Below, piece by piece: positions 1 through 64,000 of a DNA stretch of 64,000 bases. The DNA lies in contig CATNEN010000038.1 in assembly GCA_950097015.1 (NCBI GenBank), forward strand, positions 26,722,001 to 26,786,000. The letters are read 5' to 3'. The notes under the pieces are model-generated. The model saw only the letters and a program-made list of their open reading frames with translations. It was not told the origin of the DNA and did no database searches. Position 1 is the first letter of the stretch. Each line of letters begins with the position of its first letter. The translations under genes and the position numbers were made by a program. The stretch comes from Macrostomum hystrix. Its lineage: Eukaryota; Animalia; Platyhelminthes.

Positions 1-520
1 ATACGGGTCTCTTCTAAAATGCGGCGCAAAGCGAGAATCTGATTCACCGTGCCCCTACCTGGCCGGAAGCCGTTTTGCTCTCGCCGGAGGAACGGGTCCA
101 ACACAGGTTGCAGCCGCGTCAGCAGTACCCTGTTGTACAGCTTCGCGGCGCAGGACATTAGGGATATTCAGCGATGTTCTTCGACCTTGACAGTTCCGGC
201 TTCTTTGGGATCCCGACGATGTGCGCCGTCCGCCATTAAGCGGGGGCGGGACCTCCCGCCAGCACGCAGTTCATCACTTGCGTGACTTCTTGCGCCACCA
301 GCGGGAGGCGCAACACTTCGACAGGCACGTCGTCAGGTCCGGTGGTTTTGCCGCCCGGTGTCTTTTTAGCGAGCAGAAGCACCTCGTCAATGGTGATAGG
401 ACTGGTGTTGAAGGAGCTTTCTTCTGGCAGTGCGACCTCCGCGGGCAGTGACATGTCGTCTCTTGGCGGCGGCGGAGACGCGTTAACGATGCCAGAGAAA
501 AGGGCTCTCAGTTGGACTAA
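1..520 (-). mobile_element. Degraded non-LTR retrotransposon RT fragment (RTE-like), running off the window edge
   Basis: Minus-strand translation reads PITIDEV...KTTGPDDVPVEVL...A*WRTAHIVGIPKKP, then after a frameshift GTVKVEEHR*ISLMSCAAKLYNRVLLTRL...EQNGFRPGRGTVNQILALRRILEE. These are typical N-terminal non-LTR RT motifs, with two in-frame stops and a frameshift. Confidence 0.85.
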
Positions 521-945
521 CCCTGTCTCATTGGACTGCAAACCAAATCAACAGGTGTCATACCAGACTAAAAACCTTCAGTAGGTGTTTCACAGGTAAA
601 AAACCCGTCAACAGGTATCTCACTAAGCATGTTCACAAATAAAATTTAGTCGCATTATTTTCAGCTTAAAACTCCGCTTAAGTTATACTTTCTACTTTTA
701 GTAGTAATTAATAAGGCAATTATTTTCCTTACTTGTACCGAATAGTCTATGTATTTATTTGGAAACGATTTGAGAAATGAGATGAAAACTAATGAGAGAC
801 AACAATTTTGGACCTAAAATGAGCCGTTTTGCAGACTATTATTTTTAGTGACCGTTGTTTAATTTATAATGTTTATTCCATGCATGCTACTCAAAGTACG
901 GTAGTATCGATAATTTACGAGTAATGTTCGTTCTATGTAACACTG

Positions 946-1265
946 TCAGGCAGTCCTGGGCGGCGGGGCCCTCAGCAACAGGCGCCGCAATAGTTGCGCT
1001 GCAGCCAAGCGGTACCTGTCGCAGGCAAAACAGTAGATGAAGAGGTTGCAGACACTGTCAAGCGCCACCAGCATGCCAGCTATCCGGCTATAGATGGCAG
1101 CCACATGCCGCAGCCTGGCGCTGGGCCGAGCTGGGATCAGGCAGAATGAGATGCCCAGAGCAAGTGGCAGCTCCAGGGTGACGAACACCACCGCCAGAGC
1201 GAGCACCGTGCGAGTAACCGTGCCCGTCACCTCAGCACGGCGTCTGTGGCTGCGGGGCGAATGAG
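946..1265 (-). CDS. Rhodopsin-class GPCR, last exon (TM6-TM7-helix 8)
   Basis: VTRTVLALAVVFVTLELP (TM6) and LVALDSVCNLFIYCFACDRYR (TM7, NxFIYC motif of FMRFamide/SPR-like peptide receptors). The acceptor position is uncertain, within about 1230-1265. Confidence 0.7.
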
Positions 1266-1284
1266 CTTTTAAGTTTATTAGTTG

Positions 1285-2030
1285 CTGAGCTTATGAGTTC
1301 ATGAGTTTTATAAGTTCTTGAGTTTATGATTTCTTGAGTTCATGATTTTTTGAGTTCATTAGTTGAGTTCATGACTTGAGTTCATTAGTTGAGTTCATTA
1401 ATTGAGTTCATGAGTTGAGTTCATTAGTTGAGTTCATGAGTTGAGTTCATTAGTTGAGTTCATGAGTTGAGTTCATGAGTTGAGTTCATTAGTTGAGTTC
1501 ATGAGTTGAGTTCATTAGTTGAGTTCATGAGTTGAGTTCATTAGTTGAGTTCATGAGTTGAGTTCATGAGTTGAGTTCATGAGTTGAGTTCATGAGTTGA
1601 GTTCATGAGTTGAGTTCATTAGTTGAGTTCATTAGTTGAGTTCATTAGTTGAGTTCATGAGTTGAGTTCATTAGTTGAGTTCATTAATTGAGTTCATGAG
1701 TTGAGTTCATTAGTTGAGTTCATGAGTTGAGTTCATTAGTTGAGTTCATTAGTTGAGTTCATTAGTTGAGTTCATGAGTTGAGTTCATTAGTTGAGTTCA
1801 TGAGTTGAGTTCATTAGTTGAGTTCATTAGTTGAGTTCATTAGTTGAGTTCATGAGTTGAGTTCATTAGTTGAGTTCATTAGTTGAGTTCATTAGTTGAG
1901 TTCATGAGTTGAGTTCATTAGTTGAGTTCATGAGTTGAGTTCATTAGTTGAGTTCATTAGTTGAGTTCATTAGTTGAGTTCTTTAGTTGAGTTCATTAAT
2001 TGAGCTCATGAGCTGAGTTGATGAGTGAGA
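1285..2030. repeat. 13-bp minisatellite (GAGTTCATTAGTT / GAGTTCATGAGTT)
   Basis: Direct tandem units with degenerate edges, lying between the GPCR TM5 and TM6 exons. Confidence 0.95.
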
Positions 2031-2043
2031 TTGATGCATCAAC

Positions 2044-2257
2044 TGTCAGCCAGTCCAGTCCAGCCCAGTTGAAGTCGACGCCAGCGACGCACTAGTCGGA
2101 CGGTGAGGCAGCAGAAGGTGGACACGAGCAGCACCGGAGCAGCGGACTGGGCCAGCAACAGGTAGGCCTCCAGCAGATCCAGGCCTGTGGAACCGGTGTG
2201 ACCCGCCCAGACTCGCACACGAATTGGACGTCCGCCGCAGAGGGTCAGTTCCAGTTG
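2044..2257 (-). CDS. GPCR exon (ECL2-TM5)
   Basis: A frame not listed in the ORF track reads QLELTLCGGRPIRVRVWAGHTGSTGLDLLEAYLLLAQSAAPVLLVSTFCCLTVRLVRRWRRL, a TM5 helix with Pro followed by a basic ICL3. It is bounded by TGA codons and the splice sites are weak. Confidence 0.55.
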
Positions 2258-2374
2258 TCAGAAATTGAAACACTTTGAGGCCTTTTGATAGGCCGATAAT
2301 GGATACTTATTTGTTCTATTGGGTCACAGCTCAGTCTGCTGAAACTTCAATGTCATCCACTTTAACTACAGGTC

Positions 2375-3153
2375 GTTGAATAATCCACAATCAGTTTCCA
2401 GGTGTTTCAATGACCCACAATCAGTCTCCAGGTGTTTCGATGACCCACAATCAGTCTCCAGGTGTTTCAATGACCCACAATCAGTCTCCAGGTGTTTCAA
2501 TGACCCACAATCAGTCTCCAGGTGTTTCAATGACCCACAATCAGTCTCCAGGTGTTTCAATGACCCACAATCAGTCTCCAGGTGTTTCAATGACCTACAA
2601 TCAGTCTCCAGGTGAGTCAATGACCCACAATCAGTCTCCAGGTGTTTCAATGACCCACAATCAGTCTCCAGGTGACTCAATGACCCACAATCAGTCTCCA
2701 GGTGTTTCAATGACCCACAATCAGTCTCCAGGTGTTTCAATGACCCACAATCAGTCTCCAGGTGTTTCAATGACCCACAATCAGTCTCCAGATGACTCAA
2801 TGACCCACAATCAGTCTCCATGTGAGTCAATGACCCACAATCAGTCTCCAGGTGTTTCAATGACCCACAATCAGTCTTCAGGTGTTTCAATGACCCACAA
2901 TCAGTCTCCAGGTGTTTCAATGACCTACAATCAGTCTCCAGGTGAGTCAATGACCCACAATCAGTCTCCAGGTGTTTCAATAACCCACAATCAGTCTCCA
3001 GGTGACTCAATGACCCACAATCAGTCTCCAGGTGTTTCAATGACCCACAATCAGTCTCCAGGTGTTTCAATGACCCACAATCAGTCTCCAGGTGTTTCAA
3101 TGACCCACAATCAGTCTTCCGGTGAGTCAATGACCCACAATCAGTGTCCAGGT
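2375..3153. repeat. 30-bp minisatellite (GGTGTTTCAATGACCCACAATCAGTCTCCA)
   Basis: About 25 near-perfect tandem copies in a GPCR intron. Confidence 0.97.
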
Positions 3154-3194
3154 ACTAAATTATTAATGCAATAAAGACATTCCATGTACATCAC

Positions 3195-3450
3195 CTTCTA
3201 GATCAAAGACTGCAATCAGTCCAACGGCTTCGATCGCGAAGATCGTCAGCAGGGCGGCGAAGATTGCTCGCGGTCGTCGTTCAATCAGGCGGGCACCTCC
3301 GATCGGGCCGGCCGCCGATGTCTCCCGCATCGGAGCCCTTATAGCCATGTACCTGGCGCAGCTGATCACAGCCACCCACCAGTTTCGCATGGATAGAAAT
3401 GCGTGCCCGCCGATAGCCGAGACAGCCTTTGTCGGCAGGATTTTCAAGTA
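3195..3450 (-). CDS. GPCR exon (TM3-TM4)
   Basis: tag|TAC acceptor. YLKILPTKAVSAIGGHAFLSMRNWWVAVISCARYMAIRAPMR has a DRY-like ARY...AI..P motif, followed by hydrophobic TM4 AIFAALLTIFAIEAVGLIAVF. Candidate donor G|GTGAT. Confidence 0.7.
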
Positions 3451-3543
3451 CTACGAGTAGCTCGCATTAAAACTTTTCGAATCCGCTTCCAAGGCAGCAA
3501 TTGAAAGCAGGAATTGTTTGCTTGCAGTTTGAGCTTGGGTAGG

Positions 3544-3675
3544 GGTTGTAGCCTAGTGGTTGGGGCGTCGGACTCACGACTCGAAGGTCTGGGGTTCGAT
3601 TCCCGAATCGAGTATGGGTAATTGAAGGTGGGTATGGCGTCCCACCAGTCCATGCACTGTACAGCCGTACGCAGT
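3544..3675 (+). mobile_element. tRNA-derived SINE, internally deleted copy (head and tail, no central domain)
   Basis: A box TAGCCTAGTGG and B box GGTTCGATTCC. The tail AATTGAAGGTGGGTATGGCGTCCCACCAGTCCATGCACTG...CGTACGCAG matches the copies at 5006 and 58177. Confidence 0.8.
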
Positions 3676-4075
3676 TAAAATTTGGGCAGTTGTAATCAAT
3701 CACAATAGTTTGAGTAGCTATTGTAGTTGTTGCTTTGATCACAGCTGTATTGCTTAGCAACAGATTGATTACCGGCTCCAATTAATTTTTTTGTTGGTTG
3801 TTGTCTGTACTTGTTATTACTACCCCCTTCTCTCTAAGTTTGTTTACGCTCGCGCGCCCTTTCATTGTACTTTTTACTCTCTCCCTCATCAGTAGTTTAA
3901 CCTACTATCTAACCTACACTTCTCTTTCCTTTCCCTCGTCTCTGATTGGCTAGCTGCTCGTGTCTCTTTCCTCAACCCCTTATTTTCAACTCTTACCATC
4001 TGGCCCGTCCTAACTCGTGTTACCCTTCTGCCCTCTCCTTATCTATTGGCTAATACTATATTCTATAATCTATAA

Positions 4076-4798
4076 CAGGGGTAGGCAAACTTATTTGCTG
4101 GCGGGCCAAAGAGAGAACCTAAAAGACGACAACGGGCCGCATTGACTGTATAAATATGAGATAGGGGAGAGATGAGACACGGGAGAGATAAGACACGGGA
4201 GAGATACGACAGGGGAGAGATTAGACACGGGAGAGATAAGACAGGGGAGAGATTAGACACGGGAGAGATTAGACCCGGGAGAGATTAGACACGGGAGAGA
4301 TAAGACAGGGGAGAGATTAGACACGGGAGAGATAAGACACGGGAGAGATTAGACCCGGGAGAGATTAGACACGGGAGAGATTAGACCCGGGAGAGATTAG
4401 ACACGGGAGAGATAAGACACGGGAGAGATTAGACCCGGGAGAGATTAGACACGGGAGAGATTAGACACGGGAGAGATTAGACACGGGAGAGATACGACAG
4501 GGGAGAGATTAGACACGGGAGAGATAAGACAGGGGAGAGATTAGACACGGGAGAGATGAGACACAGGAGAGATTAGACAGGGGAGAGATTAGACACGGGA
4601 GAGATAAGACACGGGAGAGATAAGACACGAGAGCGATGAGACACGGGAGAGATTAGGCACAAGAGCGATGAGACACAGGAGAGATTAGACACGAGAGAGA
4701 TGAAACAGGACACTGTAGATGTCAGAAGGGGCAACGGGCCGGATTTGGGAGCTTCGAGGGCCGCATCTGGCCCGCGGGCCGGAGTTTGCCGACCCCTG
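4076..4798. mobile_element. Non-autonomous hAT (Charlie-like) MITE with an internal 16-bp minisatellite
   Basis: TIRs CAGGGGTAGGCAAACT / AGTTTGCCGACCCCTG (15 of 16 match). Perfect 8-bp TSD ATCTATAA at 4068-4075 and 4799-4806. Subterminal GGGCC motifs. The interior (about 4158-4710) is a GGGAGAGATTAGACAC array. Confidence 0.9.
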
Positions 4799-5005
4799 AT
4801 CTATAATATAATATTCTCGGCCTAGGCTCTCTTTCTTTCTAGAAGTTACTACAGTAGAAGTTTTTAGTGCAGTTAGCCGTTGTCGTTTCCTATAGAAAAA
4901 CTACATGTCTTGCTAAATTAGGCTTTTTACCCACTTCTCTACGAGTGCTACGGGTGCGTCCTACTAACAAAGCTATTCTTAGCTAATTCTTAGCTAAGAA
5001 TAACA

Positions 5006-5231
5006 GGCTGCGTACGGCTGTTCAGTCCATGGACTGGGGCGACGCCACACCCACCCTCAATTACCCCAGCTAATGCTGTTACACATTCAACAAGCTTGGT
5101 TAACTGAAGCAATGCAGAATTAAGTGTCTTGCTAAAGCAGCTAAAGGACACAAATTGTTCCAGTGGAGTCGGGAATCGAACCCCCGACCTTCAAGTCGTG
5201 AGTCGGATTCTCTAACCACAATGCTACAACC
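5006..5231 (-). mobile_element. tRNA-derived CORE-like SINE
   Basis: Closely matches the 58177-58390 copy: tRNA head with B box, central GCAAGACACTTAA...TTGCTTCAGTT domain and CAGTCCATGGACTG tail palindrome. Confidence 0.85.
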
Positions 5232-5559
5232 TCTTTGTAGCATTGTGGCATCCTACACAGTGCATTACACATCTCAGGATTGCATTGCAATCATGCACTT
5301 TTTGTTTTTTTCAATCATATTTTTAGGCAATACTTTTGGGAGACAAAAAACAGACCAGCCTGAGTCCACTGCAGCTGCCTAATCTTTGGGGAAAATACAT
5401 CAGTATTCGACAGAAAAGCATTTCTTATATCAGTCATTCTTTCACATATCATGCCTAATTTATATTCATTGAGGAGCCAAAATATTATAAAAAAAAATAG
5501 CAAAAACCTTGACATAACCATTGCATTATGTCACAAAGGCTAGGCATTTGTGTTGGTGT

Positions 5560-8500
5560 GAACTAACGGATATCTGTGAAACTAACGGATATCTATGAAA
5601 CTAACGGATATCTGTGAAACTAACGGATACCTGTGAAACTAACGGATATCTGTGAAACTAACGGATATCTGCGAAACTAACAGATATCTGTGAAACTAAC
5701 GGATATCTGTGAAACTAACTGATATCTGTGAAACTAACGGATATCTGTGAAACTAACGGATATCTGCGAAACTAACAGATATCTGTGAAACTAACGGATA
5801 TCTGTGAAACTAACTGATATCTGTGAAACTAACGGATATCTGTGAAACTAACTGATATCTGTGAAACTAATGGATATCTGTGAAACTAACGGATATCTCT
5901 GAAACTAATGGATATCTGTGAAACTAACGGATATCTGTGAAACTAACCGATATCTATGAAACTAACGGATATCTGTGAAACTAATGGATATCTGTGAAAC
6001 TAACGGATATCTGTGAAACTAACGGATATCTGTGAAACTAACGGATATCTCTGAAACTAATGGATATCTGTGAAACTAACGGATATCTGTGAAACTAACG
6101 GATATCTATGAAACTAACGGATATCTGTGAAACTAATGGATATCTGTGAAACTAACGGATATCTATGAAACTAATGGATATCTGTGAAACTAATGGATAT
6201 CTGTGAAACTAACGGATATCTGTGAAACTAACGGATATCTGTGAAACTAACGGATATCTATGAAACTAACGGATATCTGTGAAACTAACGGATATCTGTG
6301 AAACTAACGGATATCTGTGAAACTAACGGATATCTGTGAAACTAACGAATATCTGTGAAACTAACGGATATCTGTGAAACTAACGGAAATCTGCGAAACT
6401 AACGGATATCTGTGAAACTAACGGATATCTGTGAAACTAACGGATATCTGCGAAACTAACGGATATCTGTGAAACTAACGGATATCTGTGAAACTAACGG
6501 ATATCTGTGAAACTAACGGATATCTGCGAAACTAATTGATATCTGTGAAACTAACGGATATCTGTGAAACTAATGGATATCTGTGAAACTAATGGATATC
6601 TGTGAAACTAACGGATATCTGTGAAACTAATGGATATCTGTGAAACTAATGGATATCTGTGAAACTAACTGATATCTGTGAAACTAACTGATATCTGTGA
6701 AACTAATGGATATCTGTGAAACTAATGGATATCTGTGAAACTAATGGATATCTGTGAAACTAATGGATATCTGTGAAACTAATGGATATCTGTGAAACTA
6801 ATGGATATCTGTGAAACTAATGGATATCTGTGAAACTAACTGATATCTGTGAAACTAACTGATATCTGTGAAACTAATGGATATCTGTGAAACTAATGGA
6901 TATCTGTGAAACTAATGGATATCTGTGAAACTAATGGATATCTGTGAAACTAATGGATATCTGTGAAACTAATGGATATCTGTGAAACTAATGGATATCT
7001 GTGAAACTAACGGATATCTGTGAAACTAATGGATATCTGTGAAACTAATGGATATCTGTGAAACTAACTGATATCTGTGAAACTAACTGATATCTGTGAA
7101 ACTAATGGATATCTGTGAAACTAATGGATATCTGTGAAACTAATGGATATCTGTGAAACTAATGGATATCTGTGAAACTAATGGATATCTGTGAAACTAA
7201 CGGATATCTGTGAAACTAACTGATATCTGTGAAACTAACGGATATCTGTGAAACTAATGGATATCTGTGAAACTAATGGATATCTGTGAAACTAACGGAT
7301 ATCTGTGAAACTTACGGATATCTGTGAACCTAACGAATATCTGTGAACCTAACGGATATCTGTGAAACTTACGGATATCTGTGAAACTAACGGATATCTG
7401 TGAACCTAACGGATATCTGTGAAACTAACGGATATCCGTGAAACTAACGGATATCTGTGAAACTAATGGATATCTGCGAAACTAACTGATATCTGTGAAA
7501 CTAACGGATATCTGTGAAACTAATGGATATCTGTGAAACTAATGGATATCTGTGAAACTAGCGGATGTCTGCGAAACTAACTGATATCTGTGAAACTAAT
7601 GGATATCTGTGAAACTAACGGATATCTGCGAAACTAACTGATATCTGTGAAGCTAATGGATATCTGTGAAACTAATGGATATCTGTGAAACTAACTGATA
7701 TCTGTGAAACTAACGGATATCTGTGAAACTAACTGATATCTGTGAAACTAATGGATATCTGTGAAACTAACTGATATCTGTGAAACTAATGCATATCTGT
7801 GAAACTACTGGATATCTGTGAAACTAACTGATATCTGTGAAACTAACTGATATCTGTGAAACTAACTGATATCTGTGAAACTAACTGATATCTGTGAAAC
7901 TAACTGATATCTGTGAAACTAATGGATATCTGTGAAACTAGCGGATGTCTGCGAAACTAACTGATATCTGTGAAACTAATGGATATCTGTGAAACTAACG
8001 GATATCTGCGAAACTAACTGATATCTGTGAAGCTAATGGATATCTGTGAAACTAATGGATATCTGTGAAACTAACTGATATCTGTGAAACTAACGGATAT
8101 CTGTGAAACTAACTGATATCTGTGAAACTAATGGATGTCTGTGAAACTAACCGATTTCTGTGAAACTAACGGATATCTGTGAAACTAATGGATATCTGTG
8201 AAACTAACGGATATCTGTGAAACTAACGGATATCTGTGAAACTAACTGATATCTGTGAAACTAACCGATTTCTGTGAAACTAACGGATATCTGTGAAACT
8301 AATGGATATCTGTGAAACTAACGGATATCTGTGAACCTAACGGATATCTGTGAAACTAACTGATATCTGTGAAACTAACGGATATCTGTGAAACTAACGG
8401 ATATCTGTGAAACTAACGGACATCTGTGAAACTAACGGATATCTGTGAACCTAACGGATATCTGTGAAACTAACGGATATCTGTGAACCTAACGGATATC

Positions 8501-8580
8501 TGTGAAACTAACGGATATCTGTGAACCTAACGGATATCTGTGAACCTAACGGATATCTGTGAATCTTACGGATATATGTA
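5560..8580. repeat. 19-bp minisatellite (GAAACTAACGGATATCTGT)
   Basis: About 3 kb tandem array. The variant GCGGATGTCT recurs at 7561 and 7941 (380 bp, 20 units apart). It decays into GTAACG-rich sequence up to about 8710. Confidence 0.97.
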
Positions 8581-8773
8581 AAACAGTAACGGCGGTCGTA
8601 GTAAGTAACGTATAGAAAGTAACGAAGACTTGTGAAAGTAATGTAGGCTAGTGAAGGGAATGAAAGCTTTAGGAAGTAACGAAGGCTGGTGGAATTAACG
8701 AAGGCTATATGAATTATCTAAATTAGTTTAAGTAGAGAAGATTATTGTTGGTAACTCACGGTAATGTACTAAC

Positions 8774-8839
8774 CGGCAATGTACCCAGGTTCGTGAAACC
8801 AAGAGTGGAGAAAGGTACAATCAGGTAAACGGAGTCGCT
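8774..8839 (-). CDS. GPCR exon (TM2)
   Basis: cctgttcag|AGC...CCG|gttagt. The 22 codons SDSVYLIVPFSTLGFTNLGTLP match the TM2 (S)D..YL pattern, and phase 0 joins the 3450 exon. Confidence 0.5.
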
Positions 8840-9089
8840 CTGAACAGGTTTCTAACTTTTCAGTTGGAGCTTAGACAATCCAAATTAAACTGTTTTGCTT
8901 ATTTTAGCCTGGAACAGCGCTGAGCTGTGATTGGCTAGGATTTTTCTCTGATATGATGCAGTGAAGCTTTGCCTGTTCGCCTAATCCCAATGTGTATAAA
9001 AAGTGTCACCAATTAGTTACTTTCGAGTCCATAGGCTTTGTAGTGTCTACAGTGAGTTCTGCTTGAGTCCAAATAGTGTGTCTCCTGTG

Positions 9090-10592
9090 TATCCCTTGAT
9101 GTGTCCACTGTTGTGTCTTTCAGTGAGTCCCTTGATGTCTCCACTGTTGTGTCTTTCAGTGAGTCCCTTGATGTCTCCACTGTTGTGTCTTTGAGTGAGT
9201 CACTCGATATGTCCACTGTTGTGTCTTTGAGTGAGTCCCTTGATGTGTCCACTGTTGTGTCTTTGAGTGAGTCCCTTGATATGTCCACTGTTGTGTCTTT
9301 GAGTGAGTCACTTGATATGTCCACTGTTGTGTCTTTGAGTGAGTCCCTTGATGTGTCCACTGTTGTGTCTTTGAGTGAGTCCCTTGATGTGTCCACTGTT
9401 GTGTCTTTGAGTGAGTCCCTTGATATGTCCACTGTTGTGTCTTTGAGTGAGTCCCTTGATGTGTCCACTGTTGTGTCTTTGAGTGAGTCCCTTGATATGT
9501 CCACTGTTGTGTCTTTGAGTGAGTCACTTGATATGTCCACTGTTGTGTCTTTCAGTGAGTCCCTTGATGTCTCCACTGTTGTGTCTTTCAGTGAGTCCCT
9601 TGATGTCTCCACTGTTGTGTCTTTGAGTGAGTCACTCGATATGTCCACTGTTGTGTCTTTGAGTGAGTCCCTTGATATGTCCACTGTTGTGTCTTTGAGT
9701 GAGTCACTTGATATGTCCACTGTTGTGTCTTTGAGTGAGTCCCTTGATATGTCCACTGTTGTGTCTTTGAGTGAGTCCCTTGATGTGTCCACTGTTGTGT
9801 CTTTGAGTGAGTCACTCGATATGTCCACTGTTGTGTCTTTGAGTGAGTCACTCGATATGTCCACTGTTGTGTCTTTGAGTGAGTCCCTTGATATGTCCAC
9901 TGTTGTGTCTTTGAGTGAGTCACTTGATATGTCCACTGTTGTGTCTTTGAGTGAGTCCCTTGATATGTCCACTGTTGTGTCTTTGAGTGAGTCCCTTGAT
10001 GTGTCCACTGTTGTGTCTTTGAGTGAGTCACTCGATATGTCCACTGTTGTGTCTTTGAGTGAGTCACTCGATATGTCCACTGTTGTGTCTTTGAGTGAGT
10101 CCCTTGATATGTCCACTGTTGTGTCTTTGAGTGAGTCCCTTGATATGTCCACTGTTGTGTCTTTGAGTGAGTCCCTTGATGTGTCCACTGTTGTGTCTTT
10201 GAGTGAGTCCCTTGATATGTCCACTGTTGTGTCTTTCATTGAGTCCCTTGATGTGTCCACTGTTGTGTCTTTCATTGAGTCCCTTGATATGTCCACTGTT
10301 GTGTCTTTGAGTGAGTCCCTTGATGTATCCACTGTTGTGTCTTTGAGTGAGTCCCTTGATGTGTCCACTGTTGTGTCTTTGAGTGAGTCCCTTGATATGT
10401 CCACTGTTGTGTCTTTCATTGAGTCCCTTGATGTGTCCACTGTTGTGTCTTTCATTGAGTCCCTTGATGTGTCCACTGTTGTGTCTTTGAGTGAGTCACT
10501 CGATATGTCCACTGTTGTGTCTTTCAGTGAGTCCCTTGATGTGTCCACTGTTGTGTCTTTCAGTGAGTCCCTTGATGTGTCCACTGTTGTGC
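9090..10592. repeat. 36-bp minisatellite (GTGTCCACTGTTGTGTCTTTGAGTGAGTCCCTTGAT)
   Basis: About 41 tandem copies. It explains the 528-aa and 506-aa repeat ORFs. Confidence 0.97.
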
Positions 10593-11052
10593 CATTCATT
10601 GAAATTTATGTTTACGCATGAGTGTCCAGGCGAGAGTCGGCTTTGGAAAGCTCGACTGATGGTCTAGAACGCATGCTTACATGCTTACAAGTCACTAACA
10701 AGAATTGGTCCGGTAATTCAATTTACTAACAAGCCGTGCGGTCTCGTGTTGATGTCGCCTGTGACGACCCATAGCCAGTCGTATCTATTTTTAGCAAATT
10801 CATTAAGCCACTATGCATCGCCGACTTTCCGAAACTGATCCCAAACAGATCCATAGCGTCAAATCCAAAAAATAATCCTATTTTTTGGAAACTAGCGCAG
10901 ACACATGTTTTTCATTAGCAGCCTTGATGCCTTTGTTGCTATATAAATATGCACTTTAGCAGCACGGAAAAATTCCAAAATCATGCAATCCTACAGCAAT
11001 TATTTTACACAACTTCAGGGTTCTCTTGTTCTCTGAAGTTCCTTTTTGACGT

Positions 11053-11560
11053 TTCCTGTTTCCTGACATTCCCTGGCATTTCCTGACATTCCCTGACATT
11101 CCCTGACATTTCCTGACATTCCCTGACATTCTTTGACATTCCCTGAAATTCCCTGACATTTCCTGACATTTCCTGACATTCCCTGACATTCCCTGACATT
11201 CCCTGACATTCCCTGACATTCTCTGACATTCCCTGATATTTCTTGACTTTCCATGACATTTCTTGACATTTCCTATCATTACTTGACATTTCCTGACATT
11301 AACTGACATTAACTGACATTTCTTGACATTCCCTGACATTTCTTGACATTAACGGAACTTTTTTTGACACCCCCTGACATTACTTGACATTCCCTGACAT
11401 TACTTGACATTCCCTGACATTACTTGACATTCCCTGACATTACTTGACATTCCCTGATATTACATGACACTCTCTGACATTTCTTAACATTCCCTGACAA
11501 ATCTTGGTATTCCCTGACATTTCTTGACATTCCCTGACATTTCTTTACATTCCCTGACAC
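11053..11560. repeat. 10-bp minisatellite (TTCCCTGACA) with a short inverted copy at 11638-11666
   Basis: Tandem units. The downstream TGTCAGATGATGTCAAGGAATGTCAGAGA is the reverse complement of the unit type. Confidence 0.9.
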
Positions 11561-11931
11561 TCCTGCTCCCAAATATGACTTTCTTGCTCTCTGACAGTCC
11601 TGCTGACTGAAAGCCCTTCCTCAGAAAGTGTCCAAAATGTCAGATGATGTCAAGGAATGTCAGAGACCAAGAATGTTCTAGTTTAAGAATAATAACCATG
11701 AAGTGAGTTGCGCTCAGTAATTAAAGAAATATCTATTATCTACTTGTTTATTTTTTTTTTAAAATACACAATGGGAAATAAATAACACGGACTTACAAAA
11801 ATATACAAATAGTCAGCTTCAAGCTGGTTCAAGAAGAAAATAAAGAATTAAGACTTTTCAAATTTTGTTTCGACAAGTTTCTGAGAATGATATTCAAGCA
11901 CTTTCGTCTGATTCCCCCCTGCAGAGCATTG

Positions 11932-12672
11932 TCACCGCACATGCATGGCTTCTGACCCTGGTGCTCCCTGTTGATGACTCGCAATGCACTTATTGGCCTC
12001 ATCGGTGGAGCAGGAGGCCTTGGAAACCCTCAGCGACAAGACGCACTGCTGCGATTCGTTCGTCGTTAGCGAGACAGCCGAGACGCGACAGCCCGGCTCG
12101 CAGTTGACATCAACCAGCAGCTGGCTTGGGAGGTCCACCGTAGCCAGCGTGGCCTCATTGTCAGCTGACGATCGGTCCATGGCTCGGCAGAGCTGCTGAC
12201 GGTCGAGCTCTAAGTGAAAGACCTTGCCGTTGCCATCCCCGTCGCATCGCACACCGTTGCTAATGCTGTTGCTACGGCTGGGGCTGCCTGTCGCATTGTA
12301 CCGACGGCTTTCATTGTTCTCGTAGCGACTTTTTTTTAGCTTTGTCAGGTCCGACACGGCAGCAGCAGGCTGGTTGTGCTGGACGACTGTCCTGAAGTGG
12401 TCACGACAGCCGGATGACTGGCTGCTGCTGCCGAGTTTCATGTCCCTGACTGTGTTGCTCACCAGACCAATCGAGCAGCTCTGATCTTCATCACTAGCTG
12501 AGTCATCGCTGCACGCGTAAGAGAATGTTCTCACGCATCTGCTGGCGACACGGGGAGAAACGGTGGACGGGCCGCTATTGACTAACCGCAGGACGTCCTG
12601 GTCGAGGCTCGACTTGACGACCGACTGTTGACACTGCTGTTTGCTGTTCCTGCTTCGGGTAGATGTTAACAT
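11932..12672 (-). CDS. Hypothetical Ser-rich protein, 246 aa, apparently single exon
   Basis: GC-richer, non-repetitive open frame in AT-rich flanks. ATG context aaaatcATG, and a minus-strand AATAAA at 11752-11747 downstream. No confidently recognised domain. Confidence 0.5.
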   Translation of the reverse strand: MLTSTRSRNSKQQCQQSVVKSSLDQDVLRLVNSGPSTVSPRVASRCVRTFSYACSDDSASDEDQSCSIGLVSNTVRDMKLGSSSQSSGCRDHFRTVVQHNQPAAAVSDLTKLKKSRYENNESRRYNATGSPSRSNSISNGVRCDGDGNGKVFHLELDRQQLCRAMDRSSADNEATLATVDLPSQLLVDVNCEPGCRVSAVSLTTNESQQCVLSLRVSKASCSTDEANKCIASHQQGAPGSEAMHVR

Positions 12673-13254
12673 GATTTTGGCAGGGTTTAAATAATTGGCA
12701 GTTGAGAACAGTGGATATACAAAGATAGCATCTGCAATATACTGATGATAGAATATGTTCTTTTCATATCCATGGCCGGTCGGCGCGAGGGCGGATGCTA
12801 ATTATTTTCATTGGCTAGAATTTATGCGATTATAGCCATAGACGAAAAAAATTCTCGGACACAGATAAATATAGCTTTTCTAGGACCACTAGAAGAAGAA
12901 GGACGGAGCACTTCGTTTCTATGAAAATTTATTAAAGGCCGATTTTCATGGAAAATGCACTAGTGAGATAGGAACTTTTCGCGTTTTTCACATAAAAATT
13001 TTGATAAATTTTTTTGGAAGCAGATCTAATGCTGTTCTTTTAATATATCTTGCAAAACATGCTGCTTCAACTAATTATAGAAAGCTTCATTCATGAATAA
13101 TTGATCTTCATTTTATTTTTGCTTATTTATCATCAAGCAAAATAGCAACCAATCAGACATAAAATTTGCCTATATTGCTTGGCCTACTGATTTGTTAATG
13201 AAAACATTGTTTATAATTGTCGTAATACACTTATAATTGAAGAGTAAGTGACTG

Positions 13255-13610
13255 TACTGACTAATTACTATATTAGTTGTGTCAGGTACTGACTGATTAC
13301 CATATTAGGTGTGTCAGGTACTGACTAATTACCATAATAGGTGTGTCAGGTACTGACTAATTAACATATTAGGTGTGTCAGGTACTGACTAATTACCATA
13401 TTAGGTGTGTCAGGTACTGACTAATTACCATATTAGGTGTGTCAGGTACTGACTAATTACCATATTAGGTGTGTCAGGTACTGACTAATTACCATATTAG
13501 TTGTGTCAGGTACTGACTAATTACCATATTAGGTGTGTCAGGTACTGACTAATTACCATATTAGGTGTGTCAGGTACTGACTAATTACCATATTAGGTGT
13601 GTCAGGTACT
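13255..13610. repeat. 32-bp minisatellite (CTGACTAATTACCATATTAGGTGTGTCAGGTA)
   Basis: About 11 tandem copies between the two divergent genes. Confidence 0.95.
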
Positions 13611-14099
13611 AAAAAACGACTAAAGATGTATCACGTACATCTCCCTGACATTCCCTGTCCCCAAAAAGGGGGTCGCTGCAGGTGTGTCACGTACTAAATC
13701 GTACGAAATTCACAATTTGACTAATTTACATTGTTAGGAAATTTTACAGAACGTACAGTACTCTAAGTAAATAAGCATGTTGTATGGCTGGTGAACTGTA
13801 CTTATTTGCCTGCTACTCTGAAACTTGAAATGAAAGGTGAGAAACAGCTCAGGTGTACTAATAAAGGTTCACAAATTGGATTAGATAAAAAGTGCGTCCT
13901 ATTTCCACAATGCTTCATCAGCTCCTGCCTACCTGTGTACGTACAATGGATCGCTAATACCCTTCCTCAGCGCATGCAGAAAACATCCCCTCCAAAAAGG
14001 TAAGCTTGTACGGCCTTAAAAACGGGATAGGCAAGTGCCCCCAAGCTCAACTGCATAATCAGCATCCTCAAAACCTGCCCTGCTCACCTGTCCTCACAG

Positions 14100-14434
14100 A
14101 TGCCCTGTGGCGCATTTCGCATCGTTCCAGTGAGGCGACTCCAGCGGCTTCTTCGCAGAGCTCGCTGCGCCAGACTCATCACCTGCCTGTTAGGAGTGCT
14201 GTTAGCATCCAGTCTGCTGCTTTTCATAGTTCGAAGCGGTGCAAGAGTCGCTGAGTCTGATCAACTAATGCTGGCTGAACCAAATCAGATTAGCAATAAA
14301 GTGTCATGGCCATCTGACAGCAATAGCTGGCATAACGGTTTCGATAGGATAGCAACTCCTAGAGCTCCGGTTGCGATTAATTTATCGACTACAACAACTC
14401 GATGGCTAACAAGAATAACAATCGGTTCTCAAAC
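14100..14434 (+). CDS. FkbM-like methyltransferase exon 1 (type II membrane anchor)
   Basis: ATG directly follows a cctcacag acceptor. Basic N-terminus, then LITCLLGVLLASSLLLFIV. The donor AC|gtaagt (phase 2) joins 15499 in frame. Confidence 0.65.
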
Positions 14435-14619
14435 GTAAGTTCGATCAACTGAGGAGGAGGGGTCGGAAGTTCGAATCTGAGCACAAGGAAGCGAGACGGT
14501 CGGGCGTCCTCTTAAGTCCACGGACTTAGGCAGATGTACACAGCCTTTGGAAGCGGCTAGGCCACAGACTGTACACCTGGCCCCAACTCTATGTCCGGTT
14601 GTGTTTCTTTATTGTAATG

Positions 14620-15410
14620 GTCTTTCAGCTGCCATTCAGTGGTCCTCCAATTGTTCTTCAGTGGTCCTTCAATCGTCCTTCAGTGGTCCTTCAATCGTCC
14701 TTCAGTGGTCCTTCAGTGGTCTTTCAATTGTTCTTCAGTGGTCCTTCAGTTGTCCTTCAGTGGTCCTTCAATTGTCCTTCAGTTGTCCTTCAATTGTCCT
14801 TCAGTGGTCCTTCAATTGTCCTTCAGTTGTCCTTCAATTTGGTCCTTTAATTGTCCTTCAGTGGTCCTTCAATTGTCCTTCAGTTGTCCTTCAATTGTCC
14901 TTCAGTTGTCCTTCAATTGTCCTTCAGTTGTCCTTCAATTTGGTCCTTTAATTGTCCTTCAGTGGTCCTTCAATTGTCCTTCAGTTGTCCTTCAATTGTC
15001 CTTCAGTTGTCCTTCAGTGGTCCTTCAATTGTCCTTCAGTTGTCCTTCAATTGTCCTTCAGTGGTCCTTCAATTGTCCTTCAGTTGTCCTTCAATTTGGT
15101 CCTTTAATTGTCCTTCAGTGGTCCTTCAATTGTCCTTCAGTTGTCCTTCAATTGTCCTTCAGTTGTCCTTCAATTGTCCTTCAGTGGTCCTTCAATTGTC
15201 CTTCAGTTGTCCTTCAATTGTCCTTCAGTGGTCCTTCAATTGTCCTTCAGTTATCCTTCAATTGTCCTTCAGTTGTCCTTCAATTGTCCTTCAGTTGTCC
15301 TTCAATTGTCCTTCAATTGTCCTTCAGTGGTCCTTCAATTTGGTCCTTCAATAGTCCTTCAGTTGTCCTTCAATTGTCCTTCAGTGGTCCTTCAATTGTC
15401 CTTTAGTGGA
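14620..15410. repeat. 11-bp minisatellite (GTCCTTCAATT / GTCCTTCAGTT / GTCCTTCAGTG)
   Basis: Tandem array in intron 1 of the FkbM-like gene. Confidence 0.95.
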
Positions 15411-15498
15411 CAATATACCAAAGCGCTGACGCAGGGACATTAATCCCAGGATCCCATTCCCAATTGTTTCTATAACCTATCTTATTTGTTGCCTGCAG

Positions 15499-16198
15499 GA
15501 AAGTCGCCCCCACAGAAGCCACCGGACCGCCTAACAGAGCCATTGTGAGACGCCAAGCTCAGCTGAAGTCGCTCAACAAATGCTGGGAGGTGAAGGATGA
15601 GCAGTTCCATCAGGCCACCTGGGATCAACTCTGTCACAGGCCTAGCAACCGAGCCAGTGGCCTCTGCTTCGTCAAGCGAATCGACAGCTTCCCGAAGCTG
15701 TCCAGTGAATACTCAGCCAGCCTGGAGTCCCTGGCGATAAAGTTGCGGACATACTCCAGCGAAGACGAGGCGTCAAGACAACTTCTGGCTGACTCTGACT
15801 GGGGCAACGAGGCCGTGGAGACGGTGCTGGAACTGCTGGGCGGAAAGGACGAAACCAACCACGCTCACTGGCTGTTGGATGTCGGCTCCGGCCTGGGTGT
15901 ATTCACCCTAGCAACCGTTGCTAGGGGTCGCTGGGCAGCCGCTGTGGATGCGAATCATCACAGCCTGGCTCGCCTGGCCGCGTCTCTGAGCGGCGCAGCG
16001 GCTGTTGGCGCCGCAGTCGCTGGCGACGCTGATACTGGGCAGGACAAGAAATCGGCGAGAACACAGAACAAGATCACAGCCAAACTGTTTTGGAACGCGA
16101 TGGAGTCGGCGCCACAAACTGCTATTGGAAGCAACAGCAGCAGCAGCAGAACCAGCAAAAAGGGCCTTGAAAGTGGCCGACGAATGCTTGCGTACAAA
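15499..16198 (+). CDS. FkbM-like methyltransferase exon 2 (SAM-binding motif I)
   Basis: gcctgcag|G acceptor. WLLDVGSGLGVFTLATVARGRWAAAVDANHHSLARLAASL...KLFWNAM. Donor AAA|gtgagc, phase 0. Confidence 0.75.
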
Positions 16199-16221
16199 GT
16201 GAGCATAGAGTGGCTAATTTT

Positions 16222-19200
16222 TAGAATCGGTCCAGGTGCTAAAGAGTCCCGATTCCAAAGAGTCCCGATTCCAAAGAGTCCCGATTCCAAAGAGTCCCGA
16301 TTCCAAAGAGTTCCGATTCCAAAGAGTTCGGATGCCAAAGAGTCCCGATTCCAAAGAGTTCGGATGCCAAAGAGTCCCGATTCCAAAGAGTCCCGATTCC
16401 AAAGACTCCCGATTCCAAAGAGTTCCGATGCCAAAGAGTCCCGATTCCAAAGAGTTCGGATGCCAAAGAGTCCCGATTCCAAAGAGTCCCGATTCCAAAG
16501 AGTCCCGATTCCAAAGAGTTCCGATTCCAAAGAGTCCCGATGCTAAAGAGTCCCGATTCCAAAGAGTTCGGATGCTAAAAAGTCCCGATTCCAAAGAGTT
16601 CGGATGCCAAAGAGTCCCGATTCCAAAGAGTCCCGATTCCAAAGAGTCCAGATTCCAAAGAGTCCCGATTCCAAAGAGTTCCGATTCCAAAGAGTCCCGA
16701 TGCTAAAGAGTCCCGATTCCAAAGAGTTCGGATGCTAAAAAGTCCCGATTCCAAAGAGTTCGGATGCCAAAGAGTCCCGATTCCAAAGAGTCCCGATTCC
16801 AAAGAGTCCCGATTCCAAAGAGTTCCGATTCCAAAGAGTCCCGATGCTAAAGAGTCCCGATTCCAAAGAGTTCGGATGCTAAAAAGTCCCGATTTCAAAG
16901 AGTTCGGATGCCAAAGAGACCCGATTCCAAAGAGTCCCGATTCCAAAGAGTTCAGATGCCAAAGAGACCCGATTCCAAAGAGTCCCGATTCCAAAGAGTT
17001 CGGATGCCAAAGAGTCCCGATTCCAAAGAGTTCGGATGCCAAAGAGTCCCGATCCCAAAGAGTCCCGATTCCAAATAGTCCAGATGCTAAAGAGTCCCGA
17101 TTCCATAGAGTCCAGATGCCAAAGAGTCCCGATTCCAAAGAGTTCCGATTCCAAAGAGTCCCGATTCCAAAGAGTTCGGATGCTAAAGAGTCCCGATTCC
17201 AAAGAGTCCCGATTCCAAAGAGTCCCGATTCCAAAGAGTCCCGATTCCAAAGAGTTCGGATGCCAAAGAGTCCCGATTCCAAAGAGTTCGGATGCCAAAG
17301 AGTCCTGATTCCAAAGAGTCCCGATGCTAAAGAGTCCCGATTCCAAAGAGTTCGGATGCCAAAGAGTCCTGATTCCAAAGAGTCCCGATGCTAAAGAGTC
17401 CCGATTCCAAAGAGTTCGGATGCTAAAGAGTCCCGATTCCAAAGAGTTCGGATGCCAAAGAGTCCTGATTCCAAAGAGTCCCGATGCTAAAGAGTCCCGA
17501 TTCCAAAGAGTCCCGATTCCAAAGAGTCCCGATTCTAAAGAGTCCCGATGCCAAAGAGTCCAGATGCTAAAGAGTCCCGATTCCAAAGAGTCCCGATTCC
17601 AAAGAGTCCCGATTCTAAAGAGTCCCGATGCCAAAGAGTCCCGATTCCAAAGAGTCCCGATGCCAAAGAGTCCCGATTCCAAAGAGTTCGGATGCCAAAG
17701 AGTCCCGATTCCAAAGAGTCCCGATGCCAAAGAGTCCCGATTCCAAAGAGTCCAGATGCTAAAGAGTCCCGATTCCAAAGAGTCCCGATTCCAAAGAGTC
17801 CCGATGCCAAAGAGTCCCGATTCCAAAGAGTCCCGATTCCAAAGAGTTCGGATGCCAAAGAGTCCCGATTCCAAAGAGTCCCGATTCCAAAGAGTCCTGA
17901 TTCCAAAGAGTCCCGATTCCAAAGAGTCCCGATTCAAAAGAGTCCCGATTCAAAAGAGTCCCGATTCCAAAGAGTCCCGATTCCAAAGAGTCCCGATTCC
18001 AAAGAGTCCCGATTCCAAAGAGTCCCGATTCCAAAGAGTCCCGATTCCAAAGAGTCCCGATTCCAAAGAGTCCCGATTCCAAAGAGTTCCGATTCCAAAG
18101 AGTTCGGATGCCAAAGAGTCCCGATTCCAAAGAGTCCCGATTCCAAAGAGTCCAGATGCTAAAGAGTCCCGATTCCAAAGAGTTCGGATGCCAAAGAGTC
18201 CTGATTCCAAAGAGTCCCGATTCCAAAGAGTCCCGATGCTAAAGAGTCCCGATTCCAAAGAGTTCGGATGCTAAAGAGTCCCGATTCCAAAGAGTTCGGA
18301 TGCCAAAGAGTCCCGATTCCAAAAAGTCCCGATGCTAAAGAGTCCCGATTCCAAAGAGTCCCGATTCCAAAGAGTCCCGATTCCAAAGAGTCCCGATTCC
18401 AAAGAGACCCGATTCCAAAGAGTCCCGATTCCAAAGAGTTCGGATGCCAAAGAGTCCCGATTCCAAAGAGTCCCGATGCTAAAGAGTCCCGATTCCAAAG
18501 AGTCCCGATTCCAAAGAGTCCCGATGCTAAAGAGTCCCGATTCCAAAGAGTCCCGATTCCAAAGAGTCCCGATTCCAAAGAGTCCCGATTCCAAAGAGAC
18601 CCGATTCCAAAGAGTCCCGATTCCAAAGAGTCCCGATTCCAAAGAGTCCCGATTCCAAAGAGTCCCGATTCCAAAGAGTTCGGATGCCAAAGAGTCCCGA
18701 TTCTAAAGAGTCCTGATGCTAAAGAGTCCCGATTCCAAAGAGTTCGGATGCTAAAGAGTCCCGATTCCAAAGAGTTTGGATGCCAAAGAGACCCGATTCC
18801 AAAGAGTTCGGATGCCAAAGAGTCCCGATTCCAAAGAGTCCCGATTCCAAATAGTCCAGATGCTAAAGAGTCCCGATTCCAAAGAGTCCAGATGCCAAAG
18901 AGTCCCGATTCCAAAGAGTCCCGATTCCAAAGAGTCCCGATTTCAAAGAGTTCGGATGCCAAAGAGTCCCGATTCCAAAGAGTCCCGATTCCAAAGAGTC
19001 CCGATTCCAAAGAGTCCCGATTCCAAAGAGTTCCGATTCCAAAGAGTCCCGATGCTAAAGAGTCCCGATTCCAAAGAGTTCGGATGCTAAAAAGTCCCGA
19101 TTTCAAAGAGTTCGGATGCCAAAGAGACCCGATTCCAAAGAGTCCCGATTCCAAAGAGTTCAGATGCCAAAGAGACCCGATTCCAAAGAGTCCCGATTCC

Positions 19201-22200
19201 AAAGAGTTCGGATGCCAAAGAGTCCCGATTCCAAAGAGTTCGGATGCCAAAGAGTCCCGATCCCAAAGAGTCCCGATTCCAAATAGTCCAGATGCTAAAG
19301 AGTCCCGATTCCAAAGAGTCCATATGCCAAAGAGTCCCGATTCCAAAGAGTTCCGATTCCAAAGAGTCCCGATTCCAAAGAGTTCGGATGCTAAAGAGTC
19401 CCGATTCCAAAGAGTCCCGATTCCAAAGAGTCCCGATTCCAAAGAGTCCCGATTCCAAAGAGTTCGGATGCCAAAGAGTCCCGATTCCAAAGAGTTCGGA
19501 TGCCAAAGAGTCCTGATTCCAAAGAGTCCCGATGCTAAAGAGTCCCGATTCCAAAGAGTTCGGATGCCAAAGAGTCCTGATTCCAAAGAGTCCCGATGCT
19601 AAAGAGTCCCGATTCCAAAGAGTTCGGATGCTAAAGAGTCCCGATTCCAAAGAGTTCGGATGCCAAAGAGTCCTGATTCCAAAGAGTCCCGATGCTAAAG
19701 AGTCCCGATTCCAAAGAGTCCCGATTCCAAAGAGTCCCGATTCTAAAGAGTCCCGATGCCAAAGAGTCCAGATGCTAAAGAGTCCCGATTCCAAAGAGTC
19801 CCGATTCCAAAGAGTCCCGATTCTAAAGAGTCCCGATGCCAAAGAGTCCCGATTCCAAAGAGTCCCGATGCCAAAGAGTCCCGATTCCAAAGAGTTCGGA
19901 TGCCAAAGAGTCCCGATTCCAAAGAGTCCCGATGCCAAGGAGTCCCGATTCCAAAGAGTCCAGATGCTAAAGAGTCCCGATTCCAAAGAGTCCCGATTCC
20001 AAAGAGTCCCGATGCCAAAGAGTCCCGATTCCAAAGAGTCCCGATTCCAAAGAGTTCGGATGCCAAAGAGTCCCGATTCCAAAGAGTCCCGATTCCAAAG
20101 AGTCCCGATTCCAAAGAGTCCCGATTCAAAAGAGTCCCGATTCCAAAGAGTCCCGATTCCAAAGAGTCCCGATTCCAAAGAGTCCCGATTCCAAAGAGTC
20201 CCGATTCCAAAGAGTCCCGATTCCAAAGAGTCCCGATTCCAAAGAGTCCCGATTCCAAAGAGTTCCGATTCCAAAGAGTTCGGATGCCAAAGAGTCCCGA
20301 TTCCAAAGAGTCCCGATTCCAAAGAGTCCAGATGCTAAAGAGTCCCGATTCCAAAGAGTTCGGATGCCAAAGAGTCCTGATTCCAAAGAGTCCCGATTCC
20401 AAAGAGTCCCGATGCTAAAGAGTCCCGATTCCAAAGAGTTCGGATGCTAAAGAGTCCCGATTCCAAAGAGTTCGGATGCCAAAGAGTCCCGATTCCAAAA
20501 AGTCCCGATGCTAAAGAGTCCCGATTCCAAAGAGTCCCGATTCCAAAGAGTCCCGATTCCAAAGAGTCCCGATTCCAAAGAGACCCGATTCCAAAGAGTC
20601 CCGATTCCAAAGAGTTCGGATGCCAAAGAGTCCCGATTCCAAAGAGTCCCGATGCTAAAGAGTCCCGATTCCAAAGAGTCCCGATTCCAAAGAGTCCCGA
20701 TGCTAAAGAGTCCCGATTCCAAAGAGTCCCGATTCCAAAGAGTCCCGATTCCAAAGAGTCCCGATTCCAAAGAGACCCGATTCCAAAGAGTCCCGATTCC
20801 AAAGAGTCCCGATTCCAAAGAGTCCCGATTCCAAAGAGTCCCGATTCCAAAGAGTTCGGATGCCAAAGAGTCCCGATTCTAAAGAGTCCTGATGCTAAAG
20901 AGTCCCGATTCCAAAGAGTTCGGATGCTAAAGAGTCCCGATTCCAAAGAGTTTGGATGCCAAAGAGACCCGATTCCAAAGAGTTCGGATGCCAAAGAGTC
21001 CCGATTCCAAAGAGTCCCGATTCCAAATAGTCCAGATGCTAAAGAGTCCCGATTCCAAAGAGTCCAGATGCCAAAGAGTCCCGATTCCAAAGAGTCCCGA
21101 TTCCAAAGAGTCCCGATTTCAAAGAGTTCGGATGCCAAAGAGTCCCGATTCCAAAGAGTCCCGATTCCAAAGAGTCCAGATGCTAAAGAGTCCAGATGCT
21201 AAAGAGTCCCGATTCCAAAGAGTCCCGATTCCAAAGAGTCCCGATTCCAAAGAGTCCCTATTCCAAAGAGTCCCGATTCCAAAGAGTCCCGATTCCAAAG
21301 AGTCCCGATTCCAAAGAGTCCCTATTCCAAAGAGTCCCGATTCCAAAGAGTCCCGATTCCAAAGAGTCCCGATGCCAAAGAGTCCCGATTCCAAAGAGTT
21401 CGGATGCCAAAGAGTCCCGATTCCAAAGAGTTCGGATGCCAAAGAGTCCCGATTCCAAAGAGTTCCGATGCCGAAGAGTCCCGATTCCAAAGAGTCCCGA
21501 TTCCAAAGAGTCCCGATTCCAAAGAGTTCGGATGCCAAAGAGTCCCGATTCCAAAGAGTCCCGATTCCAAAGAGTCCCGATTCCAAAGAGTTCCGATTCC
21601 AAAGAGTCCTGATTCCAAAGAGTCCCGATTCCAGAGAGTTCGGATGTTAAAAAGTCCCGATTCCAAAGAGTTCGGATGCCAAAGAGTCCCGATTCCAAAG
21701 AGTCCCGATTCCAAAGAGTCCAGATTCCAAAGAGTCCCGATTCCAAAGAGTTCCGATTCCAAAGAGTCCCGATGCTAAAGAGTCCCGATTCCAAAGAGTT
21801 CGGATGCTAAAAAGTCCCGATTCCAAAGAGTTCGGATGCCAAAGAGTCCCGATTCCAAAGAGTCCCGATTCCAAAGAGTCCCGATTCCAAAGAGTTCCGA
21901 TTCCAAAGAGTCCCGATGCTAAAGAGTCCCGATTCCAAAGAGTTCGGATGCTAAAAAGTCCCGATTCCAAAGAGTTCGGATGCCAAAGAGACCCGATTCC
22001 AAAGAGTCCCGATTCCAAAGAGTTCGGATGCCAAAGAGACCCGATTCCAAAGAGTCCCGATTCCAAAGAGTTTGGATGCCAAAGAGTCCCGATTCCAAAG
22101 AGTTCGGATGCCAAAGAGTCCCGATTCCAAAGAGTCCAGATGCTAAAGAGTCCCGATTCCAAAGAGTCCCGATTCCAAAGAGTCCCGATTCCAAAGAGTT

Positions 22201-24322
22201 CGGATGCCAAAGAGTCCCGATTCCAAAGAGTTCGGATGCCAAAGAGTCCTGATTCCAAAGAGTCCCGATGCTAAAGAGTCCCGATTCCAAAGAGTTCGGA
22301 TGCTAAAAAGTCCCGATTCCAAAGAGTTCGGATGCCAAAGAGTCCCGATTCCAAAGAGTCCAGATGCTAAAGAGTCCCGATTCCAAAGAGTTCGGATGCC
22401 AAAGAGTCCTGATTCCAAAGAGTCCCGATGCTAAAGAGTCCCGATTCCAAAGAGTCCCGATGCCAAAGAGTCCAGATGCTAAAGAGTCCCGATTCCAAAG
22501 AGTCCCGATTCTAAAGAGTTTCCGATGCCAAAGAGTCCCGATTCCAAAGAGTCCCGATGCCAAAGAGTCCCGATTCCAAAGAGTTCGGATGCCAAAGAGT
22601 CCCGATTCCAAAGAGTCCCGATGCCAAAGAGTCCCGATTCCAAAGAGTCCAGATGCTAAAGAGTCCCGATTCCAAAGAGTCCCGATTCCAAAGAGTCCCG
22701 ATGCCAAAGAGTCCCGATTCCAAAGAGTCCCGATTCCAAAGAGTTCGGATGCCAAAGAGTCCCGATTCCAAAGAGTTCGGATGCCAAATAGTCCCGATTC
22801 CAAAGAGTCCCGATTCCAAAGAGTTCGGATGCCAAAGAGTCCCGATTCCAAAGAGTTCGGATGCTAAAGAGTCCCGATTCCAAAGAGTTCGGATGCCAAA
22901 GAGTCCCGATTCCAAAGAGTTCGGATGCCAAAGAGTCCCGATTCCAAAGAGTCCCGATTCCAAAGACTTCCGATGCCAAAGAGTCCCGATTCCAAAGAGT
23001 CCCGATTCCAAAGAGTCCCGATTCCAAAGAGTCCCGATTCGAAAGAGTCCCGATTCCAAAGAGTCCCGATTCCAAAGAGTCCCGATTCAAAAGAGTCCCG
23101 ATTCCAAAGAGTCCCGATTCCAAAGAGTCCCGATTCCAAAGAGTCCCGATTCCAAAGAGTCCCGATTCCAAAGAGTTCCGATTCCAAAGAGTTCGGATGC
23201 CAAAGAGTCCCGATTCCAAAGAGTCCCGATTCCAAAGAGTCCAGATGCCAAAGAGTCCCGATTCCAAAGAGTTCGGATGCCAAAGAGTCCTGATTCCAAA
23301 GAGTCCCGATTCCAAAGAGTCCCGATGCTAAAGAGTCCCGATTCCAAAGAGTTCGGATGCTAAAGAGTCCCGATTCCAAAGAGTTCGGATGCCAAAGAGT
23401 CCCGATTCCAAAGAGTCCCGATGCTAAAGAGTCCCGATTCCAAAGAGTCCCGATTCCAAAGAGTCCCGATTCCAAAGAGTCCCGATTCCAAAGAGACCCG
23501 ATTCCAAAGAGTCCCGATTCCAAAGAGTCCCGATTCCAAAGAGTCCCGATTCCAAAGAGTCCCGATGCTAAAGAGTCCCGATTCCAAAGAGTCCCGATTC
23601 CAAAGAGTCCCGATTCCAAAGAGTCCCGATTCCAAAGAGACCCGATTCCAAAGAGTCCCGATTCCAAAGAGTCCCGATTCCAAAGAGTCCCGATTCCAAA
23701 GAGTCCCGATTCCAAAGAGTTCGGATGCCAAAGAGTCCCGATTCTAAAGAGTCCCGATGCTAAAGAGTCCCGATTCCAAAGAGTTCGGATGCTAAAGAGT
23801 CCCGATTCCAAAGAGTTTGGATGCCAAAGAGACCCGATTCCAAAGAGTTCGGATGCCAAAGAGTCCCGATTCCAAAGAGTCCCGATTCCAAATAGTCCAG
23901 ATGCTAAAGAGTCCCGATTCCAAAGAGTCCCGATTCCAAAGAGTCCCGATTCCAAAGAGTTCGGATGCCAAAGAGTCCCGATTCCAAAGAGTCCCGATTC
24001 CAAAGAGTCCAGATGCTAAAGAGTCCAGATGCTAAAGAGTCCCGATTCCAAAGAGTCCCGATTCCAAAGAGTCCCGATTCCAAAGAGTCCCTATTCCAAA
24101 GAGTCCCGATTCCAAAGAGTCCCGATTCCAAAGAGTCCCGATTCCAAAGAGTCCCTATTCCAAAGAGTCCCGATTCCAAAGAGTCCCGATTCCAAAGAGT
24201 CCCGATTCCAAAGAGTCCCGATTCCAAAGAGTTCGGATGCCAAAGAGTCCCGATTCCAAAGAGTTCGGATGCCAAAGAGTCCCGATTCCAAAGAGTTCCG
24301 ATGCCAAAGAGTCCCGATTAAA
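16222..24322. repeat. 16-bp satellite (CCAAAGAGTCCCGATT), about 8.1 kb, with higher-order duplications
   Basis: Tandem units start about 25-30 bp after the exon 2 donor. Variant patterns repeat at a 2176-bp offset (e.g. 18146/20322, 18258/20434, 18690/20866). Confidence 0.98.
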
Positions 24323-24535
24323 AGAGGCTCTTAACAAAAGAAAGACCATGCACGGGGAAGGTTAAAATCTTTCAAATACCCACATTTTTCTTTTCTCAGT
24401 ATCTCCTAAAATATTTAAACTATCGCCATTTAAATTCGTAAAAAGCTATAAGCATTCGCTCAATCCGATTAGACGAATTCCAGCATCGCAAAACATCGGC
24501 ATCGTCGAGACATTCGTCGACTTTCGTCGGTGTGT

Positions 24536-24751
24536 CTCTTTAGAATCGGAACTCTTAACAGTCGGGACTCTTTAGAATCGGAACTCTTAACAGTCGGGAC
24601 TCTTTAGAATCGGAACTTTTAACAGTCGGGACTCTTTGGAATCGGGACTCATTAGAATCGGGACTCTTTAGAATCGAGACTCTTTGTAATCGGGACTCTT
24701 GAGAATCGGGACTCTTTAGCATCTGGACTCTTTAGAATCGAAACTCTTTAG
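24536..24751. repeat. Inverted arm of the same 16-bp satellite (TAGAATCGGGACTCTT)
   Basis: Reverse-complement units facing the large array across a unique spacer of about 215 bp. Confidence 0.9.
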
Positions 24752-24752
24752 A

Positions 24753-24965
24753 CCTTGTCACCTGGTCAAGAGTTGCCCTTGTCACCTGGGCCACGGAGCA
24801 ATAAGAGTTGCCCTTGTCACCTGGGCCACGGAGCAATAAGAGTTGCCCTTGTCACCTGGGTCACGGAGCAATAAGAGTTGCCCTTGTCACCTGGGCCACG
24901 GAGCAATAAGAGTTGCCCTTGTCACCTGGCCACGGAGCAATAAGAGTTGCCCTTGTCACCTGGGT
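24753..24965. repeat. 35-bp minisatellite (CCTTGTCACCTGGGCCACGGAGCAATAAGAGTTGC)
   Basis: About 6 tandem copies directly abutting the inverted 16-bp arm. Confidence 0.93.
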
Positions 24966-25220
24966 CTCCGACAAGAATTGCTAGTCAGCGATGCTGACTC
25001 GGCTTTGAAAGTTATTTCATCGTATAAAGTGCCTACAATTTTTATTCAGATTGTGAACCTTCACGAAAATCAGTCATTCGGTTTGGGAACTATCGGGAAG
25101 TTGGCAGTGGGCATTTGAAATTACCTCCCCTGGTCTTTCCCCTGAGGGAAAATTGCTGGGTCTTTTACAGTTCAATAACGCCAAAATGGGCCGTTTTTCA
25201 CACTTCACCACACCTTGCAG

Positions 25221-25727
25221 GTGAGCTCCAACGCCTGCTCGCATCTGTCCAGACCGCGCCTGCTGCACGTGCCGCTTCACGGAGGCCAAATCACAGACTG
25301 GCAGTCGATGGGGGACCGACAAGCTCCATCAAACAATGAACCCGCCGATGAGACCGATGAGCATGAAGAGGTTGACAATGTACGCGTCAGTGCAGTTCGC
25401 CTGGACGACATCCTCTTGACGGAGACCTGGCCAGCGCCGAAGCTGCTGGTGAAGTGGGACATGGCATTCGCCGATCTGGACTGTCTGCGCCTCGCGGCTG
25501 AAGGCGCCCTCACCTGGCCGAATATCACAGGTGTGCTGCTGCTGGGCATTTCGGCGGAGTCGGCAGGTGCAACCGCCCGACTCATGGCTGAGCAGCTGCA
25601 CTTCAAGCCTCACCGACTGCTGGCGGCGTCGGCAGCTGGGGCACCAGCCGATGAGCCCGGAGCTCTGCTGGACTTAGCCGCAGTCGACACCTGGCCTAAT
25701 GATGTGCTGTGGCTACGGGCGCCATAG
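25221..25727 (+). CDS. FkbM-like methyltransferase exon 3 (last)
   Basis: caccttgcag|GTG, phase 0. VRVSAVRLDDIL...KLLVKWDMAFAD aligns by eye to the FkbM V...TLDD...IKIDIEG.E region. TAG stop. Confidence 0.72.
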   Translation: MSSNACSHLSRPRLLHVPLHGGQITDWQSMGDRQAPSNNEPADETDEHEEVDNVRVSAVRLDDILLTETWPAPKLLVKWDMAFADLDCLRLAAEGALTWPNITGVLLLGISAESAGATARLMAEQLHFKPHRLLAASAAGAPADEPGALLDLAAVDTWPNDVLWLRAP

Positions 25728-25954
25728 CAACCGTTGCAAACATCGAAACTTCCAAAGCATCAACGAGAAATACTATAACTATCCTAATTTACATCTAACT
25801 AAGACTGATGAAATCGGACGACGGCAAACATCAATGGAGGACTAGTCAAAACGAATCACGCTAGTCACATTCGATAAAGAAAACTTTTGCGCCTACTTAA
25901 AGTAGCTATCTGTGACTGCGTATACTGTAAAAAATATAGTAAAATCCTGGCTAT

Positions 25955-28900
25955 TTGGAATCGGGACTCTTTAGAATCGGGACTCTTTAGAATCGGGACA
26001 CTTTGGAATCGGGACTCTTTGGAATCGGGACTCTTTGGAATCGGGACTCTTTAGAATCGGGACTCTTTAGAATCGGGACTCTTTGGAATCGGGACTCTTT
26101 AGAATCGGGACTCTTTGGAATCGGGACTCTTTAGAATCGGGACTCTTGGAATCGGAACTATTTGGAATCAGGACTCTTTGGAATCGGGACTCTTTGGAAT
26201 CGGGACTCTTTGGAATCGGGACTCTTTGGAATCTGGACTCTTTAGAATCGGGACTCTTGGAATCGGAACTATTTGGAATCAGACTCTTTGGAATCGAGAC
26301 TCTGTAGAATCGGGACTCTTTAGAATCGGGACTCTTTGGAATCGGGACTCTTTAGAATCGGGACTCTTTGGAATCGGGACTCTTTAGAATCGGGACTCTT
26401 TAGAATCGGGACTCTCTGGAATCGGGACTCATTAGAATCGGGACTCTTTGGAATCGGGACTCTTTAGAATCGGGACTCTTTGGAATCGGGACTCTTTAGA
26501 ATCGGGACTCTTGGAATCGGAACTATTTGGAATCAGGACTCTTTGGAATCGGGACTATGTAGAATCGGGACTCTTTAGAATCGGGACTCTTTAGAATCGG
26601 GACTCTTTGGAATCGGGACTCTTTAGAATCGGGACTCTTTAGAATCGGGACTCTTGGAATCGAAACTCTTTGGAATCAAAACTCTTTAGAATCTGGACTC
26701 TTTGGAATCTGGACTCTTTGGAATCGGGACTCTTTAGAATCGGGACTCTCTGGAATCGGGACTCATTAGAATCGGGACTCTTTGGAATCGGGACTCTTTA
26801 GAATCGGGACTCTTTGGAATCGGGACTCTTTAGATTCGGGACTCTTGGAATCGGAACTATTTGGAATCAGGACTCTTTGGAACCGGGACTCTGTAGAATC
26901 GGGACTCTTTTGAATCGGGACTATTTGGAATCGGGACTCTTTGGAATCGGGACACTTTGGAATCGGGACTCTTTAGAATCAGGACTCTTTAGAATCAGGA
27001 CTCTTTGGAATCGGGACTCTTTAGAATCGGGACTCTTTGGAATCGGGACTCTTTAGATTCGGGACTCTTGGAATCGGAACTATTTGGAATCAGGACTCTT
27101 TGGAATCGGGACTCTGTAGAATCGGGACTCTTGGAATCGAAACTCTTTGGAATCGGGACTCTTTGGAATCGGGACTCTTTAGAATCGGGACTCTCTGGAA
27201 TCGGGACTCATTAGAATCGGGACTCTTTGGAATCGGGACTCTTTAGAATCGGGACTCTTTGGAATCGGGACTCTTTAGATTCGGGACTCTTGGAATCGGA
27301 ACTATTTGGAATCAGGACTCTTTGGAATCGGGACTCTGTAGAATCGGGACTGTTTTGAATCGGGACTATTTGGAATCGGGACTCTTTGGAATCGGGACAC
27401 TTTGGAATCGGGACTCTTTAGAATCAGGACTCTTTAGAATCAGGACTCTTTGGAATCGGGACTCTTTGGAATCAGGACTCTTTAGAATCGGGACTCTTTG
27501 GAATCGGGACTCTTTAGAATCAGGACTCTTTAGAATCAGGACTCTTTAGAATCCGGACTCTTTGGAATCTAAACTCTTTAGAATCGGGACTCTTTAGAAT
27601 CGGGACTCTTTGGAATCGGGACTCTTTGGAATCGGGACTCTTTGGAATCAGGACTCTTTAGAATCGGGACTCTTTGGAATCGGGACTCTTTGGAATCGGG
27701 ACTATTTTGAATCGGGACTCTTTGGAATCGGGACTCTTTGGAATCGGGACTCTTTGGAATCGGGACTCTTTGGAATCAGGACTCTTTGGAATCGGGACTA
27801 TGTAGAATCGGGACTCTTTGGAATCGGGACTCTTTAGAATCGGGACTCTTTGGAATAAGGACTCTTTAGAATCGGGACTCTTTGGAATCGGGACTCTTTG
27901 GAATCGGGACTATTTTGAATCGGGACTCTTTGGAATCGGGACTCTTTGGAATCGGGACTCTTTAGAATCGGGACTCTTTAGAATCGGGACTCTGTAGAAT
28001 CGGGACTCTTTAGAATCGGGACTCTGTAGAATCGGGACTCTTTAGAATCGGGACTCTTTGGAATCGGGACTCTTGGAATCGAAACTCTTTGGAATCAAAA
28101 CTCTTTAGAATCGGGACTCTTTGGAATCGGGACTCTTTAGAATCGGGACTCTTTAGAATCGGGACTCTCTGGAATCGGGACTCATTAGAATCGGGACCCT
28201 TTGGAATCGGGACTCTTTAGAATCGGGACTCTTTGGAATCGGGACTGTTTAGATTCGGGACTCTTGGAATCGGAACTCTTTAGAATCGGGACTCTTTAGA
28301 ATCGGGACTCTTTGGAATCGGGACTCTTTGGAATCAGGACTCTTTAGAATCGGGACTCTTTGGAATCGGGACTCTTTAGAATCAGGACTCTTTAGAATCA
28401 GGACTCTTTAGAATCGGGACTCTTTGGAATCAAAACTCTTTAGAATCGGGACTCTTTAGAATCGGGACTCTTTGGAATCGGGACTCTTTGGAATCAGGAC
28501 TCTTTAGAATCGGGACTCTTTAGAATCAGGACTCTTTAGAATCAGGACTCTTTAGAATCAGGACTCTTTAGAATCAGGACTCTTTAGAATCAGGACTCTT
28601 TGGAATCGGGACTCTTTAGAATCAGGACTCTTTAGAATCGGGACTCTTTGGAATCGGGACTCTTTAGAATCAGGACTCTTTAGAATCGGGACTCTTTGGA
28701 ATCAAAACTCTTTAGAATCGGGACTCTTTAGAATCGGGACTCTTTGGAATCGGGACTCTTTGGAATCGGGACTCTTTGGAATCGGGAGTCTTTGGAATCG
28801 GGACTCTTTGGAATAGAGAACTTTGGAATCGTGACTCTTTAGCATCGGGACTCTTTGGAATCAAGACTCTTTAGAATCGGGACTCTTTGGAATCGGGACT

Positions 28901-29730
28901 CTTTGGAATTGGGACTCTTTAGAATCGGGACTCTTTAGAATCAGGACTCTTTGGAATCGGGACTCTTTGGAATCGGGACTCTTTAGAATCGGGACTCTTT
29001 GGAATCTGGACTCTTTGGAATCGGGACTCTTTGGAATCGGGACTCTTTGGAATCTGGACTCTTTAGAATCGGGACTTTTGGAATCGGAACTATTTGGAAT
29101 CAGGACTCTTTGGAATCGGGACTCTGTAGAATCGGGACTCTTTAGAATCGGGACTCTTTAGAATCGGGACTCTTTGGAATCGTGACTCTTTGGAATCGGG
29201 ACTCTTTAGAATCTGGACTCTTTAGAATCGGGACTCTCTGGAATCGGGACTCATTAGAATCGGGACTCTTTGGAATCGGGACTCTTTAGAATCGGGACTC
29301 TTTAGAATCGGGACTCTCTGGAATCGGGACTCATTAGAATCGGGACTCTTTGGAATCGGGACTCTTTAGAATCGGGACTCTTTGGAATCGGGACTCTTTA
29401 GATTCGGGACTCTTGGAATCGGAACTATTTGGAATCGGGACTCTTTGGAATCGGGACTCTTTAGAATCGGGACTCTTTAGAATCGGGACTCTCTGGAATC
29501 GGGACTCATTAGAATCGGGACTCTTTGGAATCGGGACTCTTTAGAATCGGGACTCTTTGGAATCGGGACTCTTTGGAATCGGGACTCTTTGGAATAGGGA
29601 CTCTTTGGAATCGGGACTCTTTAGATTCGGGACTCTTGGAATCGGAACTATTTGGAATCAGGACTCTTTGGAATCTGGACTCTGGAATCTGGACTCTGGA
29701 ATCTGGACTCTGTAAAATGCGGACTTGGAA
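25955..29730. repeat. 16-bp satellite, inverted orientation (GGAATCGGGACTCTTT)
   Basis: Same family as 16222-24322 on the opposite strand, with occasional 15-bp variants. Confidence 0.97.
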
Positions 29731-30362
29731 TCGACTCCTTGGGAACAGTATATTGTTGACAACGAACTTTGTTGGGCAAAGTGTAATTAACCTACAATGA
29801 GTCGCTGATATAGGATAAAAAGTTAGTGGTATAGGCCAAGGACTATGTTGTTTCAGTGCAATAAAATTTATTGAAAAGTTATGCATGCAGGAGCCTGTCC
29901 TGAGTTTAAGTTTATGAGGCCGGTGACCGTAATCTTATTGCGGAGTGGTTCTTGTGTTGAGAATTCTGCTGTTCAGAAACTTCAGTTGCAACGTGGTGCA
30001 ATAAAAATCTAATTTCTAATTGAGCTTCATCGATACTTTCAGACACATATCATAGCACAATGCATGTCAGTAATAAAAAATTACATTAATATTGCTCAGC
30101 CTGGGGGAAAGAATAAATAATAATTAATTAGGTTATGCATAGGTTAGGTTTCCTTCTGATTTTTGATCATGTAATTGAAAGCTTAATGAATGAATTGTGT
30201 GAATTTCATTTTCTTCTATTTTGCTTTTAGTAGCATGTCATCACTTGATAAATTCTTGAACACTTCTAAGTTCCTAATGCAACACTAATAGTTACAAGAA
30301 CCACTGTTGAAAAACTGTAGTAGTGTAGTCCTTCCACAGTGGTCCTTACTAAATAGTTCTTG

Positions 30363-31383
30363 TAATCAGGACTCTTTGGAAGCGGGACTCTTTGAAATCG
30401 GGACTCTTTGGAATCGGGACTTTTTAGAATCAGGACTATTTAGAATCAGGACTCTTTAGAATCGGGACTCTTTAGAATCAGGACTCTTTAGAATCGGGAC
30501 TCTTTAGAATCGGGACTATTTAGAATCAGGACTCTTTAGAATCGGGACTATTTAGAATCGGGACTCTTTAGAATCGGGACTATTTAGAATCAGGACTCTT
30601 TAGAATCAGGACTCTTTAGAATCGGGACTATTTAGAATCAGGACTCTTTGGAATCGGGACTCATTAGAATCGAAACTCTTTAGAATCGGGACTCTTTAGA
30701 ATCAGGACTCTTTAGAATCAGGACTCTTTTGAATCAGGACTCTTTTGAATCAGGACTCTTTAGAATCAGGACACTTTGGAATCGGGACTCTTTAGAATCA
30801 GGACTCTTTGGAATCGGGACTCTTTAGAATCAGGACTCTTTAGAATCAGGACTCTTTGGAATCGGGACTCATTAGAATCGAAACTCTTTAGAATCGGGAC
30901 TCTTTAGAATCGGGACTCTTTAGAATCAGGACTCTTTGGAATCGGGACTCATTAGAATCGGGACTCTTTGGAATCGCAACTCATTAGAATCGAAACTCTT
31001 TAGAATCGGGACTCTTTGGAATCGGGTCTCCTTAGAATCGGGACTCATTAGAATCGAAACTCTTTAGAATCGGGACTCTCTAGAATCGAAACTCTTTGGA
31101 ATCGAAACTCCTTTGAATCGTGACTCTTTAGAATCGGGACTCTTTGGAGTCGGGACTCTTTAGAATCGGGACTCTTTAGAATCGAAACTCTTTGGAATCG
31201 GGACTCTTTAGAATCGGGACTCTTTAGAATCGGGACTCTTTAGAATCGTGACTCTTTAGAATCGGGACTCTTTGGAATCGGGACTCTTTGGAATCGGGAC
31301 ACTTTGGAATCGGGACTATTTGGAATTGGGACTCTTTGGAATTGGGACTCTTTGGAATCGGGACTCTTTTGAATCGGGACTTT
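30363..31383. repeat. 16-bp satellite, inverted orientation, further array
   Basis: TAGAATCAGGACTCTT and GGAATCGGGACTCTTT units. Confidence 0.96.
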
Positions 31384-31727
31384 AGTGGTCGGGATTCTTC
31401 GAATGAAGAAGTCGAGTTCAGGATTGGATTTATGGATTCTAGGAGCGGATAGCACTTGCTATTAGTTAGACACAGGCAGTAGAGTGACCTTGGATTCTTA
31501 ACATCCTGACCTGACCCTACGCTATCTTCTTAACTTTCAAAATATAGTGGCAAAGGTTCTGATTGTGCGGCTTTTGAATGCAGACAAACAGTTCTCGGTT
31601 CTGCAGTCCACAATGTGCACTAGCGGCAGGCCGACCTTGCACTGCCTTTTTGAACGTTTTGGCAGTGGCACTAATGTGGCAGTTGCAGAGTCCCATTCCG
31701 CACGGGTTTATAGTGTAATGCAATCTG

Positions 31728-31762
31728 CGGCTGTGGCGGCGGCGGCGGCAAAGATCAAAGGG
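31728..31762 (-). promoter_or_regulatory. Candidate Wnt-response element: TCF HMG site plus GC helper sites, 3' of Cdx
   Basis: The minus strand reads CCCTTTGATCTTTGCCGCCGCCGCCGCCACAGCCG: an optimal CCTTTGATCT followed by GCCGCC helpers. Confidence 0.5.
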
Positions 31763-33258
31763 AGAGTTGGCGCGCAGGGCTCTGTTAATGGCGGGGGCTG
31801 GTAAATTGGTTGAGAATAGTAGCTTTATGATGGGGCATTGTGTGGCGCCCAGGCCGGCCTGGCGAGTCCCCTACAATTTTCACAAGCGCACAGCACCCAC
31901 AGCTTACGGAATGCGCACCACACTAAAATTGAAACAGAAACCGTTGCGACTGTTCACCTTACAATGGGCCCAAGTTGCCAGCTGGGAATTGCCGTTGGCT
32001 TATTGTTTCTTATTTTTTGCATCTCACAATTCATGAATCCGGGCGGAAATCGCATCGAAAAATAAAATAGGCTTAGTTTATTGTTTGAATCAAGAAGGCA
32101 GGAAGAGCAACAAGTTGAAAGAGGAAACATTTTCTAGTGATTGTAGAGTTTTTTCTTTTGAACATTGAATTGGCACTCCAATTGTAATTATTTGTTTTTT
32201 AGAGAAGAAATCTAATAAATCATTATAATTTTAAATTGTGTACTCTAGATGTACGGTAGATAAACAAATCGGTAACGTGAGTTCGACGTCGTAAATTGAA
32301 CGAAACGAAACGAAAAATGTAAATTTATATCATAAAGATAACAGTTTTTTTTACTTTTTCTAACTTAATTATTACTGACTTCCGTAAAAAAATCCCTAAA
32401 AACTTTCTTTAGAAAAGTCTTAAAAACCGTCGAGTTTCACTAAATGTGCTTTTACCGTTTGCCATGGCCAGTGAACCGATTAGCTGGCATTAATAAGCCA
32501 AGGGGCAGGCTGAGGCGCCACCAAACGGGTGGGCTGACTTTTATGACCTCCTTGCCGAAACCCCCTCTAAGTTATTGCCCCACCCACCCTATCCGCCCAC
32601 CCCAAAGCCCGACAATAAAACCCTGGCCGCAGCCCCGGCCCTTTCCCTTACTTAAAATAGCGGGGGAGGGGGGCGGTCGGGCTGAAGGGAAACGAGATGT
32701 GGAGGAGGAGATGGGGTGGTGGGTTTTCCAAAGTGACGAACCAAGCCCAAAATAGCCCAAAAACCCTACTAAAATTTGTTAAGTAAGGCCTTGTTTGGCT
32801 TTCGTTTTTATGCGTTTAGCTTAAGCTTTGGCTTTACTCTTATTTTAAAAATAGTCTAAATCAGTTTAAACGGCAATGTGTTTGGTTTGGTTTGGATGCA
32901 CTTATAAACTGAAGCACTGGCTGTCTGAAAGTGAAACAAAGACCTATTATATTTGGACACAGCCGCGGTATTCTACGAGCGTAGATCCGTGAAAAAACAC
33001 TCAATTTTCACACGAATCGAAACTTGTGTCCTTCAAATTGAATCGAGAGGCTGACTGTTAAGTGACGAACTGAAAAATATTTTTTAAATCAATTTAAACT
33101 TTTTTATAGCTGCTGCTCAGCAGTTAAAGTCATTTAACTCTACGGCTCGTATTAAGTTTATTGAGTTGTTTTTTATTTTAAGTAAAGAAGCGCACGCCAA
33201 GTGGAGAGAGAATTGTGTTGTGCGAATTTAACTTGCTCATAGGTAGGATATGACTAGA

Positions 33259-33275
33259 AGATCAAAGGTGCCGCA
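33259..33275 (+). promoter_or_regulatory. Candidate TCF site with adjacent helper-like GCCGCA
   Basis: AGATCAAAGG at 33259-33268 followed by TGCCGCA. Confidence 0.4.
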
Positions 33276-33792
33276 GTTTAGCACGCTATTCTATAAAATA
33301 CACAAAACTATACACTGAAATCGGACTTCATCTCTGCGACACTGTTCGCTCACTCTCTCCAAGTCTAACCTCTCACTCAATGGAAATGAGAAATAAGCGG
33401 ACTTGCATTGCTGCAGAATTCAATGTGTCAGACCTGGCTTAGTCTGCACAAGAGACATGTTCTTACTACCATGCTACGAATATGATATGATAGTTTAAGT
33501 GTTTTGTCGGCAATCTCTTTTGAAGTTGGTAATTTTCGTGGGTTAAATGTAAAGGCAGCAGAAAACAGTTTTACTGCGTTGGCACGCAACGTACATACAT
33601 ATAGCGGATAGACTCGTGTGTCGTCCTGCAGTCTTAATAAATGTATTAGTAAATGTTAAGCTGCGAATTATGAAATCTAATTTTACGACAGGTAAACAAA
33701 AAATAATAATGGTTCGTCTGCAGGTGTGAATTTTGTTTGAAATTAACAAAAAAGATGCACTGGATTGACCGTTGACAGCTGAGTTAATTGGT

Positions 33793-33868
33793 CCAGATGT
33801 TGCACAGCCGCAGCTATTGTATAGGACTCAATTAAAGACTGCGCACAGCTGTACAGTCCATGGACTGA
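33793..33868 (-). mobile_element. SINE 3' tail fragment
   Basis: CCAGATGTTGCACAGCCGCAG...GACTGCGCACAGCTGTACAGTCCATGGACTG resembles 58126-58207. Confidence 0.55.
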
Positions 33869-34951
33869 GCTGACTTCTACCCGACAGCTAAATGGATGCA
33901 GTGTAGTTTTAAGTATCTTGCACAATGATAAAAAATGATTTGATCGGTTTGCCGGGCTTAGATTTGAGCCTAAACTTTATAATCTCCCGTAAATCTCCCA
34001 TAAACACGCTACAGTGCTTACATGGTGGCTATTTTTATAGCAACAAAATAAATTATAAGAAAAACACATTAATAACAACTTGTACAAACGTATCAATGGG
34101 CGAAGAGTATACATAGTAACTGATTATTCGATGCACGAAATCACTATAGTTAATAAGAATAAACAAACAGAATATCAAAATAAATAAATTAGCATAGCAT
34201 TTTTAGCATCCTGGGATTTTCGACATTTTATAAAACAAGAGATAATGAAATACGGGACCACAAGAAATCCAGTTGGTGCAATTCCAAAGTTTCACACAAT
34301 AATAGCCATAATAATTTTCTAAATATGCATTTCTTAGTGCAGCAGTCAACGAATGCGGAGTTAATATCAGTTAAAACAAAACTTAATTTCAAAGAAAATC
34401 ATAATTAAGAAACTGTCAGATTAAAACAAACGAATAATACAGTCAATAAAATATAGAGAATGACAATTCTAATAACAAACGTGTTCTTGGTTGAATAATG
34501 AGCTTAAACATGTAGTTGCCACTCTGCAATTACAATAAGTCGCATCATTCACACAAATGATATGCAACGAGTAGGTCGACTCATTTAAGCACCAATACAT
34601 AAACATATTTTAGGCCTGATTCACACACTTTTCCGTGTTGGATGGCGGCGTTGGCCAGCCTCATTAAGCATGCCTGCATCATTCATTTTGCCAAAGGCTG
34701 TAATTTTGTGAGGCCGAAATATATTAATTTCTTAAGGTTCCACCGTAAAAAAATCAACCGTATATGCTTCCAAGAAAAATAGAAATATAGATATATATGA
34801 AGGATTAATGCAGGTAAGCAAAAAAAGGCAAAAGTTTTAAACAAAAATGCTTCTTTTAGAATAATGAATCAATTACATGGGGGGAATTAGGGAGCGCTTG
34901 TTCTTGTCAGGTGTCAGAAATACCAAGGCCAATCGTATACTGCAGTGTTCA

Positions 34952-34999
34952 TCAAGCGTGCTCTAACTTTACTTCGGAGGGCATGCTAGAATGAAGCTG

Positions 35000-35030
<31 letters not shown>

Positions 35031-35359
35031 ATCATGTGATGCTGAGCCATGAGGTGATGCTGATGCTGATGATGCTGCAATTGTTGATGAGGCGCTTGCA
35101 GGTGTGACATCATAGCTGCGTCAGACAGCATTAGGCTGGACATCAATGATGGACTGTCAACAGTGTCCTTGAGGCTGCTGCTGCTGTTGTTATTGTTGTG
35201 ATTGTTGCAGGCATTGCTGAAGTCTAGCACAGACTGTGGTCCGTCAGCAGCCTCAGCGGCCTCAGCAGCTTCGGCGGCTCCTGACGTTGATTTCGAGCCG
35301 TTGCCGCCTTTTTTCTGCCGGCGCTCCTTTGCGCGTCGATTTTGGAACCAGATCTTGAT
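34952..35359 (-). CDS. cdx: Cdx/caudal exon 3 (homeodomain helix 3 and C-terminus)
   Basis: tctcgcag|ATC acceptor. IKIWFQNRRAKERRQKK, then an N/S/H/Q-rich tail ending in TGA. Confidence 0.93.
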
Positions 35360-35409
35360 CTGCGAGATTAGGCATAGAAGGGATTTCAATGTGTGCGAGA
35401 TTGAGACTG

Positions 35410-35790
35410 AACTCTGAGCTCACGATTCTGATCTCTGAACTCACGATTCTGATCTCTGAACTCACGATTCTGATCTCTGAACTCACGATTCTGATCTCTG
35501 AACTCACGATTCTGATCTCTGAACTCACGATTCTGATCTCTGAACTCACGATTCTGATCTCTGAACTCACGATTCTGATCTCTGAACTCACGATTCTGAT
35601 CTCTGAACTCACGATTCTGATCTCTGAACTCACGATTCTGATCTCTGAACTCACGATTCTGATCTCTGATCTCTGAACTCACGAATCTGATCTCTGATCT
35701 CTGAACTCACGATTCTGATCTCTGAACTCACGATTCTGATCTCTGAGCTCACGATTCAGAACTCTGAGCGCATGATTCTGAACCTTGAGC
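35410..35790. repeat. 21-bp minisatellite (CTCTGAACTCACGATTCTGAT)
   Basis: Tandem array about 50 bp from the Cdx intron 2 acceptor. Confidence 0.95.
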
Positions 35791-36275
35791 TCTGTGAGCT
35801 CATTAAAACAATTTGGCAGCAACTATATCTGTACAGACTACACTTCATCAGCTATGATTGAGTATTTTTGTAATTGTTTTCATAATTATATACCTCTAAT
35901 GTCATACCTGCAGAAAATAACCTTATATACTGTCTCAATAACCACGCTACAGTTGACTAAATATATTAGATTTCCTTACCTGATATTTAGCCTACAAAGT
36001 TAGAAAACATGACAATAAAAAGTCAGTCAGCTTGCTATTATTTATAACTATGCATACGTCATGCTAGGTATAGAATTTCATGGTTGCTGATGCAGCAAAT
36101 CTAGCCTAGTCGTATCAGTTACAAGCCTTCTGATTAGTCAAGGTGATAGTAGCTAAGCCCATTGTTCTCGTTCGTTAAATTAATAAAACCCGCAATTGTT
36201 GTGATTACCTGCTTCCAATTCGATATTCTCTACCGATTTTATCTTTGGATATGCTTAACTAGTTTTCCTATAAAA

Positions 36276-36810
36276 CAGGAGTCGCCAAGCTCATTTGCTT
36301 TAGGGCCCAAGAGACAATCCAAAAGTCAAAATAGACACCAGAGAGATGAGACACCAGAGAGATGAGACACCAGAGAGATGAGACACCAGAGAGATGAGAC
36401 ACCAGAGAGATGAGACACCAGAGAGATGAGACACCAGAGAGATGAGACACCAGAGAGATGAGACACCAGAGAGATGAGACACCAGAGAGATGAGACACCA
36501 GAGAGATGAGACACCAGAGAGATGAGACACCAGAGAGATGAGACACCAGAGAGATGAGACACCAGAGAGATGAGACACCAGAGAGATGAGACACCAGAGA
36601 GATGAGACACCAGAGAGATTAGACACCAGAGAGATGAGACACCAGAGAGATGAGACACCAGAGAGATGAGACACCAGAGAGATGAGACACCAGAGAGATG
36701 AGACACCAGAGAGATGAGACACCAGAGAGATGAGACACCAGAGAGATGAGACACCAGAGAGATGAGACACCAGAGAGATAAGGCACGGCTCGCGGGTTTG
36801 CGGACCCCAG
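36276..36810. mobile_element. Degenerate hAT MITE related to 4076-4798, with a homogenised 16-bp minisatellite (GAGAGATGAGACACCA)
   Basis: The left end CAGGAGTCGCCAAGCTCATTTGCTTTAGGGCCCAAGAGACAATCCAAAAG and right end GGCTCGCGGGTTTGCGGACCCCAG resemble the ends of the 4076 MITE. No TSD is retained. The array spans about 36333-36780. Confidence 0.65.
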
Positions 36811-37547
36811 TTAGCTACGAGGCTATAAAGCGTAAGATTAATGCAATCAAGAATTTAAACATGGCAACTAATTTGCGCACGGGATTCCAATTAATCTGTG
36901 TCCAGGCTGACACACCTAGGTGGGTCAAATATATGAGGCAGTATTTATTAGCGCAGTAAGTCACTTGTCAAACAGCCTACCAACAAGAGCTTAAATACAC
37001 AATAAAACTCTACGAAATCGCCAGGCAGTTGAGCTAGTCAACCGTGGAAAATTTTGCACACAGAATCGGCTTTGTTACACACCACTTGATTCTCCTATAT
37101 TCACTAAATATCTTAGCCAAGGATCTGTGAAACGGACGCGTTTGCATTATCCTTCATCAAATTCAAAATACAATCGCAGCCAAATACAATGACTGTCTGA
37201 CCTTTCGCGAGCAGGGGGCAAAACCGCACACATAGTTGGGAGTTGGGGTCTGTTGCGTCATAGGGGGTAGAGCTTTCTGCAAGGTTGTGTTGCTATGCAA
37301 GAAGATCACCACTGATTTACATCTCCCAGATTTCAGATTTGAGATTCCGCTTGGTTTAGCACAACTCAAACTGTGACGTGCTGGCCAACAACAATGGAAA
37401 CAATTTAAAACATTACAAGGCTATTGTGTGTAGAGGTGTGCTTTAAGCTCACCTGACTTTTGTGTGTTTGGACAAATATTTATTGTTTAATCGATATCGC
37501 CCCATACACTCAACACTCCGTTATGATTGATATTCGATTGAAATAGG

Positions 37548-40500
37548 TTAGACTAGCAATCCATTCTAGTCCTTCATCCACTGAGGCTAGACTAGCAATC
37601 CATTCTAGTCCTTCATCCACTGAGGCTAGACTAGCAATCCATTCTAGTCCTTCATCCACTGAGGCTAGACTAGCAATCCATTCTAATCCTTCATCCACTG
37701 AGGCTAGACTAGCAATCCATTCTAGTCCTTCATCCACTGAGGTTAGACTAGCAATCCATTCTAGTCCTTCATCCACTGAGGCTAGACTAGCAATCCATTC
37801 TAATCCTTCATCCACTGAGGCTAGACTAGCAATCCATTCTAGTCCTTCATCCACTGAGGCTAGACTAGCAATCCATTCTAGTCCTTCATCCACTGAGGTT
37901 AGACTAGCAATCCATTCTAGTCCTTCATCCACTGAGGCTAGACTAGCAATCCATTCTAATCCTTCATCCACTGAGGCTAGACTAGCAATCCATTCTAGTC
38001 CTTCATCCACTGAGGCTAGACTAGCAATCCATTCTAATCCTTCATCCACTGAGGCTAGACTAGCAATCCATTCTAATCCTTCATCCACTGAGGCTAGACT
38101 AGCAATCCATTCTAATCCTTCATCCACTGAGGCTAGACTAGCAATCCATTCTAATCCTTCATCCACTGAGGCTAGACTAGCAATCCATTCTAATCCTTCA
38201 TCCACTAAGGTTAGACTAGCAATCCATTCTAATCCTTCATCCACTAAGGTTAGACTAGCAATCCATTCTAATCCTTTCTAATCCTTCATCCACTGACGCT
38301 AGACTAGCAATCCATTCTGATCCTTCACCCACTGACGCTAGACTAGCAATCCATTCTAATCCTTCATCCACTGAGGCTAGACTAGCAATCCATTCTAATC
38401 CTTCATCCACTGAGGCTAGACTAGCAATCCATTCTGATCCTTCATCCACTGAGGCTAGACTAGCAATCCATTCTAATCCTTCACCCACTGAGGCTAGACT
38501 AGCAATCCATTCTAATCCTTCATCCACTGACGCTAGACTAGCAATCCATTCTAATCCTTCATCCACTGACGCTAGACTAGCAATCCATTCTAATCCTTCA
38601 TCCACTAAGGTTAGACTAGCAATCCATTCTAATCCTTCATCCACTGAGGCTAGACTAGCAATCCATTCTAATCCTTCATCCACTGAGGCTAGACTAGCAA
38701 TCCATTCTAATCCTTCATCCACTAAGGTTAGACTAGCAATCCATTCTAATCCTTTCTAATCCTTCATCCACTGACGCTAGACTAGCAATCCATTCTGATC
38801 CTTCACCCACTGACGCTAGACTAGCAATCCATTCTAATCCTTCATCCACTGAGGCTAGACTAGCAATCCATTCTAATCCTTCATCCACTGAGGCTAGACT
38901 AGCAATCCATTCTGATCCTTCATCCACTGAGGCTAGACTAGCAATCCATTCTAATCCTTCACCCACTGAGGCTAGACTAGCAATCCATTCTAATCCTTCA
39001 TCCACTGACGCTAGACTAGCAATCCATTCTAATCCTTCATCCACTGACGCTAGACTAGCAATCCATTCTAATCCTTCATCCACTGAGGCTAGACTAGCAA
39101 TCCATTCTAATCCTTCACCCACTGAGGCTAGACTAGCAATCCATTCTAATCCTTCATCCACTGACGCTAGACTAGCAATCCATTCTAATCCTTCATCCAC
39201 TGAGGCTAGACTAGCAATCCATTCTAGTCCTTCATCCACTGAGGTTAGACTAGCAATCCATTCTAGTCCTTCATCCACTGAGGCTAGACTAGCAATCCAT
39301 TCTAATCCTTCATCCACTGAGGCTAGACTAGCAATCCATTCTAGTCCTTCATCCACTGAGGCTAGACTAGCAATCCATTCTAATCCTTCATCCACTGAGG
39401 CTAGACTAGCAATCCATTCTAATCCTTCATCCACTGAGGCTAGACTAGCAATCCATTCTAATCCTTCATCCACTGAGGCTAGACTAGCAATCCATTCTAA
39501 TCCTTCATCCACTGAGGCTAGACTAGCAATCCATTCTAATCCTTCATCCACTAAGGTTAGACTAGCAATCCATTCTAATCCTTCATCCACTAAGGTTAGA
39601 CTAGCAATCCATTCTAATCCTTTCTAATCCTTCATCCACTGACGCTAGACTAGCAATCCATTCTGATCCTTCACCCACTGACGCTAGACTAGCAATCCAT
39701 TCTAATCCTTCATCCACTGAGGCTAGACTAGCAATCCATTCTAATCCTTCATCCACTGAGGCTAGACTAGCAATCCATTCTGATCCTTCATCCACTGAGG
39801 CTAGACTAGCAATCCATTCTAATCCTTCACCCACTGAGGCTAGACTAGCAATCCATTCTAATCCTTCATCCACTGACGCTAGACTAGCAATCCATTCTAA
39901 TCCTTCATCCACTGACGCTAGACTAGCAATCCATTCTAATCCTTCATCCACTAAGGTTAGACTAGCAATCCATTCTAATCCTTCATCCACTGAGGCTAGA
40001 CTAGCAATCCATTCTAATCCTTCATCCACTGAGGCTAGACTAGCAATCCATTCTAATCCTTCATCCACTAAGGTTAGACTAGCAATCCATTCTAATCCTT
40101 TCTAATCCTTCATCCACTGACGCTAGACTAGCAATCCATTCTGATCCTTCACCCACTGACGCTAGACTAGCAATCCATTCTAATCCTTCATCCACTGAGG
40201 CTAGACTAGCAATCCATTCTAATCCTTCATCCACTGAGGCTAGACTAGCAATCCATTCTAATCCTTCATCCACTGAGGCTAGACTAGCAATCCATTCTAA
40301 TCCTTCACCCACTGAGGCTAGACTAGCAATCCATTCTAATCCTTCATCCACTGACGCTAGACTAGCAATCCATTCTAATCCTTCATCCACTGACGCTAGA
40401 CTAGCAATCCATTCTAATCCTTCATCCACTGAGGCTAGACTAGCAATCCATTCTAATCCTTCATCCACTGAGGCTAGACTAGCAATCCATTCTAATCCGT

Positions 40501-43445
40501 CATCCACTGAGGCTAGACTAGCAATCCATTCTGATCCTTCATCCACTGAGGCTAGACTAGCAATCCATTCTAATCCTTCATTCACTGAGGCTAGACTAGC
40601 AATCCATTCTGAACCTTCATCCACTGAGGCTAGACTAGCAATCCATTCTAATCCTTCATCCACTGAGGCTAGACTAGCAATCCATTCTAATCCTTCATCC
40701 ACTGAGGCTAGACTAGCAATCCATTCTAATCCTTCATCCACTGAGGCTAGACTAGCAATCCATTCTAATCCTTCATCCACTGAGGCTAGACTAGCAATCC
40801 ATTCTAATCCTTCATCCACTGAGGCTAGACTAGCAATCCATTCTAATCCTTCATCCACTAAGGTTAGACTAGCAATCCATTCTAATCCTTCATCCACTAA
40901 GGTTAGACTAGCAATCCATTCTAATCCTTTCTAATCCTTCATCCACTGACGCTAGACTAGCAATCCATTCTGATCCTTCACCCACTGACGCTAGACTAGC
41001 AATCCATTCTAATCCTTCATCCACTGAGGCTAGACTAGCAATCCATTCTAATCCTTCATCCACTGAGGCTAGACTAGCAATCCATTCTGATCCTTCATCC
41101 ACTGAGGCTAGACTAGCAATCCATTCTAATCCTTCACCCACTGAGGCTAGACTAGCAATCCATTCTAATCCTTCATCCACTGACGCTAGACTAGCAATCC
41201 ATTCTAATCCTTCATCCACTGACGCTAGACTAGCAATCCATTCTAATCCTTCATCCACTAAGGTTAGACTAGCAATCCATTCTAATCCTTCATCCACTGA
41301 GGCTAGACTAGCAATCCATTCTAATCCTTCATCCACTGAGGCTAGACTAGCAATCCATTCTAATCCTTCATCCACTAAGGTTAGACTAGCAATCCATTCT
41401 AATCCTTTCTAATCCTTCATCCACTGACGCTAGACTAGCAATCCATTCTGATCCTTCACCCACTGACGCTAGACTAGCAATCCATTCTAATCCTTCATCC
41501 ACTGAGGCTAGACTAGCAATCCATTCTAATCCTTCATCCACTGAGGCTAGACTAGCAATCCATTCTGATCCTTCATCCACTGAGGCTAGACTAGCAATCC
41601 ATTCTAATCCTTCACCCACTGAGGCTAGACTAGCAATCCATTCTAATCCTTCACCCACTGAGGCTAGACTAGCAATCCATTCTAATCCTTCATCCACTGA
41701 CGCTAGACTAGCAATCCATTCTAATCCTTCATCCACTGACGCTAGACTAGCAATCCATTCTAATCCTTCATCCACTGAGGCTAGACTAGCAATCCATTCT
41801 AATCCTTCATCCACTGAGGCTAGACTAGCAATCCATTCTAATCCTACATCCACTGAGGCTAGACTAGCAATCCATTCTGATCCTACATCCACTGAGGCTA
41901 GACTAGCAATCCATTCTAATCCTTCATCCACTGAGGCTAGACTAGCAATCCATTCTAATCCTTCATTCACTGAGGCTAGACTAGCAATCCATTCTAATCC
42001 TTCATTCACTGAGGCTAGACTAGCAATCCATTCTAATCCGTCATCCACTGAGGCTAGACTAGCAATCCATTCTAATCCGTCATTCACTGAGGCTAGACTA
42101 GCAATCCATTCTAATCCTACATCCACTGAGGCTAGACTAGCAATCCATTCTAATCCTTCATCCACTGAGGCTAGACTAGCAATCCATTCTAATCCTTCAT
42201 ACACTGAGGCTAGACTAGCAATCCATTCTAATCCTTCATCCACTGAGGCTAGACTAGCAATCCATTCTAATCCTTCATTCACTGAGGCTAGACTAGCAAT
42301 CCATTCTAATCCTTCATTCACTGAGGCTAGACTAGCAATCCATTCTAATCCTTCATCCACTGAGGCTAGACTAGCAATCCATTCTAATCCTTCATCCACT
42401 GAGGCTAGACTAGCAATCCATTCTAATCCTTCATCCACTGAGGCTAGACTAGCAATCCATTCTAATCCTTCATCCACTGAGGCTAGACTAGCAATCCATT
42501 CTGATTCTTCATCCACTGAGGCTAGACTAGCAATCCATTCTGATTCTTCATCCACTGAGGCTAGACTAGCAATCCATTCTGATTCTTCATCCACTGAGGC
42601 TAGACTAGCAATCCATTCTGATTCTTCATCCACTGAGGCTAGACTAGCAATCCATTCTGATTCTTCATCCACTGAGGCTAGACTAGCAATCTATTCTAAT
42701 CCTTCATCCACTGAGGCTAGACTAGCAATCCATTCTAATCCTTCATCCACTGAGGCTAGACTAGCAATCCATTCTAATCCTTCATCCACTGAGGCTAGAC
42801 TAGCAATCCATTCTAATCCTTCATCCACTGAGGCTAGACTAGCAATCCATTCTAATCCTTCATCCACTGAGGCTAGACTAGCAATCCATTCTAATCCGTC
42901 ATCCACTGACGCTAGACTAGCAATCCATTCTAATCCGTCATCCACTGAGACTAGACTAGCAATCCATTCTAATCCTTCATCCACTGAGGCTAGACTAGCA
43001 ATCCATTCTAATCCTTCATCCACTGAGGCTAGACTAGCAATCCATTCTAATCCTTCATCCACTGAGACTAGACTAGCAATCCATTCTAATCCTTCATCCA
43101 CTGAGGCTAGACTAGCAATCCATTCTAATCCTTCATCCACTGAGGCTAGACTAGCAATCCATTCTAATCCTTCATCCACTGAGGCTAGACTAGCAATCCA
43201 TTCTAATCCTTCATCCACTGAGGCTAGACTAGCAATCCATTCTAATCCTTCATCCACTGAGGCTAGACTAGCAATCCATTCTAATCCTTCATCCACTGAG
43301 GCTAGACTAGCAATCCATTCTAATCCTTCATCCACTGAGGCTAGACTAGCAATCCATTCTAATCCTTCATCCACTGAGGCTAGACTAGCAATCCATTCTG
43401 ATTCTTCATCCACTGAGGCTAGACTAGCAATCCATTCTAATCCTT
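37548..43445. repeat. 39-bp minisatellite (ACTAGCAATCCATTCTAATCCTTCATCCACTGAGGCTAG), about 5.9 kb, with higher-order structure
   Basis: Fills most of Cdx intron 2. A 10-bp duplication marker recurs near 38255, 38733, 39601, 40079, 40908 and 41386. Confidence 0.98.
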
Positions 43446-43510
43446 GATAAACTAACAATCTAACCCTCAGCCAATCAGCAGTTTAACATAGCAACCAAAC
43501 AATCTCTCAC

Positions 43511-43659
43511 CTGCCGCTCGGACAGATGCAGCACGCCAGCTAGCTCAGACTTTCTGGCCGAAGTGATGTACTTCTGATAGTGGTACTCTTTCTCTAATTC
43601 GAAGCGCTGCTGGGAGTTGTACACCTGCCTGTACTTGTCCTGCGTTCGGGTCTTCATCT
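43511..43659 (-). CDS. cdx: Cdx/caudal exon 2 (homeodomain N-arm to residue 44)
   Basis: cctgcag|AG ATG acceptor. [49 protein letters not shown]|gtgag contains the Cdx-diagnostic KTRT.DKYR.VY and YIT..RKSELA. Confidence 0.95.
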
Positions 43660-43778
43660 CTGCAGGTTGGGTAGAGATGGCCAATTTTGCTGATGTCACT
43701 TTCAGTAGAAAACTAACTCTAGAATTTGATATTACTCTAATTACGCTCATATTTATGAATAGAGAGGAATAGAGTCCA

Positions 43779-43953
43779 GATAAGGAGACAATGATGGAGA
43801 TTGATAGAGTCGGATAAGGAGATAATGATAGAGATGGATTGAGTCGGATAAGGAGACAATGATAGAGATAGATAGAGTCGGATAAGGAGACAATGATGGA
43901 GATTGATAGAGTCGGATAAGGAGACAATGATAGAGATGGATAGAGTCGGATAA
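43779..43953. repeat. 34-bp minisatellite (GATAAGGAGACAATGATGGAGATTGATAGAGTCG)
   Basis: About 5 copies in Cdx intron 1. Confidence 0.9.
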
Positions 43954-45259
43954 CGACTGTTACTGAAGATAAGGGTAGAGATAACTATAATGAATACGCA
44001 TATTTTGACGAGCTGATAAAACGAATAGCTTCATCATCATAAATGACTGCGATATAAAAAGTAGATTCATTTTCAGAATAGATCCGAAGAAAAATAAATA
44101 GAATCAGAGAGTTAAACATGTAAACACATAAACATGACTTTTTACATGTAAAGTCCCAACAGCTGTCCTGTGTGAAATGGCAGTCCTGTACGACATTTCC
44201 GATGTTATAAAAATACTATAAAATCTGATATTAACTGCAAAGAGTGACAATGGTTTACGATCATTATTTAGTCTGTTGCTTCTATCTGTTGCTTCAATGC
44301 ACCTTCCTATCAGAGAGCACGGAATTTCTCTCAACTGTAAAGATTTAATTTGTTTGCTGTTTTTTCAACCGGTTGAACACCTGGTTGTCTGTAAGTCAAA
44401 TTCTAAAATGCATTCTAAACAATAGGATCATTGCCAGGAAAACAGATAAATCAAATTAGCCATTTGTTTATTTGTTCATTAGATTTTTGTTAATCACTTG
44501 GGATTATTTAGCTAAAGTAGATTTTGTATTCTGCTGGGATTTCGGTATGTGATTCTGGCATCGAATTTAATAGCTAATTATTATGGGGTTAAAATGCGAC
44601 TTTTGGGATCTGATTGGGGATCGATTTGGGGATCGATTTGAATTTGGGATTCGGATGCAAACCGGTGCGTTAATGCCACTCGATACAAAATGATTGCAGC
44701 TACTAGCACAATGCAGTACTGGTGCAGTGCAAGTCTTTGTTGAAGCGTTGCTAAGGCTTTCTAGACAGCACTAGTAACCGGTACAGGGGTCATAAAATAT
44801 TAATAGCCTGACATTTTGATCGCTCCTTGAATTGGGGAATATACTTCCTGATTTTTTCCGTAAAAATATGAGAAAGCGGCTCCTGACTGTGATTTATTAT
44901 TTAATCCAGAATTTGTGCATGCGCCTATTCTATTATAGGAGGCCTGAATGACGCAATGGGCCGAAAAATTCTGTTGCCTACGCGCCTGACCTCAAATAGA
45001 GGGAGGGTTCTTGACCTCTTATATGACACAGTCTTTCTTCTTTTGTTTCTGCTAGATTTCAAAACCTATCCATTGTCTGAACATGCATCTATAAGCAGGT
45101 TCATACTTCATATGCACACTTCATAGTTGCTATTTGATTTCTCTGTCTGTCTGCATTAAATCCATGCAACCTTCTGCTTCTCACACTGAACAAGAAATTC
45201 CACCTGTCAATTCTGCATGCCGCCGTCTGTGACTGTCTTCTGGCCACTGAAACTCTGCC

Positions 45260-45450
45260 TGTCTCCCTGTCTACCTTTCTGTGACTCCCTGTCTACCTTT
45301 TTGTGACTCCCAGTCTACCTTTCTGTGTCACCGTGTCTACCTTTCTGTGTCTCCGTGTCTACCTTTCTGTGTCTCCGTGTCTACCTTTCTGTGTCTCCGT
45401 GTCTACCTTTCTGTGTCTCCGTGTCTACCTTTCTGTGTCTCCGTGTCTAC
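45260..45450. repeat. 22-bp minisatellite (CTCCGTGTCTACCTTTCTGTGT)
   Basis: About 8 copies in Cdx intron 1. Confidence 0.9.
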
Positions 45451-45587
45451 CCTAGTCTATGTCTTACTCAGGCGAGTAAATTTAATTCCTTGTTGTTATG
45501 CAGTAATTTATGTATTCTTAATAAAAAGTGATTTCTTGAAATGGTTTGAAAATCAATGGGTTTCTTTCTTATTTCCTAGCCACTCAC

Positions 45588-46425
45588 CGCAGCTGACTCG
45601 TCTCTTCTGCCTCCAGGACTTGATCATCTCCTGCTGGAGTCGAGTTGCCTCGCGCACATCCATAACGTCGTCGATGGGATCGTCCAGATGGGGCGGCGAC
45701 AGGGCCTCGTCAGATGAGGCCTGATCCCCAGTCACCGGGTTCGGCAACGAAGCGGCCGCTGCTGCTACCGCCGCTGCCGCGGCCGCCGCGGCGGCCGCCG
45801 CCGCTGCACTGGAGGAGTTTCCGCTGGCAGCCGACGTCGGCACTGTGACGGAGAGGGCTCCAGACGAAGCCGAAGTCAACGGCAGCGGCGCAGCCATCGC
45901 GGCGGACCAGGAGGTGCCAGAGATGTTCGAGGATGAAGTCGGCGCTGACAGGCAGGTCAATGAGGACTGCTGCTGTTGGACAAGTGCCGCCGCGGCTGCC
46001 GCTGCGGCTGCGGCTGCTGCCGCCGTTGTGGGTGTGGCTTGATGCTGCTGCATCATGGATCCGATGACATTCGGTCGACTAGTAAAATTGTACACAGGAT
46101 GCTGATGCTGCTGCTGATGTTGCTGCTGGTGTGATAACAAGGGTTGTAGGTGGTGATGCTGCTGCTGATGATGATGATGCAGGAGCTGTTGCTGATGAAT
46201 CGAAGGTCCGTGCTGCTGCTGTTGCTGCTGAATGCACTGGCTGCAGAGACAGGGTCCCGAGGGCACAGCAAGGGACGGGTGATGCTGCTGCTGTTGCTGG
46301 GTGCTGGGTGGCTGCTGTTGCTGCTGCTGCTGCTGCTGAAACTGGTACTGCGGCTGCAAGAAGCTTGCAGGAGCTGGCAGGGAGCTCCATGCTGCGCTAG
46401 ACATTGCGGCCATATCTGAGACCAC
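45588..46425 (-). CDS. cdx: Cdx/caudal exon 1 (polyQ/H/A N-terminus, degenerate hexapeptide)
   Basis: Long Q/H/A/S-rich ORF ending ...MIKSWRQKRRVSC G|gtgagt. Phase 1 joins exon 2 as GAG. The true start may be the in-frame ATG (MAAM) a few codons downstream. Confidence 0.8.
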
Positions 46426-46944
46426 TCAGTTAACAACTATGCTCCTGGAGGCCAAAGTTGCAGGTAGCAAAGATCAAGTGGAAAAGGTCCGTTGAAAATC
46501 TTCAAAAGAAGGCCGACAAGACAAGCTACAAAATCAAGTAGCAGGATCTCGAGTGGCTGAGGACTCTCGCTGGACTGCAGATAAAGAGAGCTAGCCGCTG
46601 TCTTGTTTTATTTTCAAATTTTTATTCTATTTCCAATGGAATGCAGTAAGTGGCTGACAAGTGTGTGTCTTTTTCTGTCTGTATTGTTGAAAAAGCAGTC
46701 CCTGTGTCTCTAACTCCTGCTGTTCAGATTGGACACAAAGAAATGCAACTATAAAAGCTTGTGGAGTAGGGGAGGTTGGGGCGGTTCTGTTCTGCAAAAA
46801 CTGACTTTTGTTGAGTGTGTGAGAAGGCCACTGCTCTCTCCCCTGTTTGTGCTGTTTTAACACCCCCGCTGTGAGGGGGGTGTGGGGTTTCATTGCGAGA
46901 GGCGGAGGAGAGAGAGATGAAGGACGGGGTGGAGCGGTAGCGAG

Positions 46945-46977
46945 TGGCGGCGGCGGCGGGGACCAGAAGATCAAAGG
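46945..46977 (-). promoter_or_regulatory. Candidate Wnt-response element in the Cdx upstream region (TCF site plus helpers)
   Basis: The minus strand reads CCTTTGATCTTCTGGTCCCCGCCGCCGCCGCCA. Confidence 0.55.
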
Positions 46978-47130
46978 ACGCCGCTCGGAAGGCCATTGGC
47001 TCCGCGCGTTCTGCAATTGAAACAACCCTTAGAGGGAAGAGAGAGGTGAGGGCCGGCTAGGTATCAGTGGCAGCGGACCGCCCTACCCTACCTTTTCCTC
47101 TCCCACCCTCCCCACCTCACCCTCCGGAGT

Positions 47131-47149
47131 CCGTTTGATCTCTGCCGCC
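47131..47149 (+). promoter_or_regulatory. Variant TCF site plus helper
   Basis: CCGTTTGATCTCTGCCGCC. Confidence 0.4.
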
Positions 47150-47892
47150 TCATTAACAGACGAAAGGGCCTGCAATTTTTGGACCATGGCGCGGGCCCTA
47201 TAAACTGGCTCTATCCAGCCAAAAGGCCAGCACCAACTTAGTTCCCCGCCTTCTGCTCTTCGGCCAATGTTAGATAGGTGGCGGCAGAGGATACGGGGTT
47301 AATATCACCTTCAAGGTGGATGCTTCAGCGTGAGGGTGGAGATTCTAAAGAATGCGGAGGTGCTTCTGGTGCAGTGCAGTTGGCTGCATGGCTTCCTTTA
47401 TAAAATTATCTTACCGCAAACACACGCACACACACCTGCGACCAAGGTGCCATAGGTAAAACTACTAGACTAGGCAGGCTTACAAAAAATGTTTTTTCCG
47501 TTCCACGAAAGTAAGGCCGTAAAAGCGTCATGGTTTCGTTGTATCCTAAAATTTTCGATTCCAGATCGGCAGTTTCCGCTTTAAAACTGTCGTAACATTT
47601 TGATCCTAATTTTATAACTAGCTAATTTACAAGTTGTCTTTACATTAGGTTTTTTAGAAAGGATTATAAAATCAAAATTTAAATAAAATCCTACTGTCTT
47701 AAATAAAACCCTACTGTCTTTTATCATTCCCCATATAGTTCTATCAATTGAAAAGTAGCAGCAGTATCAGCGGCAGCAGCAGCAGCAGCATCAGCACAAG
47801 CAGCAACAGCAGCATCAGCACAAGCAGAAGCAGCAGCAGCAGCATCAGCAGCAGCAGCAGCAGCAGCAGCACAAGCAGCAACAGCAGCAGCA

Positions 47893-49505
47893 AATGGGCT
47901 GACAACCTGCGCATTGAGCTGAACCCCCTGAAAACGGAAGTTTGCGTGTTCTCCCGTGACAAAGCGGATAGAGACTGTCAATTGGACTTACATATCTGTG
48001 ACCAAGCCATCAAACGCAGCGCGGAGATCCGCTACCTGGGTGTCTGGATTGACCAGGGGCTTCTGTTCGCTCGGCAAACCCAGGAGGCCTGCGACAAGAT
48101 TGGCAAACGAACTGCCATCCTTCACGCCCTCGCCCATCGTGAATGGGGCTGGGACAGGAAGCTCCTCACGTCCATCTATAAGGCCATTGTGGAATCAGTG
48201 GTCTGGCATGCGGCGGCGGCCTGGATGCCCTGGCTACCCACCTGTCGTCTCGAGGACCTCGACTGTGCCCAGAGAGCGGCGCTGAGAGTAGTCACCGGCC
48301 TCCCGAAGAGAGCTCCAAACGAAGCGGTCATACTCGAAGCTAATGTGACCCCCATCAGTATTGAAGCCAAAAGAAGAGCCCTGATCGCGGTGGAGAAAGC
48401 CATGCGCAGACCGACCTCGGACCCCTGGCGGCAGCTCTGCGAGCGCACGACCAACGTCCGCCTTACCGCCAACAAAGGCCTCAGAGAGCAAGCTCGAGCC
48501 GTTGCGGAGCAGCTCCTGCCGACGGCCCGTGAATCGCTGGAATGGGCTCGTGCCCCACCGTGGCTGAATCTGACGCAAGCGAACCTAGCGCTTTTCGCCA
48601 CCCTGTGTGAACCAGTTAGCCGGGAGGACGCTGTGGAGATCAAGAAAAAGGCGGCGCTCGACACGATCCGGACACGCTGCGGGACAGGAGCCCATTACTA
48701 TACGGATGGCTCAGCGGCGGAGGGCACGACTAATGGCGGCGCGGCCTGGGTTTGTTTCACCTCGCCCGACTCAGAGGCGGTTGCTCGCTCTGGCCGCCAG
48801 CCAGTGGGCCGATGGTGCAGCTCCTTCGAAGCCGAACTGGTTGCCCTGGCGGCGGCGCTGGAGGACATCCGCGCGACTCAGCCCGACCAAGCCTCGATCT
48901 TCACTGACAGTCAGGCAGCCATTCGTGCCCTCTCCGCTGACCGCACCACCATGGACCCAAAGCTGGAGAACGTGAAGCGACTTGTCCGGGAAGTCCTTCG
49001 GCGCTCGCAGCTAACTATCCAATGGATCCCAGGCCACTCGGAAATTCATGGAAATGAAGTCGCTGATTTTGAAGCCAAGCAGGCCTCCCTCATGGACCAG
49101 AGCGCGGTGCCTATCTCGCAAGGGGCCGCGAAAAATCGCATTAGACGCGCGCTCAGGTACGAACCTGTCCTGACGGATCACCTGCTGGAAGTCTACAGAC
49201 ACCCGCTGATCCAGCACCAAGGTTGCAGGAGAGAACAGGTCTTGATCGCCCAGATCAGGTCCGGACACTGCCCGAGCTCGAGCTACTACCAGCACCGCAT
49301 TGGCGCAGTCGCGACCAGGATCTGCAGGCTCTGTGACGACCAGGTCGACCAGTTCCACGTGCTGAACTGCCCCGCTCTCGACATCACCCGGATTAACATT
49401 GGTTGCACCCTTATGGGGGACCTGGCCGATGGACGTTTGGTGGCGCGACTTCTGGAGGCCCTGAATTGGCGCCCCCTGTAAGTCGCACACCGCATTCAAC
49501 AACAA
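47893..49505 (+). mobile_element. 5'-truncated non-LTR retrotransposon A (I/Ingi-like group): RT C-terminus, RNase H, CCHC-like finger, (CAA)n tail
   Basis: KWADNLRIELNPLKTE and IRYLGVWID (RT end/thumb). RNase H motifs YTDGS, SFEAEL, FTDSQ, WIPGH...GNEVAD. QIRSGH...CRLC...HVLNC. The ORF is open to TAA at 49481. Tail ATT(CAA)n. Candidate TSD CAACAGCAGCAGCA at 47879-47892 and 49506-49519. Confidence 0.92.
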
Positions 49506-49537
<32 letters not shown>

Positions 49538-49558
49538 TCAGCACAAGCAGCAGCAGCA

Positions 49559-50662
49559 TGAACCGACCATCAATCCTCTGCTTCTAAATGACTATCGTCG
49601 TCCGTTCCGAGGTTGCTGGCGTCGCGTGGCTCTTGAGCTCACTGAGGCCGCCCATCTTGAGGCCCTTCCACGCGAGCCATACCCGCCGCCGACCCCCGAG
49701 ATCAACTGCCTGATGGACAATCCACGGATCCACTTCAACCTGGCGCTCACCGCTTTGTGCGCCCGCTATCTCCCGACGAGCATCCGACGCGACCGGGCGC
49801 TGAACTTCCTTGCCGATCTCCAACCGACGGACATCGACGTCTGGACCGACGGCTCCGTCAGGGACGGCACCTCGGATGCCTGGGGCGCCGCCGTTATCAA
49901 CACCCGCAGGTGGGGCACCATTATTGCCGCCCCTGCCGGCCGGGTTGCTTGCTCCTTCCAGGCGGAGATATGCGCGATACGGGCGGCCCTCGATTACATC
50001 AGGCAGCTGACGCCGGACCACGGGACGTCGATCCGCATCCATAGCGACTCGCTGGCGGCGCTGGCAGCCCTTGAGCACGGCCCCTGCGAGCAGCGCTCGG
50101 CTGATGGCAGCCTTTGCTGGGCAACGCTGAGCGCCTTTCAACACAGCTGCGAGTTTGTTTGGGTCCCGGCGCACTGCGACATCCCAGGAAATGAGTTGGC
50201 CGACCGCTACGCTAATCGCGCCCGTCTGGAACGACAGCAGGACTGGCCCATCTCTTTCCAAGCTGCTAAGGCGGCCCTTCGCCGGGCGAGAGCCGCCCTT
50301 GACCTCGAGGTGCTGGGGCCGTGCTGGCGCTCCACCCCCAAACACCTCAGCCGCACCGAGACGGTCGCCATCAACCAGCTCAGGGCGGGATGCTCTATGC
50401 TGGCCAATTCCACCCGCCATCGTCTCGGCCTCACTGACGACCCGCTCTGCCGCGACTGTGGCAATCTCGATACCGAAGAGCACATTCTCTTCGAGTGCCC
50501 GCGCGGCGACGGTACCCGTGTTCGCTACGACAACTGGGACGAGGCCCTGCATTTACACCCTGAACAAGTCCTCGCCCTCCTGCGCAGACTGGGGCGCCTC
50601 TGAGCGCTCCTCCTCCTCGCTGCCTGTAGCAGCTTTGGGGACGGTGGATTCAGAAGAAGAAG
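49559..50662 (+). mobile_element. 5'-truncated non-LTR retrotransposon B (different family): RNase H, CCHC finger, (AAG)n tail
   Basis: RNase H motifs WTDGS, SFQAEI, HSDSL, WVPAH...GNELAD. QLRAGC...CRDC...EHILFEC. The ORF is open to TGA at 50603. Tail ATTCAG(AAG)n. Candidate TSD AAGCAGCAGCAGCA at 49545-49558 and 50663-50676. Confidence 0.9.
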
Positions 50663-50722
50663 AAGCAGCAGCAGCAGCAGCAGCAGCACAAGCAGCAGCA
50701 GCAGCATCAGCAGCAGCAGCAT

Positions 50723-50764
<42 letters not shown>

Positions 50765-50775
50765 CAACAGCAGCA

Positions 50776-50818
<43 letters not shown>

Positions 50819-51434
50819 CAGCACAAGCAGCAGCAGCAGCAGCAGCTTCAGCACAAGCAGCATCAGCACAAGCAGCAACAACAGCAGCAGCAGCAGCAGC
50901 GGCAGCAACAGCAGCAGCAGCATCAGCACAAGCAGCACAAGCAGCAAAAACAGCAGCAGCAGCAGCGGCAGCATCAGCACAAGCAGCAGCAGCATCCTGA
51001 CACTGTTTTGATCGCATCGTATGCAAATGCATCACTTATTTACAATGCCTGGGCATTACATTTGCTAACCCCACCAAGGTGTCAACCATGAAGTTAGCCA
51101 ATAAAATCCCATATTACAGCATCGCTAATTTATATTAGCTATTTTAGAGCTGTAAAGTTTGCACCGACAACACTAATGTCGGATGAGTTGTAAAAAAATC
51201 AATGCGGTTCTGCATCCTGATCTGCGGACTCGTGATTACGAACATAAAACTTTTTTTATAAAGTCTGCATGGGTTCGAGAATCTTAATTGACTACTCGGG
51301 ATTCGGATTGACACTTTACCGTTCACTTTATCGACACTTGCAACACCTGAAGGCCGATTATGCAATAAAAACTGAAAACTGCTTTTTATTACTCGCGTAC
51401 GAACTATAGGCAATTCACTCAAACCATCTACTAG

Positions 51435-51895
51435 GAATCGATCTTTCAGGTATTGGGTTTCGATCTTTCAGGTGTTGGGATTCGATCATTCAGGTGTTGG
51501 GATTCGATCTTTTAGGTGTTGGGATTCGATCTTTCTGGTGAGGGATTTGATCTTTCTGGTGAGGGATTCGATCTTTCAGGTATTGGGTTTCGATCTTTCA
51601 GGTGTTGGGATTTGATCATTCAGGTGTTGGGATTCGATCATTCGGGTGTTGAGATTCGATCTTTCAGGTGTTGGGATATTCAGGTGTTGGGATTCGATCA
51701 TTCAGGTGTTGAGATTCGATCATTCAGGTGTTGAGATTCGATCATTCAGGTGTTGGGATTCGATCTTTCAGGTGTTGGGATTCGATCTTTCAGGTGTTGG
51801 GATATTCAGGTGTTGGGATTCGATCATTCAGGTGTTGAGATTCGATCATTCAGGTGTTGGGATTCGATCTTTCAGGTGTTGGGATTCGATCTTCT
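51435..51895. repeat. 22-bp minisatellite (GGGATTCGATCTTTCAGGTGTT)
   Basis: About 21 tandem copies with some shortened variants. Confidence 0.94.
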
Positions 51896-52458
51896 GAATT
51901 TGTGATTGAAGAGGCCTTAAAAATTAACCCCGTAATAGTTTTTTAAACTTGCATCTAAATATGTTGAATTTCGCAACACAAAACTACCCTGAACAATGTG
52001 CCTGAGTCAGTCAATGCTAGATAGGGCTCAACAGGACCGGAATTTTTGCGCTTCTCTTACGCAAGACGCGGAATCCAAGAGTAGAAATGTTTCAACAAAC
52101 AAGAATTGATATATGAAAAACTGTTGCACAACAACCTGCTTAGTTAACTTGTTCAACACAGGTTACTTCATTTTAAAGAACGCATGTAGAGAGGAAGATG
52201 GGAAGAGAGGCAGAATTATTAACTGTAAAGTGATGCAATTTTGACGTCTCTTGCAATTCTGCAATGAAAATTGCTGTGATTAACAAACAAATCTAATCAG
52301 CAAGCGTTTAGCAAATCTATTGAAAACTTTCCCCAGATAAATATGTGAACAGAATTGCGAAAACTTGTGCGATAAGGTCCAGGCATCACCACTAGATTAA
52401 TAGAGTTCGAGGAATAACCATATAGGAGATAAAGAGAAGGAGTTATAGATGAGGAAGA

Positions 52459-53022
52459 GGAAGGATAGATGGGCAGAAGGATAGATGGGGAGAAGGAAGG
52501 ATAGATTGGCAGAAGGATTGATGGAGAGAAGGATAGATGGGGAGAAGGATAGATGGGCAGAAGGATAGATGGGCAGAAAAATAGATGGGCAGAAGGAGAA
52601 GGATAGATGTGGAGAAGGAAGGATAGATGTGCAGAAAAATAGATAGGCAGAAGGAGAAGGATAGATGTGGAGAAGGAAGGAAAGATGGGTAGAAGGATAG
52701 ATGTGGAGAAGGAAGGAAAGATGGGTAGAAGGATAGATGGGGAGAAGGATAGATGGGGAGAAGGATAGATGGGCAGAAGGAAGGATAGATGGGGAGAAGG
52801 AAGGATAGATGGGCAGAAGGAAGGATAGATGGGGAGAAGGATAGATGGGCAGAAGGAAGGATAGATGGGGAGAAGGATAGATGGGCAGAAGGAAGGATAG
52901 ATGGGGAGAAGGATAGATGGGGAGAAGGAAGGATAGATGGGGAGAAGGATAGATGGGGAGAAGGATAGATGGGGAGAAGGAAGGATAGATGGGGAGAAGG
53001 ATAGATAAATAGAAGGGCAGAT
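52459..53022. repeat. Purine-rich 16/20-bp minisatellite (GAAGGATAGATGGGGA)
   Basis: Tandem units with an optional extra GAAG. Confidence 0.92.
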
Positions 53023-53671
53023 GATTGTCACAAACGGTCATCACTAGAGGAGAACATGAGGCTAGAATAATGAGCCGAGTTATCCGTTTGCAGTTAAAAC
53101 CGATAGTTCAGTTGCTCCGAATTCAATAATAATTAATCAGATACGAGCGTCAGAGATCAGGATGACGAGCTTCAGTCAGCTGCAGTGCTGGGCTTAACTA
53201 ACTAGCACAGGCATAAAAATGAGAATTTAGAATTTTATTATAACCTAGCACATATATATATATATATTGTCCGCCACCCTCCTACACGAAGGTCCTCTTC
53301 GACTCTACGCGTCCAAAGCCTTCGGGAATCATAAAATTATTTAACGACTCCCGCATAAGGCCGGTCCCTCTGTCTCTGGGGCTCCTGTACGCAGCACACC
53401 CACACCCACTTGTGCTAGGGTGGGTCCCGTATATACTCCTATATTAGTGAGACCAGAATTTCGAGTTTAAATTTATTCATTCGCTTCCCAATTTGAAACA
53501 GAAAAACACAAGGAAATATCTAGTTTTTTTAAGCCGAAATTTCAGGGAATAAATATTAGCTTAAGGATTGAATTCAGTTTAGCGGGAATCTGGATTCTGT
53601 GTTCTAGGGGACAAAGTGCAGTCTGATAAAGGAATCAGGGCGAAAAGCTGCTTGGAGAGTTGTGGGGTAGT

Positions 53672-54306
53672 GGGGTAGCAAGGGGGCAGTCAGCAGGGTA
53701 GCTAGGGGGCAGTCAGCAGGGTAGCTAGGGGGCAGTCAGCAGGGTAGCAAGGGGGCAGTCAGCAGGGTAGCTAGGGGGCAGTCAGCAGGGTAGCTAGGGG
53801 GCAGTCAGCAGGGTAGCTAGGGGGCAGTCAGCAGGGTAGCTAGGGGGCAGTCAGCAGGGTAGCTAGGGGGCAGTCAGCAGGGTAGCTAGGGTGCAGTCAG
53901 CAGGGTAGCTAGGGGGCAGTCAGCAGGGTAGCTAGGGGGCAGTCAGCAGGGTAGCAAGGGGGCAGTCAGCAGGGTAGCTAGGGTGCAGTCAGCAGGGTAG
54001 CTAGGGGGCAGTCAGCAGGGTAGCTAGGGGGGCAGTCAGCAGGGTAGCTAGGGGGCAGTCAGCAGGGTAGCAAGGGGGCAGTCAGCAGGGTAGCTAGGGG
54101 GGCAGTCAACAGGGTAGCTAGGGGGGCAGTCAGCAGGGTAGCAAGGGAGTAGTCAGCAGGGTAGCTAGGGGGGCAGTCAACAGGGTAGCTAGGGGGGCAG
54201 TCAGCAGGGTAGCAAGGGAGTAGTCAGCAGGGTAGCTAGGGGGGCAGTCAGCAGGGTAGCTAGGGGGGCAGTCAGCAGGGTAGCAAGGGGGCAGTCAGCA
54301 GGGTAG
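53672..54306. repeat. G-rich 23/24-bp minisatellite (GGGTAGCTAGGGGGCAGTCAGCA)
   Basis: About 27 tandem copies. Confidence 0.95.
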
Positions 54307-55258
54307 ATTGAGAAAGTGGGGATCAATAATGCCGACACGAACTTATTTCCTGTTGCTTTTGAGTAGAGGGCATACATTCATTAAACTCCACTACTGAAGC
54401 CAGTAGTTTTGCATTGTAGTAAAGCGGCAGTAAATAAGTGACACGACAAGGAAGCAAGGTAAAGTCCATTGTGAAGCAGTTTTTAAACGAGTACCTGAAC
54501 AAGGTTAGCAGTTACGAAGTGAATTCAAGGATAACGATTTATGTCATAAGTAAAAATTGAAGATTCACAACAAAAAATATTTGTTACAGATTTGGACAAG
54601 CTGAGAAGCTGACAATATAGCAAAGAAAAAATATGCACATTTTACTACTTATAGTAAACTTGCTCTTTCTTTTAAAAGGAATGTGAGCGGAAGACACAAA
54701 ACTAAAATAGCTCATTTTATCGTCTTAAAAAACGGAGAATTTCACTGAGCAGCTAACGAAGCAACGTTTTCTATAAAAATTACCTTTGTTTTTGACGTTA
54801 CTTTACTTAAGTAACGAATTAATTTTTTGTATTTCTGCATTTTTTAAACATTTTAACGTTGCTCGTACAAGTAACGGAGAAGTAACGAGTTTCGTGCTCA
54901 ACATAACTGAAAATCATGCACTTAGATCTCGACTTTTAAAACTCAATGCCTTAGAAAAACAAACAATAAATATTGGAGATTTTGGAAAGCGTCGAAAAAA
55001 CGGTATTTAGACACATAAGAGAGTACCAAACAAAAAAGAAAAAAAACCAAGCAAAAAAAGCTGAAGCAGAAGTTAAAAAAATAGTAGCTCAGAAACTATC
55101 TAAGAAGCGATTCGATGTCTTATAACAAACATCTTTTAGAGGAATCAACTTTTTTTCGCTGGCAACCAATCAGACACTGAAACAGAAGTTAACACACAAA
55201 CGAACTGTAATTAGAAGACCGCTTCAAATCTCTAGCCTGTCAGTTTATCACTAACTGT

Positions 55259-55549
55259 TTATGACTCTGAGCTATCCGAGTCGGACAGCGGTTGACCATC
55301 CGCATCTTCAAGGCTATCCGTTTTAGCTGAATTCTCCTTAAAATCAGGAGCGGCGGAAGCAGCGGAGGCGGCTGCTGCTGCCGCTGCTGCAGTTGCACCG
55401 ACTGATTGAGAAGCGAATTGAGCAGATCGATGATGAAAGTAGGACCGATCCGGCTGCATATCGGAGCCAGATTCAGAAGTGAATCGATGCTGCTTCTGCT
55501 GCTGAAGAGATCGACGAGAACGATTTGGACGACGGAATAGCGTCACCTC
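55259..55549 (-). CDS. vps26: VPS26 last exon
   Basis: ctgctttcag|GAG. EVTLFRR corresponds to EIILWRK in VPS26, followed by an Ala/Ser-rich extension ending in TAA. Confidence 0.8.
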   Translation of the reverse strand, partial: EVTLFRRPNRSRRSLQQQKQHRFTSESGSDMQPDRSYFHHRSAQFASQSVGATAAAAAAAASAASAAPDFKENSAKTDSLEDADGQPLSDSDSSES

Positions 55550-55607
55550 CTGAAAGCAGAGGGGAAACAATACACGTTCGCGATCTGGAAGACAATGGGG
55601 CATCAGT

Positions 55608-57525
55608 GAAGACAGTGGAGTGATAGGAGACGCTGTGGAGTGTCAGGTGAGGCAGTGGAGTGACAGGAGACGCAGTGGAGTGACAGGAGACGCAGTGGAG
55701 TGACAGGAGAGGCAGTGGAGTGAAAGGTGAGGCAATGGAGTGACAGGAGAGGCAGTAGAGTGACATGTGAGGCAGTGGAGTGACACGAGACGCTGTGGAG
55801 TGACAGGAGACGCTGTGGAGTGACAGGTGAGGCAGTGGAGTGACAGGATAGGCAGTGGAGCGACAGGTGAGGCAGTGGAGTGACAGGAGACGCTATGGAG
55901 TGAGAGGTGAGGCAGTGGAGTGACAGGAGACACTTTGGAATGACAGGAGAGGCAGTAGAGTGACAGGTGAGGCAGTGGAGTGACAGGAGACACTTTGGAG
56001 TGACAGGAGAGGCAGTAGAGTGACAGGTGAGGCAGTAGAGTGACAGGTGAGGCAGTGGAGTGACAGGAGAGGCAGTAGAGTGACAGGAGACGCTGTGGAG
56101 TGACAGGTGAGGCAGTGGAGTGACAGGATGGGCAGTGGAGCGACAGGTGAGGCAGTGGAGTGACAGGAGACGCTGTGGAGTGACAGGTGAGGCAGTGGAG
56201 TGACAGGAGACACTTTGGAGTGACAGGAGAGGCAGTAGAGTGACAGGTGAGGCAGTGGAGTGACAGGTGAGGCAGGGGAGTGACAGGAGAGGCAGTAGAG
56301 TGACAGGTGAGGCAGTGGAGTGACAGGAGACACTTTGGAGTGACAGGAGAGGCAGTAGAGTGACAGGTGAGGCAGTGGAGTGACAGGAGAGGCAGTAGAG
56401 TGACAGGTGAGGCAGTGGAGTGACAGGAGACACTTTGGAGTGACAGGAGAGGCAGTAGAGTGACAGGTGAGGCAGTGGAGTGACAGGTGAGGCAGTGGAG
56501 TGACAGGTGAGGCAGGGGAGTGACAGGAGAGGCAGTGGAGTGACAGGAGACGCTGTGGAGTGACAGGAGAGGCAGTGGAGTGACAGGTGAGGCAGTGGAG
56601 TGACAGGTGAGGCATTAGAGTGATAGGAGACGCTGTGGAGTGACAGGTGAGGCAGTGGAGTGACAGGAGACGCTGTGGAGTGACAGGAGAGGCAGTGGAG
56701 TGACAGGTGAGGCAGTGGAGTGACAGGTGAGGCATTAGAGTGACAGGAGACGCTGTGGAGTGACATATGAGGCAGTGGAGTGACAGGTGAGGCAGTGGAG
56801 TGGCAGGTGAGGCATTAGAGTGACAGGAGACGCTGTGGAGTGACAGATGAGGCAGTGGAGTGACAGGAGACGCTGTGGAGTGACAGGAGAGGCAGTGGAG
56901 TGACAGGTGAGGCAGTGGAGTGACAGGTGAGGCATTAGAGTGACAGGAGAGGCAGTGGAGTGACAGGAGACGCTGTGGAGTGACAGGTGAGGCATTAGAG
57001 TGACAGGAGACGCTGTGGAGTGACAGGAGAGGCAGTGGAGTGACAGGTGAGGCAGTGGAGTGACAGGTGAGGCATTAGAGTGACAGGAGACGCTGTGGAG
57101 TGACAGGAGACGCTGTGGAGTGACAGGTGAGGCAGTGGAGTGACAGGTGAGGCATTAGAGTGACAGGTGAGGCAGTGGAGTGACAGGTGAGGCATTAGAG
57201 TGACAGGAGACGCTGTGGAGTGACAGGTGAGGCAGTGGAGTGACAGGTGAGGTAGTGGAGTGACAGGTGAGGCAGTGGAGTGACAGGTGAGGCAGTGGAG
57301 TGACAGGTGAGGCATTAGAGTGACAGGTGAGGCAGTGGAGTGACAGGTGAGGCAGTGGAGTGACAGGTGAGGCAGTAGAGTGACAGGAGACGCAGTGGAG
57401 TGACAGGAGAGGCATTAGAGTGACAGGAGACGCTGTGGAGTGACAGGAGACGCTGTGGAGTGACAGGTGAGGCATTAGAGTGACAGGAGACGCTGTGGAG
57501 TGACATATGAGGCAGTAGGGTGTCA
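55608..57525. repeat. 20-bp minisatellite (TGACAGGTGAGGCAGTGGAG)
   Basis: About 95 in-register copies that fill nearly all of the last VPS26 intron. Confidence 0.98.
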
Positions 57526-57579
57526 GTAGACTTAGGGAGACTATTGCAAGCACAGGTGAGCAGGACATGGAGCACAGAC

Positions 57580-58063
57580 ATGCTGCTTGAAGTAGCGCCT
57601 CTCCTCCTCGTCAATGAGCACCAGGTTGAGAAAGTATCGCACAGAGAATCGCTTATTAACATCTCGCATTGTTGGTCCCAAATCGTAGCCGCTAAGGAAG
57701 ATTCGAATCGGTATAGTCTCGCCCTTAACGGGTGCGCCGTCCATAATCTCAAATTTGGCCACTGTTTCGCAGTCGCTAAGGCTGCTGGGGCCCAGGCCCA
57801 CCAGTTCCCTGCGCAATATTTGCACCTCCATATGGCGCACCTTGATGCGTACAAGCAGGAAATAGATCTTGCCAATAATGGCGTCCTTCAGGTGGTACTT
57901 GGATTTGTTATACTCGAATTCAATGTGCAGACAGTCCTCGATGCCAACTTCCATTTTGATGCCCCCAATAGAATCGGGGTACTGCGCCAAGGTGTGCACT
58001 AGGAAGTCCTGCTCCTTTACTATGTCGTTGAGACGCTTGGATATTGTGACGCGAATAAAGTAC
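57580..58063 (-). CDS. vps26: VPS26 penultimate exon
   Basis: YFIRVTISKRL...IKMEVGIEDCLHIEFEYNKSKYHLKD...GKIYFLLVRIK...EIMDGAPVKGETIPIR...FSVRYFLNLVLIDEEERRYFKQH, which is hallmark retromer VPS26 sequence. Acceptor gacag|G, donor |gtctgt. Confidence 0.97.
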
Positions 58064-58176
58064 CTGTCGTTTGGAAAGAAATCAACTAGCTCATTTTTTT
58101 ATTGATTACACCTGTCCCAATCGGGCCAGATGTGCAGCCGGCAGCACAGCCGCAGATATTGCGCGGCGCATCTGAA

Positions 58177-58390
58177 GACTGCGTACAGCTGTTCAGTCCA
58201 TGGACTGGGGGGACGCCACACCCACCTTCAATTATCCCAGCTGATGCTGGTACCCATTTAACAGCTGGGTGAACTGAAGCAATGCAGAGTTAAGTGTCTT
58301 GCTAAAGGACACAAATTGTTCCAGTGGAGTCGGGAATCGAACCCCGACCTTCAAGTCGTGAGTCCGACGCCCTAACCACTAGGCTACAAC
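58177..58390 (-). mobile_element. tRNA-derived CORE-like SINE (best-preserved copy), in a VPS26 intron
   Basis: Head GTTGTAGCCTAGTGGTTAGGGCGTCGGACTCACGACTTGAAGGTCGGGGTTCGATTCCCG. Central TGTGTCCTTTAGCAAGACACTTAACTCTGCATTGCTTCAGTTCACCCAGCTGTTAAATGGG. Tail palindrome CAGTCCATGGACTG. Confidence 0.87.
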
Positions 58391-58931
58391 TTTCCTAGCT
58401 CATATACTACTTTATCTATTTATAAAATTGGTCCCAGCATTAGCTAAGCGTAGAAATTTAGGTTCGCGTGGCTGCCTCCACAGTCCATGGACTGAACAGT
58501 TGTACCATCCGGCTCTGAGTCTAGAAACTGGGGAGAGAACTCCCCGCTAAACCGCTATTTTCCGGACCAGTGTAGGCTCACTGGTTAAATTAAAAAAATT
58601 AAAAAAAATGCTATTTAGCAGTGCACAACCTCAGAAAGTTGTGATTCAGAAAACTTATTTTATTTACCGCCACATTTTAAGGCTAGGTACTCGTAGCTTA
58701 AATTGTAGTTAAGTGCAGTTTAATTGCAACTTTTCAAATTTACGTCTGTAAGATATGAAAATTCGTGTCTTGCTTCAACTTCAGCATAAATGTAGAGAAT
58801 TTATTCAGCTTTCTAACACTGTTGCAAGCAGTGCAGAAGATATCGTATTTCTCGTATTTCCTATCTGCTTAGTGCTATATGCTTACTATCTAACCTATTT
58901 AGATTATAGGATTATATTAGAAACAGCGCAC

Positions 58932-59088
58932 CTGAGTTTGACATTGACTCCAAAATAGCTCTCGTAGGGTTTCTCAACGCTGACAAACTCGAAGCCGAGA
59001 GAGCAGCTCTGTGTTAGCACACCGGGTCGGGCCAGTTCGCGAGCCATAGATAGGAACTCGTGCTGACTGCTGCGGTCAGAGAATTGCT
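58932..59088 (-). CDS. vps26: VPS26 internal exon (upstream exons lie beyond the window)
   Basis: cccgcag|AG. QFSDRSSQHEFLSMARELARPGVLTQSCSLGFEFVSVEKPYESYFGVNVKL AG|gtgcg. Phase 2 joins the next exon. Confidence 0.93.
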
Positions 59089-59109
59089 CTGCGGGATGTG
59101 GCGAATATT

Positions 59110-62100
59110 GGATGCTGGGATCAGATAGTGGGAAATGGATTGGGATCAGAATGGTGGATGATGAATGAAGGGATCAGTGGGATCAGAATAGTAAATGCTG
59201 GATATTGGGATCAGTGGGATCAGAATAGTGAATGCTGGATATTGGGATCAGTGGGATCAGAATAGTGAATGCTGGATATTGGGATCAGTGGGATCAGAAT
59301 AGTGAATGCTGGATATTGGAATCAGTGGGATCAGAATAGTGAATGCTGGATATTGGGATCAGTGGGATCAGAATAGTGAATGCTGGATATTGGGATCAGT
59401 GGGATCAGTATAGTGGATGGTGGATATTGGGATCAGTTGGATCAGAATAGTGAATGCTGGATATTGGGATCAGTGGGATCAGTATAGTGGATGGTGGATA
59501 TTGGGATCAGTGGGATCAGTATAGTGGATGGTGGATATTGGGATCAGTGGGATCAGAATAGTGAATGCTGGATATTGGGATCAGTGGGATCAGTATAGTG
59601 GATGGTGGATATAGGGATCAGTGGGATCAGAATAGTGAATGCTGGATATTGGGATCAGTGGGATCAGAATAGTGGATGGTGGGTATTGGGATCAGTGGGA
59701 TCAGAATAGTGAATGCTGGATATTGGGATCAGTGGGATCAGTATAGTGGATGGTGGATATTGGGATCAGTGGGATCAGTATAGTGGATGGTGGATATTGG
59801 GATCAGTGGGATCAGAATAGTGAATGCTGGATATTGGGATCAGTGGGATCAGAATAGTGAATGCTGGATATTGGGATCAGTGGGATCAGAATAGTGAATG
59901 CTGGATATTGGGATCAGTGGGATCAGTATAGTGGATGGTGGATATTGGGATCAGTGGGATCAGAATAGTGAATGCTGGATATTGGGATCAGTGGGATCAG
60001 TATAGTGGATGGTGGATATTGGGATCAGTGGGATCAGAATAGTGAATGCTGGATATTGGGATCAGTGGGATCAGAATAGTGAATGCTGGATATTGGGATC
60101 AGTGGGATCAGAATAGTGAATGCTGGATATTGGGATCAGTAGGATCAGAATAGTGAATGCTGGATGTTGGGATCAGTAGGATCAGAATAGTGACTGCTGG
60201 ATATTGGGATCAGTGGGATCAGTTTAGTGGATGGTGGATATTGGGATCAGTGGGATCAGAATAGTGAATGCTGGATATTGGGATCAGTGGGATCAGAATA
60301 GTAAATGCTGGATATTGGGATCAGTGGGATCAGAATAGTGAATGCTGGATATTGGGATCAGTGGGATCAGAATAGTGAATGCTGGATATTGGGATCAGTA
60401 GGATCAGAATAGTGAATGCTGGATGTTGGGATCAGTAGGATCAGAATAGTGAATGCTGGATATTGGGATCAGTGGGATCAGAATAGTGAATGCTGGATAT
60501 TGGGATCAGAATAGTGAATGCTGGATGTTGGGATCAGAATAGTGAATGCTGGATGTTGGGATCAGTAGGATCAGAATAGTGAATGCTGGATATTGGGATC
60601 AGTGGGATCAGAATAGTGAATGCTGGATATTGGGATCAGAATAGTGAATGCTGGATGTTGGGATCAGAATAGTGAATGCTGGATGTTGGGATCAGTAGGA
60701 TCAGAATAGTGAATGCTGGATATTGGGATCAGTGGGATCAGAATAGTGAATGCTGGATATTGGGATCAGAATAGTGAATGATGGATATTGGGATCAGTGG
60801 GATCAGAATAGTGAATGCTGGATATTGGGATCAGAATAGTGAATGCTGGATGTTGGGATCAGTAGGATCAGAATAGTGAATGCTGGATATTGGGATCAGT
60901 GGGATCAGAATAGTGAATGCTGGATATTGGGATCAGAATAGTGAATGCTGGATGTTGGGATCAGAATAGTGAATGCTGGATGTTGGGATCAGTAGGATCA
61001 GAATAGTGAATGCTGGATATTGGGATCAGTGGGATCAGAATAGTGAATGCTGGATATTGGGATCAGAATAGTGAATGCTGGATGTTGGGATCAGAATAGT
61101 GAATGCTGGATGTTGGGATCAGTAGGATCAGAATAGTGAATGCTGGATATTGGGATCAGTGGGATCAGAATAGTGAATGCTGGATATTGGGATCAGTGGG
61201 ATCAGAATAGTGAATGCTGGATATTGGGATCAGTAGGATCAGAATAGTGAATGCTGGATGTTAGGATCAGTAGGATCAGAATAGTGAATGCTGGATATTG
61301 GGATCAGTGGGATCAGAATAGTGAATGCTGGATATTGGGATCAGAATAGTGAATGCTGGATGTTGGGATCAGAATAGTGAATGCTGGATGTTGGGATCAG
61401 TAGGATCAGAATAGTGAATGCTGGATATTGGGATCAGTGGGATCAGAATAGTGAATGCTGGATATTGGGATCAGAATAGTGAATGCTGGATGTTGGGATC
61501 AGAATAGTGAATGCTGGATGTTGGGATCAGTAGGATCAGAATAGTGAATGCTGGATATTGGGATCAGTGGGATCAGAATAGTGAATGCTGGATATTGGGA
61601 TCAGAATAGTGAATGATGGATATTGGGATCAGTGGGATCAGAATAGTGAATGCTGGATATTGGGATCAGAATAGTGAATGCTGGATGTTGGGATCAGTAG
61701 GATCAGAATAGTGAATGCTGGATATTGGGATCAGTGGGATCAGAATAGTGAATGCTGGATATTGGGATCAGAATAGTGAATGCTGGATGTTGGGATCAGA
61801 ATAGTGAATGCTGGATGTTGGGATCAGTAGGATCAGAATAGTGAATGCTGGATATTGGGATCAGTGGGATCAGAATAGTGAATGCTGGATATTGGGATCA
61901 GAATAGTGAATGCTGGATGTTGGGATCAGAATAGTGAATGCTGGATGTTGGGATCAGTAGGATCAGAATAGTGAATGCTGGATATTGGGATCAGTGGGAT
62001 CAGAATAGTGAATGCTGGATATTGGGATCAGAATAGTGAATGCTGGATGTTGGGATCAGAATAGTGAATGCTGGATGTTGGGATCAGTAGGATCAGAATA

Positions 62101-64000
62101 GTGAATGCTGGATATTGGGATCAGTGGGATCAGAATAGTGAATGCTGGATATTGGGATCAGAATAGTGAATGCTGGATGTTGGGATCAGAATAGTGAATG
62201 CTGGATGTTGGGATCAGTAGGATCAGAATAGTGAATGCTGGATATTGGGATCAGTGGGATCAGAATAGTGAATGCTGGATATTGGGATCAGAATAGTGAA
62301 TGCTGGATGTTGGGATCAGAATAGTGAATGCTGGATGTTGGGATCAGAATAGTGAATGCTGGATGTTGGGATCAGTAGGATCAGAATAGTGAATGCTGGA
62401 TATTGGGATCAGTGGGATCAGAATAGTGAATGCTGGATATTGGGATCAGAATAGTGAATGCTGGATGTTGGGATCAGAATAGTGAATGCTGGATGTTGGG
62501 ATCAGTAGGATCAGAATAGTGAATGCTGGATATTGGGATCAGTGGGATCAGAATAGTGAATGCTGGATATTGGGATCAGAATAGTGAATGCTGGATGTTG
62601 GGATCAGAATAGTGAATGCTGGATGTTGGGATCAGTAGGATCAGAATAGTGAATGCTGGATATTGGGATCAGTGGGATCAGAATAGTGAATGCTGGATAT
62701 TGGGATCAGAATAGTGAATGATGGATATTGGGATCAGTGGGATCAGAATAGTGGATGGTGGATATTGGGATCAGTGGGATCAGAATAGTGAATGCTGGAT
62801 ATTGGGATCAGTGGGATCAGAATAGTGAATGCTGGATATTGGGATCAGAATAGTGAATGCTGGATATTGGGATCAGTGGGATCAGAATAGTGAATGCTGG
62901 ATATTGGGATCAGAATAGTGAATGATGGATATTGGGATCAGTGGGATCAGAATAGTGGATGGTGGATATTGGGATCAGTGGGATCAGAATAGTGAATGCT
63001 GGATATTGGGATCAGTGGGATCAGAATAGTGAATGCTGGATATTGGGATCAGAATAGTGAATGATGGATATTGGGATCAGTGGGATCAGAATAGTGAATG
63101 CTGGATATTGGGATCAGAATAGTGAATGCTGGATGTTGGGATCAGAATAGTGAATGCTGGATGTTGGGATCAGTAGGATCAGAATAGTGAATGCTGGATA
63201 TTGGGATCAGTGGGATCAGAATAGTGAATGCTGGATATTGGGATCAGAATAGTGAATGCTGGATGTTGGGATCAGAATAGTGAATGCTGGATGTTGGGAT
63301 CAGTAGGATCAGAATAGTGAATGCTGGATATTGGGATCAGTGGGATCAGAATAGTGAATGCTGGATATTGGGATCAGTGGGATCAGAATAGTGAATGCTG
63401 GATATTGGGATCAGTAGGATCAGAATAGTGAATGCTGGATGTTGGGATCAGTAGGATCAGAATAGTGAATGCTGGATATTGGGATCAGTGGGATCAGAAT
63501 AGTGAATGCTGGATATTGGGATCAGAATAGTGAATGCTGGATGTTGGGATCAGAATAGTGAATGCTGGATGTTGGGATCAGTAGGATCAGAATAGTGAAT
63601 GCTGGATATTGGGATCAGTGGGATCAGAATAGTGAATGCTGGATATTGGGATCAGAATAGTGAATGCTGGATGTTGGGATCAGAATAGTGAATGCTGGAT
63701 GTTGGGATCAGTAGGATCAGAATAGTGAATGCTGGATATTGGGATCAGTGGGATCAGAATAGTGAATGCTGGATATTGGGATCAGAATAGTGAATGATGG
63801 ATATTGGGATCAGTGGGATCAGAATAGTGAATGCTGGATATTGGGATCAGAATAGTGAATGCTGGATGTTGGGATCAGTAGGATCAGAATAGTGAATGCT
63901 GGATATTGGGATCAGTGGGATCAGAATAGTGAATGCTGGATATTGGGATCAGAATAGTGAATGCTGGATGTTGGGATCAGAATAGTGAATGCTGGATGTT
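59110..64000. repeat. 37/28-bp satellite (GGATCAGTGGGATCAGAATAGTGAATGCTGGATATTG) with a 130-bp higher-order unit
   Basis: 37-bp monomers near the exon give way to 37+37+28+28 blocks (ATCAGTAGGA at 60431, 60561, 60691). The array continues past the window end. Confidence 0.98.

What the first reader, a model, noticed from the sequence alone, without database searches (positions are those of the whole stretch)
47757..50995. Two different RNase H non-LTR retrotransposons inserted in one (CAG)n array, each at the variant triplet that matches its own tail
Seen in the sequence: element A ends in (CAA)n and is flanked by a 14-bp direct repeat starting at a CAA interruption (CAACAGCAGCAGCA, 47879-47892 and 49506-49519). 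Element B has a clearly different protein, ends in (AAG)n and is flanked by a 14-bp direct repeat starting at an AAG interruption (AAGCAGCAGCAGCA, 49545-49558 and 50663-50676). Both have the same orientation, are 5'-truncated and have no internal stops, so they look young. Established: target-primed reverse transcription, microsatellite-targeting LINEs and tail-target microhomology are known in other clades. Inference: this could be a lineage of I/Ingi-like elements that targets (CAG)n, with the tail repeat selecting the exact register. In a genome full of polyQ/polyA codon runs (Cdx exon 1 is about 1.4 kb away) that would be unusually mutagenic. Caveat: TSDs inside a repeat are partly guaranteed by the periodicity.
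Basis: partly seen in the sequence, partly recalled or inferred. Interest (0 to 1): 0.85.

Follow-up and report, generated by a model that had tools for sequence, protein, structure and literature searches.

The report
Two LINEs homing to CAG repeats
Two different jumping genes (LINE retrotransposons) landed one after the other in a single CAG repeat, and their relatives across this genome sit in CAG repeats hundreds of times more often than chance, a target I found in no paper I searched, though this scan had already noted it elsewhere in the same genome.

Summary
One imperfect (CAG)n array (47757-50995) is split by two 5'-truncated, same-strand, stop-free RNase H LINE fragments: A (47893-49505, CAA tail) and B (49560-50662, AAG tail). 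Each has a 14-bp flanking repeat.

Genome-wide, the CAG link is real and follows lineage.
- A belongs to a well-supported group of 10 families with CAA-type tails. 14 of 16 sampled copies lie directly upstream of a CAG/CAA array, always in sense and almost always in triplet phase. The background is about 0.13%.
- B belongs to a second clade with purine-rich tails and a weaker preference (6 of 26 copies).
- Six other families, two of them also (CAA)n-tailed, score 0 of 35.

The tail alone therefore does not explain targeting.

B is a 4.4-kb single-ORF element (APE, RT, RNase H, CCHC). It has no ORF1, an HDV-ribozyme-like 5' end and a ubiquitin-tail (LRLRGG) leader. Relatives of A carry 2A peptides.

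The "variant triplet" idea is suggestive in this window (chance 0.4-6%) but is absent at other sites. The 14-bp repeat length fits the 9-13 bp seen for B in unique DNA.

The Cdx identity and an empty allele could not be tested.

This scan had already flagged CAG-landing LINEs on other DNA of this genome.

The parts
47757..47892 (+). Left part of the imperfect (CAG)n array. Its last 14 bases (47879-47892, CAACAGCAGCAGCA) are the 5' copy of A's flanking repeat.
47893..49505 (+). Element A, a 5'-truncated LINE fragment. It holds the end of RT, RNase H and a CCHC motif. The frame is open to TAA at 49479-49481, the 3' UTR is 49482-49496 and the (CAA)3 tail is 49497-49505.
   Evidence: RNase_H E 2.9e-15. 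One search finds one other copy at 98% identity. One search places it in the CAG-associated clade.
49506..49558 (+). Middle part of the array. 49506-49519 is the 3' copy of A's repeat and 49545-49558 (AAGCAGCAGCAGCA) is the 5' copy of B's repeat.
49559..49559 (+). Single T between B's 5' repeat copy and B. It is either an untemplated base or a CAT variant of the array. Other B copies have G here.
   Evidence: all other copies match from query base 2.
49560..50662 (+). Element B, a 5'-truncated LINE fragment (last 1.1 kb of a 4.42-kb element). It holds RNase H and a CCHC motif. The frame is open to TGA at 50601-50603 and the (AAG)3 tail is 50654-50662.
   Evidence: RNase_H E 1.2e-10. Searches find 10 other copies at 98-99% identity. 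Searches give the full-length structure.
50663..50995 (+). Right part of the array. Its first 14 bases (50663-50676) are the 3' copy of B's repeat.

Best explanation
Shown: a pre-existing imperfect (CAG)n microsatellite of about 490 bp, 1.3 kb upstream of a polyQ-rich ORF on the other strand, received two independent, recent, 5'-truncated LINE insertions in the same orientation. The two elements belong to two deeply diverged lineages (31% identity) of single-ORF LINEs (APE, RT, RNase H, CCHC) that have radiated in this genome. A's lineage (10 sampled families, CAA-type tails) lands almost only in CAG/CAA arrays. B's lineage (AAG or GAAA tails) does so for roughly a quarter to a half of its copies.

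Inferred mechanism:
1. The element's endonuclease nicks the CTG strand of the array.
2. The freed 3' end (...TG-3' or ...CT-3') pairs with the CA of a CAA tail unit or the AG of an AAG tail unit. This fixes the orientation and the triplet phase.
3. Reverse transcription follows. Second-strand cleavage 9-14 bp away creates the flanking duplication.

Because other families with the same tails avoid CAG arrays, the choice of CAG DNA is most likely made by the protein, either the endonuclease or the Cys-rich N-terminal modules. The tail then only sets the register. A triplet that fully matches the tail (CAA or AAG) may be a mildly favoured priming point inside an array, but it is not required.

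Full-length elements have no start codon near the 5' end. They carry an HDV-ribozyme-like 5' end and a 2A or ubiquitin-tail leader, so they probably depend on host transcription through the array.
For: - Anatomy and flanking repeats in the window.
- Other copies: A 2 copies, B 11 copies, with matching contig depth.
- B flanking duplications in unique DNA are 12, 13, 9 and 12 bp. Each overlaps the tail by AG or AAG. One lies at the very end of a (CAG)8 run, with the array on the 5' side only.
- CAG arrays lie on both sides of the full-length f207 copy, and CAG-rich sequence flanks both sides of the f198 copy.
- Automated flank table: CAA clade 14/16, AAG clade 5/26 (6/26 counting L112, whose tail the script cut short), other families 0/35.
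- Background: 0.13% of oriented positions in the window and 1.2e-4 per oriented position for exact (CAG)4 genome-wide.
- Tree of 19 families: all CAG-associated CAA-type families lie on one side of a 98/97 branch, B+f88+f85 form a 100/100 clade, and only 2 label changes are needed against 8.0 after shuffling.
- Phase is 13/14 (p 6e-6). No copy has a CTG-sense flank.
- Thirteen empty paralogs of a polyQ gene family show that the arrays pre-exist. Five occupied paralogs were hit by at least four different CAA-tailed elements.
- B architecture.
- 2A and LRLRGG leaders.
- Ribozyme-like fold with compensatory changes between two families.
Against: - No empty allele of this locus was seen. The short-read contigs all break at the arrays, so the joins A|array|B rest on the assembly alone.
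- Family labels rest on 1-12 copies each, and the genome search scored only 81 of 717 candidates, so the sampling is partial.
- Inside a pure array the length of the duplication cannot be fixed (L016 allows up to 28 bp).
- The other A copy shows only a 3-6 bp repeat.
- Endonuclease specificity, tail pairing and ribozyme activity are inferred, not measured. Rfam finds no ribozyme.
- Metagenome relatives show many tail types, and only one (L185) is followed by a CAG/CAA array.
Confidence: 0.8

Rival explanations
1. Passive accumulation. The elements insert at random, and copies survive mainly in CAG arrays because insertions there do little harm.
For: Microsatellites are often neutral. Waldo-A/B near CA repeats in Drosophila were explained this way (PMC3812793).
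Against: - The copies are young (98-99% identical, open frames).
- Sister families of similar age score 0/35.
- Orientation is always CAG-sense and junctions are in phase 13/14 times. Selection on location would not produce either.
- Several insertions disrupt coding polyQ exons.
Confidence: 0.04
2. The CAG blocks belong to the elements, as a composite (CAA)n(CAG)n or (AAG)n(CAG)n tail or one grown by slippage, and are not a target.
For: Many 3' junctions read tail then CAG in phase. At the 3' side alone a tail cannot be told from a target.
Against: - CAG arrays also lie 5' of the elements (window; L039, L016, L111).
- The L044 duplication spans the last CAG plus unique bases.
- Copies of the same families exist with non-CAG flanks (L056, L012, L015, L022).
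- Thirteen empty paralogs carry the polyQ array without any element.
- There are about 55,000 exact (CAG)4 starts genome-wide.
Confidence: 0.03
3. Tail-only targeting. Any element with a CAA or AAG tail is drawn to CAG arrays by periodic 2-of-3 base pairing, without any protein specificity.
For: Both tails differ from CAG by one base. The phase rule fits pairing. In this window both duplications start at a triplet that fully matches the tail.
Against: - (CAA)n-tailed f203 (0/4) and f116 (0/3) and (GAA)n-tailed f158 (0/12) avoid CAG arrays.
- The CAG association follows the protein tree.
- CAAAA-tailed f158b, whose tail ends in two CAA units before the flank, and GAAA-tailed f85 also reach CAG arrays.
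Confidence: 0.1
4. Assembly artefact. The A|array|B arrangement is a mis-join of repeat-ended contigs.
For: Short-read contigs stop at every array edge, so nothing independent bridges them.
Against: - The two flanking repeats, and the in-phase array restored after their removal, are what two real insertions predict.
- The same head-to-tail arrangement recurs elsewhere (L040, L074, L086).
- The assembly has only 42 contigs.
Confidence: 0.03

Closest known systems
Microsatellite-targeting APE-type LINEs: Waldo (ACAY)n and Mino (AC)n of the R1 clade, and Kibi (TC)n and Koshi (TTC)n (Kojima & Fujiwara 2004, as listed in PMC3812793)
   Same: They are APE-type LINEs found mostly inside one kind of microsatellite in a fixed orientation. 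Specificity is thought to lie in the endonuclease.
   Different: The target unit here is CAG, which is not in that list and was not found in the papers I searched. These elements have RNase H and no ORF1. Many families share the target, and B's clade shows only a preference.
Dong and R4-clade elements in (TAA)n
   Same: Single-ORF LINEs that sit in a trinucleotide repeat.
   Different: From my own knowledge, not from the review: Dong uses a restriction-like endonuclease and has no RNase H. These elements use an APE endonuclease.
Ingi / L1Tc of trypanosomes and the related Vingi clade
   Same: One long ORF with APE, RT and RNase H and no ORF1. There is an N-terminal 2A peptide (seen here in f207, f198, f180, f203) and a ribozyme at the 5' end (PMC3708506, PMC5786205). 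The C-terminal zinc-finger motif rests on my own knowledge; the papers read here do not mention it.
   Different: Ingi is not reported as microsatellite-specific in the papers read. B replaces 2A with a ubiquitin-tail motif. Clade membership by RT phylogeny was not tested.
R2 / R1 rDNA-specific LINEs
   Same: Dependence on host transcription of the target, with a self-cleaving ribozyme trimming the 5' end (PMC5786205). Repeated insertion into one target type.
   Different: The target here is a dispersed simple repeat, sometimes coding, not a multicopy RNA gene. The domain set also differs.
Drosophila I factor
   Same: RNase H, a CCHC motif after it, and a trinucleotide-repeat tail ((TAA)n) in place of poly(A). 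This rests on my own knowledge.
   Different: The I factor has an ORF1 and no microsatellite target. B has no room for an ORF1.

Membership tests
APE-type non-LTR retrotransposon (LINE) | Reverse transcriptase domain of the LINE type | tested here: met
   RVT_1 E 3.9e-33 in full-length B (L041) and E 3.9e-36 in the longer A copy (L038). The window fragments themselves start after the RT core.
APE-type non-LTR retrotransposon (LINE) | APE-like endonuclease N-terminal to RT | tested here: met
   Exo_endo_phos_2 E 1.1e-16 and Exo_endo_phos E 7.6e-07 in B. This is untestable for family A because both copies are truncated.
APE-type non-LTR retrotransposon (LINE) | Variable 5' truncation, a 3' tail and target-site duplications | tested here: met
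   B copies start at different points but share one 3' end. Duplications of 9-14 bp.
Ingi/Vingi-like LINEs | Single ORF with APE-RT-RNase H and no ORF1 | tested here: met
   B is 4.42 kb with one open frame of 1447-1499 aa running from its first base.
Ingi/Vingi-like LINEs | 2A peptide ahead of the endonuclease | tested here: inconclusive
   D(V/I/L)ExNPGP is present in f207, f198, f180 and f203. It is absent from B, which has VLRLRGG instead. It is untestable for A itself because A is truncated.
Ingi/Vingi-like LINEs | Self-cleaving HDV-like ribozyme at the 5' end | tested here: inconclusive
   A nested P1/P2/P3/P1.1 fold can be drawn for B and for an f88-like 5' end, with compensatory changes and a G1-U wobble. 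The Rfam scan found nothing, and cleavage was not tested.
Ingi/Vingi-like LINEs | RT groups with Ingi/Vingi reference sequences in a tree | not tested
   No reference LINE sequences (Repbase) were available. The nearest named database hit is a generic 'RNA-directed DNA polymerase' of a barnacle at 30% identity.
I clade (I factor) | Separate gag-like ORF1 upstream of ORF2 | tested here: not met
   There is no second ORF and no room for one in the 4.42-kb B element.
Microsatellite-specific LINE | Most copies inside one microsatellite type, in one orientation | tested here: met
   A's clade scores 14/16 against a 0.13% background, all CAG-sense. B's clade meets this only partly (6/26).
Microsatellite-specific LINE | Sequence-specific cleavage of the repeat by the element's endonuclease | not testable with these tools
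   This needs a biochemical nicking assay.

The most novel reading that the evidence does not exclude
A whole radiation of Ingi-like LINEs in this flatworm uses (CAG)n, including polyQ-coding exons, as a dedicated landing pad. They insert in sense orientation and in triplet phase, so that the LINE frame continues the host's glutamine frame. They have no start codon near the 5' end. They borrow the host's transcription, and possibly its start codon, then free themselves with a 5' ribozyme and a 2A or ubiquitin-tail cut signal. In all four full-length copies with an upstream CAG run, the CAG (Gln) frame is continuous with the LINE ORF (L039, L044, L093, L111+L092; chance 1.2%). One of these fusions begins at an upstream ATG and is open for 1643 aa.
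Probability: 0.3. Interest if true: 0.85.

Novelty: new variant of a known kind. Interest (0 to 1): 0.68.

Why it matters
Microsatellite-homing LINEs are known for ACAY, AC, TC, TTC and TAA repeats, but not for CAG in the papers I could search. CAG is the repeat that encodes polyglutamine. A lineage that seeks it out would be a built-in mutagen of polyQ genes. Here 5 of 18 paralogs of one polyQ gene family are hit.

The genome also offers a natural experiment for separating what the protein contributes to target choice from what the tail contributes. Sister families share tails but not targets. Site-specific LINEs are under study as gene-insertion tools (R2), so a CAG-directed endonuclease and RT pair would be of practical interest.

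Tried and rejected
- An Rfam scan (E up to 1) of three loci holding full-length elements gave no ribozyme hit, only low-complexity noise on the CAG/CTG arrays.
- Read laying: all four runs are kept as contigs that end at the arrays, so there was no bridging read, no empty allele and no RNA evidence.
I therefore used about 550-aa C-terminal pieces for the tree, not full ORFs, and could not fix the 5' ends of most CAA-clade families.
- The metagenome scan found 321 relatives with many tail types but mostly no usable flanks. Only L185 is followed by a CAG/CAA array.
- Pfam on the neighbouring polyQ ORF and on the ORF upstream of the f198 copy gave nothing.
- A loose 'cag-rich flank' criterion proved non-specific (10/35 in the control families) and was dropped in favour of the strict array criterion.
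- I first read the genome as an insect (mosquito). An earlier scan note calls it a flatworm, which I did not verify.
Stops and frameshifts were read as X for the tree only.
Full report
**What is in the window**

Between 47757 and 50995 lies one imperfect CAG array. Two G+C-rich blocks interrupt it.

Block A (47893-49505) is open in one frame up to TAA at 49479-49481. It ends in a 15-nt UTR and (CAA)3. Block B (49560-50662) is open up to TGA at 50601-50603 and ends in (AAG)3. Both carry Pfam RNase_H and a CCHC motif after it. They are 31% identical over the part that aligns, about 280 residues.

Removing each block together with one 14-mer copy restores an in-phase array of 164 triplets (114 CAG, 12 AAG, 12 CAT, 11 CAC, 9 CAA).

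**Copies elsewhere**

Family A has one other copy (C1, 98.4% identical), also 5'-truncated at about 2.9 kb. Family B has ten other copies at 98-99% identity, plus diverged subfamilies. The depth of independent short-read contigs (about 165 for A and about 900 for B, against about 80 for the unique flanks) agrees with 2 and 11 copies.

Other B copies run upstream to a common 5' end, GGGGGCTAGGAG. Full-length B is 4.42 kb and holds one frame of 1447-1499 aa that is open from the first base. It carries Exo_endo_phos, RVT_1 and RNase_H, has no ORF1, and has no ATG until roughly residue 90.

**Target sites of B**

In unique DNA the duplications are:
- AGCAGCTCGGTC (12 bp), at the very end of a (CAG)8 run.
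- AAGCAACGAAGAA (13 bp), inside the purine tail of another LINE.
- AGGGCCCGG (9 bp).
- AGCTAGAACCGC (12 bp, plus 2 extra bases).

Each overlaps the tail by AG or AAG. The window's 14 bp fits this range. Of 11 B copies, 3 meet a strict CAG-array criterion. Two more sit at the edge of a CAG run or in a short broken one, and the rest lie in other sequence.

**The wider picture**

A protein search of the genome with A found 717 candidate places, many with open frames of 1300-1600 aa. I fetched the 3' ends of 77 copies from 23 families or subfamilies and classified the 36 bases after the tail by a fixed rule. The rule asks for at least 3 CAR triplets, including at least 2 CAG, starting within 4 nt.

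Results:
- Ten families with CAA-type tails, A among them, score 14/16.
- B's relatives with AAG or GAAA tails score 5/26, or 6/26 counting one mis-parsed tail.
- Six other families score 0/35. These have (CAA)n, (GAA)n, (CTAA)n, (CA)n or (GA)n tails.
- The same rule is met at 0.13% of oriented positions in the rest of the window.
- Exact (CAG)4 starts at 1.2e-4 of oriented positions genome-wide.
- Fisher tests give 9e-11 and 0.004.
- No copy has a CTG-sense flank. The tail-to-CAG junction is in triplet phase in 13 of 14 CAA-clade cases (p 6e-6).

**Phylogeny**

I built a maximum-likelihood tree of the C-terminal ~550 residues, one representative per family, 19 families in all. All ten CAG-associated families fall on one side of a branch with 98/97 support. 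B, f88 and f85 form a 100/100 clade. The non-associated families fall outside, including the (CAA)n-tailed f203 and f116. The labels need 2 changes, against 8.0 after shuffling.

The CAG association is therefore inherited with the protein and is not a consequence of the tail. The tree is unrooted and each label rests on 1-12 copies.

**Target, not tail**

- CAG arrays lie on the 5' side too: in the window, at L039 and L016, and as a 130-bp array ahead of the full-length f207 copy. A CAG-rich run lies ahead of the f198 copy, with a candidate 14-bp duplication (CAG)4CC.
- The 3' flank of the other A copy belongs to a gene family of at least 35 members, nearly all on contig C1, that encodes an N-terminal polyQ. 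Of 18 paralogs examined, 13 are empty. The other 5 carry a (CAA)n-tailed element inside the polyQ run. These elements are A, f199, an f150b-like element, and an unidentified one twice.

The arrays therefore pre-exist, and different families hit them independently, coding ones included.

**The variant-triplet idea**

In the window both duplications begin at the triplet that matches the tail. The chance of that is 0.4% for a fixed 14 bp, 1.7% if 11 or 14 bp are allowed, and 5.7% for 10-20 bp.

Elsewhere it does not hold. Three of the four B duplications in unique DNA begin with AG after a C. The 5' flanks of L016, L039, f198 and f207 show no AAG or CAA at the expected place.

I read it as a possible mild preference for a full-triplet match, on top of a general rule that the shared dinucleotide (CA or AG) sets the phase.

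**How the elements are probably expressed**

This part is inferred.

- The first 54 nt of B and the first 71 nt of an f88-like element can be drawn as the nested double pseudoknot of HDV-like ribozymes. The fold has a G1-U wobble, P1 of 6 bp, P2 of 6 bp, P3 of 3 bp, a 7-nt L3 and P1.1 of 2 bp. GACUAA precedes the 3' strand of P2, 2 nt upstream in B and 1 nt in the f88-like element. There are compensatory changes in P1, P2, P3 and P1.1. Rfam does not detect it.
- B and the f88-like elements carry VLRLRGG or LHLVLRLRGG just ahead of the endonuclease. f207, f198, f180 and f203 carry canonical 2A motifs.
- 2A peptides and 5' ribozymes are known for Ingi/L1Tc and other clades (PMC3708506, PMC5786205).
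- In all four full-length copies preceded by CAG, the glutamine frame runs into the LINE frame (chance 1.2%). One of these fusions starts at an upstream ATG and is open for 1643 aa.

**Comparison with what is known**

A 2013 review lists the LINE microsatellite targets as ACAY, AC, TC, TTC and TAA (PMC3812793). A full-text search for a CAG target found nothing. The library holds only open-access papers and no Repbase reports.

The nearest database proteins are unnamed or generically named, at 28-48% identity. Metagenome relatives have many tail types, and only one is followed by a CAG/CAA array.

**Earlier notes of this scan**

Searches returned notes on other DNA of this genome. They report two RNase H LINEs head to tail in a CAG array (s1-852951), an Ingi-like LINE in a CAG/CAA array (s1-845771), a ubiquitin-tail leader (s1-845632) and an HDV-like 5' ribozyme (s1-306145, s1-262263). 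One note names the organism as the flatworm Macrostomum hystrix (s1-855198). I re-derived the first four points on my own loci. I did not verify the organism.

**Limits**

- No read bridges the arrays and no empty allele of this locus was seen.
- The clade was not placed against reference LINEs.
- The Cdx identity of the neighbouring gene was not confirmed.

Noticed in passing
L002:3112-3330 and paralogs L120-L135 (G000 contig C1): A gene family of at least 35 copies, nearly all on contig C1, encodes a small protein with an N-terminal polyQ (MDNKQQQQ...PSSPWQLLPTTVG...KK*). 5 of 18 paralogs examined carry a (CAA)n-tailed retroelement inside the polyQ run, in sense orientation.
   Followed up: partly
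L039:4573-4626 (-), L037:2695-2765 (-), L086:86-156 (+): The exact 5' ends of B and of an f88-like LINE fit an HDV-like ribozyme fold, with compensatory changes between the two. B lacks a P4 stem, while the f88-like element has a 7-bp P4. Rfam does not detect either.
   Followed up: partly
L041:5355-5372 (+); L086:237; L092:152; L093:661; L094; L095:589: There are two kinds of N-terminal release signal in sister lineages. B and f88-like elements have a ubiquitin C-terminal tail (VLRLRGG or LHLVLRLRGG). f207, f198, f180 and f203 have 2A peptides (D[VIL]ExNPGP). Cys-rich modules follow the 2A in those four families.
   Followed up: partly
L093 (G000:C1:2792300-2793200) with L049: A full-length f198 copy sits in frame inside an upstream ORF that has a CCHC knuckle and a polyQ/polyP run. 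This gives a 1643-aa open frame from an upstream ATG. Another copy, on C25, has a 2238-aa open frame that I did not examine.
   Followed up: partly
L058 (G000:C2:4171971-4172471): One copy of the (CTAA)n-tailed family f195 is followed by a long (CCAA)n array, a repeat one base away from its own tail. The other four copies are in ordinary sequence or a minisatellite.
   Followed up: no
L040:5050-5290; L074; L086: LINEs occur head to tail. B is inserted into the purine tail of an f85 element. Two other elements lie directly upstream of the 5' end of an f88-like LINE, the one in L074 ending in a CAG/CAA-bearing minisatellite and the one in L086 in only four bases (CAGC).
   Followed up: partly
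L022 and L024 (G000:C2:4754491-4758707): One B copy is split by a 3.7-kb insertion. Contigs of two runs from a second study (X5, X6) carry exactly these junctions, so that copy is present, and possibly transcribed, in other samples.
   Followed up: no
L033 and L034 (G000:C38:32456279 and 32462247): Two B-like 3' ends have identical flanks 6 kb apart. This is a local duplication, not two insertions, so I counted it once.
   Followed up: no
window 35356 (-) and 45553-46425 (-): A homeobox helix-3 exon (KIWFQNRRAKERRQKK) and, 10 kb away on the same strand, a polyQ/polyA-rich ORF starting MVSDMAAMSS. Together they fit a homeobox gene whose 5' flank holds the LINE-bearing array. Cdx identity was not tested.
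   Followed up: partly
window 45260-45451, 51434-51893, 52445-53006, 53673-54000: Four minisatellites (periods 22, 22/126, 16/36/216 and 23 bp) surround the locus. Many LINE flanks elsewhere are also minisatellites that contain CAG.
   Followed up: no
L185 (metagenome contig Ga0126329_10017580): A distant relative from a metagenome has a 3' UTR that runs straight into a mixed CAA/CAG array. Other metagenome relatives carry GAA, TTGA, ATC, GTAAA, GGTAA or CAAA tails.
   Followed up: no
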